Source: a virus
DNA: 64,000 nt
Direction: 5' to 3' (one strand)
IMG/VR virus record: IMGVR_UViG_3300027977_000008
Location: 107,944 to 171,943 of that record
The notes beneath the pieces were generated by a model. It was not told where the DNA came from. It made no database searches and worked only from the letters and a program-made list of their open reading frames with translations. Both the position numbers and the translations under genes were made by a program. Below are positions 1 to 64,000 of this stretch, one piece after another; position 1 is the stretch's first letter, and each line of letters starts with the position of its first letter.

Positions 1-1
1 C

Positions 2-745
2 CAACTTGTTGTCTTCCACTTCCTCATTGGCATCTATGCTTACATGGGACGAGAATGGGAACTTAGTTATAGACTAGGTATGCGTCCTTGGATCTGTATT
101 GCTTACAGTGCTCCTGTTGCTGCTGCCTCTGCTGTATTCTTAGTGTATCCTTTTGGTCAAGGTTCTTTTAGTGATGCGATGCCTTTGGGTATCTCAGGCA
201 CCTTTAACTATATGCTTGTATTCCAGGCAGAACATAACATCTTAATGCACCCCTTCCATATGCTTGGAGTTGCTGGTGTCTTTGGAGGAAGTCTATTTTC
301 TGCGATGCATGGATCTTTGGTAACCTCATCATTGGTTCGTGAAACCACAGAAACCGAAAGTCAGAACTACGGATATAAGTTTGGTCAAGAAGAAGAGACC
401 TATAATATTGTTGCTGCTCACGGATACTTTGGAAGACTTATTTTCCAATATGCTTCGTTCAACAACTCTCGTTCACTTCACTTCTTCCTTGCTGCCTGGC
501 CTGTTGTAGGCATCTGGTTCACCGCTCTTGGTGTTTCAACCATGGCTTTTAACCTTAACGGCCTAAATTTCAACCAGAGTATTCTGGATAATCAAGGACA
601 CGTTATTAATACGTGGGCTGATGTTCTTAACCGTGCTGGACTCGGTTTAGAAGTGATGCATGAACGTAATGCCCACAACTTTCCCCTAGATCTTGCTGCT
701 GCTGAAGCAACTCCTGTTGCTTTGACTGCACCTGCTATCGGTTGA
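2..745 (+). CDS. psbA: Photosystem II D1 protein (5'-truncated by window edge)
   Basis: Frame is open from base 2 ([26 protein letters not shown]); contains [14 protein letters not shown] and ends [15 protein letters not shown]...APAIG; Glu130 (high-light D1:2 type). No intron in the visible part. Confidence 0.99.
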
Positions 746-766
746 TAAATAAATCATTGTCGTGCA

Positions 767-793
767 AAGGATCCTTCGGGATCCTTTTTTTTT
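767..793 (+). terminator. Rho-independent terminator after psbA
   Basis: AAGGATCC-TTCG-GGATCCTT stem-loop followed by a T run. Confidence 0.9.
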
Positions 794-800
794 ATAAATA
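793..800 (+). promoter_or_regulatory. T4-type late promoter for the endonuclease gene
   Basis: TATAAATA ending 26 nt upstream of ATG 827. Confidence 0.75.
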
Positions 801-826
801 ATAATGCACGACAATGCACGAATACT

Positions 827-1276
827 ATGACTAAAACAACTCAAACATCTGGGACTAAAACTTGTACTAAATGTGGTGCAAGTAAAGACATCGCAGAATT
901 TTATAAGAGAGGTGGTAAAACATCACCTGAAACTAGGCATAATCACTGTAAAGAATGTACTAAATCTAGAGTAACTTCAAAGTATAAAGAAGATCCTTCT
1001 CTTTATAGAGAACAGCATTTACAGAGAAGTTATGGAATTGGTAGAGATGAGTACAACAATATGTTGCAAGAGCAAAATAATCAATGTGATATTTGCAAAT
1101 CATTAGATCCAAAGGGCAAACATAACAATAATTATTTTCCCGTTGATCATTGTCATTCTACAAATAAAGTTAGGGGATTACTATGCCATAACTGCAACAC
1201 CGCATTAGGACTTGTGGGGGACAATATTAGCACACTACAAACAATGATTGAATACCTGAGTAAAAACACCTATTGA
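827..1276 (+). CDS. Free-standing homing endonuclease, endonuclease VII/HNH family (F-CphI-like)
   Basis: N-terminal CxxC...CxxC zinc module; QNNQCDIC...VDHCH...VRGLLCHNCNTALG Endo VII motif; directly downstream of psbA, as F-CphI is in S-PM2. Confidence 0.88.
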   Translation: MTKTTQTSGTKTCTKCGASKDIAEFYKRGGKTSPETRHNHCKECTKSRVTSKYKEDPSLYREQHLQRSYGIGRDEYNNMLQEQNNQCDICKSLDPKGKHNNNYFPVDHCHSTNKVRGLLCHNCNTALGLVGDNISTLQTMIEYLSKNTY

Positions 1277-1301
1277 CTTTTTTATTAACAAATGTTAAGA
1301 T
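1273..1301 (+). promoter_or_regulatory. Sigma70-like promoter upstream of the psbD operon
   Basis: TTGACT-17 nt-TAAGAT. Confidence 0.65.
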
Positions 1302-1315
1302 AAATATGAGAAATA

Positions 1316-1561
1316 ATGAAGGTGCTTATGGTTGGAAAGTTAGATCCTGAGGAAAATGTTCTTCAGTGGTTTGAACAAACTTCTAATGAACCTTATAATC
1401 GTCATGATTATAAACTAGTATACACTAATGGTAATATAAAAGTATTTGAGGATTATCAAGAGTTTATGGCAGCATGGTTTCAATATCCAAAACAACTTCT
1501 AAGTCACGGAGAAGTTTTGAATAAAAAAGTAAAAAAAATTAAATCTGGAGGATTTATGTAA
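1316..1561 (+). CDS. Hypothetical protein coupled to psbD
   Basis: Stop overlaps psbD ATG (TAATG). Confidence 0.75.
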
Positions 1562-2619
1562 TGGTTTCTTCAACATTTACTCAACAAACTCAGAGAGGAT
1601 GGTTCGATGTCTTGGACGACTGGCTTAAACGAGATCGCTTTATCTTTGTGGGGTGGTCTGGACTACTTCTTTTTCCCACTGCTTATTTGGCAATTGGTGG
1701 CTGGCTTACTGGGACAACGTTTGTTACAAGTTGGTACACCCACGGGTTGGCGTCTAGTTACCTTGAGGGTGCTAATTTCCTCACGGCAGCTGTGTCAACG
1801 CCTGCTGATGCTATGGGTCATTCTCTTCTTCTACTTTGGGGTCCTGAGTCTCAAGGGGATATTATCAGGTGGTTCCAACTTGGGGGACTCTGGGCTTTTG
1901 TGGCACTCCACGGGGCTTTCGCTCTGATTGGATTTATGCTTCGTCAGTTTGAGATTGCTCGTTTAGTAGGGATTAGACCGTACAATGCTATTGCGTTTTC
2001 TGGACCGATTGCAGTATTCGTTTCGGTATTCTTAATGTATCCTCTGGGTCAATCCAGCTGGTTCTTTGCTCCTTCTTTTGGTGTTGCTGCTATCTTCAGG
2101 TTCCTGCTATTCCTACAAGGTTTTCATAACTGGACACTCAATCCCTTTCACATGATGGGAGTTGCTGGTATACTGGGAGGAGCATTGCTCTGTGCGATTC
2201 ACGGAGCAACTGTAGAAAACACTTTATTTGAGGACAGTGGACAAGCAAACACATTCAAAGCATTTGAACCTACGCAAGAAGAAGAGACTTATTCAATGGT
2301 TACTGCGAACCGTTTCTGGTCGCAGATATTTGGTATCGCGTTTAGCAATAAGCGTTGGTTGCATTTCTTTATGCTATTTGTTCCTGTCATGGGTCTTTGG
2401 ACCGCTTCTATTGGTATTATTGGTCTTGCTTTTAATTTGAGAGCATATGACTTTGTAAGTCAGGAGATTAGAGCTGCTGAAGATCCTGAATTTGAAACAT
2501 TCTATACAAAGAATATTCTTTTGAATGAAGGACTTCGTGCTTGGATGGCACCAGCAGATCAACCTCACGAGAACTTTGTATTTCCAGAGGAAGTACTACC
2601 ACGAGGAAATGCTCTTTGA
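1561..2619 (+). CDS. psbD: Photosystem II D2 protein
   Basis: [16 protein letters not shown]; [15 protein letters not shown]; C-terminus EVLPRGNAL. Confidence 0.99.
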
Positions 2620-2625
2620 TTATCC

Positions 2626-2654
2626 AGGGACCTTCTTGTAGGGTCTCTTTTTTT
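2626..2654 (+). terminator. Rho-independent terminator after psbD
   Basis: GGGACC...GGTCTC stem followed by a T run. Confidence 0.7.
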
Positions 2655-2680
2655 ATAAATCTCCCAAGTAATATTAAAAA

Positions 2681-3304
2681 ATGTCTTATTTAAATCATAA
2701 CTTACCTGATTGGAGTTGTTATATTCGTAATGAGTTTCTATACAATCACAAAAAAGGACACGGAGAAATTACAAAATGTGATGTTCATTCTGTCGCAAGT
2801 ATGGAGAAACGAGTTCCATTGTTTGAATGTTTTCTGGAGAATGGTGTAAACTGGACCCGAAGACCATTACATTCACTCTGCTGGAAACCTGATGCAGAAA
2901 TAGAACCTCTCAATCAAATTATGTATTGGGATTGCTTCTCTTCTTATGTGGATGTGCAACGAAGAAATCGTCTTGCTGGATTGAAAGCAGAACTTATTCG
3001 TCCTGATAATACTAAAGTTCATGGTGAGTATATGTTTACTCTTGACTGGGGATTTGAGAATAAGGGAATGACGGATTTTAATTACTCAGAAACTCCAGAA
3101 CATAAATGTGCTCATTTGTTCAAGGTGGAAACTGGTAACTACTATGCATACCCAAATAATAGAATTATATGGTATGATAGTGCCTGGACATTCAATCGCA
3201 TCAAGTCAAATCCAGGATATGAGATTGATACGAATTTGTATTCTGTAGAAAATACAAGAACCTTTGAGACTTCTGATCATTACATTTATCAAATTGAGGA
3301 ATGA
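2681..3304 (+). CDS. Conserved phage hypothetical protein
   Basis: 207-aa ORF with phage-like codon usage (MSYLNHNLP...YAYPNNRIIWYD). Confidence 0.8.
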   Translation: MSYLNHNLPDWSCYIRNEFLYNHKKGHGEITKCDVHSVASMEKRVPLFECFLENGVNWTRRPLHSLCWKPDAEIEPLNQIMYWDCFSSYVDVQRRNRLAGLKAELIRPDNTKVHGEYMFTLDWGFENKGMTDFNYSETPEHKCAHLFKVETGNYYAYPNNRIIWYDSAWTFNRIKSNPGYEIDTNLYSVENTRTFETSDHYIYQIEE

Positions 3305-3313
3305 ATTTAGGTT

Positions 3314-3439
3314 ATGATTTCGTCTACAACTCCATACAAACTCACAGAAATTATTCGGGATACTTGGCCCAATCTTTATAGACCACCAGCAGATTTCAAA
3401 CCACCATCACTTTATAAATCAATAGATATAAATAACTAA
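3314..3439 (+). CDS. Small hypothetical protein (41 aa)
   Basis: MISSTTPYKLTEIIRDTWPNLYRPP..., translated by hand; fills the intergenic gap. Confidence 0.6.
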   Translation: MISSTTPYKLTEIIRDTWPNLYRPPADFKPPSLYKSIDINN

Positions 3440-4409
3440 AAAGTAGTTATAAGATGAGCCCACAAGAACTTCGTGCCCTTCAAGAAGCATATTTAAGTGT
3501 TTATGAACTTGATGAAGCAACTGCCATGGCAAAGAGGGGCAAGGATGAGACTGAAATTCGTAACCAAATTGCATCAAAAACTCGTGGTGGGGAATTTGCA
3601 GACAAAGCAGGTAAGTTAGCAGATCGTGAAACTTATGGTAATAAGGAAATGAAAGCAGGTAGAGAGAAACTTGCAAGAAAGCAAAGAGGTGATTTCCGTG
3701 ATACAAATTCTTCAAGTCCTGGTCTTCGTGGATATGGTCATCAATCAAGTGACCCTGCTGTAAAAGCAAAACAAGACGCAAGAGGTAATCAGAGAGCTCG
3801 TGCTGCATTAACTCCTAATGAGAGAAAGCAATTAAATATGGAGTTTGATCTCTATGATGTAATCCTTGCACACTTACTTGCTGAAGGTTATGCTGATACT
3901 AATGAAAATGCACTAGTGATTATGGCAAATATGAGTGAAGGTTGGAAGGATAATATTCTTGAGGCAAGAGTAGATGATAGTCTTTCTGATGAGGAAAAGC
4001 AAGATGCAAGAAATAAAAGATCTGGTGGACAATCTGATTTTACTAGAAGAAATTTAACTAAGGCAGGAAGAGGTAAATCTCCAAAAGGACTGAAACCTGT
4101 AGAAACAACACCAGCAATGACTTCGGTGAGAAAATTTGAAATGTCACTCAATCAACCAAGAACATCTGTCGGAAAAAGAGTTCGAGGTGAGATTGAAATG
4201 AATAAGGCAGAAAGAGGACCCTCAGGTCGTCGTGGATCTTAAACACTAAAAATAGTGTTTAACTTTGGAAAGAAGAAACTAGATATAAAACAATATGCCA
4301 TAATTGTTGTGGTTTTTTTATAAATAACTAAAAAGCAGTTATAAGATGAGCCCACAAGAACTTCGTGCCCTTCAAGAAGCATATTTAAGTGTTTATGAAC
4401 TTGATGAAG
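3427..4409 (+). repeat. 91-bp direct repeat (3427-3517 and 4319-4409): late promoter + leader + first 21 codons
   Basis: TATAAATAACTAAAAAG(T/C)AGTTATAAGATGAGCCCACAAGAA...GATGAAG, one mismatch, 892 bp apart. Confidence 0.95.
3454..4242 (+). CDS. Late modular protein, paralog A (putative internal head protein)
   Basis: Late promoter; leader MSPQELRALQEAYLSVYELDE; linker DLYDVILAHLLAEGYADT...MANMSEGW; K/R-rich variable parts. Function is inferred. Confidence 0.7.
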   Translation: MSPQELRALQEAYLSVYELDEATAMAKRGKDETEIRNQIASKTRGGEFADKAGKLADRETYGNKEMKAGREKLARKQRGDFRDTNSSSPGLRGYGHQSSDPAVKAKQDARGNQRARAALTPNERKQLNMEFDLYDVILAHLLAEGYADTNENALVIMANMSEGWKDNILEARVDDSLSDEEKQDARNKRSGGQSDFTRRNLTKAGRGKSPKGLKPVETTPAMTSVRKFEMSLNQPRTSVGKRVRGEIEMNKAERGPSGRRGS

Positions 4410-5050
4410 AAAAGGTAGAACTCAAAGATAGAAACAAAAATGAAATGCAACGCAAGGCAGGCAACCTTGGTCGTGAAGTAGTTTCTACTCCTAACACGAA
4501 GAAGAATGCAGTAAAGAGAACTGCTGCAATGGATAGAATGGGTAAATTGGTAAGTGCAATTGCTAGTGATGATGAAGATAAAAGATTTGATAGGATGCCT
4601 ACTAGAGAAGAGTTTGTTGATGAAGCAAAGAAAAAACCAATGATAAAGGTTGGGGTTCCCAAGGAAAAACTTGGATATAAAGTTGCTGATATTGGACCTG
4701 GTGGTAAAGAGTATAATGTAAAAACTTATGGTGCCTATAATGAACAAGCAGACCTCTACGACATCATTCTCTCACATCTTTTAGATGAAGGTTATGCTGA
4801 TACTCAAGAAGCAGCAATCTATATTATGGCGAATATGAGTGAGGATTGGAGAGAGAGTATTCTTAGTGAAGACCCAGTTCAAGATTATAGAGATATGAAA
4901 AGAGCAGATCAAAATAGAAGTGGTATTAGAGGTCGTGAATTGAGTCACGATACAACTCTCGGACTTAAAGGCAAACCACAACCAGGAAGCGGATCTGTTA
5001 CTCAAAAACTTACAGTTAGAGGAAGAGAATTTACTATTCCCCCATCCTGA
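4346..5050 (+). CDS. Late modular protein, paralog B (putative internal head protein)
   Basis: Same leader as paralog A; linker DLYDIILSHLLDEGYADT...MANMSEDW; unrelated variable parts. Confidence 0.7.
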   Translation: MSPQELRALQEAYLSVYELDEEKVELKDRNKNEMQRKAGNLGREVVSTPNTKKNAVKRTAAMDRMGKLVSAIASDDEDKRFDRMPTREEFVDEAKKKPMIKVGVPKEKLGYKVADIGPGGKEYNVKTYGAYNEQADLYDIILSHLLDEGYADTQEAAIYIMANMSEDWRESILSEDPVQDYRDMKRADQNRSGIRGRELSHDTTLGLKGKPQPGSGSVTQKLTVRGREFTIPPS

Positions 5051-5056
5051 TCCCAA

Positions 5057-5114
5057 AACCACTTTCTGAACTGACACAGAGACCTCTTCCAAGGGGTCTT
5101 TTTTATGCTATAAT
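5057..5114 (+). promoter_or_regulatory. Palindrome-type promoter copy 1, with embedded terminator hairpin
   Basis: CCACTT-TCTG-AACTGACAC, hairpin GACCTCTT-CC-AAGGGGTC-T6, then TATAAT at 5109. Confidence 0.7.
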
Positions 5115-5126
5115 AAAGAAGTAAAT

Positions 5127-5333
5127 TTGAAAAGATCTCAAGTGTTAAAAAGCACTCAGTTCACTTACATTTTTCTTGGTGTCATTGCTATTCTTGGATG
5201 GAATATTTGGGCAATGCAAAAAGATGCTAAACTTATCAGAGCATATGATGATCAAAGAGCAAAAATAGAGTTCTGTAGTTCGCAGGCAGGATGGCATCCC
5301 GATTGTAATGATGATAAAATATACAAAAGATAA
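5127..5333 (+). CDS. Small membrane-anchored protein (family also at 59718 and 62553)
   Basis: Hydrophobic helix YIFLGVIAILGWNIW followed by KDAKLIRAY...C...PDC. Confidence 0.65.
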   Translation: MKRSQVLKSTQFTYIFLGVIAILGWNIWAMQKDAKLIRAYDDQRAKIEFCSSQAGWHPDCNDDKIYKR

Positions 5334-5510
5334 AAACTTTGATGTATTATTATAAAAAAGAAGGAAGTAATTATTTTTTATGAAATATGTTTCTGTAATG
5401 CTGTTATTAGAAAATAAAAAAATTGAATGGATAGATATTCCTTGGGGTAAAAAATACTTAGATGTGATTAGAAAATTTGGCACAATTATTATGACAGTTG
5501 TAAAATATCA

Positions 5511-5759
5511 ATGAAAGCAATAGTTTATAGCAAACTAGAATGTCCATATTGTGAAAAAGTAAAAACCATACTATTTCATTGTAATATTGAGTACATAGAA
5601 TATGTGTATGGAAAAGATTTTATCAGAGATCAATTTTATGCAAAATTTGGAAATGGATCTACTTTTCCCCAAGTAATATTGGATGATAAACATGTTGGAG
5701 GATGCACAGACACAGTAAAATACTTGAAAGAACAGAACCTCTTTCGAATTATACAATAA
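5511..5759 (+). CDS. nrdC: Glutaredoxin
   Basis: CPYC active site; TFPQV and HVGGC motifs. Confidence 0.92.
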   Translation: MKAIVYSKLECPYCEKVKTILFHCNIEYIEYVYGKDFIRDQFYAKFGNGSTFPQVILDDKHVGGCTDTVKYLKEQNLFRIIQ

Positions 5760-5884
5760 ATAAAGATGTATAACTTCTACTTAGGAGTAAGAAACCAAAA
5801 ATAAAAATCATAAGATTTGGAAAGTGGTTTCTTCCTTTTACAAATAAGGAATTTACCATTTGCTTAGAGATAAGAGAACGGTAA
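5744..5884 (+). pseudogene. Probable disrupted small gene after glutaredoxin
   Basis: Frame reads TINKDV*LLLRSKKPKIKIIRFGKWFLPFTNKEFTICLEIRER* with internal TAA at 5771-5773 and no start codon; resembles from memory a small gene that follows grx in cyanomyoviruses. Confidence 0.4.
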
Positions 5885-5900
5885 TCCCAGGAGAACAAAA

Positions 5901-6119
5901 ATGTTAGCAGCTATTATTGGTTTAGCAACTTTATGTTGCTTGTTGACATTAGGTTTTGGGGTTGTTATTGGATATTTGGTTAGACTATATTTACAAGATG
6001 TGACACCACAGTATTCACATCCTGAAATGTTTGACCCTAATGGCAACCCACTTCCAGACGAAATTATTGCTTTCAGGTTTGAAGGTAACACAGAACACTT
6101 AGACGAATTTAATGACTAA
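5901..6119 (+). CDS. Membrane-anchored hypothetical protein
   Basis: AGGAG RBS; N-terminal TM helix; HPEMFDPNG motif. Confidence 0.8.
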   Translation: MLAAIIGLATLCCLLTLGFGVVIGYLVRLYLQDVTPQYSHPEMFDPNGNPLPDEIIAFRFEGNTEHLDEFND

Positions 6120-6121
6120 TT

Positions 6122-6571
6122 ATGACAAAACTACCAAATAACCCTTTAGTTTCTGAAGTTTTTAAAGCTGCACACGGCGGTAAAACTATAGAACGAAAGA
6201 TTGAAATCTTACAAGAACACAGAAGTAATCATATCAAATCACTTTTGATTTGGAACTTTGATAAAGGAATTGAAACTATTCTTCCACCTGGTGAAGTTCC
6301 TTATAGAAAGAATGAAGCACCTGCAGGAACACCAGGACATACAAGACTTGCCCATGAATGGAAGGTGCTTTATAACTTTATCAAAGGTGGCAATGACAAG
6401 ATCTCACATATGAAACGTGAGCAAATGTTTATTCAACTTCTTGAATCACTTCATGCTGATGAAGCAGAGATTGTTACTCTAGTAAAAGATAAGGAATTGC
6501 AGTCTAAGTATCGCATCACCAGGAGTGTTGTTGAGCAAGCATATCCAGAAATTGTTTGGCTAGATAAGTGA
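6122..6571 (+). CDS. Conserved T4-like phage hypothetical protein
   Basis: LPPGEVPY and REQMFIQLLESLH..EAE motifs. Confidence 0.8.
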   Translation: MTKLPNNPLVSEVFKAAHGGKTIERKIEILQEHRSNHIKSLLIWNFDKGIETILPPGEVPYRKNEAPAGTPGHTRLAHEWKVLYNFIKGGNDKISHMKREQMFIQLLESLHADEAEIVTLVKDKELQSKYRITRSVVEQAYPEIVWLDK

Positions 6572-7683
6572 TTGGAATTTTCATTGATATAACAGATCAT
6601 TGCAATTCTAAATGTCCTCTTTGCACTAGACACAAAGTTTCTAAATTTACAAATGTTGTAGATTTAGTTCCTACAACATTTGTAAATAGATCATCAGTGT
6701 CTATTGAAACTTGGAAAACTTGGTTTTCCCCAAAAGTTCTTGAGAATATTTCTTTTATAAACTTTCAAGGATCATTTGGGGAACCAAGTTTATGTGAAGA
6801 TTTACTAAAAATAATTAAGTATTCAAGATTTATCAATAAAAATATTAATATTTTGATGAGTACTAATGGAGGAACAAGGGATAAAAATTTTTGGAAGTCT
6901 CTTGGTAGACTTTTATTTTTTTCAACTCCCAACTCTAGAGTAATTTTTTCTATTGATGGGTTAGACGATACACTAGCAGAATATAGAGTTGGGGTTGATT
7001 ACAATAAAGTTATAGATAATGCCACTGCTTTCATTTCTGGTGGTGGTAATGCAGAATGGAGGATGCTTGTCTTTAAGCATAATGAACATCAGATTGAAAT
7101 CTGTAAACAAATATCCAAACAACTTGGATTTAAAAAGTTTTCCCACCAAACGGTGAATGGGTTTTGGGATACTTCTGGCATGGGAAGTGGATCTTATAGT
7201 TACGTGTATAATGGTAAATTAAAAACTTTACAAGAAGCTTCTGACCCTAAGTATACAACTAATCGAGGAAAGACAGAGAAAAATTCAGATATTCATTGTG
7301 ACTTCAATCACAAAATAAATTCTATAGGAAATCTCAGAATAGATAGCATGGGGATAGTTCATGCTTGCTGCTATCATCAATCTAGACTAAGGTATTTTTA
7401 TCCCGATTATTATATCAATAAAAATCCAGACGCAAAACCAGTTTATGATGAAAGTATTGATAATCCTAATATGGGATCTGGTGTAAAATATTTGCATAAA
7501 ATTTTTTACGATAGTATTATACCTTTGATAGAAGAGCAGGGTGGATTAAAAAGTATTAATTTAAATTACTTTTCTTTAGATGAAATTATTAACACTCCAT
7601 TTTTTCAGCATAGTTTAATTTCATCGTGGAAAAATCCTGTACATATGTGCAGAGAAAATTGTGGTATTTCTAGAATAAAATAA
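6568..7683 (+). CDS. Radical SAM protein
   Basis: CNSKCPLC (CxxxCxxC); GSFGEP; STNG; FSIDG; C-terminal Cys (CC, CRENC); GTG start overlaps upstream stop. Confidence 0.88.
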   Translation: MIGIFIDITDHCNSKCPLCTRHKVSKFTNVVDLVPTTFVNRSSVSIETWKTWFSPKVLENISFINFQGSFGEPSLCEDLLKIIKYSRFINKNINILMSTNGGTRDKNFWKSLGRLLFFSTPNSRVIFSIDGLDDTLAEYRVGVDYNKVIDNATAFISGGGNAEWRMLVFKHNEHQIEICKQISKQLGFKKFSHQTVNGFWDTSGMGSGSYSYVYNGKLKTLQEASDPKYTTNRGKTEKNSDIHCDFNHKINSIGNLRIDSMGIVHACCYHQSRLRYFYPDYYINKNPDAKPVYDESIDNPNMGSGVKYLHKIFYDSIIPLIEEQGGLKSINLNYFSLDEIINTPFFQHSLISSWKNPVHMCRENCGISRIK

Positions 7684-7734
7684 GTAACAAACTATACAAA
7701 ATTACTTGCATAGATAGTGTATAGACGCTATAAT
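7684..7734 (+). promoter_or_regulatory. NtcA-like box plus sigma70 promoter
   Basis: GTA-ACAAACTA-TAC (GTA-N8-TAC) at 7684-7697; TTGCAT-17 nt-TATAAT at 7706-7734. Confidence 0.65.
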
Positions 7735-7741
7735 GTGTCTA

Positions 7742-7977
7742 CGTTCATTCGCAAATAGCGAACGCAAGTAAGTCGCGGAACGGAGCGTTCATCTATGGAA
7801 GCAGTTCTTATTACTTGTTTGCAACTTGGACAATTAGTTGGCAGGGTTAATCAATCTTATGCTCCTGCCATAGTGAAGAGGTAAATTATAGAGGAACTCG
7901 TAAGAGTTTCGCCAAAGAAGTGCAGCATAAATGCAAACGGATGAAGGAACGGACCTAAAAATCCATTCATTCAGGAG
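7742..7977 (+). ncRNA. Tandem glutamine riboswitch (glnA / downstream-peptide type)
   Basis: Two CGTTCAT...GCAA...GGAACGG units (7742-7783 and 7786-7952); GGATGAA can pair with TTCATTC next to the AGGAG RBS; directly upstream of a YRGVKY peptide gene. Confidence 0.75.
7795..7944 (+). pseudogene. Small ORF inside the second aptamer, with a premature stop
   Basis: MEAVLITCLQLGQLVGRVNQSYAPAIVKR*IIEELVRVSPKKCSINANG*; internal TAA at 7882-7884. Confidence 0.5.
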
Positions 7978-7983
7978 AAACAA

Positions 7984-8115
7984 ATGACTACTGCAACGTA
8001 TAGAGGAGTAAAGTATGACGTTGAAGAGCGTAAATTAAATGTTCTTCAACTTCTTAAAGATCAAATTGAAAAAGCAGAGCGCCTTAAGCAAGCACAAATG
8101 CAACTAAAAGGATGA
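7984..8115 (+). CDS. DUF4278-type small peptide (43 aa)
   Basis: MTTATYRGVKYDVEERK...; YRGxxY motif; AGGAG RBS; below the size limit of the ORF track. Confidence 0.8.
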   Translation: MTTATYRGVKYDVEERKLNVLQLLKDQIEKAERLKQAQMQLKG

Positions 8116-8121
8116 TTGATT

Positions 8122-8157
8122 GGGAGAATTGACTTTCCCCTTTTTTATTGGTATAAT
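8122..8157 (+). promoter_or_regulatory. Overlapping terminator hairpin and sigma70 promoter for the thyX operon
   Basis: GGGAGAA...TTTCCC-T run overlapping TTGACT-17 nt-TATAAT (8129-8157). Confidence 0.7.
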
Positions 8158-8180
8158 TATTATACGGGAGGTACTATCTA

Positions 8181-8363
8181 ATGCGGTACAAGGAAACAAT
8201 CCGCCTAGTCAAAAAAGCACTAGAGCAACCTTGGAAATATTCTGATGCTGAACTCTTGTACATGAGAAAGGCTTTAGATGATGCTACCTTAGGATTAGCA
8301 ACAAAGAAATTTAACAAGAAAAAGAAAAAAGGATTTGGTTATCATGACAGTGCGATTGATTAG
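8181..8363 (+). CDS. Hypothetical protein
   Basis: GGAGG RBS; C-terminal KGFG motif common in cyanophage small proteins. Confidence 0.7.
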   Translation: MRYKETIRLVKKALEQPWKYSDAELLYMRKALDDATLGLATKKFNKKKKKGFGYHDSAID

Positions 8364-8976
8364 TGCGACATCAGATGCAGAAAAAACAATGGCATATATT
8401 GCTAGAGTTTCTAATCCTGCAAATCAAGATAATGAAAACTATACAGGTTTGTTACGTTATTGTATCAAGCACAATCATTGGTCTGTGTTTGAGCACGCTT
8501 TTATGACTTTGGAAATTGAAACGAACCGTGGTATAGCGGCTCAAGTGCTCCGACATAGAAGTTTTACATTCCAAGAATTCTCACAACGTTATGCTGATAC
8601 AAATCTTTTAGCAGAAGAAATACCATTACCAGAACTTCGTAGACAAGATACTAAAAATCGTCAGAATTCTATTGATGATATTGATGAGGAGAAAGTATTC
8701 GTAATGAATAAGATGATTAGAGACCTGTTTAAGGACGCTCAAGACACGTACAACTTTCTTTTGGAACAAGGAGTAGCAAAAGAATGCGCTCGTTTTGTGC
8801 TTCCTTTGGCAGTAAAAACAAAAATTTATATGACTGGATCTGTCAGGTCATGGATTCATTATATTAATCTTCGTTCTGCAAATGGAACTCAGAAGGAGCA
8901 TATGGATATTGCAAATGAGTGTAAAAAAGTATTTGTGGAACAGTTTCCTGCGGTATCCGAATCACTTGAGTGGTGA
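8344..8976 (+). CDS. thyX: Flavin-dependent thymidylate synthase
   Basis: HWSVFEH, RHRSFTFQEFSQRY, ECARFVLP; ATG 8344 preferred as start. Confidence 0.96.
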   Translation: MTVRLISATSDAEKTMAYIARVSNPANQDNENYTGLLRYCIKHNHWSVFEHAFMTLEIETNRGIAAQVLRHRSFTFQEFSQRYADTNLLAEEIPLPELRRQDTKNRQNSIDDIDEEKVFVMNKMIRDLFKDAQDTYNFLLEQGVAKECARFVLPLAVKTKIYMTGSVRSWIHYINLRSANGTQKEHMDIANECKKVFVEQFPAVSESLEW

Positions 8977-10562
8977 TGAAAGTATTAGGAATAAACTTAG
9001 CAAAGAATGGATCTATTGCAATAGTCAATGATGGTAATCTAGAATTTTATCTTGAAGAGGAAAGAGTTACTAGGAAAAAACGTGACGTTGGTGCATATGC
9101 ACTATGTGAAAAGTTTGTTGATAGCACTGTTGATGTTGCAGTTTATTCTGATTGTTTTACGCGATATTCATTTAAAAACAATCTAGAAAGAGTTACTGCT
9201 AGAAAAAAACTAGAACAACTTTTACATTCTAGGGGTGTAAAAGAAGTCTTAGATTTTTCTGATCATCATCATGAGTGTCATGCAGCATCTGCTTTTTATG
9301 GATCTGGATTTGATGATGCCGTTTGTGTTGTGATGGATGGGAAAGGATCTGTAATCCGAAAAAATGGGACTTTATTTTGTGAAACAGAAAGCATTTATAA
9401 CTATGTAAATGGAAAATTTGTTTCACTATTCAAACACTATTCTTGTTTTTATAATCGTGCATTATGTGAAAAAATTGACAAACCTTTTTGGGACGGCAAC
9501 AACTTATTCAGCAATCGAGTAAGTATTGGGCAAGCATTTAGATGTGTTTCTGGATATTGTGGATTTGATGAAATTGAAGCTGGTAAAACCATGGGATTAT
9601 CTTCTTATGGTTCTGGTCCAGTCAATCTTTTCAACGAAGAATACGGACATAGTTTTTGTAGTAAAGATATCTATCCTAGAGATAATACTGGATGGACAAA
9701 ATATTATGGTGAAGAAACTACAAATGAAAATTTAGCATACAATCTACAGAAATCTGCTGAAAAACATGCAATCTATATGATCAAAAAGGCAGTTGAACTT
9801 TCTGGAAAAAAGAATGTTGTAGTTTCTGGTGGGTTTTTTTTGAATTGTGTTTCCAACTATAATGTGTTAAAATCTTTAGACATAAATTTATATGCTGATC
9901 CGCTGTCATATGATGGAGGACATGCATTTGGATCTGCAATGCTAGTTTCTGATAAAAAGACAACTATGAAAACACTATACTTAGGACCAACTTATGATCT
10001 TTCTCACATTGAAGGAAAGGATACTTCGTATAGTGAAGTTGCACGACTAATTTCTGAGAAGAATATTGTTGCAATGTTTCAAGGAAGATCTGAAGCTGGT
10101 CCTAGAGCATTGGGGAACAGATCTATTCTCTATGATCCTAGAGATCCAAATGGAAAAGATCACGTCAACACAATTAAAAAACGTGAGACATTTAGACCTT
10201 TTGCGGGAACAGTTCTAAATGAATATGTTCATGAGTGGTTTGACATGGCAGGTATGGAAGAAAGTCCTTTTATGATGTATGCTGTTGATGCACATCTTGA
10301 TGCTTGGGAACATATTCCTGCAATTCTTCATGTAGATAAAACCTGCAGAATTCAAACGCTAACTAAGGAACAGAATGAACATTACTATAATTTGATTGAA
10401 GCATTTTATGAAAAGACAAGAGTTCCTATTTTATTCAATACATCTTTCAATCTTGCAGGCGAACCACTTGTAGAGACACCAGAAGATGCATTGAAAACTT
10501 TTTATAATAGTGATATCAAGTATCTTTATTTTCCCGAAGTTCAGAAACTTATAATCAAATGA
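8976..10562 (+). CDS. Carbamoyltransferase, NodU/CmcH/TobZ family (two-domain)
   Basis: EEER, HHHECHA, DGKG, GKTMGLSSYG, GGFFLNC, GRSEAGPRALGNRS, FRPFA, NTSFNLAGEP; TGATG overlap with thyX. Confidence 0.93.
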   Translation: MKVLGINLAKNGSIAIVNDGNLEFYLEEERVTRKKRDVGAYALCEKFVDSTVDVAVYSDCFTRYSFKNNLERVTARKKLEQLLHSRGVKEVLDFSDHHHECHAASAFYGSGFDDAVCVVMDGKGSVIRKNGTLFCETESIYNYVNGKFVSLFKHYSCFYNRALCEKIDKPFWDGNNLFSNRVSIGQAFRCVSGYCGFDEIEAGKTMGLSSYGSGPVNLFNEEYGHSFCSKDIYPRDNTGWTKYYGEETTNENLAYNLQKSAEKHAIYMIKKAVELSGKKNVVVSGGFFLNCVSNYNVLKSLDINLYADPLSYDGGHAFGSAMLVSDKKTTMKTLYLGPTYDLSHIEGKDTSYSEVARLISEKNIVAMFQGRSEAGPRALGNRSILYDPRDPNGKDHVNTIKKRETFRPFAGTVLNEYVHEWFDMAGMEESPFMMYAVDAHLDAWEHIPAILHVDKTCRIQTLTKEQNEHYYNLIEAFYEKTRVPILFNTSFNLAGEPLVETPEDALKTFYNSDIKYLYFPEVQKLIIK

Positions 10563-11410
10563 ATATCTTAGGAATAAATCTTTCCAATAATGGATCTATT
10601 TGCTTACTCAAAGATGGGCAAGTAGATTTTTATTTGGAAGCAGAAAGAATTACAAGAAAAAAACTTGATTATATTGTCAAAGATCTTGTAGATTATGTAT
10701 CTGATGTTGATGTGATTGCAACAGTTGATGCTCATTGGGTTGGAGCTGAAAAAAATATGCTTAGCGCAAGAGATATCGCACGGTTCAGACGTGCATTTCC
10801 CAATGCTAAACACGTTGATTACAAGAAGTCTCATCATCTAGCACATGCTGCAGGAGCATTTTATAGTTCTAGATTTGATGAGGCAGTTTGTATTGTAGTT
10901 GATAGTAATGGATCTAGTATCGCAGATAAACTAGAAATTGAAACCATCTTTCATGCAAAGACTGACAACAGATTTCAATGGAAAACTATACATAAAAAAT
11001 ATTGGGATCCACCTGAAAATGGTATAGGAAAACTATTTGAATATGTGTCTAAGTTTTGTGGATTTGGTCGAGATGATGCTGGTAAAGTTATGGGATTGTC
11101 ATCTTACGGATTTAATAAAGTGGATCTAAGTAATCTTGCACTTAAATCAAAAGAAGACGCTGCATATACAATTCAAATTCTTTGGGAAGAACGTGCATTA
11201 GAACTTGCTAATCTTGCAATCAAAAAAACAAAGTGTAAGAACCTTGTATTATCTGGTGGATGTTTCTTGAACTGTGTTGTTAATTACAAACTTCGCAAAC
11301 AATTACCAAAAGATGTTAAAATGTATGTTGAACCAGTTGCACATGATGGTGGAACTTCTATAGGAGCTGCTTACCTTGCCTATTACAATCCCAAAATTAA
11401 AAATTCTTGA
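10559..11410 (+). CDS. Carbamoyltransferase N-terminal (Kae1-like) domain only
   Basis: EAER, HHLAHA, GKVMGLSSYG, GGCFLNC, DGGTSIGAA; ends before the YrdC-like domain; ATGA overlap. Confidence 0.88.
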   Translation: MNILGINLSNNGSICLLKDGQVDFYLEAERITRKKLDYIVKDLVDYVSDVDVIATVDAHWVGAEKNMLSARDIARFRRAFPNAKHVDYKKSHHLAHAAGAFYSSRFDEAVCIVVDSNGSSIADKLEIETIFHAKTDNRFQWKTIHKKYWDPPENGIGKLFEYVSKFCGFGRDDAGKVMGLSSYGFNKVDLSNLALKSKEDAAYTIQILWEERALELANLAIKKTKCKNLVLSGGCFLNCVVNYKLRKQLPKDVKMYVEPVAHDGGTSIGAAYLAYYNPKIKNS

Positions 11411-12182
11411 TATCAGTGCAACGATTGGATGCAATCTAAGTTGTAAAGGATGTAATCATTTCAGTAATTATTTTGCCCCCGGTAGCAAATTAGATACAGA
11501 TAAACTCATTCAAGATATCCACACCATCCTGCCCAGGATAGACGTAGAACGTGTCTCAGTCATTGGCGGGGAACCATTGCTCAATGTACGCTGCCGAGAC
11601 ATCTTACACGCTTGTCTAGAGCATACAGAGACAGTCTATCTGTATACAAATGGCATACTTCTTAATGAAGAAAACCGAGAATGGATTGAAGAAGACTTAG
11701 AAAAATATCCTGGCATGTCTTTACGTGTTAGTATTCATACTCCAGATGTTATTGATAACATCAACAAGGTAAAGAGTAGCAAAGTTTTTGTTACAGAACA
11801 CCATGATGGCAAAGATCGATGGTTCAGTTCTATCAAACAATCTAACGGTAAAGTATACCCTTATGTTCATAATAACATAAAACAAAGTTATGAGTTGTGC
11901 TCTTGTCCCAATACACAACTATTCGATGGTAAACTTTGGAAGTGTCCTAATGCAGCATTTTTAAAAGAACTTCTTTATGTTACTGAACAATTAGAAGAAG
12001 ATTTTTGGAAACCTTTTATTGGTGATGGATTACCAGTTGACTGTAGTGATGAGGATCTGGTAAAATTATGTGATAACTCTAGTAAACCTGAACAAATATG
12101 TAACATGTGTACTGCTAGACCATTGAAGTTTAGCGCAGCATTACAAACCAATAATCATAAAAAGATTATTACAACACAATAA
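11376..12182 (+). CDS. Radical SAM protein with C-terminal Cys cluster
   Basis: CNLSCKGC; GGEPLL; TNG; CSC...LWKCP...ICNMC. Confidence 0.9.
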   Translation: MPITIPKLKILDISATIGCNLSCKGCNHFSNYFAPGSKLDTDKLIQDIHTILPRIDVERVSVIGGEPLLNVRCRDILHACLEHTETVYLYTNGILLNEENREWIEEDLEKYPGMSLRVSIHTPDVIDNINKVKSSKVFVTEHHDGKDRWFSSIKQSNGKVYPYVHNNIKQSYELCSCPNTQLFDGKLWKCPNAAFLKELLYVTEQLEEDFWKPFIGDGLPVDCSDEDLVKLCDNSSKPEQICNMCTARPLKFSAALQTNNHKKIITTQ

Positions 12183-12204
12183 ATATTTACGAATTGAAAT
12201 AATT

Positions 12205-12456
12205 ATGCCCATATATCCTGTAAGACATTTAGAAACTGGGGAAACACAGGAACTTGCTATGTCTATCTCTAATTACGATCAGTGGAGAAAAGACAATCCC
12301 GAATGGGATAAAGATTGGTCTGCTGGTGTCGCTTCTGCTGTGAGTGCTGTAGGTGACGTTTATAGTAGAACTGATGGTGGATGGAATGAAATCCTTCACA
12401 AAGTCAGCAAAATGCCTGGTTCAAAAGTAAAACCTCAAAAAACAACGCACTTCTAA
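12205..12456 (+). CDS. Conserved hypothetical protein upstream of phoH
   Basis: MPIYPV..ETGE; usual position in cyanomyoviruses. Confidence 0.75.
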   Translation: MPIYPVRHLETGETQELAMSISNYDQWRKDNPEWDKDWSAGVASAVSAVGDVYSRTDGGWNEILHKVSKMPGSKVKPQKTTHF

Positions 12457-12457
12457 A

Positions 12458-13213
12458 ATGACCTCAAGGAAAAAAAGAACTCCTTCTCAAGTCGGCGCTG
12501 GCATGTCTGCAAAACAAATATCCAGAAAAAAACCTTTCAATATCGATATGGTGGTTGATATTGAACCACTTACAGAAAATCAAACAAAAGTTTTTGATTC
12601 ATATAAAGAAGATAAAAACTTATTTGTTTATGGTGCAGCAGGTACGGGTAAAACATTTATTACTCTTTACCTTGCATTGAAAGAAGTCCTTAATCCTTTG
12701 ACTCCATACAATCGAGTTGTAATTGTACGATCATTAGTTGCAACTCGTGAAATTGGTTTCCTTCCTGGAGATCATGAAGATAAATCTTCTCTTTACCAAA
12801 TTCCTTATAAGAATATGGTAAAATATATGTTTGAGTTACCCACTGACAATGACTTTGAAATGTTATGGGGTAATCTCAAGACGCAAGAAAGCATAAAGTT
12901 TTGGTCAACATCTTTCATTCGTGGTACTACTCTTGACGATTGTATTGTAATTGTTGACGAATGCCAGAACTTGAATTTTCACGAATTAGATAGTATAATT
13001 ACTAGAGTTGGTGAGAACTGCAAGATTCACTTCTGTGGTGATGCTTCGCAGTCAGATCTTGTCAAAACAAATGAGCGACATGGAATTCTTGATTTCATGA
13101 AGATCATTCACGCAATGCCCGAATTTGATTCTTTTGAATTTGGACCTCAGGATATTGTTAGATCTGGTCTTGTCAAGAGTTACATTCTAAACAAAATTAA
13201 TTTGGGTCTCTGA
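12458..13213 (+). CDS. phoH: PhoH family ATPase
   Basis: GAAGTGKT; IGFLPG; RGTTL; DECQN; TRVG; GD..QSD; DIVRSGLV. Confidence 0.96.
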   Translation: MTSRKKRTPSQVGAGMSAKQISRKKPFNIDMVVDIEPLTENQTKVFDSYKEDKNLFVYGAAGTGKTFITLYLALKEVLNPLTPYNRVVIVRSLVATREIGFLPGDHEDKSSLYQIPYKNMVKYMFELPTDNDFEMLWGNLKTQESIKFWSTSFIRGTTLDDCIVIVDECQNLNFHELDSIITRVGENCKIHFCGDASQSDLVKTNERHGILDFMKIIHAMPEFDSFEFGPQDIVRSGLVKSYILNKINLGL

Positions 13214-13893
13214 TGTTTCAACATGTTGATATTGAGTTTCCCGCACTTAAGCGGGAAACAATTGATGGAGTTCGATATTATGATGTAGAAGGTAGACCGA
13301 TGGTATCTATTACCTCGGTCACCTCGCATTACAACAAAGAAATTTTTGTCAAATGGCGAGCGAAGATTGGTGAAGAAGAAGCAAACCGTATTTCTAAACG
13401 CTCCACAAATCGTGGTACAAAAGTACACACTTGTATAGAAAACTTCCTTTGGAATAAGAACGTTCTAGATACAGATCCTTTGCCAATGATGTTATTTACC
13501 CAGGCAAAAAAAATTCTAGGAAATATAGATAACATTTACGCTCTTGAGAAATCTTTATACAGTAAACATCTGGGTGTTGCTGGTACTGTAGATTGTATTG
13601 CTGAGTACACGGGAGAAAGTGGTGTTCCAGAACTTGCAATCATTGACTTCAAGACTGCAGAAAAACCAAAACCAAGGGCATGGATCGAAAATTATTTTGT
13701 ACAAGCAGCAGCGTATGCTTGCATGTTTTACGAAATGACTAACATCCCAGTAAAGAAACTTGTCATTTTGATGACTTGCGAAAACGGGGAAGTTGAGGTT
13801 TACGAAGAGTATGATAAAAAACAATACATAGAAAAACTAGTTAAATACATTCAAAAATTTGTGGAAGACAAACTAAATGACTACAAAAACTGA
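13213..13893 (+). CDS. PD-(D/E)XK exonuclease (RecB/Cas4-like fold)
   Basis: RGTKVH; AGTVDCIA; IIDFKT; Q..AY. Confidence 0.88.
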   Translation: MFQHVDIEFPALKRETIDGVRYYDVEGRPMVSITSVTSHYNKEIFVKWRAKIGEEEANRISKRSTNRGTKVHTCIENFLWNKNVLDTDPLPMMLFTQAKKILGNIDNIYALEKSLYSKHLGVAGTVDCIAEYTGESGVPELAIIDFKTAEKPKPRAWIENYFVQAAAYACMFYEMTNIPVKKLVILMTCENGEVEVYEEYDKKQYIEKLVKYIQKFVEDKLNDYKN

Positions 13894-14140
13894 AATCAAA
13901 TCTGTCATAAAAAGTAAATTTTTATGTCAAGATAAGTTTACTAATGACATCGAAAACATTGTAAAAGATAATTCTGACATGAATTATATTGAAGCAATTT
14001 GTTTTTATTGTGAACAAAATACGATTGAACTTGAATCGATTATAAAACTTATTTCCAAACCACTAAAAGAAAAACTCAAGTGTAATGCAACTAATCTAAA
14101 TTATTTAAATAGAACTTCTAATGCGAAATTTTTTATCTGA
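13877..14140 (+). CDS. gp33: Late transcription coactivator
   Basis: YIEAI...KLISKPLKEKLK..A..LNYL; T4-like synteny before gp59 and gp32. Confidence 0.85.
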   Translation: MTTKTEIKSVIKSKFLCQDKFTNDIENIVKDNSDMNYIEAICFYCEQNTIELESIIKLISKPLKEKLKCNATNLNYLNRTSNAKFFI

Positions 14141-15171
14141 TGGACAAAGAACTTAAAGCAAAAGTTGATTATGTAAGAGGTTTAAAAGGATTTTGGGTAG
14201 ATAATTTTAAACAGATTACCGTTGAGCAAATTGCAGAATTAGAAAAACAAAGACCCACTACAAGACTTCTTAGTATTCATACAATAAACGGTTGCAATCT
14301 TTCTTGTAGAGGTTGTAATCATAATAGTAGTTTGCTTTCAGGAAAAAGTACTGTAAATATTGATCAACTGATAGAAGATATTGAAAATATTCTTCCTAAA
14401 ATTTATGTTTGGAGCCATGTTAGTATTATTGGTGGAGAACCATTATTAGAACCGAGGACAAAGGAAGTTACAAGAATTGTAAGAGAACTTTGTTACGGTG
14501 AACGTGGATCACAACCATGTAATGTAAAGTTATTCAGCAACGGATCTAGACTTCTTCAGGAAAAGGAATGGATTGCTGATGAGATGTTGAAAGGAGTTAT
14601 TTTTAGACTTACTTTTCATCGTCCACCATATACACAAGCAGGTAAAAAAGATTGGGAGAATGGGTATGAGTTCACTCATTATCTAATTGAACGTGGGGTT
14701 GATATTGACAATAAGTTTGAGTTGAGTGAAGCGTATTTACAACCAGACAACACTCCAAGGGTATGGTTTGATCTAGTAAAGTATGAATTCAATGAAGATG
14801 GATCAGTAAAATATTACCCACATGAAGATGGTAATCCATCTTCTAGTTTTAAACATTGTACTTGTGCTAATTCACAATTATATAATGGACATCTATGGAA
14901 ATGTCCGATGGTAGCATATCTAAGAGAATCTTTAGCAGCAACTGATCAGTTAGAAGATCCTGAATGGCAAAAATATCTTGGATATAAACCAACTAATATC
15001 AATGACACTGAGGAAGCACTTAGAAGTTCATTCAAAGAAGTTGTAGAACCTGGTTGGATCTGTAACATGTGCCCAAGCAGACCAAAAATTGAATATGCTG
15101 CTAAAATACAATTGAAAGGACAGAAGAGGACAGTTGAAATGTTCGATCCTAAAAATTATGAACCCGTTTGA
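14140..15171 (+). CDS. Radical SAM protein, paralog of 11376-12182
   Basis: CNLSCRGC; GGEPLL; SNG; CTC...LWKCP...ICNMCP; inserted between gp33 and gp59. Confidence 0.9.
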   Translation: MDKELKAKVDYVRGLKGFWVDNFKQITVEQIAELEKQRPTTRLLSIHTINGCNLSCRGCNHNSSLLSGKSTVNIDQLIEDIENILPKIYVWSHVSIIGGEPLLEPRTKEVTRIVRELCYGERGSQPCNVKLFSNGSRLLQEKEWIADEMLKGVIFRLTFHRPPYTQAGKKDWENGYEFTHYLIERGVDIDNKFELSEAYLQPDNTPRVWFDLVKYEFNEDGSVKYYPHEDGNPSSSFKHCTCANSQLYNGHLWKCPMVAYLRESLAATDQLEDPEWQKYLGYKPTNINDTEEALRSSFKEVVEPGWICNMCPSRPKIEYAAKIQLKGQKRTVEMFDPKNYEPV

Positions 15172-15760
15172 TACTTATAAACAATATCTTGCATTCAAAC
15201 AACATTTTACTAGAAAAAATTATGATTACTTTAGATATGGTGGTAAGTCTAGAGCAAGTTTGAATTCTTTTTACAAAAGAAAAGACAGATACTTCTTTGA
15301 AAAAATGTCGAGGAAGTATAATGATGATGAGATCAAGTTATTTTTTATTGCTAACTTCGTAGCGTGTGACAATCCAAATTCTTTATGGATTGGTGAGATT
15401 ATTCGATCTGGTGAAAGTGTTTATTCTTCTTGGCAAGGAAGACAGCAAAGTTTGTTTTATCAGTTCAAGCAACACACAGAAGATTTGTTGTCTGAATACA
15501 ACCTAGAAGAACTATTTGATGCTTCAAGGCAACATCCACCAGTTTTAAAAAATTTCTTGAGTGGGAATATTAGCATCGAAACCATTACAATATACGACAA
15601 AATATTCCTGTTTGGCAACAATCTTGATAAGAAATTGACTGACCCAATTTGGGAAGCGATTAGTTTAAAACTAAAAAAGTATGCACCGTTTCTAAATATT
15701 GATGCCGTCAAATACAAACAATATTTGCGGGAACGACTATTGGAGAAGACGCATGGGTAA
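15158..15760 (+). CDS. gp59: Loader of the replicative helicase
   Basis: YLAFKQHF...YDYFRY.GK...FYKRKDRYFFEK; ATG 15158 preferred as start. Confidence 0.9.
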   Translation: MNPFDTYKQYLAFKQHFTRKNYDYFRYGGKSRASLNSFYKRKDRYFFEKMSRKYNDDEIKLFFIANFVACDNPNSLWIGEIIRSGESVYSSWQGRQQSLFYQFKQHTEDLLSEYNLEELFDASRQHPPVLKNFLSGNISIETITIYDKIFLFGNNLDKKLTDPIWEAISLKLKKYAPFLNIDAVKYKQYLRERLLEKTHG

Positions 15761-16085
15761 GTTTTTTCAGTCTGAGATTATCCGTGAAGAGATGGAAGAC
15801 ATCTTTAGAATTCAAAAAGAATTATATGAAGTTATTATTCAGTTTAGTTCGTTTAGTGATAAAGAAAAGAATGAACACATTGAAAAACTAAAGACACTTT
15901 TAGATAAACAAGAAATCATGTGGACAAGACTTTCATTGTCCGATGATCGGGAAGCATTAGAAATGAAAGAAAAAATCAAGATAACATCAGCAGCAATGGG
16001 GTTTAAAGATGTTGATATGTCAATCATCTTCAATAACATGAGAAGAACCTTGGAAGGTTTACAAAAACGCCTTGACACACCCTAA
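15753..16085 (+). CDS. Conserved cyanophage protein (DUF1825-like)
   Basis: MGKFFQSEIIREEM...LLDKQ.IM..RLSLSDD; GGAG RBS before ATG 15753. Confidence 0.75.
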   Translation: MGKFFQSEIIREEMEDIFRIQKELYEVIIQFSSFSDKEKNEHIEKLKTLLDKQEIMWTRLSLSDDREALEMKEKIKITSAAMGFKDVDMSIIFNNMRRTLEGLQKRLDTP

Positions 16086-16100
16086 ATGGTATGTTATAAT
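16072..16100 (+). promoter_or_regulatory. Sigma70 promoter for gp32
   Basis: TTGACA-17 nt-TATAAT, perfect consensus. Confidence 0.85.
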
Positions 16101-16144
16101 ATAACAGGTAATCAATCCACCCAATCTAAAAATACAAAAATCTT

Positions 16145-17059
16145 ATGTCTTTTGCAGATCTAAAAAAACAATCTCGCCTTGGCAGTTTGACTTCTAAACT
16201 GACAACAGAGATTGAAAAAATGAATAAGAGCACCACTGGTGGTGCTGATGATCGTGTATGGAAACCTGAAGTAGATAAAGCAGGCAACGGTTATGCAGTA
16301 ATTCGTTTTCTACCTGCACCACAAGGTGAAGAATTGCCTTGGGGAAAAGTGTGGTCACATGCTTTTCAAGGTCCAGGAGGTTGGTATATTGAGAACAGTC
16401 TGACCACGCTTGGTGGTAAAGATCCTGTTTCGGAGTACAATCGTATTCTTTGGAACAGTGGTAGTGAAGTAGATAAAGAACAAGCACGTAAGCAGAAGCG
16501 TAAACTATCTTACATTAGCAACATCTATGTTGTGAAGGATCCTGCTAATCCCCAGAACGAAGGCAAAGTTTTTCTATTCAAGTTTGGTAAGAAAATCTTT
16601 GATAAGATTACTGCTGCCATGCAACCTGAGTATGAAGATGAGCAAACGATTGATCCGTTTGACTTCTGGCAAGGTGCAAATTTCAAGATGAAAATCAAGA
16701 ACGTTGCTAGTTATCGTAACTACGACAGTTCTGAGTTTGCAAAATCTGAACCACTTCTGGATGATGATGATGCACTTGAAGCAATTTGGAAAAAACAGTA
16801 TTCTCTTGAAGAGTTTACTCGTCCTGATCAGTTCAAGTCCTACGAAGAACTTGAAAAGCGTATGAATATGGTTCTAAATCCTAACGCTTCTAGTCGTCGT
16901 GTTGATCCTGATACGTTCGATGAGGAAGAGCAAGTTGTGATGAAGTCTCGCCAACAAATCAAGGAAGAAGAGCGTGTTGTTAAGTCATCTCCTGCTCCTG
17001 TAGCAGCAGATGATGATGACGATACACTGTCTTACTTCCAGCGACTTGCTGAAGAGTGA
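16145..17059 (+). CDS. gp32: Single-stranded DNA-binding protein
   Basis: DKAGNGYAVIRFLP; WYIENSLTT; FGKKIFDKI; NYDSSEF; acidic tail. Confidence 0.97.
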   Translation: MSFADLKKQSRLGSLTSKLTTEIEKMNKSTTGGADDRVWKPEVDKAGNGYAVIRFLPAPQGEELPWGKVWSHAFQGPGGWYIENSLTTLGGKDPVSEYNRILWNSGSEVDKEQARKQKRKLSYISNIYVVKDPANPQNEGKVFLFKFGKKIFDKITAAMQPEYEDEQTIDPFDFWQGANFKMKIKNVASYRNYDSSEFAKSEPLLDDDDALEAIWKKQYSLEEFTRPDQFKSYEELEKRMNMVLNPNASSRRVDPDTFDEEEQVVMKSRQQIKEEERVVKSSPAPVAADDDDDTLSYFQRLAEE

Positions 17060-17135
17060 TTTCAAAATCAATTTTTGTTTTCAAAAAAGTCAATTAAAAA
17101 ATTCTGGGTAAAAATTTCAAAATATGTTTTTGGAG

Positions 17136-17801
17136 TTATCTTGAGGATAAAATCCTTAAGTTAGCTCCTTTTTTTGTACGTTTATCAATATATTGAGAAC
17201 TATCGGTATAAGTCATGATTTCACGCATATCATCAATTATGGTTTGGATGTAATTTTGTCTCAAAACGTAAATTGTGCGTTTTTCGTCGTTTTTCAAAAC
17301 TTCGTAATCATAGTTACTGACTGAAGTTAGTATATTTGCCCCAGAAAGCACTTTATACGTGCCAAAGTTAGAATACTTAAATTGGAAGTTTGCATCAACA
17401 AATAATCCTGCCTGTAAAAGCAAATTTCCTTCACTATTACGAACTTCTTTGGTTTCATAATGATGAATTTCCTGTAAAAGTTCAGATCCATACTTATTCA
17501 TCAAATAATTGTTTAGATCTGTTTGTGACATTGGCCATTCTTCTCTAACATTGATAATATTGTTAGAAATTAGGATAATCCAGTCTAATTGTGGACTATT
17601 GTATAGTATTCCCGCAACATTATCTGGACGATTATCACCAACAATGGAGTATTTGTCAAATACTATAGCATTTTGAAAAAAATCATCTCTAATTTTAGCA
17701 CGTTTGAAAAGATTTTTTACACGGACATAATCGTAACTGGAATTACGATTGTCTGAAAACGATGGTAATAATAGATCTGGAAATAAGTCAAAATATGCCA
17801 T
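17136..17801 (-). CDS. gp53: Baseplate wedge subunit
   Basis: RPDNVA..LY...LDWIIL..NNI....EWP; IHHYET. Confidence 0.88.
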   Translation of the reverse strand: MAYFDLFPDLLLPSFSDNRNSSYDYVRVKNLFKRAKIRDDFFQNAIVFDKYSIVGDNRPDNVAGILYNSPQLDWIILISNNIINVREEWPMSQTDLNNYLMNKYGSELLQEIHHYETKEVRNSEGNLLLQAGLFVDANFQFKYSNFGTYKVLSGANILTSVSNYDYEVLKNDEKRTIYVLRQNYIQTIIDDMREIMTYTDSSQYIDKRTKKGANLRILSSR

Positions 17802-17802
17802 T

Positions 17803-19389
17803 TTAGAAACCTATATCGTCGAATGTAATTGCATCTTGTGGAGCAAGTGTAGATACAGACTGTTCAAATACATCTATAACACTAGGATCATCTTGATTAA
17901 TGTAATCTTGCTCAAAGATTGGAGTTAGTTCTGTGAATGATAATGTCATATTTGTTCTTACTGGCATTGATACGGCATTTGGATCATCATATGATTGATA
18001 AACTCCTTCTGGTGTATAATTTATTTCGCATGAAGTCAAAGCACATATTTTGAATTTATTCAAACCTTTTATACTTTTATTACCACTTCCTCTATATGAA
18101 ATTCTAAAAACGTTAGGCGATCCTATAAAAATAGAAGTGCTTTCAAATCTTTTTGCTGCCATTCCTTGCTTAAAAAATCTCATTACACGTCTTGCTGCTG
18201 TAGCATCATTTAATCCGATTGGAGCAAATTCAAAAGTAAATGAGAATGACCTAAGTTTAGGACCATTGAATAATAATTCGAGGTTTGGATTGATTGTTGT
18301 TCCTGTTCCTCTTGCAATGAATTGTGCAGGATCTACATTGATACCAACTTTACCCAAAGCATATTGTGCAATGAATGAAGATAATAGTAATCCTGCAGAC
18401 GTGTTTGCACCAAAATTTCCTTGCCCAAATTGGTCCATGAATTGTCCAAATCCACTAAAAGTACCACCTAACAATCCGCCAACATTTCCACCTATTGCCT
18501 GCTGTGCAAGTGGAAGAGCACCAAAGAATGCAGCAGCTTCTATAGGATTAGCACGATCTTCACCCCAACTTACACCATTTGAGATTGCTAACTGGTTTGG
18601 TATTGGTAATTTTACCATTCCTATGAAAAATCTAAGATTTGAATTTCTAGTTAATCCTTTAGTTACAATATCGGCAAAATTTGTAGTGAATTCATTTTGT
18701 CCAGTAATAAAAAGTTCTTCTTGAGGTGCTTTGTATGTAAATTGCTCTATAATAACGTGATCTTGTGTATTGGAAAAAGATGCATCGTTGGGATATGATA
18801 TGATTAGTGGACCAGTTTCGTTTGGGGCAAGTAAGGATTTTATTGTTTCTTTAGAACTATTCAAAAGTTCTTTGATTAATTCTGGATCAAGAGTTACGGC
18901 TTGTCCAGTTATAGGTGCAGACTGTGGAATTGCAGGTGCTTCTGGAGGTGGTGTTGGTTCTGGTGGTGCTAGTTGTTTTGTTTGCTTGGAAGCATCCCAC
19001 ACATCAACTGTTTTTGCATCTGCCAATGCTTGATCTATTTGAGCTTTTGTTGATCCCCCAGGCAGAGATGGGGTTTTATTTTGATTTTCGATGATAAGTT
19101 TTAATCTTCCTATCGCATCATAATATGAAGCTTTACCAGGATTACCATCTTCCATCAATTTTTTGAAGTCAGATTTATCTGGAGTTGTAAATTCCCAAGG
19201 AAGCAGCCCAGTTTTTACTTGATATACTTTTAAGAAATCGCCATTTGCAGTATCTTTACTGTAAAATGCAGTAAAGTTTTTCCCAGGATATCGTGGGTCG
19301 GTGAATTCAAACAGGCCGAAATGTATTCCAAGTTTTTCTGCTGGTCTTACTGGTTGTTTTTTTCCTGGAGGCTTATATGGATTTGCCAT
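17803..19389 (-). CDS. gp48: Baseplate tail tube cap, with long N-terminal extension
   Basis: NPNLELLFNGPKLRSFSFTF; CALTSCEINYTP; LSFTELTPI. Confidence 0.85.
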   Translation of the reverse strand: MANPYKPPGKKQPVRPAEKLGIHFGLFEFTDPRYPGKNFTAFYSKDTANGDFLKVYQVKTGLLPWEFTTPDKSDFKKLMEDGNPGKASYYDAIGRLKLIIENQNKTPSLPGGSTKAQIDQALADAKTVDVWDASKQTKQLAPPEPTPPPEAPAIPQSAPITGQAVTLDPELIKELLNSSKETIKSLLAPNETGPLIISYPNDASFSNTQDHVIIEQFTYKAPQEELFITGQNEFTTNFADIVTKGLTRNSNLRFFIGMVKLPIPNQLAISNGVSWGEDRANPIEAAAFFGALPLAQQAIGGNVGGLLGGTFSGFGQFMDQFGQGNFGANTSAGLLLSSFIAQYALGKVGINVDPAQFIARGTGTTINPNLELLFNGPKLRSFSFTFEFAPIGLNDATAARRVMRFFKQGMAAKRFESTSIFIGSPNVFRISYRGSGNKSIKGLNKFKICALTSCEINYTPEGVYQSYDDPNAVSMPVRTNMTLSFTELTPIFEQDYINQDDPSVIDVFEQSVSTLAPQDAITFDDIGF

Positions 19390-19814
19390 TATCCTAAACT
19401 CCTAAGATTAACTGTAACTTCTGCACCACGAAAACTTCTAACAAACTCTTCTACAGTTAATAGTGATGCAGCTTGCCATTCTTCCATTGCTATATCTATG
19501 AAATTACTTTCTACTTCTAATTTCAAGTATTTATGGAACCCAGTGCTGCCAAATAAAAATTCTTCCCAGTTTTGAACATCACTTGATTGTGCTTCTTGAA
19601 GCATATTTACCACATCCATTCGTTGACTTTTTGGATAATAGTGTAAGTTCATGCCATAGAACACTTCGTTCAAATCTAGAACAATGAAGCACAATGGATT
19701 TTTGTCATAAAATCGTTTTTCTGCAGTCACTGCACGATAACGAAATAACATTAAATGTCCTACTTGAGGAATACTTGTAACTGTTGATTTTGGAAATCGT
19801 GACTTATACTCCAA
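19389..19814 (-). CDS. gp2: DNA end protector-like protein
   Basis: FRYRA....YDKNPL; GMNLHY; lies between gp48 and gp4. Confidence 0.7.
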   Translation of the reverse strand: MEYKSRFPKSTVTSIPQVGHLMLFRYRAVTAEKRFYDKNPLCFIVLDLNEVFYGMNLHYYPKSQRMDVVNMLQEAQSSDVQNWEEFLFGSTGFHKYLKLEVESNFIDIAMEEWQAASLLTVEEFVRSFRGAEVTVNLRSLG

Positions 19815-20238
19815 GATCGTGCTCCGTTAATATTTTAAATTCCCATTTTCGATCATCGCAATATTCTTTTGCTGCTTCCCATTTTGCCATATTTTTAGCA
19901 TATTCATAAACTTCAGAAAGATATTTGTTAGATTTTAATTTCTGTGGTTTTGGACCTGCAACTTGTTTTGCTGGTTTTATTTCAATCAAACTTTCTATAA
20001 TTTTTCCAGAAGTATTTTTATATTTGATATAAAAATCTGGAAAGTATTTGTGTAAACGATCATCAATTGGAGACTTATAGGGAATCCAAAGTTCTTCTGA
20101 TGCCCATTTCAAAATATCTTGATTTGTATCACAATATCGCATAAATTTTAATTCCCACAAAGATCTATAAATGATATTTGTGGGATCACCTTTATATTTA
20201 CTAGAATTAGAAGGTCGAAATTTTCCCTTATAACTCAT
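19804..20238 (-). CDS. gp4: Head completion nuclease
   Basis: YKGDPTNIIYRSLWE; YFPDF; IEIKP; N.AKW.AA; FKILTE. Confidence 0.93.
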   Translation of the reverse strand: MSYKGKFRPSNSSKYKGDPTNIIYRSLWELKFMRYCDTNQDILKWASEELWIPYKSPIDDRLHKYFPDFYIKYKNTSGKIIESLIEIKPAKQVAGPKPQKLKSNKYLSEVYEYAKNMAKWEAAKEYCDDRKWEFKILTEHDLGV

Positions 20239-20266
20239 ACATAGTATATAAACGTCTTCTATTTAG

Positions 20267-21091
20267 ATGAGCGATTTAGAAAGATCAAAAAATAGAATTT
20301 ATATTCCAACATATGAACTGTACAATACTAGAACAAGTAAAACTGGATCTGGTATTGTACCTGCTTTTAATAACATATATGATGTATGGATAGATTTTAA
20401 TAGTGCTATAATCCAGGGTGGTGGTAATAGTTTAGTTGGATTTATCAATCAACATGGTTTTTATGAAAACAGTTTGTCAGAAAATCCAGGAAATTATCTA
20501 GCACTATTTTGTTCAGAAGCAGTTCTACCAGGATCACAAATTCAAACATCACAAGTTGACGGACTAAGGCAAGGTGTATCTTCAAACTATGCAGTTTATA
20601 GAAGATATCCAGATATTACATTAACATATTATTCTCAGAAAGATTATTTTACAAATGAAGTATTCAATGCTTGGATGGAATACATTTCGCCAACAGTTTT
20701 ATCGTCTGGTGGGCATGGCAGAAGTACAGGTGAAAGAAAAAAAGATAGAGCATCTTATAGGAAATTAAAATACCCATTAAGTTATAAATGTGACATACAG
20801 ATCACAACATTTGGTGGAGATATTCTTCCAAAACAGTACAGATCTAAAGACTATACTACTATTAAAAATAGCAATGCTTCTAGAATATCTAATAGTATTA
20901 CATACCATCTAATGGATGCTTTTCCAGTTAACATTGTTGCTGCACCATTAGCATATGGTAATGCAGAGTTGATCAAAACGGCAGTCACCTTCAAGTATGA
21001 TTACTATTATACTGATAGAACTTCCAGATCTTTTAATCAAGATGTAGTTGCGAGATCAGATTCTGGAAAGAACGTCAGAAATCCATTCTAA
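20267..21091 (+). CDS. Tail tube initiator / tube-fold protein (gp54/gp19-like)
   Basis: CSEAVLPG; F.AWMEYI; AFP.NI...L.Y...L.K..VTF.Y. Confidence 0.7.
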   Translation: MSDLERSKNRIYIPTYELYNTRTSKTGSGIVPAFNNIYDVWIDFNSAIIQGGGNSLVGFINQHGFYENSLSENPGNYLALFCSEAVLPGSQIQTSQVDGLRQGVSSNYAVYRRYPDITLTYYSQKDYFTNEVFNAWMEYISPTVLSSGGHGRSTGERKKDRASYRKLKYPLSYKCDIQITTFGGDILPKQYRSKDYTTIKNSNASRISNSITYHLMDAFPVNIVAAPLAYGNAELIKTAVTFKYDYYYTDRTSRSFNQDVVARSDSGKNVRNPF

Positions 21092-21115
21092 ATAAAGACA
21101 ATGATGTGAATTCTT

Positions 21116-21847
21116 ATGCCATTACCTAAAGTTGTTACTCCTACATTTGAACTAGATCTTATTTCTACTGGTAAATCAATTAAATATCGACCATTTCTTG
21201 TAAAGGAAGAGAAAGTTCTTCTGATTGCACTTGAGAGTGGTAATGAAAAGGATATTTTGAACGCTGTAAAAGATGTTTTAAAATCCTGTGTTCTTACTCG
21301 TGGTATCAAAGTTGATGATCTTCCTAGTTTTGAACTTGAATACCTTTTCTTGAATATTCGCAGCAAGTCTGTGGGTGAAAGTGTAGAACTTCTAGTTACT
21401 TGTACTGATGATGGAGAAACTCAAGTTCCATTAACAGTCAAAATCAACGAAGTAAAACTCGTTGTTCCTGAAGGACACGCTGATATTATTGATCTTGGTG
21501 ATGGGCTGAATATGAAGATGAAATATCCTTCCATGCAGCAATTTGTTGAAAATAATTTTTCTGTTACTAAGTCTGGAACAAATCTGGATAAGATTGATAG
21601 GGCATTCAAATCTGTGATCTCATGCATTGAACAGTTATATAATGAAGATGAAGCATGGTCACATTCTGATTATACTGAAAAAGAATGGGTTGAGTTCCTT
21701 GAAGGACTAAACAGTTTTCAATTTCAAATGATTGAGAAGTTTTTTGAAAGTATGCCAAAGTTATCATATTCGACAAAAATAACCAATCCCAATACTAATG
21801 TTGATACTGATGTCCTAATTGAGGGTTTGACAAATTTTTTCGCATAA
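21116..21847 (+). CDS. gp26: Baseplate hub subunit
   Basis: IKYRPFLVKEEKVLL; FELEYLFLNIRSKSVGE; IEGL..FF. Confidence 0.92.
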   Translation: MPLPKVVTPTFELDLISTGKSIKYRPFLVKEEKVLLIALESGNEKDILNAVKDVLKSCVLTRGIKVDDLPSFELEYLFLNIRSKSVGESVELLVTCTDDGETQVPLTVKINEVKLVVPEGHADIIDLGDGLNMKMKYPSMQQFVENNFSVTKSGTNLDKIDRAFKSVISCIEQLYNEDEAWSHSDYTEKEWVEFLEGLNSFQFQMIEKFFESMPKLSYSTKITNPNTNVDTDVLIEGLTNFFA

Positions 21848-22035
21848 TGTTATATCATACAGATATGACTTCATATTACGAAGACAACTTTGCGTTGATG
21901 CATTATCATAGATGGAGTTTATCTGAACTTGACGATTTGATCCCTTGGGAAAAGGAAACTTATATCAAATATCTAGAGAATTATTTGGAGAAGAAAAAGT
22001 TAGAGGCAGCACAAGCAGCAAACGCTAATGGCTAA
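21847..22035 (+). CDS. gp51: Baseplate hub assembly protein
   Basis: NFALMHYHRWSLSELDDLIPWEKETYI. Confidence 0.85.
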   Translation: MLYHTDMTSYYEDNFALMHYHRWSLSELDDLIPWEKETYIKYLENYLEKKKLEAAQAANANG

Positions 22036-23704
22036 TTTAGAACCACATCAATATTTTGGAATTAGAGTTCCTTCAGCTGGAACTTATAGGCATCCTGGTG
22101 AAATGAATGCATCAGACTATGCTAAAAAAATGATCAATCGTTATGGTGATCCTTTAGCAGATGTTGCTACAGGAAAACCTGTGGAAGGAATAAAATCTCT
22201 CCTTCCACAGAGAATGAGTAAGGAATATGATAAACTTTTGATGAGTGCAGAAGAAAAGGCATCAGCACTTACTCCACAATCAATACGCACATTAGGAAAA
22301 CTTGTATTAGAATTTGAACAAGTCAACAATAATCTTGGTTCAATTCAATCACAGATTAGAGAAGACATTAGTAACAAGAAGAAATATTTTAATGAAGAAA
22401 AGAAGTTATATAAAGAAGAAGAAGATAATTTAACTAGTTTACGTGGATCGTTTTTTGATCTAAGATCTAAGTTTGCTGGGTTATCTGCAGTTCTAAGTGG
22501 TAAAGCATTATCAGAAGGTCGATTTGGTGATGCTGCTGTTAATGCTGGAGCTGCAGTTACTGCAATGCTCCCAGAGATCGTCAATATCGTTTCTGGATTA
22601 GTCCTAGCAAGAATGGCACTTGGTGGTAGGGGAAACGCCGCAGCAGGTGCTACAGTCGCTCGTAGACCTGGTATGGGTGGACTAGGGATGCTAGGACTTG
22701 CTGCTGCAGTACCATTGACAATGGGTGCTGCTGATGTAAGAAGACAGGAACTTATAAAAAAGCAGACTGGATCTGCAGTAATTAATCCAGAGGATGTTGA
22801 TAGATTTCAAGCAACCGTAACTCGTTTTAATGAAATCCTAACACAAAGAGGTGGTGGAAAAGCACAAGAACAACCAAAGGTTGCAGTTGAAGATTTGATG
22901 AAAAAAAGACCAAAGAATTATCCTGGCGGTGGGGGTGGTATATCTGGTGATGTAAATGCTGCAGATGTAATTGCAGATACACCACAAGAAAAGGCGTTTA
23001 TTGCATCTGTTAGGGAAGTTGAAGGAACTTCTAGTGCAAAAGGATATAATACATTCTTCGGTGGTTCTCAATATGGAGGAGATTTATCTAAACTAACAGC
23101 AAATCAAGTTGCTGAACTGCAAAGAAAGTTTCTAAAAGAAGGTAGAGGATATTATTCTGGTGGAAGATCTGCAGCAGTTGGTGCTGGGCAATTTATGGAA
23201 CCAGAAAATGTTGTTAGTGCGATGGGATTAGACCCTACTAAGGAAAAGCTTACTCCAGAATTACAGAACAAAATGATATTATTCCTTGCAAAAAAGAAAA
23301 GAAGAATAGATGTATCAAAACCACTATCAATTAATGATCTTCGTGTTTTAAATGAGGAATGGGCTGGATTTGGACCTCGTTATGGACAAACAAAGAGAAC
23401 ATTGCAACAAAGTTTAGATATTTACAACCAAAACCTTAGAGAAGCACAAGGAGCACAGACAAGTCCAAAACCAAAAAAATCTGCTCAAAATAGTAAGATT
23501 GATGGTAAACCTAGTGAGCAAAGTTCAACTGGCAGACCTGCAAGTTCTGATGTTGCTTTACTAACAATTCCTGGTAAGCAATCAGTTGTTAAACCACAAG
23601 GACCAAAATCTGCTCCAGCATCAAGTGAAATTGCATTCAACACTACTTTTGAAAGTGTTGATAGATTTACTTCTAATCTCATTCTAGGAGTATACGGAGC
23701 ATGA
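22028..23704 (+). CDS. Tape-measure/hub-like protein with lambda-type lysozyme domain
   Basis: Coiled-coil and Gly/Ala-rich N-terminal half; EGT...YNTFFGG...AVGAGQF...Q.KM...EWAGF muramidase motif. Confidence 0.75.
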   Translation: MANLEPHQYFGIRVPSAGTYRHPGEMNASDYAKKMINRYGDPLADVATGKPVEGIKSLLPQRMSKEYDKLLMSAEEKASALTPQSIRTLGKLVLEFEQVNNNLGSIQSQIREDISNKKKYFNEEKKLYKEEEDNLTSLRGSFFDLRSKFAGLSAVLSGKALSEGRFGDAAVNAGAAVTAMLPEIVNIVSGLVLARMALGGRGNAAAGATVARRPGMGGLGMLGLAAAVPLTMGAADVRRQELIKKQTGSAVINPEDVDRFQATVTRFNEILTQRGGGKAQEQPKVAVEDLMKKRPKNYPGGGGGISGDVNAADVIADTPQEKAFIASVREVEGTSSAKGYNTFFGGSQYGGDLSKLTANQVAELQRKFLKEGRGYYSGGRSAAVGAGQFMEPENVVSAMGLDPTKEKLTPELQNKMILFLAKKKRRIDVSKPLSINDLRVLNEEWAGFGPRYGQTKRTLQQSLDIYNQNLREAQGAQTSPKPKKSAQNSKIDGKPSEQSSTGRPASSDVALLTIPGKQSVVKPQGPKSAPASSEIAFNTTFESVDRFTSNLILGVYGA

Positions 23705-25341
23705 ATTTAGAAAGAGTATTACAAGCTGCTTCATCTGCAAGTAAAAATAGTGTTAATTTAGAAAAATTATTTTCTAAATCTGTTGCAACCACCAATCAAA
23801 TTGAAGAACAACGTCTTCGTGCTAGAACACAACTTTTAGAAGTAAGACAAAAAACCTACACTGCAATTCAGCAGTCGGAACAAGATTCAGAAAATAAAGA
23901 CGGAATAGTAGAAAAAGTTCTTGGAACACTTGGACTGGCAGGACTATCAAAAGGTCTAAAAGGTGCTAAATCACCAAGTGGAGTTAAAGGCATAGGAATA
24001 TCACCAAAACCTAGAGCAGGTGTAGGAAAATCAATTCCTTTATTGAGTGCTGCATTTACTGGAATAGACTTTTTACAAAGAAAACAATCAGGACAAACAA
24101 ATGTTCAAGCTGGCGTAGGTGCTGGTGCTGGATTATTAGGTGCATTGGGAGCAGGTGCAGCTGCTGGGGCAATTTATGGTTCTGTTGTTCCTGGAGCAGG
24201 AACTCTTTCTGGCGGTATTATTGGTGGCACAATTGCATTAGCAGCATCTATTGGTGGTGGATATCTAGCATCTTCAGCAGCAGATAAATTGACTGGTGTT
24301 GATGCTGGAGAACAAGAAGTAGAGCGTAGAGTACAAGAAGAGGAAAAAAGAACTAATTTACTGATTACTAAAACACCGTTTTCTGGTGCATTGGATACCT
24401 TTGATGCTGCTTTAGATAAGCTTGCATCTTTCCCTGGTGGTATTTGTGCATGTGCTGGTAGAGAACAACCAGCAAAAGCACCTAGTATACAAAGGACAGG
24501 TGTTGATACTCTTATTGAAGATCTAATACCAAAACCAAAAGCACCACCTACACCAAAAACAGATCCGGGTACTGGTACGGGTGATACAACAGGTACTGGT
24601 AAACAAACACCAATTGAAGTTATACCATATGACCCTAATAAACCTAAAACTAATCCAAAACCAAAAGCACCACCTACACCAAAAACAGATCCGGGTACTG
24701 GTACGGGTGATACAACAGGTACTGGTAAACAAACACCAATTGAAGTTATACCATATGACCCTAATAAACCTAAAACTAATCCAAAATCTGAAACATCATC
24801 TGAACCAACTAAACCTAAACCTGAACCTAAAAAACCATCTGAAACACCATCTGAACCAACTAAATCTGAACCTAAAAAACTATCTAAACCAACACCAACT
24901 CCCCAATCGATCATTGGAGAAACATCTGCTTCTAGATATACTCCAAGAACACTTGGAGATCCTAATACAGAAAGACCTCAAGAAATGGTTGAGGAAGTCA
25001 TTGATACTCCAGAAGGGCAGGTTAGTATTAGAAAACCTGCATCTAAAGTAGAACAATCAACTCCAGAAGAATTCTTCCAAAAGCAAGAATTAAAAGGAGT
25101 AAAGAGGCAAATCAATCCACTAAAAAGAATACGAGAAACACTATCACCAGAAAAAAATTCTTCTGTTGGTTTTCAAAATAATATGGGTGGACAAAATATT
25201 ATTGCATTAGCAGAACCAAATACCACGATTGTTCCTGTTCCTGTAGGTGGTGGAACGCAGAGTATTGGTGGTGGTGGTGGAGCATCTCCATACCAGGCTG
25301 CTGCTAAATATGCACAGATGATGTCACAGATAACCGCATAA
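23701..25341 (+). CDS. Tape-measure-like structural protein with Pro/Lys-rich repeats
   Basis: Gly/Ala-rich hydrophobic segment; internal 42-aa duplication. Confidence 0.7.
   Translation: MNLERVLQAASSASKNSVNLEKLFSKSVATTNQIEEQRLRARTQLLEVRQKTYTAIQQSEQDSENKDGIVEKVLGTLGLAGLSKGLKGAKSPSGVKGIGISPKPRAGVGKSIPLLSAAFTGIDFLQRKQSGQTNVQAGVGAGAGLLGALGAGAAAGAIYGSVVPGAGTLSGGIIGGTIALAASIGGGYLASSAADKLTGVDAGEQEVERRVQEEEKRTNLLITKTPFSGALDTFDAALDKLASFPGGICACAGREQPAKAPSIQRTGVDTLIEDLIPKPKAPPTPKTDPGTGTGDTTGTGKQTPIEVIPYDPNKPKTNPKPKAPPTPKTDPGTGTGDTTGTGKQTPIEVIPYDPNKPKTNPKSETSSEPTKPKPEPKKPSETPSEPTKSEPKKLSKPTPTPQSIIGETSASRYTPRTLGDPNTERPQEMVEEVIDTPEGQVSIRKPASKVEQSTPEEFFQKQELKGVKRQINPLKRIRETLSPEKNSSVGFQNNMGGQNIIALAEPNTTIVPVPVGGGTQSIGGGGGASPYQAAAKYAQMMSQITA
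24529..24786 (+). repeat. Perfect 126-bp tandem duplication (in frame, 42 aa)
   Basis: Units start at 24529 and 24655; PKPKAPPTPKTDPGTGTGDTTGTGKQTPIEVIPYDPNKPKTN x2. Confidence 0.95.
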
Positions 25342-26603
25342 TGTCCAATTTCCTAAAAGGACATAAAGTAATAGAACTTTTAATTGCTTCTCCTAAAGGT
25401 GATAAGTTTGAGGATGTTCGTTTACAGTCTGGTCTCATCAGTTATTATGAAGATATCGTAGATAGTTCAATTCACTTTGAAATTGACATTCTAGACACCA
25501 GTGGTAAGTTAGCAAAACTTCCTGTAAGAAGTGGTGCGGTTGTATATCTTACAATTACACACCCTTCTGGGGAAATGAGATTTGATCAAAATAATCCATT
25601 AGTCATCAGTAATATCAAAACAGGAACAGCATCAGCAAAACGAGAAGTTTATACTTTAATCTTAGAAACCCAAGGATCATTCAGCAATCATACAACTAGA
25701 TTATATCGCAAATACACAGGTAAACTTGATACAATTATCAGAAAAATATTAGAAAAAGATCTTCGCATCAATCCATCAAGAATAAAAACACTTGAGGAAA
25801 CTTCAAATACTTATAGTTTTATGGGAAACTATAAGAAACCTTTATTCACTTGTACTTGGTTATGCCCAAAGTCTATTCCTATTGTCAATAACGGAAAAAA
25901 TTCTGGAACCGCTGGATATTTTTTCTATGAAACATTAGATGGATATTATTTCAGAAGCGTTGATAATATTTTCAATGAGGCAAAAAAGAATAAAGATAGA
26001 ATTCTGAAATATGATTATGACGAAGCACTAGATGCACTAAGTCCAAACAACAATTTCAAACTTGTTTCACCTCCAGTTTGGAAAGAAAGTCATGATATCC
26101 TAGAAAAACTAAGACTAGGTATGTACAGATCTTCTAATTTGTTTTATAATATCGTTACAAGATCGCCAGACTTTCAAGACTATTATTTTAGTTACAGCAT
26201 AAACAACCAACTGACATTATCGAATGAAGTTGAGAATATTCCCAATAAAATCGATATGTATCCATCAAGAATTATTATGGGAGTAATTGATACAGGAACA
26301 TTATCTGCAAAAGGTGAATTAGATACACCACAATATCAACCATTGTTTCAATCGCAAGGAATTGCAAGATATGCATCACTGTTCTCTCAAACATTATCAA
26401 TAACAGTGCCAATGAATTTCAATTTAAGAATTGGAGAAGTTATATTCTGCAACTTTTCTAAGATAAATAAGCAAGAATCTGATTTTGGTTCCGATCCTAG
26501 TTCGGGATATTATATGATTAAGTCATTGGCACATAAATTTTCCTCAAGGGGCGATTTTACTGGATTGACTTTAGTAAGAGATTCTTACGCACAACTAACA
26601 TGA
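25341..26603 (+). CDS. Baseplate hub-like structural protein
   Basis: GYFFYETLDGYYFRSVD; SGYYMIKSLAH; LVRDSY; lies before gp5. Confidence 0.7.
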   Translation: MSNFLKGHKVIELLIASPKGDKFEDVRLQSGLISYYEDIVDSSIHFEIDILDTSGKLAKLPVRSGAVVYLTITHPSGEMRFDQNNPLVISNIKTGTASAKREVYTLILETQGSFSNHTTRLYRKYTGKLDTIIRKILEKDLRINPSRIKTLEETSNTYSFMGNYKKPLFTCTWLCPKSIPIVNNGKNSGTAGYFFYETLDGYYFRSVDNIFNEAKKNKDRILKYDYDEALDALSPNNNFKLVSPPVWKESHDILEKLRLGMYRSSNLFYNIVTRSPDFQDYYFSYSINNQLTLSNEVENIPNKIDMYPSRIIMGVIDTGTLSAKGELDTPQYQPLFQSQGIARYASLFSQTLSITVPMNFNLRIGEVIFCNFSKINKQESDFGSDPSSGYYMIKSLAHKFSSRGDFTGLTLVRDSYAQLT

Positions 26604-26812
26604 TAAACATCGAAGACCACATAGAAAAAAATATCACAGATCTTTATGATCCTGGCATTTCTTTACAACGTCTTCGTTTTCTAGAACAAGAACTAGAAGA
26701 CTTGAAAATGTATCAGGCAAATCATCCTGAAGATCCACACGATCCAACTCAGTTTGAGATATATTGTGATCAAAACCCTAACGCACTTGAGTGTAGAGTT
26801 TACGAAAACTAA
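26600..26812 (+). CDS. cp12: Calvin cycle inhibitor CP12
   Basis: C-terminal FEIYCDQNPNALECRVYE motif. Confidence 0.88.
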   Translation: MINIEDHIEKNITDLYDPGISLQRLRFLEQELEDLKMYQANHPEDPHDPTQFEIYCDQNPNALECRVYEN

Positions 26813-28776
26813 TGTTAGATCAACGCCTATCTAAGATTAACTTTATCGGAGAAGATGGATTTCATTGGTTCATTGGACAGGTAACCGCTGATCCAAATTG
26901 GCGAGAATTTAGCACAAAATACGGATATCGGGCAAAAGTCAGGATCTTAGGTCGTCATCCAGCATCGAATGAGGTTCCTGATAGTGAACTACCATGGGCA
27001 CATTTTCTAGTACCACCAACATTAGGTGCTGGCAAGAATTTTGGTGGTACTAGTTTTGCACTGCAAGGTGGTGAAACTGTCCTAGGATTTTTTCTAGACG
27101 GTGATGATATGCAACAACCCATTATCATGGGTGCATTGTTTAGTGGAGAAGCAGAAAAAAATCTTGTTGCTTGGCAGAAAGCGGTAGATAAAGGGACTAG
27201 TGGTTTCCAACCAATTGATTTTAATAGGCAATTAAAATATTCAACTGCAGTAAAACCTGCTACTGGAGGATCTCCAACGGGGAATGGAGTTCCTGGACAG
27301 GGTAAAACTGCAGATGGGAAAGAAAGTATTCAGGGAAAACAAAACAACGACGCAAAGAAAAAAATTGTAGGACGTGCTAAAAAATGTAAAGATGGCAAAG
27401 GCTTCATGTGGGAAGTCGCACGTTCATTATCAACATTTATTGAGGTTGTTAATGATTTGAAAGCATTTAAAGATGGATACATTGATCCAGTTTTGAATGA
27501 AATTGCTGATATCGGATCATTAGTTAATCAAATTGCAGATTTAATTTCTGGAGCATTTTCAGAATTAATCAGACAAGCACGAAAGTATCTGTTTAAAAAA
27601 ATCTTTAATACTATAAAGGATCTTTTAAACTTCATCTTACCAGAAAGTTTCTTAAAAGATATCGCCATTAAGAAATCAATGGATACAATCTATTGTGTGA
27701 TTGAAAATATCATCAAAGGTCTTAAGAAATTTATTGGTGATTTCTTGATGCAAATGGTTGGTAAGATTATCAATATTCCACTATGTGCTGCTGAACAATT
27801 TATTGCAGGATTAATTTCGGAGATTGGAGAATCAATTCAAAAAGCAATTGGTCCTGCTATGAGTGCTATTGGACAAATTTTAGGACCAATTGGATCATTC
27901 ATGGGATTTATTGATCAAGCAATTAACTATGCCCAAGTTGGTCTAAACTTCCTCAAGTGTGAAGGTGATATATGTGAATCACAACCATATAATTGGGCAA
28001 TCAATTTTGGTCCAGTACCACAAGAAACTGCAGACTTTAAGAGAACAATTAATATTTCTAAGTATATTGGTAATCTGAATAAAGATACTAAGAATACAAT
28101 TGCAGGATGGTTCCCCAAAGATGATAATCCTGCAGATGATGAAGTTGTTGCTAGTCTTGTAGGTGGTTGTGATCCATATAATATTACATGTGGTCCACCA
28201 AATGTTCTTATCTTTGGTGGTGGTGGTTTTGAAGCAGCAGCTAGAGCAGTTGTAAACAGTTTTGGGCAAGTTGTTGGTGTTAATATGACTAGTGTTGGAT
28301 TTGGTTATACTAGTTCACCATATGTACAGTTTATTGATCCTTGTGATAGTGGATATGGTGCTACTGGACAAGCAATCGTTCAAAATGGACAAGTCACCAA
28401 TATTGTGATGCTTGAACCTGGTGGTGGATATATTCCAACATCAGAAATTACACCAGATAGTCGGGGTGAAGATGTTGTTGGACAACTCTTTGGTGTTAAA
28501 GTTGTCAATACAGGTATTGGATATTCGCCAGACGATATGATCGAAAGTGAATGTGGTGTTCTGAAACCAATCCTAGATGGTGAAGGGAGAGTTGTTGGTG
28601 CCGATATTATTTCGTCTGAACTTGGATGCACAACGCTTCCTAACCTAGCAATAAATAGTGCAACTGGTGTTGGTGTAATCATCAGACCTGTTATGAAGTA
28701 CATTAGAAGAAGTGAGATCAAAGTTGATATTCCACCAGAAAAAGTTCTTCGTGTTGTAGATTGTGTGAGTAAATAA
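26812..28776 (+). CDS. gp5: Baseplate hub gp5 N-terminal (OB-fold) protein; no lysozyme domain seen
   Basis: GEDGFHWFIGQV; RAKVRILG.H; LPWA; GFFLDG...QQPIIMG. Confidence 0.82.
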   Translation: MLDQRLSKINFIGEDGFHWFIGQVTADPNWREFSTKYGYRAKVRILGRHPASNEVPDSELPWAHFLVPPTLGAGKNFGGTSFALQGGETVLGFFLDGDDMQQPIIMGALFSGEAEKNLVAWQKAVDKGTSGFQPIDFNRQLKYSTAVKPATGGSPTGNGVPGQGKTADGKESIQGKQNNDAKKKIVGRAKKCKDGKGFMWEVARSLSTFIEVVNDLKAFKDGYIDPVLNEIADIGSLVNQIADLISGAFSELIRQARKYLFKKIFNTIKDLLNFILPESFLKDIAIKKSMDTIYCVIENIIKGLKKFIGDFLMQMVGKIINIPLCAAEQFIAGLISEIGESIQKAIGPAMSAIGQILGPIGSFMGFIDQAINYAQVGLNFLKCEGDICESQPYNWAINFGPVPQETADFKRTINISKYIGNLNKDTKNTIAGWFPKDDNPADDEVVASLVGGCDPYNITCGPPNVLIFGGGGFEAAARAVVNSFGQVVGVNMTSVGFGYTSSPYVQFIDPCDSGYGATGQAIVQNGQVTNIVMLEPGGGYIPTSEITPDSRGEDVVGQLFGVKVVNTGIGYSPDDMIESECGVLKPILDGEGRVVGADIISSELGCTTLPNLAINSATGVGVIIRPVMKYIRRSEIKVDIPPEKVLRVVDCVSK

Positions 28777-29319
28777 ATGAATAATTGCCCTCCCATCAAT
28801 TTTCATAATCCAGAAGCAGGATTTCTTGAAATTGGTGAAGAAACTGATGATAAAATCCTAAGAAAACATCATGTTCAGTTAGGTGGTGGAACTGGATCAG
28901 CATTGCACATATACAAAGATGGCGGATGGTGCTTGTGGGCTAAATCTAATGAAAAAGGATCTTCCTTAATTCAAGAAGGATCTGGTCCAATCAATATTAT
29001 TTCGGATGGAGATGTTAATATTGAGGCAAAAGGCGATATTTCAATGAAGGCTAGGAATATTATTATGCAAACAACAGCATCAGATGGTGATGTTGTTGTA
29101 AACTCAAAGCGTAACATAAGACTTGATGCTGACAATAATGTTACAATCCTTGGTACAAATGTAACGATTAAGGCATTTTATAATATGCTTCAGGTATCTG
29201 ATGGATGGAATATTATTTCTGGAAATCCAGTTCTTTTACATGAAAGTAAAACAAAACTTATTCCAACCTCAGTTGCAGATATTGTGAATACATTACTAAA
29301 AGAAATTATTGTAGGATGA
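28777..29319 (+). CDS. gp5 C-terminal-like beta-helical spike protein
   Basis: Repeating I.A.GDI.(I/M).A pattern; follows gp5. Confidence 0.6.
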   Translation: MNNCPPINFHNPEAGFLEIGEETDDKILRKHHVQLGGGTGSALHIYKDGGWCLWAKSNEKGSSLIQEGSGPINIISDGDVNIEAKGDISMKARNIIMQTTASDGDVVVNSKRNIRLDADNNVTILGTNVTIKAFYNMLQVSDGWNIISGNPVLLHESKTKLIPTSVADIVNTLLKEIIVG

Positions 29320-29323
29320 TAGT

Positions 29324-30160
29324 ATGGCAATCGCAGGCGAACTTTCAGCAGGAAAACTTTATATTGGACCAGAAATTCCAGCACGATTAGATCAATCTAC
29401 TCTGACACTAGATGATGATGCTAATCCATTTTCAGGTACGTTATCAGTATGTGGTCCTGCATTTTTTGGTCTCCCAACTAATATTGGATTTGCTCGGGCA
29501 GCAGTCAATATTGGACCTGCACTTCCACCATTTGCACCAGGAATTCCTACATTAGGATTAGATGTTACTGCAGGAACTCAACATACAGGTTATATGAATA
29601 ACCTTGGTTTGAGCAACTTTTTTGGTATGTCAAACAAACTTGGGATCCTGAACAAAATTGGTATCAACAATGCACTTGGCTTATCGAACAGAGTGGGGTA
29701 TAATGTAGCAGTAGGTGGAGAAACAAACACTCAACCAACTCAAGAAGACATTTGTCTTGCTAAAACTTCAGCAGCACCACTTTATACACATTATGGGAAT
29801 ATGCATGTGGCTGGATCATTTTCGGCAAATAGCAAAGCCTTTGAAATTGAACACCCTTCCAAACCAGGGAAGAAACTATATCATGGATCACTTGAAGGAC
29901 CAGAACACGGTGTCTATACCCGTGGTCATGTAAGGGCTGATGGTATTATTGAACTTCCAGAGTATTGGAAAGATCTTGTAGATCCTTCTACGATTACTGT
30001 TCAACTAACACCACATCGTTTTTATCAAGACCTTTTCGTTGATCATATTGAATGGGGAATTCGAGTTGTAATTCGTAATTCTAGTGGCGGTGCCATCGAT
30101 GCATACTATCTTGTTCAAGCAGAACGTAAAGACATAGAGAAACTTCAAGTTGAGGGTTGA
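29324..30160 (+). CDS. Tail/spike-associated structural protein
   Basis: KAFEIEHP...LYHGSLEGPEHGVYTRG...LPEYW..LV...ITVQLTP...AERKD C-terminal domain. Confidence 0.65.
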   Translation: MAIAGELSAGKLYIGPEIPARLDQSTLTLDDDANPFSGTLSVCGPAFFGLPTNIGFARAAVNIGPALPPFAPGIPTLGLDVTAGTQHTGYMNNLGLSNFFGMSNKLGILNKIGINNALGLSNRVGYNVAVGGETNTQPTQEDICLAKTSAAPLYTHYGNMHVAGSFSANSKAFEIEHPSKPGKKLYHGSLEGPEHGVYTRGHVRADGIIELPEYWKDLVDPSTITVQLTPHRFYQDLFVDHIEWGIRVVIRNSSGGAIDAYYLVQAERKDIEKLQVEG

Positions 30161-30185
30161 CATGCCTAGGGTTTCATGTTATGAT
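30157..30185 (+). promoter_or_regulatory. Sigma70 promoter (small ORFs and tRNAs)
   Basis: TTGACA-17 nt-TATGAT. Confidence 0.75.
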
Positions 30186-30206
30186 ATGACCTGATGAGCA
30201 AGCACT

Positions 30207-30398
30207 ATGGATCTTCACCTCACTAACGAGCATATTGAATGTGTCAAGATAAATATCAATAACAGGACATTTTATCTTTATGGCACTGATGGGTCCTATG
30301 AAGAAGTGCTTTGCAAAAAATCAGATCAATTCTTGAGTGTGTTAGAGTTTACTAAGTCACATTCAAACGGGGTACGTATCGAGTATGTCGCAGATTAG
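30207..30398 (+). CDS. Hypothetical protein
   Basis: 63-aa ORF directly after a promoter. Confidence 0.65.
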   Translation: MDLHLTNEHIECVKININNRTFYLYGTDGSYEEVLCKKSDQFLSVLEFTKSHSNGVRIEYVAD

Positions 30399-30510
30399 AT
30401 GCCCAATGTGTGGACATCTATGTAATGGTAAAATTGATTTTGGGTCACACATCAAAAGATGTCAAGAAGCAGACACCAAATTTAAATTCAATCAAAAAAA
30501 AAAATTCTAA
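30385..30510 (+). CDS. Small zinc-finger-like protein (41 aa)
   Basis: MSQIRCPMCGHLCNGKIDFGSHIKRCQE... (CxxC-x12-HxxxC), translated by hand. Confidence 0.5.
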   Translation: MSQIRCPMCGHLCNGKIDFGSHIKRCQEADTKFKFNQKKKF

Positions 30511-30535
30511 AAAGAAATAAAATAATTGATTATAA

Positions 30536-30610
30536 GGGACTGTTGCTTATTGGTTAAATCCGTCGCCTTATAAGCGGCAGAACTGAGTTCAATCCTCGGC
30601 GGTCCTACCA
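30536..30610 (+). tRNA. tRNA-Ile(UAU)
   Basis: Acceptor GGGACTG/CGGTCCT-A-CCA; anticodon arm GTCGC-CTTATAA-GCGGC; T arm CTGAG-TTCAATC-CTCGG; one D-stem mismatch. Confidence 0.85.
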
Positions 30611-30611
30611 T

Positions 30612-30696
30612 GGGAGCGTGGTGAAATTGGTAGACACAACAGACTTAAAATCTGTCGAACGTAGAGTTCATGTCGGTTCAAGTCCGACTGTTCATA
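30612..30696 (+). tRNA. tRNA-Leu(UAA), degenerate acceptor stem (possible pseudogene)
   Basis: Anticodon arm ACAGA-CTTAAAA-TCTGT; long variable arm; T arm GTCGG-TTCAAGT-CCGAC; acceptor GGGAGCG/TGTTCAT poorly paired; no CCA. Confidence 0.75.
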
Positions 30697-30729
30697 TTAT
30701 CTAAATAAAAAAAATTACTTGTTATAAAA

Positions 30730-31272
30730 ATGTTGTATAGAATTGCTATAAAAACTGTTGATGGAAGCCTGCACTATTTGGTAAGTGATCAAGATTTACC
30801 AGAAACTGATTCTGAAATAAACTATAAAGAGATACAATTTCTTTTTAAATTAAACCCAAATCACGCGCATACATTTAGTACTTTAGAATTAGTTACAAAT
30901 GTTTGTAAAAATTTACCTTATCCATATAATGAAAAAGCAACTATAATATTAACAGATTCTAAAGAAACTGTACCACCAACAAAAATATATTATCGTATTG
31001 CACAAATGAAATTTAATGAATTGTGTCTTATTAACCAGAACAAATCATTTACGCAAACTGTTACTCCACAAACTTTGTCATTTATAAACATAACAGATGC
31101 TAAAGTATTTTTCAATTCTTTAAAAAAAATTACTAAAAAACTTTCTTGTATTGTAGAAGTTCATGATTTTGGACCTCCAAACTATAACTTTAAAAATCAT
31201 TTTATTGCATCAAATGAAGAATTTACCAAAGAATATACCAAAGAATTTCAAGCAGGTGTTTTCTATTCTTGA
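30730..31272 (+). CDS. AT-rich hypothetical protein
   Basis: 180-aa ORF after CTAAATA; no recognised motif. Confidence 0.6.
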   Translation: MLYRIAIKTVDGSLHYLVSDQDLPETDSEINYKEIQFLFKLNPNHAHTFSTLELVTNVCKNLPYPYNEKATIILTDSKETVPPTKIYYRIAQMKFNELCLINQNKSFTQTVTPQTLSFINITDAKVFFNSLKKITKKLSCIVEVHDFGPPNYNFKNHFIASNEEFTKEYTKEFQAGVFYS

Positions 31273-31985
31273 AAATATATTTGATTATTAGGATCTTCAA
31301 GAGCACTTATCAAAGTGTTCTTTTTTTGTATCTGAGCATCTAACTGTGATTTTGCAGTTTGATAACCATATCTTTGCAATTCATAAGACGCTCTAGCTTC
31401 TTTAATAACATTGATTTGAACAATAACAGTATCTCTTTCTGCTCGATAAGTTGTCAAACTATTATTAAGTGTTGTAATGGAGTTAGAATATCCTACACAG
31501 TCACCAACAATTGATGTTGTAAATCCTAGATAAGTTCCAATAGAAACTTGTGTTACAACATCATAAGTTCCGACACCAACAGTATTTGAAACAAGTTCTT
31601 GAGTGCTTTTTAAAAATGGGTTTGGTGATGTAAAAGACCAAGAATGAAGAATAACGCGATCTTCAACTACATCTACAACTGCAACGGATGTTGTTCCACA
31701 TCCAATTACATTTGCCTGCTGTCCAAGAACAAGAATTTGATTTTGTACTGTTTTAATTTGATTATTAACTTCTAAAATTCTTCTATCTAATCCTTTTGTT
31801 GCAGGATCAAATCGATTGATCTGGTTATTGATGCCTTCAATAACATATTCAGGATCTTCATCGTCTGCAGTTCTTATTTCAATCCCAGCAATAACTTGAT
31901 CGAGTTGTTCTTTTTGTTTGTTATCTTGAGTAATTGATTTTTTATATGATGAAATCAAATATTTTGTATTTGGACCACTTGCCAT
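31263..31985 (-). CDS. Coiled-coil hypothetical protein, probably structural
   Basis: Late promoter on the minus strand at 32017-32024. Confidence 0.7.
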   Translation of the reverse strand: MASGPNTKYLISSYKKSITQDNKQKEQLDQVIAGIEIRTADDEDPEYVIEGINNQINRFDPATKGLDRRILEVNNQIKTVQNQILVLGQQANVIGCGTTSVAVVDVVEDRVILHSWSFTSPNPFLKSTQELVSNTVGVGTYDVVTQVSIGTYLGFTTSIVGDCVGYSNSITTLNNSLTTYRAERDTVIVQINVIKEARASYELQRYGYQTAKSQLDAQIQKKNTLISALEDPNNQIYFQE

Positions 31986-31987
31986 AG

Positions 31988-32024
31988 TATAAATATAATG
32001 AAGAACGGTGTCTCAGTATTTATA
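31988..32024. promoter_or_regulatory. Pair of oppositely oriented T4 late promoters
   Basis: TATAAATA (+) at 31988-31995 and TATTTATA (- strand TATAAATA) at 32017-32024 between divergent genes. Confidence 0.75.
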
Positions 32025-32028
32025 GGTA

Positions 32029-35000
32029 ATGCCACTAAGTAGACTGGAAAATTTTCTCAAGAACGTTCAGGGAAGTGTAATATACGTAAATCCTGAAGAA
32101 CTTGACGCAACAGATGATATCAGTAATACTGGTAATTCAAGAGCACGTCCTTTTAAAACTATTCAACGTGCTCTTTTAGAAAGTGCTAGGTTCTCATATC
32201 AAGTAGGACAAAACAATGATCGGTTTGACAAAACCACGATCATGGTTTCTCCTGGTGTTCATTACCTTGATAATAGACCAGGACTTGCAATTGATACAAG
32301 TGCTAATCTAACGGATGCTAATGGATCTGCAGCGTCGATCAATCAATTCTCTGTAGGCACTAATTTTGATATTCAAGATCCAGATAACGTATTATACCTT
32401 TTTAACTCCATTCATGGTGGTGTAATTCTGCCTCGTGGTACTTCTATTATTGGATCAGATCTTAGAAAGACAAAGATTAGACCAAAATATGTTCCTCAAC
32501 CAAACAATGATAACATTCCAAGATCTGCAGTTTTTAGAGTAACTGGTGGTTGTTTCTTCTTTGGATTTTCTTTATTTGATGCAGATCCTGGTGATAGAAT
32601 TTATAAAGACTTTACAAAATCAGTTTATTCTCCAAACTATTCGCACCACAAACTGACATGCTTTGAATATGCTGATGGTGTAAACACTGTTGCTGGAAAA
32701 GGTGGTACAGATCTTGATATGTACTATCGTAAGCTTACTTTAGCTTATGGTGCAAACTCAGGTAGATCACTTCCAGATTATCCTGCAAATAATGATTTCC
32801 AAGCAACTGTTGATGAAACAAGAATTGTTGGTGCAATTTCTCAAATTGGTGATATTGAAATTGAAGATATTTACTCGGGATCTAATCCATCAGCATCTAT
32901 AGCAACACCTGTTGTTACTGTTGTCACAAGAACAAATCATGAGTTATCTGTAGGAACCCCAGTTCTTATTTTTGGTGTAGATAATGCGGAATATGATGGT
33001 GGATATATTGTATCTCAAATTATCAATGATACTACGTTTACATATTCTTTATCATCTGTCCCAAATTCAACTGCAAATCCTAGTTTAGTAGGAAAAAATC
33101 CGATTGTAACAGTTGAAAGTGATACAGTAACGTCATGTTCTCCATATATTTTCAACTGCTCAGTTAGATCAACGTTTGGTCTAAATGGAATACACGCAGA
33201 TGGTGATAAAGCCACTGGTTTCAAATCAATGGTTGTTGCACAATTCACTGGAATTGGACTAAACAAAGATGATAATGCTTATGTCAAATATAATACAACT
33301 TCTGGTATTTGGCAAGATCAAGCAACACTAGGAACTTCTGTATCATTACATACGGACAGTAGAGCAAGACATAAACCAACCTGGCAAAATTTCCACGTTA
33401 AAACATCAAATAACGCATACATTCAGTGTGTTTCTATCTTCGCCATTGGTTATGCTACACACTTTGTTGCTGAAAGTGGTGGAGATCAATCAATTACGAA
33501 CTCAAACTCAAACTTTGGTGCAAAATCATTAGAGGCAGATAATTTTAGAAGAGATGCATTCTTGAAGGATGATCAAGGATATATTACAGAAATTATACCA
33601 GCACAGAAAAACTTTGCAAAACAAGGTGAAGTCAATTATCTTCCTCTTGATGTAGAAGTTACTGTTGGTTTATCAACTGATATCAAATTATATTTCTATG
33701 GATATAATCAAAGAGATACTGTTCCACTAAAGAGCACTGGTGGTTATATTATTGGCAATAAAGTTGGTGAAACTATTCACTGTAATATCGATAATGTTGT
33801 CTATGGTGCTAGAGTTCTAATGCCTGTTCCTGGATCTAATCCAGATAATAGAATTTCTGCAAAAAAGGAATATCTAGTTGGTAGATCTGCAGGCATCAAC
33901 TCAATCACTGGAAACACATTTACTCTACAACAAAATCATAGACTTCTTCCTGGAGAAATAATCCGAGTTTATTCCGAAACTGGATCTCTTCCAGATGGAC
34001 TAGAGCACAAAACAGTTTATTATGCAATCACTGGTGGGGTGAATGCGGATCAAATTCAAATTGCAACAACTTATAATAATGCATTGTCTGGTGATGAACT
34101 AACTGGGATCAATAATCTTGGTGGACAACTAAGAATTGTTTCTGAAGTTGCTGATAAGAACCCAGGAGATCCTGGACATCCAATTCAATATGATAGTAGC
34201 GGATGGCACATCAATGTTGGTGCAGGAAATAGTTTACGTGCTGCACTTGTAACTAATCAAACAAAAGTTACTCCAAAAACAGGTAATGCTTTTATCTTCA
34301 GAACACCTGATAATAGAACCAATAATGATAAAATTTATCGTCTAAGATATGTTATCCCAGATAATGCTACAATTGCATCACCACCCCAAAACGGATTTTC
34401 AATTGAAGAAAGTAGTGCTGTAATTGATGACACAAATTATAAAAACGACAATACTACACTTACATCAGTAACAAATCTAAGAACAAAAACTAACATCATT
34501 AATGCTTCTTGGTCTTCAAACGTTGGTGTTGTTACTACACAATATCCACATGGATTGAAAACTAAACATCTAATTGAGATCAATCGTCTAAGAAGTGTAA
34601 ACAATACTAGCGGTTCTACAAATTCTGGATTCAACGGATTATTTGAAGTTTTAGCAATCACAGATAGTAAAACATTTACAATCGGTCTCAATACAAACCC
34701 AGGATCAATTTCTACTGTAACAACTGGTATTCCATATACAGTATTTGATCAATCTATTGTGGGATCTGGTAGAACCTTCAGTCCATATTTTGTCAAAAAA
34801 GATTTTGGTCCCTCTTATCAAATCTATACCAATAGTGAAGTTCAAAAATATAAGAAAGATATTCAAGATGGTATCTATGATATAACAATCTTAGGATATT
34901 TAAAAACCCCAGATGTAACTCCATTTTCAACTGCATCAAATAAGTTCTCGCAAAATATCAACGATATTATTCCTGCAGTTGGAAAAGATACTCAAAAAGA

Positions 35001-37356
35001 TGATCCAAATGCAACAATAAGTTATGCATTACGTGAACTTGTTGGACAAGTAGAAAGCAGCGATCCTTCTGATAGTATTTCAAAGGAAGCATTATTCTCA
35101 TTATTTGAACAAACTGGTATTGGTATTGGCATCACGGGAGCATCAGTTTCTGGATCTACTCTAACAATCAATACTGATGTAGAACATGGACTAAGTGGTA
35201 TTTCTAATTTTACAATAGTTTCTGGTGGAACAAATTATGGAACCAATAGTGGCGGTGTAGAAAATTATTTCAATATTAGATTAGAAGGTGGAAGTGGTAA
35301 AGGTGCAACAGCAAATGTAACTGTGTCTGCTGCTAGTGTTATCACTAATATTACACTTGTAGATAATGGATCTGGATATGTAGTTGGAGACACTGTTACT
35401 GTAGGAGGAGTTCCTTTCCATGCTTCTGGTACAAATGCTACCGCTACTGTATCTGCAATTGATAATAGAATTGGTGATGCAATTCAAGTTGTTGGTGTAG
35501 GAAGCACTGCATACAATGGATTGTTTAGAATTGCTTCTGTTCCCAACTCTAAAACGATTACATATACTGGCACTGCATCTGGTGTTTCAACTGGTGGATT
35601 TGTTTATCATGTTGGTATTGCAACAAACGTTACCAACATTACACACGATGCACTAAGTGGTATTGCTACTGTTCTTCTTACTTCCGATATTGGATTGAGA
35701 AGTGGAGATCAGATTGTTATTGCTGGATGCACAGGGTTCTCTACCATTTACAATGGTACACATTTTGTTAGTGAACGAGTAGGATATGGTTCTTCTTTAC
35801 GTGTCAATATTGGTGTAACAAGTAATGCTCCTGCATATGCTGGTGTTGCTACTGCACATGGAACTGGTATTTCTATTCGTGGAAGAGGAAGAGGAATTCC
35901 AATCTATGATGGGGTAACCACAAGATTAACTTCTGGTATTACAACTACAACAACATCAATTTCTCTTGCTGATACATCTATGCTCAAGAGAGGTGATTAT
36001 CTCTTGATTGAAGATGAAATCGTAAGAATTTCTAATACTGGTGCAACAAATATTATTCGTGGTGTATTGGGATCTAATGCTGTTCCTCATGATGTTAACG
36101 TTGCAATCAAAAAAATTAATGTTCTTCCAGTAGAAAATAGAAGATATTCTATTCTTCGTGCTTCAGGACATACATTTGAATATCTTGGATATGGTCCTGG
36201 AAACTACTCTACTGCGATGCCACAATCTCAAGATAGGATTCTTGATGATAACGCAGTGCTTCTTGCCCAGTCGGTTCAAACCAGAGGTGGACTAGTTGTT
36301 TACACTGGTATGAATGATACTGGAGATTTCTATATTGGTAAGCGTAAAATCAACAGTGTTAATGGACTTTCTGGTATTGATGGTGGTATTGGTGATGATA
36401 CTGGTTCAGAAAAAACAACTTTTGCAATACTTACTGTTGATGATCTAACAGTCAATGATAACCTATACAGCAAGGGTAACACTGAAGTCGTCGATTTTGC
36501 CCTAAAAGGTAATCGTGCAGGAGATATTGCACAAACAGTTTATGTTGGTATTCGTGCTGGTGATACTTGTCCATCAAGTTCAACCGATAATATCCTACTG
36601 AGAACCACATTTACTCGTGGTGGATATATTGGATGGGTCAAGACTAATGAAGCAGATGCTAGTGTAAGATGGAAGCGTTGGGGTAAAATTTCCCACGAAT
36701 GTAATAGTGATCATTATGTATTTGATAAAATTGGTATTGGTGTAACGTATTGCGCTGATCAATACAAGTTCCAGGTTACTGGCATCAGTACATTCAGTGG
36801 TAATGTATTTGTTACTGGCATCAGTACATTCAGTGGTAATGTATTTGTTACTGGTAATACTACACTTACTGGTAATTTGGCAGTCACTGCACCATCAACA
36901 ATTAGTGGATATGGCACCATTCCAATTGGTGGAATTATTATGTGGTCTGGAACGATTGTAAATATTCCAACAGGTTGGGCACTTTGTGATGGTTCAAATA
37001 ATACTCCAGACTTAAGAAATAGGTTTGTTATTGGTGCTCATAGTGGTGGTGGAACTGGTATTACTTCTACTGCTGGTCCTGGATTTAATGCAGATAATGG
37101 AACTTTAGATAATACTTATACTCCAGGAAACACTGGTGGTAAGACTGCACACCAACTTACTATTGACGAACTTGCTTCTCATAGTCACACGGTTTCTAAT
37201 ATTTGTACTTTTCCGGGAAGTATTTCAGATCCAGCTGGCGGAGGAAATAACCATGAGAATACATCTTCACGCGGAACTTCTTCAGTAGGCGGCAGCAAAT
37301 TCCACGAAAACAGACCACCATACTATGCTCTGGCATTCATTATGAGAACTCTTTGA
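32029..37356 (+). CDS. Large virion structural / tail fibre protein with C-terminal tail-collar domain
   Basis: MPLSRLENFLKN; PFKTIQRAL; beta-rich repeats; IPIGGIIMWSG...GWALCDG...PDLRNRFVIGA...HENRPPYYALAFIMR. Confidence 0.85.
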   Translation: MPLSRLENFLKNVQGSVIYVNPEELDATDDISNTGNSRARPFKTIQRALLESARFSYQVGQNNDRFDKTTIMVSPGVHYLDNRPGLAIDTSANLTDANGSAASINQFSVGTNFDIQDPDNVLYLFNSIHGGVILPRGTSIIGSDLRKTKIRPKYVPQPNNDNIPRSAVFRVTGGCFFFGFSLFDADPGDRIYKDFTKSVYSPNYSHHKLTCFEYADGVNTVAGKGGTDLDMYYRKLTLAYGANSGRSLPDYPANNDFQATVDETRIVGAISQIGDIEIEDIYSGSNPSASIATPVVTVVTRTNHELSVGTPVLIFGVDNAEYDGGYIVSQIINDTTFTYSLSSVPNSTANPSLVGKNPIVTVESDTVTSCSPYIFNCSVRSTFGLNGIHADGDKATGFKSMVVAQFTGIGLNKDDNAYVKYNTTSGIWQDQATLGTSVSLHTDSRARHKPTWQNFHVKTSNNAYIQCVSIFAIGYATHFVAESGGDQSITNSNSNFGAKSLEADNFRRDAFLKDDQGYITEIIPAQKNFAKQGEVNYLPLDVEVTVGLSTDIKLYFYGYNQRDTVPLKSTGGYIIGNKVGETIHCNIDNVVYGARVLMPVPGSNPDNRISAKKEYLVGRSAGINSITGNTFTLQQNHRLLPGEIIRVYSETGSLPDGLEHKTVYYAITGGVNADQIQIATTYNNALSGDELTGINNLGGQLRIVSEVADKNPGDPGHPIQYDSSGWHINVGAGNSLRAALVTNQTKVTPKTGNAFIFRTPDNRTNNDKIYRLRYVIPDNATIASPPQNGFSIEESSAVIDDTNYKNDNTTLTSVTNLRTKTNIINASWSSNVGVVTTQYPHGLKTKHLIEINRLRSVNNTSGSTNSGFNGLFEVLAITDSKTFTIGLNTNPGSISTVTTGIPYTVFDQSIVGSGRTFSPYFVKKDFGPSYQIYTNSEVQKYKKDIQDGIYDITILGYLKTPDVTPFSTASNKFSQNINDIIPAVGKDTQKDDPNATISYALRELVGQVESSDPSDSISKEALFSLFEQTGIGIGITGASVSGSTLTINTDVEHGLSGISNFTIVSGGTNYGTNSGGVENYFNIRLEGGSGKGATANVTVSAASVITNITLVDNGSGYVVGDTVTVGGVPFHASGTNATATVSAIDNRIGDAIQVVGVGSTAYNGLFRIASVPNSKTITYTGTASGVSTGGFVYHVGIATNVTNITHDALSGIATVLLTSDIGLRSGDQIVIAGCTGFSTIYNGTHFVSERVGYGSSLRVNIGVTSNAPAYAGVATAHGTGISIRGRGRGIPIYDGVTTRLTSGITTTTTSISLADTSMLKRGDYLLIEDEIVRISNTGATNIIRGVLGSNAVPHDVNVAIKKINVLPVENRRYSILRASGHTFEYLGYGPGNYSTAMPQSQDRILDDNAVLLAQSVQTRGGLVVYTGMNDTGDFYIGKRKINSVNGLSGIDGGIGDDTGSEKTTFAILTVDDLTVNDNLYSKGNTEVVDFALKGNRAGDIAQTVYVGIRAGDTCPSSSTDNILLRTTFTRGGYIGWVKTNEADASVRWKRWGKISHECNSDHYVFDKIGIGVTYCADQYKFQVTGISTFSGNVFVTGISTFSGNVFVTGNTTLTGNLAVTAPSTISGYGTIPIGGIIMWSGTIVNIPTGWALCDGSNNTPDLRNRFVIGAHSGGGTGITSTAGPGFNADNGTLDNTYTPGNTGGKTAHQLTIDELASHSHTVSNICTFPGSISDPAGGGNNHENTSSRGTSSVGGSKFHENRPPYYALAFIMRTL
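36775..36854 (+). repeat. 36-bp in-frame tandem repeat (VTGISTFSGNVF, about 2.2 copies)
   Basis: GTTACTGGCATCAGTACATTCAGTGGTAATGTATTT repeated exactly. Confidence 0.9.
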
Positions 37357-37388
37357 TAAATACTGATAACGAAGAAGTGTAATAGTAG

Positions 37389-39422
37389 ATGGCATCAGTA
37401 AATAAAAAGTTTGCTGTAGAAAATGGTCTGGAAGTAGGACAACAGGCTCTTTTTGTCGATGCGGATACCAATAAAACTGGTGTAGGTAAAACTGATGCCA
37501 ATTACCCATTAGATGTTGCTGGCACGGCAAACTTTGATGGTATTGTTGCTGCTGGACAAATTGGTATTGGTAGCACTCAACCAGTAAGAGGTGCAGATTT
37601 TCGTCAAGATATTCAAATTTATGCTAAATTATATGATAGTAATAATGGAGCAGGAAACAACGGACAAGTCCTAAGATCCGTTGGTACTGCTGTTTCTTGG
37701 ACAGATATTGCAGAAATTCAAGTCAATGCTGAAGGCACAAGTTTCCAAGTTCAGTATAGAAAAACTGATGGTAAGTTTGGTGGTGCTAATCAACTTTATT
37801 ATAATGATACAACAAATAGAGTTGGTATTGGTACATCAGTTCCACAATATCTTTTCCAAGTAAAACGTCCAAGAGATGATAGTGGCAATGGATATGTTCA
37901 GATTGGGGGAACATTCTTAGACGTTGCTGGTTCTGTTGGTGCTGCTGGTTCTGTTTTAGGAACTAATGGATCTGGAGAATTACTTTGGGTTGGCGCAGGA
38001 ACAAGTGAATATAATGTTATTTTTGTTACTCAAGTTGGAAATGATAGTAATGATGGAAGATCTCCAGCAACAGCAAAGAGAACAATCAAATCTGCTTGTG
38101 GTATTGCAACAGCAGGGCAAGTTATTCGTGTAACTGGTGGTGTTTATCCAGAAAATAATCCAATTATTGTTCCAAAGAATATTACAATTGATGGAGATGA
38201 TCTAAGAAACACTCAAATTATTCCAACAAATCTTGGACAAGATTTGTTTTATGTTAATAATGGTAACTTATTACAGAATATGTCATTCGTCGGTGCAGCG
38301 AATACTGGTTCAATAATTGCATTCAATCCAGCATCAAACACTGGCATTATTACACAATCCCCATACATAAGAAACTGCACAAACTTTGTTCCAAATAGTA
38401 TTGGAATGAAGATCAATGGAAACCATGCAGAAGGCACAAAGTCTATGGTGGTTGATAGTTATACACAATACAATCAAGGTGGTATTGGCGTTTCTATCAC
38501 AAATGATGGATATGCTCAGTTGGTTTCTATCTTTACAATATGTACTGATAAAGCAATTACTTGTTATTCTGGTGGTACTTGCGATCTCAACAATTCAAAC
38601 GCATCGTTTGGTAACTTTGGATTGATTGCTTCTGGTGTTGGTACAGTTCATTATACTGGTATTTTAACATCTACTGGTGTGGCAGACGATAATGTTATTG
38701 TTGTATCTGGGTTAGGAACAAGAAGACCATTTACAGGACAAGCACTTTACATTGGAGAACTCTTCAATGAAGTCATTCGTGTTAATGTAACATCTACCGG
38801 TGCTGGATATACTTCAGCAAATCCACCCGTAGTTACAGTTAGTAGTCCTACTGGTCCTAATGGAATTACTGCAGAAGTTGTTGCTAATGTTAGTGGATTT
38901 GGATCAGTTACTTCAATTGATTTGATCTCATCTGGTACGCAATATAGAACTGCTCCTACAATTACGATTGGTGCTCCAATTACAGGCATTGATACAGCAA
39001 CTGCTACTGCAGTGATTGGTCCATCATACTTTACTATAAATAGTGCTACAACGCCTACAGCAGGCGTATCTACGATTACTCTTGATCAAAATCTACCATC
39101 AAATATTGGTGTTGGATCTACAGTTCCATTTGCAAAACAATCATTAATTCTTGCTTCGTCATATACATTTGAATATATTGGTTCTGGTACAACAATTACA
39201 ACTGCATTTCCTGTAAATGGTGGTGTATCAATTCCAGAAAATATGGTTGTATCTGAATTTGGTGGTAAAGTTGTTTATACATCAACTGATGAAAAGGGAA
39301 ATTTTAGGATTGGTGATGGATTTACAATCAACCAACAAACTGGAACTATCACTGGGGATGCCTTTAACAAGAGTATTCAAGCAACTCTAACTCCGCTTAT
39401 AATTGCACTAGGAGCACAATAA
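37389..39422 (+). CDS. Tail fibre-like structural protein
   Basis: VGIGT repeats; GNDSNDG...AKRTIKSA; QSPYIRNCT; shares FEY.G and V.YT...G.F.IG motifs with the 32029 protein. Confidence 0.8.
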   Translation: MASVNKKFAVENGLEVGQQALFVDADTNKTGVGKTDANYPLDVAGTANFDGIVAAGQIGIGSTQPVRGADFRQDIQIYAKLYDSNNGAGNNGQVLRSVGTAVSWTDIAEIQVNAEGTSFQVQYRKTDGKFGGANQLYYNDTTNRVGIGTSVPQYLFQVKRPRDDSGNGYVQIGGTFLDVAGSVGAAGSVLGTNGSGELLWVGAGTSEYNVIFVTQVGNDSNDGRSPATAKRTIKSACGIATAGQVIRVTGGVYPENNPIIVPKNITIDGDDLRNTQIIPTNLGQDLFYVNNGNLLQNMSFVGAANTGSIIAFNPASNTGIITQSPYIRNCTNFVPNSIGMKINGNHAEGTKSMVVDSYTQYNQGGIGVSITNDGYAQLVSIFTICTDKAITCYSGGTCDLNNSNASFGNFGLIASGVGTVHYTGILTSTGVADDNVIVVSGLGTRRPFTGQALYIGELFNEVIRVNVTSTGAGYTSANPPVVTVSSPTGPNGITAEVVANVSGFGSVTSIDLISSGTQYRTAPTITIGAPITGIDTATATAVIGPSYFTINSATTPTAGVSTITLDQNLPSNIGVGSTVPFAKQSLILASSYTFEYIGSGTTITTAFPVNGGVSIPENMVVSEFGGKVVYTSTDEKGNFRIGDGFTINQQTGTITGDAFNKSIQATLTPLIIALGAQ

Positions 39423-39425
39423 ACC

Positions 39426-39764
39426 ATGGCTGCCATTCCATTAAATAAGTTTAAAACAATTACGCATACACTTACAACAGGTGCTGTTGGAATTTATACC
39501 TGCCCACCAGGTGTTGCCGCACTTTTGATTTATGGTAATGTCGCTAACGTTGGTTCAGGAACATCAGTAACATCTTTCACTGCATATCATAGTAGAAGTG
39601 GTACTGATACTGAAATTATTAATCTTGGTAGAATTCCTTCCCAAGATTCTATGTCATTTATTGAAGGTAGATTGGTTTTAGAAGTTGGAGATATTGTAAA
39701 GATTAAGGGCGATTTTTCTAATACTATGAAATGCATTATTAGTATACTGGAGAACGCTAAGTAA
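39426..39764 (+). CDS. Small structural protein
   Basis: IYTCP...RLVLEVGD...SILE; in the fibre operon. Confidence 0.7.
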   Translation: MAAIPLNKFKTITHTLTTGAVGIYTCPPGVAALLIYGNVANVGSGTSVTSFTAYHSRSGTDTEIINLGRIPSQDSMSFIEGRLVLEVGDIVKIKGDFSNTMKCIISILENAK

Positions 39765-40342
39765 TGGGAAGACTTCTTTCTGGTAGAGTAGGATTAACAA
39801 GTGCTTCCGGTTTAACAACAGATAGATATTCTTTTATTGGATTAGAACAGGTAGAACCTAATTTAGGAAATCCTGGAAATAATAATTATGTTCTTTATAG
39901 TGATACCAACGGAAGTAGATACTGGAACCCAATTACTCCAGCTGGTACAGTTGATGGTATTACAGTAGAAGAAGAAGGTGTAACACCAGTAGGATTTGCT
40001 GGTTCAATCACCATTATGAATTTTGTTGGTACTGGTGTTACTGTAACACAAGCAACAAGGGTTTTATCTGGATTGAACATTGGTGTTGCTACAGTAACAG
40101 TTACATTACCAGAACAAGGAATTGGTATTGGATCATATATTGATGGTGCTTCTGGTATTATAGAATATCTAAACACGGATATAGGTATTTCTAATGTAAT
40201 TGTATTAGATTCAGCAAACATGCCAAATGCAGAGCGTGCATGGACAACATATGAAAATTTAATTATAAATGAGGGTGGAGATCTAACCGTTGGTGATGGT
40301 AGAATTTTCACAATAGATATTTTAAATCTTGCTAGTATGTAA
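39764..40342 (+). CDS. Structural protein
   Basis: LSGRV...EPNLG; coupled to the upstream gene (TAATG). Confidence 0.7.
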   Translation: MGRLLSGRVGLTSASGLTTDRYSFIGLEQVEPNLGNPGNNNYVLYSDTNGSRYWNPITPAGTVDGITVEEEGVTPVGFAGSITIMNFVGTGVTVTQATRVLSGLNIGVATVTVTLPEQGIGIGSYIDGASGIIEYLNTDIGISNVIVLDSANMPNAERAWTTYENLIINEGGDLTVGDGRIFTIDILNLASM

Positions 40343-40385
40343 TCATAAATAAAACAAGCAAAGTAGAAAACTTCAGGGACTTATA

Positions 40386-41753
40386 ATGTCAAAACTTCGC
40401 GTAAATACGGTTGTAAATAGAACAAATAGTGATAAGGTTATTTTTCCGTTTGGTATTGGTGTTACGAATGGAATTATTGTCTCTGGTATTGTAACGGCAA
40501 CCGGATTTGTTGGTAGTGGTGTTTCACTGACTGATGTTCTTGGACAAGTAACAATCCAGAGACCAAGCGGAGAAACTGCTTTTACTGGTATTACCACTAT
40601 TAGAGTTGGAACTGGAATGACAATCACCCAGCCTAGTGCTGGTATTGCATCAATTAGACCAACTGGTAATTTAGAAAGTTTAAGAGTAACTGGAATTGCA
40701 ACTTTTGGTACGACTGGTCTTACAACAGTTTCTGATGCAGGACAAATAAGATCTCAAGCAGTTGGAACTCTTATTCGTCAAAGTGTTATTAACCTTTCAG
40801 ATTTAACTATTCAACTTTCTACAGACTATCCTGGTGCGATTGTTAGATCAATAGAAGATGGACAAGTATATTCTTCATCAACTACTTCTGGTTGGCAACA
40901 AATAGCAAAGGCATTTCATGTGGGTATTATCACTGCTATTGGTGGATTTGTTGCTACTGGTAGCTCTGTAGGATTTACTGGTCCTCTTAACTCTACTGGA
41001 GTTTCTACAGCAGCGTTCCTACAAGCAACAACAATAAATGTTAGTGCTGCAGCAACTGTTGGAACTGCACTAACAGTAACTCAAGATCTAAAGGTAGGGA
41101 GACATGTTCTAGTTTCTGGTGTTACTACAGCCACTGATTTGACTGTCAATAACATTACAGTCAATGGTGGCATCACAGGAAAAATCAATTCATCTGGCGT
41201 TTCTACAATTACGCAACTTGTAGCAACTACAGTAAATGCTTCTGGTATTGTCACTGCATCAACATTCAGTGGTCCACTTACAGGACAAGTAACTGGTAAT
41301 GTTACTGGAGAAATAAATTCTACTGGCATTTCTACATTAGGAAGAATTTCCGTTACTTCGATTAACCAATCCAGCGGTATCTCTACAATTTCCCAATTGA
41401 AGGGTGATACAATTAACATCACAGGTGTTGCAACTGCTACCACTTTCAGTGGATCCTTTAGTGGAGGATTGTCTGGTAATGCAACTGGACTATCAGGAAA
41501 TCCAGATATTACTGTTGGATTTATAACTTCTAAAACTATTTTACCAGTTACTAATAATACTTTTGATTTAGGATCTTCTTCTGTTCGCTGGGCAAATATC
41601 TATTCTGCTGATATGCACTTTAGTAACAAAGGTGGTGCAAACAGCGTAGATGGAACTTGGGGAGATTGGACATTACAAGAAGGTGAAAATGATATCTTTA
41701 TGCTGAATAACATCACTGGTAAGCGTTATAAGATTAATCTAACTGAAGTATAA
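40386..41753 (+). CDS. Tail fibre protein
   Basis: G(I/V)ST and GIVTA..F.G repeats; C-terminal RWANIYS.D...VDGTWG.WTLQEGE domain. Confidence 0.8.
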   Translation: MSKLRVNTVVNRTNSDKVIFPFGIGVTNGIIVSGIVTATGFVGSGVSLTDVLGQVTIQRPSGETAFTGITTIRVGTGMTITQPSAGIASIRPTGNLESLRVTGIATFGTTGLTTVSDAGQIRSQAVGTLIRQSVINLSDLTIQLSTDYPGAIVRSIEDGQVYSSSTTSGWQQIAKAFHVGIITAIGGFVATGSSVGFTGPLNSTGVSTAAFLQATTINVSAAATVGTALTVTQDLKVGRHVLVSGVTTATDLTVNNITVNGGITGKINSSGVSTITQLVATTVNASGIVTASTFSGPLTGQVTGNVTGEINSTGISTLGRISVTSINQSSGISTISQLKGDTINITGVATATTFSGSFSGGLSGNATGLSGNPDITVGFITSKTILPVTNNTFDLGSSSVRWANIYSADMHFSNKGGANSVDGTWGDWTLQEGENDIFMLNNITGKRYKINLTEV

Positions 41754-41789
41754 TCTAAATACTCTTGTAGTATAAAATCATAACCAATT

Positions 41790-42278
41790 ATGTCTAGAGC
41801 CAGAGAACTGGCGAAATTTGGTGGATCTGGTCAACAAGTAATTGCAGGTGTATCCTCGCATGTTGGCGTATCTACTTTCGCCGCAAAAGTTTTCATGTAT
41901 CAAGATCTTTCCGTTAGCGGAAACATTAACGTTACTGGAGATTTATCTTATGATGAAGTTTCCGCAAGAAACCAGTTTACATCTGGTATCACAACAACGG
42001 CAGATCTTATTGTAACAAGAAATGCTAATTTTTCAGGTATTATCACGGCTTCAAACACTGTTGCACCAAACGCAAACAACACAGTTTCTTTAGGTACATC
42101 AGAAAACCGTTGGTCAAACGTATTTTCAAACGACTTAGACCTGTCAAACGAAGGAAGTACTAATGATATTGATGGTACTTGGGGATCTTTCTTAGTGCAA
42201 GAAGGTGAGGAAAGTCTATATATTATTAATAGAAGAAGCGGCAAGAAATTCCGTTTTGTTCTTGAAGAGTTGGTTTGA
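41790..42278 (+). CDS. Short fibre-like protein sharing the C-terminal domain of 40386-41753
   Basis: MSRARELA; RWSNVFSND...IDGTWGSFLVQEGE. Confidence 0.75.
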   Translation: MSRARELAKFGGSGQQVIAGVSSHVGVSTFAAKVFMYQDLSVSGNINVTGDLSYDEVSARNQFTSGITTTADLIVTRNANFSGIITASNTVAPNANNTVSLGTSENRWSNVFSNDLDLSNEGSTNDIDGTWGSFLVQEGEESLYIINRRSGKKFRFVLEELV

Positions 42279-42312
42279 TATTTCTATAAATACACAAGAA
42301 GGAGAGTAAACA

Positions 42313-42879
42313 ATGGCTTTATTTGGAGACGGAGTAAACGTAACAAAAACCACTAGTGCAACAGCTGCAACTTATGGCGATGCTACAAACGTTGCTCAAG
42401 TAACAATTGACGCTAACCAAAGACTTAGTGGTATTACCAACGTTGCAATCACTGCTGCAGTAAATGCTAACGCAGCTACGGGTGATATTGGAACCTATGC
42501 TTTCATGCAACAAGCAACTGGTGACACAATTTATAACCCAGGTAATACGCTTGCTGGTTCATCACTTCGCTATTCTGATGCTACTGGTCGTATGTATACG
42601 GTTAGTAACCCATCAGGAAACTGGAGATGTATGGGATATGATTCTGGTGCAGCACTAGTTAACACTGGTACTGGTACTGGATCTGGTACTGGATCTGGTA
42701 CAATTGCGGGTACTGTATCTGTTTCTGGTACTGTTACCGTTCCTGGTAAACCTGCAACAGCGTATACAGGTACTGGTACTGCAACAGGTACTGCAACAAT
42801 CACCACAGTTACAGTAAACAGTGTTACTGTAAACACCACAGTTGCATATTCGTCAACCCTTTGGTTACGATATTCTTAA
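42313..42879 (+). CDS. Tail fibre tip protein
   Basis: Late promoter TATAAATA at 42285; GDIGTYAF...G.WRCMG...LWLRYS fibre C-terminal motif. Confidence 0.7.
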   Translation: MALFGDGVNVTKTTSATAATYGDATNVAQVTIDANQRLSGITNVAITAAVNANAATGDIGTYAFMQQATGDTIYNPGNTLAGSSLRYSDATGRMYTVSNPSGNWRCMGYDSGAALVNTGTGTGSGTGSGTIAGTVSVSGTVTVPGKPATAYTGTGTATGTATITTVTVNSVTVNTTVAYSSTLWLRYS

Positions 42880-42904
42880 TATATACTAAGGAGAAATAAA
42901 AAAA

Positions 42905-43306
42905 ATGTCACAGTATTACACAATTAGAGATGCTCGTAACCCAAGATGGGCTAATCCTGAGCATAACACAATCGACTTAGAAGTTGATTTTACCGATCTT
43001 CCTGAAGAGTACCTACCTTATACTGCTGCACCAACGGATGTTGTTGAGCATTCAAGAGAACTTTATAACAGAGCTCTTGCTGGTGAATTTGGTACTATTG
43101 CAGAATATGATGGTCCTCTAAAATGGACACCAGTTAATAAAACTACCATTCAGGTTTCTACTGAAGGTTTAGTTCAACTTCTACTTGAAAAGGGTATCCT
43201 TACCGATGAAGAAGTTGATACAATTCTTATTGAAGAAACAGTAACAGTTGGTTTTGCAAGAACCACATTTAACGGTTCAAATCCTGTTTATACTGGCGTT
43301 TACTAA
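42905..43306 (+). CDS. Tail fibre assembly chaperone-like protein
   Basis: RNPRWAN....IDLEVDF....LPYTA...D...HSRELY..A.AGEFG.I.EY. Confidence 0.75.
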   Translation: MSQYYTIRDARNPRWANPEHNTIDLEVDFTDLPEEYLPYTAAPTDVVEHSRELYNRALAGEFGTIAEYDGPLKWTPVNKTTIQVSTEGLVQLLLEKGILTDEEVDTILIEETVTVGFARTTFNGSNPVYTGVY

Positions 43307-43311
43307 TATAA

Positions 43312-44298
43312 GTGTTCGCTGATCAATCTGATAAGTGGCACCATTCAATCTGCAGGTATTTGGGGTTATCCTCAGATACCTCTTTTTTATTTGGTGTAAT
43401 TCCTGGTGTTTGTCGTGAAGTTCTCGGCAGACGTGATTTTATGTATACACAACCAGAATGTTTTAATGCTACTAAAGTATATTGTTTTACTGAACCACAC
43501 AACAATAAAATAAACAACAGTAAAGTTGTTCGTTCATACTATGGTGTTTGTCCATTTTTATGGGATCTTGGTGTAACTGCAATTAAAAAAGAATACGATC
43601 CTAAAGGTTCGTTATTTTTTTTACCAAGAGATGATGTAGGAACAATTCGTAAAGACGAATGGCAATCGGTGCAAGATGTTATTGATAATGCACCAAAACC
43701 AATTACATTCTTATTACCTTGGAGGCAGTGTGATATATGGAAACATTGGAATAAGTTATCTTTACCGGAAGATTGTAACTTTGTGCAAATGTCCGATAAA
43801 GAAACAAGACAATTTGTTTTGTCCGAGTTATTTTTAACCCACAAAAACATTTATATTCCTTGGCCAGGTACAGATGTTTATTTTGCAGAATTTTTAGAAA
43901 AAAATATTATTATCTACGATGACATCAAAAAATATAGGACTAAGACTGTTGATGAAGGTGGCAAACAAATTCAATCAAAAGTTCTTAGATTTTTAAAGTG
44001 GGGGTATGATTATCTAAATGATACACAAAAACAATTTTTTCACTGGACAGAAAAGTGGAATGATTTATCTTTAGGCGATAGAAGATTTCTTACAACAAAA
44101 ATGTTAGGACTTGATGTATTGAAATCGCCTAAAGAGTTATTTGATGATATGAAATTAAACGGATTTCTTCAAGAAGAATTAGAATTTGTGTGTGATGAAA
44201 ACTATCAAAAGTCTTATGAGTGGTTGAAAACTAAATCTGAAAAATTTGTCAATTCTAATTGTAGTAGTGAGTGTGCTACCATATTGGGTAAACTTTAG
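43312..44298 (+). CDS. Hypothetical protein, possibly a glycosyltransferase
   Basis: 328-aa ORF with GTG start; converges on the sugar-nucleotide genes; function from context only. Confidence 0.5.
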   Translation: MFADQSDKWHHSICRYLGLSSDTSFLFGVIPGVCREVLGRRDFMYTQPECFNATKVYCFTEPHNNKINNSKVVRSYYGVCPFLWDLGVTAIKKEYDPKGSLFFLPRDDVGTIRKDEWQSVQDVIDNAPKPITFLLPWRQCDIWKHWNKLSLPEDCNFVQMSDKETRQFVLSELFLTHKNIYIPWPGTDVYFAEFLEKNIIIYDDIKKYRTKTVDEGGKQIQSKVLRFLKWGYDYLNDTQKQFFHWTEKWNDLSLGDRRFLTTKMLGLDVLKSPKELFDDMKLNGFLQEELEFVCDENYQKSYEWLKTKSEKFVNSNCSSECATILGKL

Positions 44299-44648
44299 AA
44301 TTGCCGAAAAAAATCGTTGTCTTCCCAACCTTTATCATCAACGTAATGTGCTGCACGAGGTTTACCAAAAAACAACTGATGATATAAAACACCCCATTCT
44401 TTTAGTTGTTTTTCCGTAAATTCTCGCATTAATTTATCTGCTTCTGCTTGATTGTTGTTAGATCCAAGCATACCACGAGCAGTCATCAGGTAAATCTGAG
44501 CACCTTTTTGATATAGACGATTAACAACACTAATTCGTGAAAGAATTGGTTGAGCATCTTTAAGGTTACAGTTTTCTTCTGTGCAAAGAGTACCATCAAT
44601 ATCAAAGCAGTAGATCTCTGCCTTATCATCAATATCAGAAACAATCAT
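44295..44648 (-). CDS. HAD-superfamily phosphatase (capsule biosynthesis phosphatase-like)
   Basis: FDIDGTLC; TARG; GKP; YVDDK. Confidence 0.88.
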   Translation of the reverse strand: MIVSDIDDKAEIYCFDIDGTLCTEENCNLKDAQPILSRISVVNRLYQKGAQIYLMTARGMLGSNNNQAEADKLMREFTEKQLKEWGVLYHQLFFGKPRAAHYVDDKGWEDNDFFRQF

Positions 44649-45106
44649 GGCAATTTAGGAAGTGTAATCCCATTATACGACATAAGCATATACATTGTCC
44701 AGAGTGCATTGACTTCAAATTCGTGATATGTTTCTACATCAAGAACAATTGTCTCAATGGTCTTATGTTTTTGTGGTGCAATCAATACAACAGGCATACC
44801 ATACTCAACATCTTCTAGAGCAGTCACCAATGAAGATTGCATCCTGCAACTAATACCAATAATTAGATCTGCTGTATGACAAGCATAATCTACCCATTTT
44901 TCATGCCATCCACCATCAACATCAAATGCAGTGATTGAAATACTATCAGGAGCAAAACAGAATTTATCTGTATGGCGATAAATATCAGATGCCATATGTT
45001 GAGCAACTGCTAAGTTGCCGCCATTACCAATTAGAGCAATTTTAGATGCTTTACCAAACATCTTTGCTGCTTGTTCAATATTGCCGTTTTGAAAGTTCAT
45101 GTTCAA
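44645..45106 (-). CDS. SIS-domain phosphosugar isomerase (GmhA-like)
   Basis: IGNGGNLAVAQHMASD; LIIGIS; Y..FE. Confidence 0.75.
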   Translation of the reverse strand: MNMNFQNGNIEQAAKMFGKASKIALIGNGGNLAVAQHMASDIYRHTDKFCFAPDSISITAFDVDGGWHEKWVDYACHTADLIIGISCRMQSSLVTALEDVEYGMPVVLIAPQKHKTIETIVLDVETYHEFEVNALWTMYMLMSYNGITLPKLP

Positions 45107-45809
45107 TTTCTTGGATGTGAGATTGTCTATCTACTGCTCTTATTTTACCACATTTTAGATCATATGGCAATACTTCATATTTTCCACAAAAACCAATCGT
45201 ATCTAATCCTTTCCAATATTCAACAAATCCCATATCAAGATTAGGAAAATCACAGATTACATCTCGTTTATAAAAATATAATCCCAATTGCACCGTGATA
45301 TTTTTGCACATTACATCTGGTGTTCTTTGCATATGAACAACTCTACCATTATTTTCAATCATCTTAACAACATCTTCGTCTTCAAGATCATCAGGTTCTA
45401 GTTGTCTTGATGCTTGAACCATATCATAATCGTTATCAACACCAAACTCAATAATGTTATCGATCCATGCAGGATTTGTTAACGGTTCGTCTCCTTGCAA
45501 ATTAAAAACATAATCACTTTCTAGAGTTTGAGATACCTCTGACACGCGATGAGTGCAGGTATAGTGTTGATCTGTAAGTTGTGATTGATATCCATTGATT
45601 TCACATAAGCGTTTGATGATTTCGTCTTCTGTAGCTACAATGATTTGATCAAAATACTTAGATTGTTTTGCAATATCTGCAACACGTACTACCATTTCAC
45701 GTCCTAGTATCCTAGCAAGTGGTTTGCCATGAAATCGACTAGATTTCATTCTTGCTGGGATGACACAAGTTATTTTTTTATTGTTATACATACTAAAATA
45801 GTTTTTCAT
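45075..45809 (-). CDS. kdsB: CMP-Kdo synthetase-like cytidylyltransferase
   Basis: IPARMKSSRFHGKPL; VATED; NLQGDEP; GLY.Y; AVD. Confidence 0.82.
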   Translation of the reverse strand: MKNYFSMYNNKKITCVIPARMKSSRFHGKPLARILGREMVVRVADIAKQSKYFDQIIVATEDEIIKRLCEINGYQSQLTDQHYTCTHRVSEVSQTLESDYVFNLQGDEPLTNPAWIDNIIEFGVDNDYDMVQASRQLEPDDLEDEDVVKMIENNGRVVHMQRTPDVMCKNITVQLGLYFYKRDVICDFPNLDMGFVEYWKGLDTIGFCGKYEVLPYDLKCGKIRAVDRQSHIQEIEHELSKRQY

Positions 45810-45826
45810 ATTTATTATACCATATT

Positions 45827-46315
45827 ATGACAATTCTATCCAAGTTGGGACAAACAAATACTATCTGGCACATGGCATTTACATGTCCAGATATTGATGC
45901 TGCAATAGAATATTGTTGTGATGTCCTTGGATGTAAATTTTGTAGAAAGTTTGCCATTACTGTCGAAGACGGTTCTCATAACTTAGGATTTATTTTTTCA
46001 TTTGCTGGACATCATATTGTTGTTACACAAGGGGAAACATCTATACCACAACCAGATAATAGAATGCCTAGACATTCTGGACCTATCTTTTTAGATAAGA
46101 ATGAATATTTTGAAGTTGTTAATTATGTTAAGTCACATCCAAAGATTAATGTAATTGAAAGTAAATATACTACATTTATATCAAAAAAACTTTCATCAGA
46201 AGAAAAAAATTTACATGGACAAAACGTAAGGTGTCATAAGACTACTATAAAGGATCCATGGGATAACTGGATTGAAATGAAGTATTATTCATATGCGGAT
46301 CAAATTTATACTTGA
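45827..46315 (+). CDS. VOC/glyoxalase-fold protein
   Basis: WHMAF...D...A..Y..VLG; H.G; KDPWDNWIEMK. Confidence 0.75.
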   Translation: MTILSKLGQTNTIWHMAFTCPDIDAAIEYCCDVLGCKFCRKFAITVEDGSHNLGFIFSFAGHHIVVTQGETSIPQPDNRMPRHSGPIFLDKNEYFEVVNYVKSHPKINVIESKYTTFISKKLSSEEKNLHGQNVRCHKTTIKDPWDNWIEMKYYSYADQIYT

Positions 46316-46363
46316 CAAATCCCGCAATTACGACTAGGATAGCTCTGATACCGATGACAAATC

Positions 46364-46540
46364 ATGTTCCAGTTGGGTCAAGAAGTTCAGTATAATGGGC
46401 ATAAAGGCATAGTAGATTTCTATGACAAACATTATATTGGAATATGTATTAGTGGATGTACAGATCGGTTGCGTTCTGTTCGTTTGATTGTATATCCTTG
46501 TGATTGGGATAAAGTTAGTATAAATACCGATAGAACATAA
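46364..46540 (+). CDS. Small hypothetical protein (58 aa)
   Basis: MFQLGQEVQYNGHKGIVDF...; follows TTGACA-17 nt-TAGGAT (46312-46340). Confidence 0.55.
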   Translation: MFQLGQEVQYNGHKGIVDFYDKHYIGICISGCTDRLRSVRLIVYPCDWDKVSINTDRT

Positions 46541-46552
46541 TTTCTATTGGTA

Positions 46553-47083
46553 ATGAACCCCCAAGAATTATACGAAGCATATATGACAGTCTACGAAAGT
46601 GATGATCGTAGAGAAATGAGAAAACTTGCTTCACAAGAAAGACAAGCAGAAAAGAAATCTGAAAATGAATTTAGAAATAATGGTGGTATTGGTGCTAAGA
46701 AATCTGGACCAAAAATGAGCACCACAAAATTGTCTAAGAAGGAGGGTGAAGAATATTCTAAGCAGACAATGAATACTGCCGAGTATATTGCAAAAAATGC
46801 AAAAAAACATACTGTAGGTAATCTTTTTCCTGAGCAAGTAGATTATTTTGATAAGGTTCTATCAGAAATTACTGCTGCTGGTTATACTGTATACCAAGCA
46901 TTATCGTATATGGTTTATGAAGCACAGCACGCTAGAAACAATCCAGAGAAGTATGAGCGTGAACAAGAGAAAAGTCAATCTTCCCGTGACCGTAAAATGA
47001 ATGATCCTAAGACTGGTATCAAGTCTAAAGCGTTCAATGATTTCTATAATGCTCAGATGGCATCTAAAAAGAAAAAGCCCTGA
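46553..47083 (+). CDS. Late modular protein, paralog C
   Basis: TATAAATA at 46519; leader MNPQELYEAYMTVYE; degenerate linker VDYFDKVLSEITAAGY. Confidence 0.7.
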   Translation: MNPQELYEAYMTVYESDDRREMRKLASQERQAEKKSENEFRNNGGIGAKKSGPKMSTTKLSKKEGEEYSKQTMNTAEYIAKNAKKHTVGNLFPEQVDYFDKVLSEITAAGYTVYQALSYMVYEAQHARNNPEKYEREQEKSQSSRDRKMNDPKTGIKSKAFNDFYNAQMASKKKKP

Positions 47084-47138
47084 ACCAGTTTTTAAACTGT
47101 CCACTAAACCGCCCTTTCAGGCGGTTTTTTGCTATGAT
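47083..47138 (+). promoter_or_regulatory. Palindrome-type promoter copy 2, with embedded terminator
   Basis: CCAGTT-TTTA-AACTGTCCAC; AAACCGCC-CTTTCA-GGCGGTTT-TTT; TATGAT at 47133. Confidence 0.75.
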
Positions 47139-47159
47139 ACTGTCAAATCAAGAAAAACA

Positions 47160-49331
47160 ATGTCAGTCAATATCGAAATCAAGGGCAATCTGGCACGGTT
47201 GCTTGCTACTGAAAACCTGATTGTTGAACATAAGCAGGTAGAAACTGCTATGTTTGATGTTGATCGCCGTGTGTTGACGTTACCGATGTGGCAGAAAGCA
47301 AGCAATTATGTTTATGATATGCTTGTTGCACATGAAGTTGGTCATGCGTTGTTTACACCATTCCGTGGGTGGAATTTTGAAGAAACTTATAAAAATGTTC
47401 CTCCCGATTATGTGAATGTAGTTGAAGATGCTCGTATTGAGCGTTTGATGAAGAACAAATTTGCAGGTCTATCGCGTGATTTTTACGCTGCATATAATGA
47501 ATTACACCATGATAATTTTTTCTGTGTAAAAGATGAAGACATCAATCGGATGAAACTGATTGACAAAATTAATTTGTATTTCAAAATTGGTGCATATCTT
47601 TGTATTGACTTTGAAGATGATGAAGAACAGTTTGTAACTGAAATTGTAAAAGCAGAAACGTTTGAGCAAGTTCTTGATATTTCTAAACGTATTCATGAGT
47701 ATGCTAAACAACAACACAAACAGAAAAAAGTTCAACCTCAAGAAAGTCAAGATGATGTTTCTGATGGACATCAAACTTCTCAACAACCACAATCATCAAC
47801 TGATAGTGTAAATGATAAAGATGACTTTGAAAATCTTGAGCAAAATAACAATAGCATCAAGGAAAGTAAATCTGAAGTTGGTAATAAAAAAGTAGAGAAA
47901 CCAAAAGCAAATCTTAATTCAGAAGATGAAGGTGATCTAGATAAATCTGACACTCAACAATCATTCTCTAATAAGAGTAGTGATTTGATTGATCATCGCT
48001 TATTTGAAACTCTGTACGTTGGAGTTCCTAAACTGAATATTGATAATGTTGTTGTTGATTTTGACACCGTTAAGAAGTATCTCGATCTTCATTATCAAGA
48101 CGAAGCACTAGTCAATTCTGCACGGGAAGATCTGATCAAAGAAGAGATCCAACGTTATATTCAATTCAAGAACTCTGCTGCTAAGGAAGTTAACTACTTG
48201 GTAAAAGAGTTTGAGATGAAAAAGTCAGCAGATGCTTATGCTCGTGTTACAACTTCACGCACTGGTGTACTGAATACAGGTAAACTACATTCATATAAGT
48301 ACAATGAAGATCTGTTTAGAAAAGTAACATCCATTCCTGAAGGAAAAAACCACGGTCTAGTGTTTTATCTAGATTGGTCTGGTAGTATGCAGCATATTAT
48401 GCTAGATACTATGAAACAACTATTTCAGTTGATTTGGTTCTGCCGTAAAGTTAATATTCCTTTTGATGTGTATGCGTTTACCAATAACGCTTATAGTCTG
48501 AACATTGGTGATAATACTACGCCAGCTCATGATATTTCTAAAATGGATGTGTGTAAAGAATGGAAGGAAAATGATATTGCTATTGATGGATGTTTCCGTA
48601 TGGTCAATGTTCTTAGCAGCAATGTGAAGAATGATGATCTAAATAAAATGATGCAGAACTTGTGGTTGACTGCTAAATCATTCAGCAGCAGTCACTATGA
48701 GTATCCTCTTCGGTTTTCGCTTGGTGGTACACCTTTGAATGAGTGTATTATTGCATCTGCTCAACTTATGAAACAATTTATCAATAAGCATAAAGTGCAA
48801 AAGTGTCATGCTATTGTTCTTACTGATGGGGAAGGTTACAGTCCATCTTATAATTTTATTCGTAAATACGATAGTGATGTTAAAAAAAGTCGTCGTCGAA
48901 TTTATCATAATGCTGTAATCCGCAATTGTCGTAATGGACGTACATATTCCCCTCACAATACAGAGGGAGATTTCACAAGCAAACTGATTGAATATGTGAA
49001 GGATGATGTTCCTGGTGTGAGTTTTGTTGGGTTCCGTGTTCTTGAACGAGGTTCACTTAGCAACTTTTTTCATTGGTATGGTATTAATAGTCAATACAAA
49101 AGTCTTGATGAAATGCGTAATGATCTAAGAAAAAATAATAGTCTTTGTATGAAGACTAAAGCATTTGATTTGTTCTTTGGTCTGCAACAATCTTCATTAA
49201 GTGTTGATGCTGATTTAAAAGTAGAAGACGATGCTTCTAAGCGAGAGATTAGTAATGCTTTTCGTAAGATGTTTAAGGGTAAAAAAACTAATAAGTTTGT
49301 ACTTCAAACATTTGTAAAGCAAATCGCATGA
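47160..49331 (+). CDS. vWA / metallopeptidase-motif protein (CobT-like partner of CobS)
   Basis: HEVGH; NVVEDARIE; MIDAS DWSGS, GGTPL, LTDGE; ATG 47160 lies after the promoter. Confidence 0.85.
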   Translation: MSVNIEIKGNLARLLATENLIVEHKQVETAMFDVDRRVLTLPMWQKASNYVYDMLVAHEVGHALFTPFRGWNFEETYKNVPPDYVNVVEDARIERLMKNKFAGLSRDFYAAYNELHHDNFFCVKDEDINRMKLIDKINLYFKIGAYLCIDFEDDEEQFVTEIVKAETFEQVLDISKRIHEYAKQQHKQKKVQPQESQDDVSDGHQTSQQPQSSTDSVNDKDDFENLEQNNNSIKESKSEVGNKKVEKPKANLNSEDEGDLDKSDTQQSFSNKSSDLIDHRLFETLYVGVPKLNIDNVVVDFDTVKKYLDLHYQDEALVNSAREDLIKEEIQRYIQFKNSAAKEVNYLVKEFEMKKSADAYARVTTSRTGVLNTGKLHSYKYNEDLFRKVTSIPEGKNHGLVFYLDWSGSMQHIMLDTMKQLFQLIWFCRKVNIPFDVYAFTNNAYSLNIGDNTTPAHDISKMDVCKEWKENDIAIDGCFRMVNVLSSNVKNDDLNKMMQNLWLTAKSFSSSHYEYPLRFSLGGTPLNECIIASAQLMKQFINKHKVQKCHAIVLTDGEGYSPSYNFIRKYDSDVKKSRRRIYHNAVIRNCRNGRTYSPHNTEGDFTSKLIEYVKDDVPGVSFVGFRVLERGSLSNFFHWYGINSQYKSLDEMRNDLRKNNSLCMKTKAFDLFFGLQQSSLSVDADLKVEDDASKREISNAFRKMFKGKKTNKFVLQTFVKQIA

Positions 49332-49480
49332 ACACACCTAATTGGCAACACAATTCTAGTAAAGATCCCAAACGTAGTCTCAAACCTCAAGCGTTGAGAC
49401 AAGCGAAAGCACGTCGCCAAGCATTACTGAGACAGTTGATGAACCGTCCACCAAATTCCCAAAACCATCCCAATTCCTGA
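49328..49480 (+). CDS. Small basic hypothetical protein (50 aa)
   Basis: MNTPNWQHNSSKDPKRSLKPQALRQAKARR...; ATGA overlap. Confidence 0.6.
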   Translation: MNTPNWQHNSSKDPKRSLKPQALRQAKARRQALLRQLMNRPPNSQNHPNS

Positions 49481-49486
49481 TAAGAT
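49431..49486 (+). promoter_or_regulatory. Palindrome-type promoter copy 3
   Basis: GACAGTT-GATG-AACCGTCCAC; TAAGAT 34 nt after AACCG. Confidence 0.7.
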
Positions 49487-49507
49487 ACTTTCAGTTCAAA
49501 AAAAGAC

Positions 49508-50608
49508 ATGCCACGCACTATCGACTTTACGCACCACTTTGATAACTTGAGTGACAACTTTGGCACTGAGATTAATGCTGATATGCTGCGAGCATATTGC
49601 AACACTCATAGTGTTTCTTATGCTACAATTACAAAGTATCTAAACCAATATAAAGTTGGTCGTGGTAAATGGAACTTGACTGTGGAACAAGTAAAAGAAC
49701 AATTGGAAAGTATTGTGGATACCAGTGTGCCACTTTGTAAAACTGCTAAAGTAGCACAAAATCTTATTCCCAGTAAAGATGATACCTTCATCCAGTTTGG
49801 TAATTTTAGCAGTCTTAAAAAAGTTATTGCTTCCCGTATCTTTTATCCAGTATTCATTACGGGTCTGTCGGGTAATGGTAAGACGTTCAGTGTGGAGCAA
49901 GCGTGTGCTCAACTTGGTCGTGAATTGATCCGTGTCAATATTACAGTAGAAACTGATGAAGATGATCTGATTGGTGGATTTCGCCTTGTCAATGGTGAAA
50001 CTGTTTGGCATAATGGTCCTGTAATTCAAGCATTAGAACGTGGTGCAGTTCTGTTGCTTGATGAGATTGATCTTGCATCTAATAAAATCTTGTGCTTGCA
50101 ATCTATTTTAGAAGGTAAAGGTATCTTCTTGAAGAAAATTGGTGAGTACATTAATCCTTCTGCTGGATTTACTGTAGTTGCTACTGCAAATACTAAAGGT
50201 AAGGGTTCTGATGATGGGCGATTTATTGGCACTAATGTGTTAAATGAAGCGTTTTTAGAACGCTTTCCAATTACCTTTGAGCAAGAATATCCTACACCTG
50301 CTGTAGAATATAAAATCTTACAAGCATTGTGTGAGCAACTAAATGTTCCTTTCATTGGTGAACACGAAAAGTATATCTTACATCTTTGTTCTTGGGCAGA
50401 TATTGTTCGTAAGACATTTGCCGAAGGTGGTATTGATGAGATTATTTCTACTCGTCGCTTGACACATATCATTCGCGCTTATAGTATTTTTGGAGATAAA
50501 ATGAAAGCAATTGAACTGTGTCTGAACAGGTTTGATGAAGAAACTAAGCAATCTTTTGTACAATTGTATACCAAATTGGATGATACTGTTGTGGTTTCTG
50601 CGGATTAA
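49508..50608 (+). CDS. cobS: CobS/MoxR-like AAA+ ATPase
   Basis: GLSGNGKT; LLLDEID; ATANTKGKG; NEAFLERF; STRRL. Confidence 0.9.
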   Translation: MPRTIDFTHHFDNLSDNFGTEINADMLRAYCNTHSVSYATITKYLNQYKVGRGKWNLTVEQVKEQLESIVDTSVPLCKTAKVAQNLIPSKDDTFIQFGNFSSLKKVIASRIFYPVFITGLSGNGKTFSVEQACAQLGRELIRVNITVETDEDDLIGGFRLVNGETVWHNGPVIQALERGAVLLLDEIDLASNKILCLQSILEGKGIFLKKIGEYINPSAGFTVVATANTKGKGSDDGRFIGTNVLNEAFLERFPITFEQEYPTPAVEYKILQALCEQLNVPFIGEHEKYILHLCSWADIVRKTFAEGGIDEIISTRRLTHIIRAYSIFGDKMKAIELCLNRFDEETKQSFVQLYTKLDDTVVVSAD

Positions 50609-50641
50609 TTATACATAGTATTACCCAAATTTTTTGGATTT

Positions 50642-50785
50642 ATGTCAAAAGAATTTTATTTTGAAGATACGGAGGATTATGTAATTGAAAGAGTTGAATT
50701 ACATTTTCAAGAAGAATATCTTGATGAGGATGAAAGATCCTCTCAGGCAGATTATGAAAGATTAGCAAATCGTTTCAACGCTTGA
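50642..50785 (+). CDS. Small acidic protein (47 aa)
   Basis: MSKEFYFEDTEDYVIERVELHFQEEYLDEDE..., translated by hand. Confidence 0.55.
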   Translation: MSKEFYFEDTEDYVIERVELHFQEEYLDEDERSSQADYERLANRFNA

Positions 50786-50794
50786 CAATTTACC

Positions 50795-50983
50795 ATGTCT
50801 ATCGTAAAATCTAAGTTCAAATCAAGAGATTTCATCATGCTGACTGAAAGAGATTTGAGATTACACGATGACTATGAAAACTTTGCCAAATATCTTGGCA
50901 TTGATTATGAAGACTACTATGAGACAGTAGTAGATTTTTTTGTACCAGAAGAAGATTTTGAGTATGTTGGCATCAGATGTTGA
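50795..50983 (+). CDS. Small acidic hypothetical protein
   Basis: ORF track; true start may be the second Met. Confidence 0.55.
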   Translation: MSIVKSKFKSRDFIMLTERDLRLHDDYENFAKYLGIDYEDYYETVVDFFVPEEDFEYVGIRC

Positions 50984-51025
50984 CATTGGCGGTAAACTGA
51001 TAATTAATCCTTATCAATCAACCCC

Positions 51026-51054
51026 TTGACAACCCACGATTTTCGTGGTATGAT
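51026..51054 (+). promoter_or_regulatory. Sigma70 promoter
   Basis: TTGACA-17 nt-TATGAT. Confidence 0.8.
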
Positions 51055-51126
51055 TACTAAGTAATCAAGGGAATGAGATGCGCCCTAAAGACACTCATTG
51101 TCAAACCACAACTTTACTTTTTTATC

Positions 51127-51351
51127 ATGACCGTTCTTAACATTGCTAACTCGACTGCTGTTGCTTCCGTGTCTTTTGGTGATAACAACGCTGTTGGCGT
51201 AAAGTTTACTTCAAACGATACTGAATACGGTTTTATCGCCAAGGATCAAACTCTTGTGCGTGAAGGTCTGGAAGGTGTTATTTCTGGTGGACAAAGTGTT
51301 GGCAAACTGATCGCTCAGTATCGCGCTGACGGTCAACTGCAAGCAGTCTGA
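51127..51351 (+). CDS. Hypothetical protein
   Basis: MTVLNIANSTAV...SVGKLIAQYRADGQL; between a promoter and a terminator. Confidence 0.7.
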   Translation: MTVLNIANSTAVASVSFGDNNAVGVKFTSNDTEYGFIAKDQTLVREGLEGVISGGQSVGKLIAQYRADGQLQAV

Positions 51352-51398
51352 TTGTTTTAAAAAACTGAATATTTTGACAATCTGCTAAATCTTGCAAT

Positions 51399-51423
51399 AA
51401 CCACCCTCATAAAGGGTGGTTTT
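51399..51423 (+). terminator. Rho-independent terminator
   Basis: AACCACCCT-CATAA-AGGGTGGTT-TT. Confidence 0.75.
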
Positions 51424-51480
51424 GTAGTATATTGTTAAAGCAATAAATATCAAAATGCAATATTGAAGCAGAGTATAATA

Positions 51481-51738
51481 ATGAACATGAAAACATGCCC
51501 TAAATGTGGTGCTACATGGATCAACGATCAACACTACTGGTTAACTGGTAAACAAGGTGACCCACATGATCTTGCTGGGTTAGTATGTAATAACTGTGGT
51601 GATGATACTTGCATAAATCCTTGCAAAGGATCGACAAGTGGTGTAACATGGGAGAAACGATTAAAGGAATTAAATGAAGATTTCTTTGATAGATTGAAAG
51701 ACCTTACTGATGATGTGGAGTTGGATGGTGAAACTTGA
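51481..51738 (+). CDS. Cys-rich hypothetical protein
   Basis: CPKC...DLAGLVCN...CINPC. Confidence 0.7.
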   Translation: MNMKTCPKCGATWINDQHYWLTGKQGDPHDLAGLVCNNCGDDTCINPCKGSTSGVTWEKRLKELNEDFFDRLKDLTDDVELDGET

Positions 51739-51991
51739 ATTCAACTTTGTGAAACCTGGTGTTTTTGATTTACCCGAAATCTTCCAATGGGGATTTGAGA
51801 AGGAAGATAGTATCGAAATTCAATCACACTGGACAATGGCAAATCTTGCTGTGGAAATGGGTTTATTTCCATCACTTGGACAGGCAAAGAAGAATGGTTG
51901 GGGTGACCCAATACCAGAGGGTTTTACAGAAAAACGAAATCTTGGTAAAATGAAAAAAGCACTTTTTATTCACAATGGAGTTTTTGAATGA
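51710..51991 (+). CDS. Hypothetical protein with S4-like motif
   Basis: LAVEMGLFPSLGQAKKNGW. Confidence 0.55.
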   Translation: MMWSWMVKLEFNFVKPGVFDLPEIFQWGFEKEDSIEIQSHWTMANLAVEMGLFPSLGQAKKNGWGDPIPEGFTEKRNLGKMKKALFIHNGVFE

Positions 51992-52218
51992 CGGAGAGGT
52001 CACAGGCACTTATGGATCAGATTTGGAACATTAGATACTCAAATCCTGATATGACAGAGGAACAACTATTATCAGCAGTATTGAAACTTGCCGCAGAAAA
52101 AGTTACATCTTATAATGCCCAGAATGATATGATAGTTCTGGATAAAAATGACTTATTACAACTTGCCGAGGAACTTAAAAGTGTTGAAATCACAACGACA
52201 AGCACAAAAACTTCTTGA
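51988..52218 (+). CDS. Hypothetical protein
   Basis: ATGA overlap in an early operon. Confidence 0.6.
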   Translation: MTERSQALMDQIWNIRYSNPDMTEEQLLSAVLKLAAEKVTSYNAQNDMIVLDKNDLLQLAEELKSVEITTTSTKTS

Positions 52219-52429
52219 TGCGGCACATCGTGTTGCTGATGGTGAAGTGCCTCTTAGGAAACTTATTCGTCTGGAACATAAAGACCCTATGAGTGCTCGT
52301 GTTCGTTATGAATATGGTGCAATTCTTCTTGCACTTGTAGAAGAATGTGCTTATAAGAAGGATGAATTGTATTTGGTAAATGTTCGTGATATACTGGATA
52401 TTATTGAGGTCTTAAATAATGGATGCTGA
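52148..52429 (+). CDS. Hypothetical protein
   Basis: ORF track; start uncertain. Confidence 0.55.
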   Translation: MTYYNLPRNLKVLKSQRQAQKLLDAAHRVADGEVPLRKLIRLEHKDPMSARVRYEYGAILLALVEECAYKKDELYLVNVRDILDIIEVLNNGC

Positions 52430-52958
52430 TGAAAAAGTATTGAAGATTGGTATTGAATGTATGGAAAGATATGATGGGGCATTAAAACAACTTGCTGCCA
52501 TTGAGAGGGAAGAGTTAAAAGAAGAGTTGGAAGTATTGAAAAAGAAAAACTTCCAATCAGTTGCTATTGCTTGTATGGCAGAATACACCAGAGCATATGG
52601 TGAGATGCCAGAAGACGAGAGTTGGATGTTCCTGGAAGCAGAATACTATGGCACTGGTGAAGGACAAACTGTTTGTTTACAAATGACACAGGCAAATCCT
52701 CGTGGTGGTGATAATGGTGATTTTGATAGAACACTACCATACCCTGACAACTATAAAACACTCACCACTCAAGCATATCGTGCTGTCAGAGGGTTTCATA
52801 AATTGTTTGGAACTTTTTTCCTTCACGGATTGAGATTTCATACTCGTGAGGCATTCTTCACTAGATATGCAAATCAACTACCAGCAACATTAGTACAACT
52901 CAAAGACCAGCAATGCTTTCTTGAGTATCACTCAGAACTTTACTACAACTTTGCATAA
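52419..52958 (+). CDS. Hypothetical protein
   Basis: GAGG RBS; 179 aa. Confidence 0.65.
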   Translation: MDADEKVLKIGIECMERYDGALKQLAAIEREELKEELEVLKKKNFQSVAIACMAEYTRAYGEMPEDESWMFLEAEYYGTGEGQTVCLQMTQANPRGGDNGDFDRTLPYPDNYKTLTTQAYRAVRGFHKLFGTFFLHGLRFHTREAFFTRYANQLPATLVQLKDQQCFLEYHSELYYNFA

Positions 52959-52967
52959 TAACAACAA

Positions 52968-53213
52968 ATGACTGATTACGAATATCAAAAAACACTAATG
53001 GTTGGTGCGATTATTGGTGCCTGTTTTACATTACTTGCTTTTTATATGATAAAACCATCCCCAGAAAATCACACAGTCACACCCGAAAAAGACTTTGCCA
53101 TCGTGTCTTCATACAAAGGGTGTGATGTCGTTCAGTGGTCTGAAAGGAACCAAGCAACTTATAAGTATTTCCTACACTGCAACAACACTCGTCCCGTATA
53201 CGAAACAAAATGA
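52968..53213 (+). CDS. Membrane-anchored hypothetical protein
   Basis: TM helix followed by YKGCDVV...YFLHC. Confidence 0.65.
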   Translation: MTDYEYQKTLMVGAIIGACFTLLAFYMIKPSPENHTVTPEKDFAIVSSYKGCDVVQWSERNQATYKYFLHCNNTRPVYETK

Positions 53214-53467
53214 AAAACTCTTTGATTATCTGCGACAAAAGAGAAGACTATGGGACGGATTGGTATGCCTCCATTATAAACATAAGAAAGTGGAGTTTAT
53301 TCCAAGTTTCTATTAGTTGGAACGATTACCCATCGTGGCCTTATTTACAAATCCGCAGTGGGTCTGGAGATGTATTGAATGTCTTATTCTGGGCCCATAA
53401 GTTTGGGTTGGACTTTGCTTTTATGAGTAGAACTTGGAACTGGACACGTTACGACAACTTAAAATGA
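53210..53467 (+). CDS. Hypothetical protein
   Basis: ATGA overlaps at both ends. Confidence 0.65.
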   Translation: MKNSLIICDKREDYGTDWYASIINIRKWSLFQVSISWNDYPSWPYLQIRSGSGDVLNVLFWAHKFGLDFAFMSRTWNWTRYDNLK

Positions 53468-54288
53468 AAATCAAAGTTGTCTCTGATCTTCACCTAGAGA
53501 CGTGCGAATACGGTCATGGAGTTCCTGACCTTGGAGAAGGTGAAGTTCTTATTCTTGGTGGAGACATTCTCTGTGCCCGTCACTTTAAGAAGAATGGTAA
53601 TCTTAAGAAAGTTTATAATGATTTTTTAAAAAAATGTGTTGATAACTTTGATGAGGTTCTTTACATAAATGGTAATCATGAATTTTATGGGTATAATGTG
53701 GAGGGAACCTTTGATGTCCTAGCAGAGCATCTTCCAAAAGAAATCCATTACCTTGAGAATGACTTTGTAAAAATCAAGGACTGGGTATTTCTTGGAGCAA
53801 CTCTATGGACTGATTTTCGTAATGAGAATGCTCTGGAGATGATGGAAGCTTCCCAATGTATGAATGACTATAAGGTCATTCGTATTGGTTCTAACTATCG
53901 TAAGTTAAATCCTGATGATACTTTGGGGCTTCATAAGAAATCTAAACAGTTTCTTTTGGATACTCTACCGATGTTTAGTAATCAGAAGGTCTGGGTGCTC
54001 ACACATCATGCACCGTCGTATAGATCTGTTCATCCAAAATACAGAAATTCTGGTATTGCTAATGGTGCCTATGTGAGTAACCTCGATGATCTTATTTTTG
54101 ATAATCAAAACATAAAATACTTTTCACACGGACACACCCACGAAAGTATGGATTATATGATTGGTGGATGTAGAGTAATTTGTAATCCTCGTGGATATTA
54201 TCCAGCAGAAGTTAATCCAGAATTTGATCCAAACTTTGAAGTAGACACTTCTTGGCCTGGCACAAGACCTCCCCAAAACCCCCTGTGA
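53464..54288 (+). CDS. Calcineurin-like metallophosphoesterase
   Basis: SDLH; GGDI; GNHE; THHAP; HGHTH; CNPRGY. Confidence 0.9.
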   Translation: MKIKVVSDLHLETCEYGHGVPDLGEGEVLILGGDILCARHFKKNGNLKKVYNDFLKKCVDNFDEVLYINGNHEFYGYNVEGTFDVLAEHLPKEIHYLENDFVKIKDWVFLGATLWTDFRNENALEMMEASQCMNDYKVIRIGSNYRKLNPDDTLGLHKKSKQFLLDTLPMFSNQKVWVLTHHAPSYRSVHPKYRNSGIANGAYVSNLDDLIFDNQNIKYFSHGHTHESMDYMIGGCRVICNPRGYYPAEVNPEFDPNFEVDTSWPGTRPPQNPL

Positions 54289-54299
54289 TGCCTTATAAT
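54244..54299 (+). promoter_or_regulatory. Palindrome-type promoter copy 4 (degenerate)
   Basis: GACACTT-CTTG-GCCTGGCAC; TATAAT 34 nt after GCCTG. Confidence 0.6.
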
Positions 54300-54322
54300 A
54301 CACTCATACACACAAAAAACTT

Positions 54323-54610
54323 ATGAGATTTCGTAACATTGAGTTCCGTTGGAGCACATTAAACAACAAGTATGAACTCGTCAATTGGTATCCAAATCTT
54401 AATTGGGGGATAAATGAACCTGTAACTTATGATCAGAAAGAACACTGTTGTGTCGTTGCTTTCTTTGATAAAACCGAAGAGGGTTATGATATGAGAACTG
54501 TGGGGAGTAGGTTCTTTGAGAATAAAGATGCTTGGGTGGTAGGTAAGTATGGTCTGAATTTTCTAAATGCCATCTTTTATATTGAGAAGGATGAGGAGGA
54601 ACTAAAATGA
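54323..54610 (+). CDS. Hypothetical protein
   Basis: First gene after a promoter. Confidence 0.7.
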   Translation: MRFRNIEFRWSTLNNKYELVNWYPNLNWGINEPVTYDQKEHCCVVAFFDKTEEGYDMRTVGSRFFENKDAWVVGKYGLNFLNAIFYIEKDEEELK

Positions 54611-54789
54611 CCCCCAAATTCCGTGTTATACTAGAACAGGCACTTGAAGAAGGTATCCGTCGTGGGTATCGTCGTGCTTACAAACATAATGAGAACCCAA
54701 CTGAAGAAGCTATCTGTGAGCAGATAGAAGATTGTGTAATGGGTTCTCTGTATGAATACTTTGACTTTCCAGAGGAGCAACTCAAATGA
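54607..54789 (+). CDS. Hypothetical protein
   Basis: GAGGAG RBS; ATGA overlap. Confidence 0.7.
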   Translation: MTPKFRVILEQALEEGIRRGYRRAYKHNENPTEEAICEQIEDCVMGSLYEYFDFPEEQLK

Positions 54790-54965
54790 CCACACTAGAC
54801 ACTACACAACTCTGCCTCACTGATAGACAAACATCTATCATTAATATTGCTCTCACCAATCTTTATGATGTGATTGCAATGGGAGGAGAAGGAAAAAAAA
54901 TGAGAGATGATATTATGGAACTCTCTAAATACATCCAAAAACAATATCAGTATTATCATGACTAA
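54786..54965 (+). CDS. Hypothetical protein (59 aa)
   Basis: GAGGAG RBS; ATGA overlap; translated by hand. Confidence 0.55.
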   Translation: MTTLDTTQLCLTDRQTSIINIALTNLYDVIAMGGEGKKMRDDIMELSKYIQKQYQYYHD

Positions 54966-55141
54966 ATCCTATTCTCTATTCGCAAATAGCAAATGACTAT
55001 GAAACCACAAAAGTTCAAACACATCTCACGATGTATTGATGACCATGGAGTTCATTACTTGGATGCTCTTGATGAGTATGGACGGCACTGGTATGCTACA
55101 ATGCAACAGAAAGAAGAACCCTGGTTAGTTTACACTCAACA

Positions 55142-55345
55142 ATGGACTCTGAAAACACACTGATGACTATATTGTATGAACATGGTGGTTATAAGATTAA
55201 AGAAATCTTTGACCCAGAAACTATGAGAGCATATTTCTGTGTTTATTGTATGATACCAACTCCAAGTATTATTGGTCCTCAATTTGAAACTCTTGACGAA
55301 GCAAACGATTGTGTTAGACGATGTATGAGAGATGTGTATTGGTGA
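55142..55345 (+). CDS. Hypothetical protein
   Basis: ORF track; early operon. Confidence 0.5.
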   Translation: MDSENTLMTILYEHGGYKIKEIFDPETMRAYFCVYCMIPTPSIIGPQFETLDEANDCVRRCMRDVYW

Positions 55346-55524
55346 AACAAAATGACTGAAATAAATATCAAGGATTATACAGCAGAAGGCTCTTTGGTGT
55401 ATTATAGTATCAAAGTAGGTGACTGGGAGATAGATGACCATGCAACCACACTGGATGGTGCCTTCACACTTATCAAAAATCACCTCAAATGGGATTATAG
55501 AGAATATGAGAGGGATTTGGAAGT

Positions 55525-55857
55525 ATGAAAAGAACCTGTAACTCTTGTAATAAGTCACAACCACTTAACAAAAAACATTTTCAAGTGGTTAAAATGTTTA
55601 AGAAAGGTTTCTCATTTATGTGTATTGACTGCGATGAGAAATCAAAGAAACCAAAGCCCAGAGATAAGAAGGAAGAAAAGTTTCTGCACGAGAAAGTAGA
55701 AGTTAAACTACAACATAAAGACATTGCTGAGATTGTTAATATTCTGGGATACTACAAGGGAGAGTTACAATCCACTCAAGATTATGATATACCCACTCAC
55801 GGCCTTGATAAACTGATCAAAAAACTTCAACACCAACTTGAAAAGCACACAAAATGA
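55525..55857 (+). CDS. Zinc-ribbon hypothetical protein
   Basis: CNSC...CIDC. Confidence 0.65.
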   Translation: MKRTCNSCNKSQPLNKKHFQVVKMFKKGFSFMCIDCDEKSKKPKPRDKKEEKFLHEKVEVKLQHKDIAEIVNILGYYKGELQSTQDYDIPTHGLDKLIKKLQHQLEKHTK

Positions 55858-56102
55858 ACACCTTTGTTCATTATCTTCATGATGTATCAAATTGTAAGTG
55901 TAAGACACTTTGCCTAGGAAAGAAGTTTGTGGTAGAATTATTTCCTATTCGTCCTGACTTATATCACAAAGTCACAGGAACTCCCATAGACCCATTTTAT
56001 AATGATGATAATATTCCAGAGTTTCTTATATTTCTAATGGACAACTGGGACTTCGTGGATTATAGTTATTTTACACAAAACACTACATTTTTTCCAAAAT
56101 GA
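55854..56102 (+). CDS. Hypothetical protein
   Basis: ATGA overlap; DPFY motif. Confidence 0.6.
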   Translation: MNTFVHYLHDVSNCKCKTLCLGKKFVVELFPIRPDLYHKVTGTPIDPFYNDDNIPEFLIFLMDNWDFVDYSYFTQNTTFFPK

Positions 56103-56404
56103 TAAACGCACTCAAAACTTGGGTTGATAATGCTTGGTGGTCTTGGGGTAATGCTATTCACTTTAGATTAGATAGATACGAAGACAACATAGATCGTTGT
56201 GCATTCTTTTACGAAATCAATATTGGATGGTACGATATGTATGACCAGGACGATATTGGTGATAGAGACCCTTGGAACTTATCGGGAAGAATTATGCATC
56301 TAAAGGTGCCACAAAAGGATTATGATGCTATAATGAAGGCACTTGACGAACCTCCCAAATATATTGAAGGACTTGCAAATCTTATGAAAAAGAAACTTCC
56401 ATGA
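56099..56404 (+). CDS. Hypothetical protein
   Basis: ATGA overlap. Confidence 0.6.
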   Translation: MINALKTWVDNAWWSWGNAIHFRLDRYEDNIDRCAFFYEINIGWYDMYDQDDIGDRDPWNLSGRIMHLKVPQKDYDAIMKALDEPPKYIEGLANLMKKKLP

Positions 56405-56757
56405 CTGACGAACAAATCAAACTACTACGACTTGCCATTCAAAGAGAGGTTGAATATGCAAGTATTGATGGTATGGAACATGGTGCCTGGGGATGGGCAG
56501 AAAAAGATGCAGATGTATCCTGGAAAAGTTTTCAGGAGAGTTTTAATCCCGTGGAAATCAACGGAATTAAAAATGAAAATGCCGAAGTTGCATTTGTGGA
56601 ATGGTTTACTGGAAATTATGGTAAATTCTCTTGCCGTTCTGAATGGTTCTATGGAGATTGTGAAGTAAAAGACGAAAAAATACGCAAAGACCTGTTATAT
56701 AATTGGGTCCGTTCCGCATATCTTAGTGGTTATGAACTGGGAGGAACTGACAAATGA
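56401..56757 (+). CDS. Hypothetical protein
   Basis: ATGA overlap. Confidence 0.6.
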   Translation: MTDEQIKLLRLAIQREVEYASIDGMEHGAWGWAEKDADVSWKSFQESFNPVEINGIKNENAEVAFVEWFTGNYGKFSCRSEWFYGDCEVKDEKIRKDLLYNWVRSAYLSGYELGGTDK

Positions 56758-56939
56758 AAATTGAAATCACACAAGACATTTCAGGAACAGGAGATTATCA
56801 CTGGATACTTTATACTGGGCCAGAACATATTGACGAATGCACTGGATACTGTTATACTTTGGGAGAATGCTTTGAAAAGATTGTGAGGTGGGAAACACTC
56901 AATGCACAGAAGTATTATGGAGGAACAACAAATGACTGA
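56754..56939 (+). CDS. Hypothetical protein
   Basis: GGAGG RBS; ATGA overlap. Confidence 0.6.
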   Translation: MKIEITQDISGTGDYHWILYTGPEHIDECTGYCYTLGECFEKIVRWETLNAQKYYGGTTND

Positions 56940-57663
56940 ACAAATCTCACTCAATCTTACAATTGAAGAACTTGAAATTATTGATAAGTATATTGAGTTA
57001 AATGATGATACAAGACAACTCTTTGATAAAATCCAGAAGGCTTATCCAAGATCACCAGTAGAAACAGCATATAAAAGAGTTTTTGGTGAGTATCCTCCAA
57101 CCGATCCAAGTGTTCATAATTTTGATGATAATCAGTGGTTTGCATTTCATAGGGGTTATAGTTGTGGATATGGGGATAGCTTAAAAAATGATAAAGAAGA
57201 GAAACTATTGTTAAAGAAAATTTTCCAAGAAGAAAGGGAAAGACAAGAAGAAAATGAAAGAATTGAAAGAAATCTTAAAACTTCTCTTCAAGAACTCTCA
57301 AATGGTGATGTGAGACCTATTGATGATGTTGTGAAAGAAGCAAAAAAAGAACTTGTTGAGAAACCAACAAAGAAGTTTCTGGATGTCCTGGATGATATTG
57401 CCTTTCCAGAGTGGGGGACTGTAGATAAACCAGAAGAGAAACAATCAAAAACCCTGACTGATATTTTATATCGTTGGTGGGATGATGTATTCACAACTCA
57501 TAGTGATTGGGATAAGGAAACTTGTGTTGAGGATTTGATAGACCAAGTAGAGCAATGGTTGCCTAAACAAAAATCTGCTAGTTCACAAAATGTTCTTGAT
57601 GATGCGGACATAGTAAAAGGTTTCAACGATTGTCTCAAAAAAATCAAGAGCAAACTACGATGA
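56932..57663 (+). CDS. Hypothetical protein
   Basis: GGAGG RBS before ATG 56932. Confidence 0.65.
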   Translation: MTEQISLNLTIEELEIIDKYIELNDDTRQLFDKIQKAYPRSPVETAYKRVFGEYPPTDPSVHNFDDNQWFAFHRGYSCGYGDSLKNDKEEKLLLKKIFQEERERQEENERIERNLKTSLQELSNGDVRPIDDVVKEAKKELVEKPTKKFLDVLDDIAFPEWGTVDKPEEKQSKTLTDILYRWWDDVFTTHSDWDKETCVEDLIDQVEQWLPKQKSASSQNVLDDADIVKGFNDCLKKIKSKLR

Positions 57664-58028
57664 CTTATTCAAGACCACTTTTAGGAACTGATACAAAGAA
57701 AATTAAACTTTCTTGGTTTGAGTACATTGTATTCTCTTGTCTTAAGCAAGGGTGGTATAATTGTTGGTACTCCTTTAAGAATTGGGGTGATTTGATGGGA
57801 AACTCATATCAGGATTATGCACTACTCAAAGATGATGACCCATTGGAGCAATGTACCTTATACTTTTGGGATAGTTTAGAAGATGAGATTTATCCTAAAT
57901 CCTTTTTGGAAAGTCTCTTACAGATGGTTGATGATATTGACACGGGCAAGGAAAAAGTTTATCCTATGGATGATGTAATGGCAAATCTAAAAACTTGGTT
58001 AGAAGAGGAAGATGATGAAGTTGAATAA
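57660..58028 (+). CDS. Hypothetical protein
   Basis: ATGA overlap; acidic C-terminus. Confidence 0.65.
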   Translation: MTYSRPLLGTDTKKIKLSWFEYIVFSCLKQGWYNCWYSFKNWGDLMGNSYQDYALLKDDDPLEQCTLYFWDSLEDEIYPKSFLESLLQMVDDIDTGKEKVYPMDDVMANLKTWLEEEDDEVE

Positions 58029-58266
58029 TAACCCTGAATATCCACATTCAGAATTTCCTGTGCGTCTGGAACATATGGAAGGCAAGGACCAAATGGATAA
58101 AAAAGTCTGTTTCTTTCAAAGCCAAGAGCACTTGCAAAAATACCTGAATAATGCTAAACTTAAGGAGAACCAGTATCAGGCATACTACAGAGATAATGAT
58201 TTACAAACCACCAGTAGAAGTGCGAATGCAACAACTGGAAGACGAAAACGTGGGAATGACAAATGA
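58012..58266 (+). CDS. Hypothetical protein
   Basis: FPVRLEH...KKVCFFQ..EHL.KYL. Confidence 0.65.
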   Translation: MMKLNNNPEYPHSEFPVRLEHMEGKDQMDKKVCFFQSQEHLQKYLNNAKLKENQYQAYYRDNDLQTTSRSANATTGRRKRGNDK

Positions 58267-58347
58267 ACTCTATGAACTTCAAATTGAGATTGATATGCTC
58301 AAAGAACGTATAAAAACTTTAGAAAACCTTGTAATCGGTGATGACAA

Positions 58348-58806
58348 ATGACTGCTTATTTCAACCATGCAAAACATACACTTTCACAACTTCAAGCATT
58401 TTTGCACGATGCAATGAACGAAGAAAATCTCAGTGCTGAAGAAATCTATGATGTAATTATAGAAAATGTTGCATCAGATGTAGAACACTATCAGATGCAG
58501 TATCAAAAGTCAGAAAGACTTTTTAATTTACTGAAAGGTTATGTGAAACCTGAAGAAGAACCTGAAGAGTATGATTATGATGATATGATTGCTAAAGGGT
58601 ATTGGATGAATGCTGATGGGTTCTGGATGCCTCCAGAAAAAGAAGATAAGGTAATTCGGTGGTCATTACCAATAGAAGAAGCGGAAGATGGTGAATATTA
58701 CATTACTTTTCCAGAAGACTTATTAGAGGCATCAAAACTTGTTCCTGGTGATAATGTAGAGTGGGTGGATTTGACTGAAAATACTTATCTGTTGAGGAAA
58801 GTTTGA
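58348..58806 (+). CDS. Protein with C-terminal AbrB/MazE-like DNA-binding domain
   Basis: YYITFPEDLLEASKLVPGDNVEW swapped-hairpin-like motif. Confidence 0.6.
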   Translation: MTAYFNHAKHTLSQLQAFLHDAMNEENLSAEEIYDVIIENVASDVEHYQMQYQKSERLFNLLKGYVKPEEEPEEYDYDDMIAKGYWMNADGFWMPPEKEDKVIRWSLPIEEAEDGEYYITFPEDLLEASKLVPGDNVEWVDLTENTYLLRKV

Positions 58807-59021
58807 TGAGCCTATCTAAATCCGTGGAAGAAAGTATAAGAGAGGCAGAAAGTCATTTAAGAAATGCACTTTCATATTCCGCACGTCAAGAATCTCCATA
58901 TGTATCTTGCGTAATTGCAGATATGATCGCAAAATTAGATCAACTCATTGAAACAGATAAGTTTCTGGATAAGGTTAAGGGTATGATGAAAAAATACGAA
59001 GGAGGACCACATAATGACTGA
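58803..59021 (+). CDS. Hypothetical protein
   Basis: LSKSVEES..EA..HLRNAL...AR.E. Confidence 0.65.
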   Translation: MMSLSKSVEESIREAESHLRNALSYSARQESPYVSCVIADMIAKLDQLIETDKFLDKVKGMMKKYEGGPHND

Positions 59022-59463
59022 ACAATTTGGATTTAATGAACCAGCATCACAGTATATACCAAAACCAAATGCTGTTTCGACGGGAGAACTTATCGACTCT
59101 CCTAAATTTCAAGAAGAACAATCAAAGAAGAATACTCTTCTAGAAAGTCTCAATTCACTAGAAATGGTGAAGATGAGAGAAGACCTTGCAAAAGCACATA
59201 AAGATAGTATTGAGGCATCTGTTGGATGGTATCATATGCTATCCGCCGAGGATAAGTATAAGGCAGTAGAGGCATTTTGTTATATTATCTGTAAGGCAGA
59301 ACGAGAAGGAACCTCTCATAGAGGTCTAATGGATACTCTTGGTGTATATCCAGAAGCATTTTGGATTGATCACTTGATGGACTTACATAATGCGATGTGG
59401 ACTTTTTATCATGATAAAAAAGAGAAACGAGAATTGCAGCAAGACCTTGATACCTTACAATAA
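59014..59463 (+). CDS. Hypothetical protein
   Basis: GGAGG RBS; 149 aa. Confidence 0.65.
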   Translation: MTEQFGFNEPASQYIPKPNAVSTGELIDSPKFQEEQSKKNTLLESLNSLEMVKMREDLAKAHKDSIEASVGWYHMLSAEDKYKAVEAFCYIICKAEREGTSHRGLMDTLGVYPEAFWIDHLMDLHNAMWTFYHDKKEKRELQQDLDTLQ

Positions 59464-59488
59464 ATGTTTCCAATTTGAGAATAACGAT

Positions 59489-59547
59489 GTGCCAGTTTGT
59501 CAAACTGTCCACCATTTGCCCCTGAGCACCCGTTGCTGTGGTATGAT
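59489..59547 (+). promoter_or_regulatory. Palindrome-type promoter copy 5
   Basis: GTGCCAGTTTG-T-CAAACTGTCCAC; TATGAT 34 nt after AACTG. Confidence 0.75.
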
Positions 59548-59571
59548 TACTTTGTAATCGAAAGAACACAA

Positions 59572-59721
59572 ATGTGGGACGAAATTGCTGACATGCCTGG
59601 TGAAATCTTTGATATTAGTGATGAAGATCGTGAGGAAATGGTAAAAGAGTTTAATAAACCTGTAGAAGAATATAACGTCTATTGGAATACTGATCGTGAA
59701 GAATTTGAAGTCGTAGCATGA
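59572..59721 (+). CDS. Small acidic protein (49 aa)
   Basis: MWDEIADMPGEIFDISDEDREE...; first ATG after the promoter. Confidence 0.6.
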   Translation: MWDEIADMPGEIFDISDEDREEMVKEFNKPVEEYNVYWNTDREEFEVVA

Positions 59722-59852
59722 AAACAACTTACATTTTCCTGGCATTCATTGCCATTCTTGGTTACACTACATTTCTAGCAAAACGTGACCAACAATTGTT
59801 TCAAAAATACAATCATGAACAAAGAACCGTCAGTCAATCTGTTACCCTATGA
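59718..59852 (+). CDS. Small membrane-anchored protein (paralog of 5127)
   Basis: MKTTYIFLAFIAILGYTTFLAKRDQQLFQKY; ATGA overlap. Confidence 0.6.
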   Translation: MKTTYIFLAFIAILGYTTFLAKRDQQLFQKYNHEQRTVSQSVTL

Positions 59853-60021
59853 GATGAACATTATCATGGCAGCCTTGAACAATTTAACGCTTCCTGATGA
59901 AAAAAAACTAGAGGAAGAGTATGGAAGTGTGAGTGCATTGTATAATAAGATTTACAGTGTATGGGAAAAGTCTGGTGGTAAGACTGAAAAATATGATAAA
60001 TTATTAAATCCATCTTACTGA
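59785..60021 (+). CDS. Hypothetical protein
   Basis: ORF track; YGSVSALYNK; true start probably at the internal Met. Confidence 0.55.
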   Translation: MTNNCFKNTIMNKEPSVNLLPYEMNIIMAALNNLTLPDEKKLEEEYGSVSALYNKIYSVWEKSGGKTEKYDKLLNPSY

Positions 60022-60377
60022 TAACTATCATCGTATCAAATGAAGTATCTTGTTTCTGGTTTAGTGAATGGTTGGAGAAGCGAAACTTGGATTAGTGCTC
60101 CAACACTACATCAAGCAATCAAATTGTTTGAAAACATGTATAATGGTGCAAGAAATGTTTATGTTCTTGATCAAGAATGATTGAACTTGCTATGATGTAT
60201 GGACTGCTTGTAGGTAGTGCTCAAGTTGGTCCATATTTTATTCAAGAAAATTATCTTTATTACAATCACATTTACACCGTCGTTGTTGACACCGAATGAT
60301 CCCTGATAACATTGAAGAACTCGCAGCAGAATTGGAAGTCACTGTAGACTATTATCTTGCAGAGTTCTTTATACCAT

Positions 60378-60435
60378 GTGACAGTTGCGAGACTGCATAC
60401 TAAATCGCCTACGAGCGATTTTTTCATGTTAATGT
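60378..60435 (+). promoter_or_regulatory. Palindrome-type promoter copy 6, with embedded hairpin
   Basis: GTGACAGTT-GCGA-GACTGCATAC; AAATCGC-CTACGA-GCGATTT-TTT; TAATGT 34 nt after GACTG. Confidence 0.65.
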
Positions 60436-60459
60436 AACTAACATAATCAAACAATTCAA

Positions 60460-61038
60460 ATGACTACCTACCTAGAAGACAATCTGCTTCCGCTGATTTT
60501 GTCTATCAAAACTCCTAAAACTGATAGTTACATTATGATCGCTTCTGGTCTTGGTGATCGCACATCTCAAAGTAGCATTCTAATTCAAGTTGGTAATAAA
60601 CTTGAAAAGTTTTGGAACAATGTTATTAGTAAATGTGCTCATAATTTGATCGAAGTTAGTAATAAAATTAAAGTCAATGGCAAAAATCGTCAACTCGATC
60701 ATTTGTTTGAGTGTATGCCAGATACATACCTTTTGTATTTGGAATCGAAGTGCAATCTAAACTTTGATACTGAAAAAAAACCTGCCAGCAATGATAAAGT
60801 TGAAGCAGTGTGTGATGCAATTTCTGAGAAATACAATAGCGAAGTAACTGCTGGGTATTTTGTTCCTTGCATCCGTGAAGTTCCTGATGGTGTGAAGAAA
60901 AAGTATCCCGACATTAACATCTATGGTGTAGAATGGTTGATGAATACTATCAACTGTGATCTGTTTACTGTTGATGAGTTTTTTACATTCTTTGAGGAAG
61001 TTATTGGTCCTATTCTTGAAGAAAAGATTTATGGTTAA
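60460..61038 (+). CDS. Putative PD-(D/E)XK restriction-like endonuclease
   Basis: GNKLEKFW...QLDHLF...YLESK pattern; overlaps the methylase gene. Confidence 0.6.
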   Translation: MTTYLEDNLLPLILSIKTPKTDSYIMIASGLGDRTSQSSILIQVGNKLEKFWNNVISKCAHNLIEVSNKIKVNGKNRQLDHLFECMPDTYLLYLESKCNLNFDTEKKPASNDKVEAVCDAISEKYNSEVTAGYFVPCIREVPDGVKKKYPDINIYGVEWLMNTINCDLFTVDEFFTFFEEVIGPILEEKIYG

Positions 61039-61825
61039 ACCTGTCATCAAATATCAAGGCGGTAAAACTAAAGAATTGCCGTTGATTAAGCAACTCGCAC
61101 CTGAGCAATTCTCCCGTATTATTGAACCATTCTGTGGTGGTGCTGCGGTATCATTTAAATATGGATATTCGTGTATTCTCAATGATGTGAACCCTGCGGT
61201 AATTAATCTGTATAGGGTGATTGCATCCAAGGATTATGCTACCGTACAAAATAGAATTGATACGATCAAATCGTATGATCACGATGCGCTTGAGAAAGCA
61301 TACTATACTGCCCGTGATGTAATCAATCATCCTGGTGATTACAGTAGATTAGTGTACGCTATCTCATATATCATCGTTAGGCAATTATGCTTCAGTGGTA
61401 TGGAACGGTATAATGCTGCTGGACAATTTAATGTGCCATTTGGTCATTACAAAAAACTTTCTTGCAATCTATCACCAGAGCACCATCAATTCTTATCAAC
61501 CAAGGTAGAATTGCGTGAGGAAGATGGTGTCGAACTAATAAACCATTGTGATAAGAATGACTTTATCTTTCTAGATCCACCGTACATTGATCGTTTAGGA
61601 TATACAACTGGAGACGGTGGAAATGATCTGCACGATAGACTACTCCAAGCGATGAAATCTACTAAAGCGAAATGGTTATTCATTCACACAGATTGTGACT
61701 ATTATCGTGATAACTTGTCTGAGTTTGATATAAAAAGCGAAGAGTTTCGTTATGCACAGAACTTCGGTAAAGGTAAAGATCACTCAGGAGCAAAAGTATC
61801 ACACATTTATGTAAAGAACTATTGA
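61031..61825 (+). CDS. dam: DNA adenine methyltransferase (Dam/D12 class)
   Basis: KYQGGK; EPFCGG; NDVN; RYN..G.FNVPFG; LDPPY; ATG 61031. Confidence 0.92.
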   Translation: MVKPVIKYQGGKTKELPLIKQLAPEQFSRIIEPFCGGAAVSFKYGYSCILNDVNPAVINLYRVIASKDYATVQNRIDTIKSYDHDALEKAYYTARDVINHPGDYSRLVYAISYIIVRQLCFSGMERYNAAGQFNVPFGHYKKLSCNLSPEHHQFLSTKVELREEDGVELINHCDKNDFIFLDPPYIDRLGYTTGDGGNDLHDRLLQAMKSTKAKWLFIHTDCDYYRDNLSEFDIKSEEFRYAQNFGKGKDHSGAKVSHIYVKNY

Positions 61826-61829
61826 TGGT

Positions 61830-61887
61830 GTGCCAGTTTGCGAACTGTCCACTAAATCGCCAACTGCCCCCAGCACCGTGTTATGGT
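61830..61887 (+). promoter_or_regulatory. Palindrome-type promoter copy 7
   Basis: GTGCCAGTT-TGCG-AACTGTCCAC; TATGGT 34 nt after AACTG. Confidence 0.75.
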
Positions 61888-61916
61888 ATATTCATACAAA
61901 CAAAGGGAGAAACCCG

Positions 61917-62102
61917 ATGACCGCAACTTTCCAAATGAACAGAATCGAAATCAATATTTCCATCCTGCAACTGAACCAACAAAAGGAAGTTCTTCAGAAT
62001 CAAGTGGATAATCTTCAGCAACATATCAACTTTCTTGTTGCTGAACGTGAACAACTTCGCTTTAATGATACATCACTTTTCGATGAACTGTTCGGCGGTT
62101 AA
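61917..62102 (+). CDS. Coiled-coil hypothetical protein
   Basis: GGGAG RBS before ATG 61917. Confidence 0.6.
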   Translation: MTATFQMNRIEINISILQLNQQKEVLQNQVDNLQQHINFLVAEREQLRFNDTSLFDELFGG

Positions 62103-62139
62103 TTAACTTTTTTCAAACCTTCTCTAAACAAACAAAATC

Positions 62140-62550
62140 ATGGCAACTCGCTCACGCATCGGTATTCAACTTGCCGACGAATCTATTCTTTCGATATACT
62201 GTCATTATGATGGATATCCTGAGTTCAATGGTGTAAAACTCCAAGAACATTTCAACTCTCGTGATGCTGCCACTGAACTGATTGATGGTGGTGATATAAG
62301 TTGCCTGTGGACAAATGCTGGATTTTGGAATGGTGAAATTCGCCCTGAAGTTGGTCCTCTTTACTATTCTTCCAGGTTCCCCTCTGATAACACTGAACCT
62401 CGTTATGATATGTCTCTGGGGACTTATCTTGCGAATGGTGAAGAGTATGCCTATCTATTTGCGAATGGCAAATGGGTATGTTACAATACTAAAGATTGGA
62501 GTGAAACATACCTTCAACAAGTAGAAATTCCTGTTCCTGTTGCTGCCTGA
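62140..62550 (+). CDS. Conserved phage hypothetical protein
   Basis: MATRSRIG...SIYCHYDGYPE..G..L; GGDISCL; EEYAYLF. Confidence 0.8.
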   Translation: MATRSRIGIQLADESILSIYCHYDGYPEFNGVKLQEHFNSRDAATELIDGGDISCLWTNAGFWNGEIRPEVGPLYYSSRFPSDNTEPRYDMSLGTYLANGEEYAYLFANGKWVCYNTKDWSETYLQQVEIPVPVAA

Positions 62551-62552
62551 TT

Positions 62553-62726
62553 ATGAATCTCTCACCAAAGTATTTCATTACTTTTGCCCTTCTATTCCTT
62601 GCTATGGGTGCATGGCAAGTATTTCTTATTCAACGAGATGATAAGATGTTTGGTGCCTATAAGAATCGTCACCAACAAATCTGCGAACAAATTAAATCCT
62701 TTTCCCCTGATTGTCACATCGAATAA
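62553..62726 (+). CDS. Small membrane-anchored protein (paralog of 5127)
   Basis: TM helix followed by RDDKMFGAY...C...SPDC. Confidence 0.6.
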   Translation: MNLSPKYFITFALLFLAMGAWQVFLIQRDDKMFGAYKNRHQQICEQIKSFSPDCHIE

Positions 62727-63163
62727 TGACTGCTACTTTCGCTGACTATGTTGCCGAGCAAGATGCAAAGAACACTATTAGTTTGAAAGTGACAGAATGG
62801 TGCCTAATGTTATGTGATGCACTGAAAGATAATTATATTAAGTATGCAATTCGTGGGCATCAACAAAGGTTGCATGTCGATAGTCACAATTATCATAAAG
62901 AGCAAATTGAGAACTTGAAGGCAGGTAATTGTCCGATTGATTATGTAATTGAGAGCGGCAGAAAGTATCATAAACTCATTTTAATTGATGGTAGTAGTGG
63001 ACGATCTGTCCACGCATTTGTAGATCGTAAGAGTGGCGAGGTTTATAAATCTGCATCCTGGAAGTCTCCTGCTAAGGGAGTAAGATTTGATATGAGATTG
63101 ATAACTGATAGGGAGTATCTTCTGGAGAATGCTGATTGGGCAGGCGGGTATCTTTACAAATAA
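62726..63163 (+). CDS. Conserved phage hypothetical protein
   Basis: GRKYHK...SVHAFVD...GEVYK.ASW..PAKGVR...WAGGYLY. Confidence 0.8.
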   Translation: MTATFADYVAEQDAKNTISLKVTEWCLMLCDALKDNYIKYAIRGHQQRLHVDSHNYHKEQIENLKAGNCPIDYVIESGRKYHKLILIDGSSGRSVHAFVDRKSGEVYKSASWKSPAKGVRFDMRLITDREYLLENADWAGGYLYK

Positions 63164-63185
63164 AAGTAAGAAATGGGGATTTGAT

Positions 63186-63242
63186 GTGCCAGTTGCCTAA
63201 CTGACCACTAAATCCCCAAAGGGTTCTGATCTGGGGTATATT
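63186..63242 (+). promoter_or_regulatory. Palindrome-type promoter copy 8
   Basis: GTGCCAGTT-GCCT-AACTGACCAC; TATATT 33 nt after AACTG. Confidence 0.75.
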
Positions 63243-63269
63243 ACTAAGGTAATCAAGGAAACGAACCAA

Positions 63270-63434
63270 ATGCAACTCTCGATCCGATGTTCTTCTGCCC
63301 CGTGGGAGAACGAAACCACTGATGAAGATCGTGCTATTGATCTTGCATATTCTCTCTCTGAAGAATACTCTTGCGATGTTCAGTTAGTATACACTTCAAC
63401 TGGAACTATTCACTCTGTTGTTTCTAACTACTAA
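63270..63434 (+). CDS. Small hypothetical protein (54 aa)
   Basis: MQLSIRCSSAPWENETTDEDRAIDLAY...; first ORF after the promoter. Confidence 0.6.
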   Translation: MQLSIRCSSAPWENETTDEDRAIDLAYSLSEEYSCDVQLVYTSTGTIHSVVSNY

Positions 63435-63443
63435 TCAAACAAA

Positions 63444-63671
63444 ATGACACTCACCACTCAACAAATGACATTCACCAAAAAGCAACTTACCAATGCTTAT
63501 ATTACTCATATAGTAGAGAATATGGAACTTGAAACTCTTATGGGTTTCGCGTGTGATTACCTTCAAGATCATTATGCAGGTTTGTCTGTAGATGAATTGA
63601 TTGCTGAAGTTGATGATATTGCCCCTGAGATATTAGAAGAATTAGCAGAAGAAATTGGAGCAACTAAATGA
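63444..63671 (+). CDS. Small acidic hypothetical protein
   Basis: ORF track. Confidence 0.6.
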   Translation: MTLTTQQMTFTKKQLTNAYITHIVENMELETLMGFACDYLQDHYAGLSVDELIAEVDDIAPEILEELAEEIGATK

Positions 63672-63868
63672 CACAAACCATTTATGTTAAATTCTCTTAT
63701 GAGAATAAAGTTTCAGAATTAGTTCCCATTCACACTCAGTTAGATCTATCAAAGAACTCTAACAGAACAAGGTTACTCAATCGACTGCTAAAATCAGTTC
63801 CTGATGGCACTGAAGTCTCACTACCTAAAATGAGTAATGTTCTCTACAAATCACCACTGAACAAATGA
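63668..63868 (+). CDS. Hypothetical protein
   Basis: GGAG RBS; ATGA overlap. Confidence 0.6.
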   Translation: MTQTIYVKFSYENKVSELVPIHTQLDLSKNSNRTRLLNRLLKSVPDGTEVSLPKMSNVLYKSPLNK

Positions 63869-64000
63869 CACTCACAAACAAAATGACTACTAAAACTTGG
63901 GTTATTAGACTTGAAATTGAGATTGATGAGAATGATCATCCTCGCAAGTTTATTCCTGAAGCAATCAATGAGTGTCTGAATCTTGAAGAAGGTGAAGACC

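Follow-up and report, generated by a model that had tools for sequence, protein, structure and literature searches.

The window analysed here is a stretch of 64,000 nucleotides of viral DNA (positions 107,944 to 171,943 of the IMG/VR record IMGVR_UViG_3300027977_000008). On its plus strand, a putative promoter is formed by the -10 box TATAAT (7729-7734), found by direct reading and kept in the related loci L032 and L083, and by a weak -35 box, TTGCAT (7706-7711), that matches the consensus at three of six positions only, which is why the promoter is missing from the list of a consensus scan. The leader that follows is made of two aptamer-like units. Unit 1 begins with the strand CGTTCA (7742-7747), the outer P1 strand, with which the above-threshold glnA RNA matches of the relatives L013 and L027 also start, and continues with hairpin 1 (TTCGC-AAATA-GCGAA, 7748-7762), which the first-pass annotation had read correctly and which has 7 nt deleted in the alignment with L032 and L083. 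There follow, by direct reading, the junction CGCAAGTA (7763-7770), the strand AGTCG (7771-7775), which is the 5' strand of a helix between the units, and the motif GGAACGG (7777-7783). The latter opens a palindrome, GGAACGG-AG-CGTTCA (7777-7791), in which the 3' strand of unit 1, the Shine-Dalgarno sequence (GGAG) of a nested gene and the 5' strand of unit 2 (CGTTCA, 7786-7791) are fused, unit 2 beginning two bases after unit 1.

The 5' arm of hairpin 2, TCTATG (7792-7797), pairs with CATAGA in the relatives and includes the start codon (ATG, 7795-7797) of the nested gene. Here it is a pseudogene of 49 codons (7795-7944): the open reading frame list gives 29 codons up to an in-frame TAA at codon 30 (7882-7884) and then an onward frame to the TGA at 7942-7944. 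Read through the TAA, the frame ends in SPKKCSINANG, and its TGA falls within CATAAATGCAAACGGATGAAGGAACGG, the last base of which is 7952. The 3' arm, CATAAA (7926-7931), differs from the CATAGA of the relatives by G>A at 7930, the junction TGCAAA (7932-7937) differs from their CGCAAA by C>T at 7932, and the 3' strand of the inter-unit helix, CGGAT (from 7938), carries C>A at 7941. Within 7938-7952 also lies GAAGGAACGG, the 3' core of the outer aptamer, with GGAACGG at 7946-7952. The coordinates given by the first-pass annotation (ATG at 7795, TAA at 7882-7884, TGA at 7942-7944, GGAACGG at 7946-7952) were exact to the base; the nested insert that it had put at about 135 nt is present and measures 140 nt from CGTTCA to the 3' core.

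Downstream, TTCATTCAGGAG (7966-7977) is the 3' strand of a helix formed with the stop codon region and runs into the Shine-Dalgarno sequence AGGAG (7973-7977) of a gene of 43 aa (MTTATYRGVKYD.., 7984-8115). This gene is putatively DUF4278/IF17-like: it scores 14.8 bits against Pfam PF14105, below the cut-off of 25.3, has the YRGVKY motif, and its homologue in P-TIM40 is annotated DUF4278. An intrinsic terminator-like hairpin (8122-8139) with a T run closes the module at 8148. Intact in the window are the promoter with unit 1, and the DUF4278 gene with its terminator. The surroundings offer some observations of their own. About 45 nt upstream of TATAAT, GTAacaaactaTAC (7684-7697) matches the NtcA-box pattern GTA-N8-TAC and is kept in L032 and L083. 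The terminator overlaps, at 8122-8157, a promoter close to consensus (TTGACT-17-TATAAT with TG, matching at 11 of 12 positions) for the next small gene (8181-8363). Just 5' of the module ends an ORF of 371 aa (6568-7683) with a radical-SAM-like CNSKCPLC motif; the colinear L032 is without about 1.1 kb there, so that this site is an apparent indel between close phages.

About 200 unique related loci have an intact gene of 49-66 aa at the same position. Most loci were collected with sequence patterns derived from the element itself, so that its apparent conservation is inflated; the same architecture was found in metaG-MbCM1, S-SKS1, S-CAM1, Syn30 and S-RIM44, isolates chosen on protein similarity alone. 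The nearest relative of the window is L032, about 86% identical in the flanks and, by inspection of the alignment, about 96-97% in the module. Both L032 and L083 encode an intact protein of 49 aa, with CAA where the window has TAA, as expected by the first-pass annotation, which had considered the gene broken by a single change from CAA. Against L032, the module has four substitutions of consequence. C>T in the first base of the codon at 7882 produces the stop. G>A at 7930 breaks the closing stem, leaving C7793 opposite A7930 (the stem mismatch already noticed by the annotation, a G in the relatives). C>T at 7932 falls in the otherwise near-invariant CGCA, which is absent in three complete loci only (the window, L106 and L067). 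Finally, C>A at 7941 breaks pair 2 of the AGUCG/CGACU helix, the window being the sole locus with a non-pair (G.A) there. To these is added the 7-nt deletion that shortens hairpin 1, and the other differences from L032 within the ORF are synonymous. The window is also the sole locus with an internal stop and the sole one with a broken closing stem (one contiguous stem pair); among about 100 unique metagenome members of its own subfamily no internal stop was seen. The TAA and the substitutions at 7930, 7932 and 7941 indicate decay here, both of the nested gene and of its half of the switch, and the gene itself reads as a recent pseudogene created by CAA>TAA at 7882. Such a broken copy provides a natural knock-out for comparison.

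The TAA and its neighbouring changes might instead be artefacts of sequencing or assembly, or a minority variant, the module of the actual phage being intact. The record is indeed a metagenome-assembled linear IMG/VR entry, estimated as 82% complete, and no second contig carrying the TAA allele was found (IMG/VR gave only the intact L032 and the metagenome collection nothing). We consider this unlikely, as random errors seldom cluster on functional positions and here four substitutions and a 7-nt deletion are concentrated in a module of 200 nt that otherwise resembles L032 far more than the flanks do. Suppression or recoding of the TAA was considered and rejected: the two window tRNAs appear, in the Rfam alignments, to have the anticodons UAA (Leu) and UAU, neither of which should read the stop. 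These tRNA genes are adjacent (30536-30696; 42.7 and 44.3 bits), one with a long variable arm.

At the gathering thresholds, those two tRNAs were all that Rfam detected in the window. Below threshold, Glutamine-II (RF01704, Downstream-peptide) matched 7739-7789 with 25.0 bits (E = 0.00048, gathering 33) and Glutamine (RF01739, glnA RNA) matched 7740-7786 with 23.2 bits (gathering 35), both covering unit 1 only. Two relatives without the ORF, L013 and L027, do pass RF01739 (43.6 and 39.6 bits), and only if both units of the element are taken together as a single aptamer. In this reading the first CGUUCA is followed by hairpin 1, ACGCAAGUA, a stem AGU.../...ACU enclosing 38 nt, and GAAGGAACGG, and the passing score pairs the first CGUUC with the last GGAACG. 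The strands CGUUCA, ACG(G/C)AAGUA and GAAGGAACG are common to RF01739, RF01704 and the phage module; in the window they are found at 7742-7747, 7762-7770 and 7943-7951, together with the hairpin and a third stem, AGUCG/CGGAU, with one mismatch (7941). Since covariance models cannot span an insert of 140 nt, phage switches split by a gene are mostly missed by them. On the contig of L013, a PhotoRC-II RNA (1021-1116, 57.1 bits) accompanies the glutamine element.

The reading of the whole element as one aptamer by RF01739, and a helix AGUCG/CGACU that bridges the units, point to an interlocked topology. The best-supported arrangement would be an outer canonical aptamer whose third stem has in its loop a second, inner aptamer-like unit in circular permutation; this inner unit runs from GGAACG through a GAG loop, CGUUCA and the ORF-bearing hairpin 2 to ACGCAAA. 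The two tandem aptamers described in the first-pass annotation are thus retained as two units and lost as a simple tandem, given that the Rfam glnA pairing and the AGUCG/CGACU helix link them. The side-by-side model was also rejected on folding, appearing in 1 of the 117 minimum-energy folds of spliced constructs compared with 71 for the nested form, such folds being weak evidence. The inner hairpin GAACG/CGUUC was present in most minimum-energy folds. We have also scanned IMG/VR with a pattern for the junction between the units, obtaining 120 contigs, and the junction GGAACGG-AG-CGTTCA was kept in all the loci of this set. The distance from CGTTCA to the 3' core was bimodal, corresponding to an ordinary hairpin (11-27 nt) at 18 loci and to 140-195 nt at about 103.

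The first-pass annotation had proposed a test for covariation of the stem closing around the insert, and the stem does covary. In 200 unique loci its in-register pairing reaches 96.4% and falls to 30-50% if the 3' strand is shifted by 1-3 bases, and three of its pairs change in a compensatory way: C-G (104 loci) or U-A (91) at pair 3, A-U (88), C-G (80) or U-A (19) at pair 4, and A-U (85) or U-A (74) at pair 5. The AGUCG/CGACU helix exists in ten haplotypes, among them AAUCG/CGAUU, GGUCG/CGACU, AGUCG/CGGCU, GGACGG/CCGACC and forms of 8 bp, in which an insertion of 3 nt in the coding strand amounts to one extra codon. As far as the alignments tell, both the closing stem and this helix covary across the nested gene, with few independent compensatory changes, because the events cluster by ORF subfamily. 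RNAalifold, run on a codon alignment of 70 sequences, recovered CGUUC/GAACG and UCCCA/UGGGA, the two long-range helices. Another helix, CURAAG/CUUYAG, changes in step with the stop codon, which is UGA or UAA, reading CTGAAG/CTTCAG at some loci and CTAAAG/CTTTAG at others, and abuts the Shine-Dalgarno sequence (AGGAG) of the DUF4278 gene. Compared with synonymous-codon shuffles, the interior of the ORF folds with a median z of -2.59, modestly above the neighbouring DUF4278 gene (-1.81; baseline of other window genes, -0.65). This extra folding is suggestive only: this control lessens the case for a special selection of the interior for folding, as the DUF4278 gene is also unusually folded.

Gene and RNA are not only nested, they overlap. 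In S-TIM54, S-SSM4, P-TIM40, S-CAM22 and S-TIM5 the layout is constant, ...GGAACGGAG-CGTTCATCCC-ATG...TGG GAC GCA AAC GAC TRA-AGGAACGG, with the Shine-Dalgarno sequence GGAG of the nested gene between the two units, its start codon in the 5' arm of the hairpin and its C-terminus, WDAND, encoded by the same nucleotides that form the 3' core of the aptamer. At most loci it is the last four or five codons (DAND or DAKAD) plus the stop that coincide with the conserved core, and in a minority the ORF stops slightly earlier, in the 3' arm or just 5' of it. The terminal codons W-D-A-N-D are invariant at all three positions in the 70 unique members of the largest subfamily. Selection on the protein alone would leave synonymous variation, so that these codons appear to be selected as RNA too. 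Along the same lines, the penultimate residue of one subfamily, next to the terminal D, can be K, Q, E or R and the last two bases of its codon stay AG, pairing with TCCT. At L128 (S-CAM1) and L028 the ORF (..WYWSDHE) ends 5' of a separate, intact 3' arm and core, TGGGACGCAAACGACTGAAGGAACGG, and gene and RNA half are thus kept independently there.

A different reading would have the halves on both sides of the ORF fold separately, unit 1 being an ordinary glutamine aptamer serving a small ORF and the sequence after the ORF simply the leader of the DUF4278 gene. This is how such metagenomic sequences stand in the glnA alignment of Weinberg et al. 2010, where unit 1 was aligned and the ORF and 3' half were left as flank, and the sub-threshold Rfam matches yielded by unit 1 alone would agree with it. 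Against it, the closing stem and the AGUCG/CGACU helix covary over 140-195 nt, the same two halves are joined by a short hairpin at the 18 loci of the ordinary type, two of which pass Rfam, and the 3' codons do not vary at synonymous positions, all of which makes separate folding improbable and favors a single RNA interrupted by a gene.

That the nested ORF is a real, conserved protein-coding gene and not a chance frame is clear from several sides. A DNA search of phage genomes gave matches in two pieces with about the spacing of the window, and in S-TIM54, S-SSM4, P-TIM40, S-CAM22 and S-TIM5 the gap between the pieces is an annotated CDS of 50-60 aa. With the S-SSM4 protein as query, tblastn found it at full length in all 309 matching phage records. 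Over all collections, a single open frame crosses the whole insert, from the ATG in the arm to the 3' arm or core, at 190 of the 192 unique loci with a long insert (all but the window and L106), far beyond chance. The long inserts differ in length mostly by multiples of three. Within the largest subfamily (the 70 unique members used for codon statistics) dN/dS has a median of 0.39 and stays below 1 in 99% of the 476 unsaturated pairs, and the entropy of the three codon positions is 1.06, 0.55 and 1.47. Intact frames of about 49 codons and purifying selection had both been set as tests by the first-pass annotation. A chance ORF in a non-coding hairpin extension of variable length, which might be suggested by the strong folding of the insert (median z about -3.7 against shuffles) and by the frequency of variable hairpin loops in riboswitches, is barely credible in the face of the dN/dS value, the low entropy of second positions, the length changes in threes, two conserved cysteines, a confident structural model and membership in PHROG families 504, 13397 and 6471.

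The nested proteins fall into several subfamilies, corresponding to phrog_504, phrog_13397 and others without PHROG, and have in common a hydrophobic N-terminus and the two cysteines. The proteins of S-SSM4, S-TIM5 and P-TIM40 match phrog_504 with E values from 1e-16 to 1e-25; that of L032 has no PHROG match, yet both of its cysteines align. AlphaFold2 models the protein as a helical hairpin (pLDDT 82.8), and we have accordingly described the product as a predicted helical hairpin with two conserved cysteines, of the phrog_504 superfamily. The window copy departs from this two-cysteine superfamily (phrog_504, phrog_13397, phrog_6471) in lacking the open frame, by its TAA at codon 30. Searches with the nested proteins gave no significant family in Pfam, unnamed clusters only in the ESM Atlas, and no match with E<1 by Foldseek against the PDB. 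The subfamily of the window (MEALILTCLQAQLI...DAKAD) is abundant in metagenomes (L137-L255) and is represented by one phage isolate record only, DSL-LC02.

Hairpin 1 can hold a gene as well. In about a quarter of the loci (36 of 133) it contains an ORF of 61-75 aa belonging to phrog_6471 and annotated gp196 (199-399 in both L001 and L005, 106-306 in L128, and 33 IMG/VR loci), which is found also in 47 phage records, including S-TIM5, S-TIM54 and S-CAM1. The ORF starts with an ATG in the 5' arm and stops within the 3' arm, where its stop codon and the facing arm vary together (TCTTATG/CATAAGA, TCTCATG/CATGAGA, TCCTATG/CATAGGA). The HHalign comparison of the two ORF families (97.4% probability, E 1.3e-11) indicates that the genes of hairpin 1 are homologous to those of hairpin 2.

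We believe that the segment 7742-8148 is, very probably, one copy of a widespread module of T4-like cyanophages, a switch with a nested gene that has decayed in this genome. The module would comprise a glutamine-riboswitch leader of two interlocked aptamer units, the DUF4278 (IF17-like) gene downstream and a terminator, the hairpin loop of the second unit carrying the gene of 49-66 aa. From the sequences we infer that the phage RNAs bind glutamine and that the nested ORF is translated, and the direction and logic of the control are deduced in the same manner. Closure of the RNA around the gene would require that the gene be free of ribosomes, and the folded, glutamine-bound form would bury the nested start site, since GGAG would be held in the inner hairpin and the ATG in the closing stem. 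A translating ribosome would cross the junction, the AGUCG/CGACU strand and the GAA of the E-loop, and stop a few bases 5' of GGAACGG. As it would be running through parts of the aptamer, the latter could not fold during translation of the ORF. Ribosomes and glutamine would then be competitors for a single RNA, and because this RNA is shared, the nested gene could not be translated while the switch controlling DUF4278 is folded, nor could the switch fold while the gene is translated. In addition, a ribosome terminating in the core would open the helix beside the Shine-Dalgarno sequence of DUF4278. The logic advanced by the first-pass annotation, with aptamer 1 gating the ORF and the ribosome gating aptamer 2, fits the anatomy described here. 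A more general proposal, which we hold tentatively and with somewhat more doubt than conviction, is that this is a hitherto unrecognised riboswitch architecture of cyanomyoviruses, in which a glutamine aptamer surrounds one or two translated genes, with start and stop codons placed in its helices and the last codons serving as ligand-binding core. The competing inputs of ribosome and glutamine would make a natural two-input switch, which would determine the relative amounts of two or three small proteins with an action on the nitrogen metabolism of the host. The interplay of translation and RNA folding is directly testable in these elements, since the same nucleotides appear to be selected as codons and as aptamer core.

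Some known systems share part of this organization. In the Mg2+ leader of Salmonella mgtA, with its mgtL ORF, and in attenuation leader peptides, the position of the ribosome on a leader ORF decides the structure of the RNA. Those ORFs are short sensors of translation speed, whereas the phage ORF, situated within the aptamer, codes for a conserved protein that is predicted to be folded and is subject to purifying selection. Group I and II introns with ORFs in peripheral loops, and tmRNA with its reading frame, are structured RNAs around a protein-coding insert. They are ribozymes or tmRNA and do not sense a ligand, and their ORFs are not known to overlap the conserved core, unlike the phage ORF, which shares core nucleotides. 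Leaders with tandem aptamers resemble the phage leader in having two aptamer-like units; in contrast to such independent neighbours, the units of the latter are joined by a covarying helix, the best-scoring fold brings the first 5' strand together with the last 3' strand, and one or both units hold a gene. We have found no description of a gene nested in a glutamine aptamer by full-text literature searching.

The closest relatives are the glutamine riboswitches of cyanobacteria, reported as translational ON switches in which ligand binding has been proposed to compete with a structure occluding the ribosome-binding site (PMC6212724, PMC6698751). The downstream gene of the phage module is of the same kind as theirs, encoding DUF4278/IF17-like YRGxxY peptides. 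Unlike in cyanobacteria, a hairpin loop of the phage RNA holds a gene of 49-66 aa with codons overlapping the conserved core, and the units are interlocked, sharing one helix. Riboswitch aptamers are usually taken as compact non-coding domains and phages as nearly free of them (PMC5473149). In the survey of McCown et al. 2017 (PMC5473149) only two cyanophage glutamine aptamers were listed and riboswitches were considered rare in phages, compared with the hundreds of cyanophage genomes found here to carry the predicted glutamine switch, mostly missed in covariance-model searches. Beside the IF17-like gene, two or three uncharacterised small phage proteins may be under glutamine control, and through them the virus might manipulate the nitrogen assimilation of its hosts, which are among the most abundant phototrophs of the ocean. 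Among 185,579 prokaryote genomes, the phage-type 3' core had five matches, with no sign of a cellular version; from their contig size, source and sequence type, all five look like phage contigs within MAGs or assemblies. Contigs L132-L136, which have the phage-type core of the aptamer, are catalogued in MAGs or assemblies of Nonlabens, Verrucomicrobiales, Euryarchaeota and Synechococcus, and these are likely mis-binned or contaminant cyanophage contigs.
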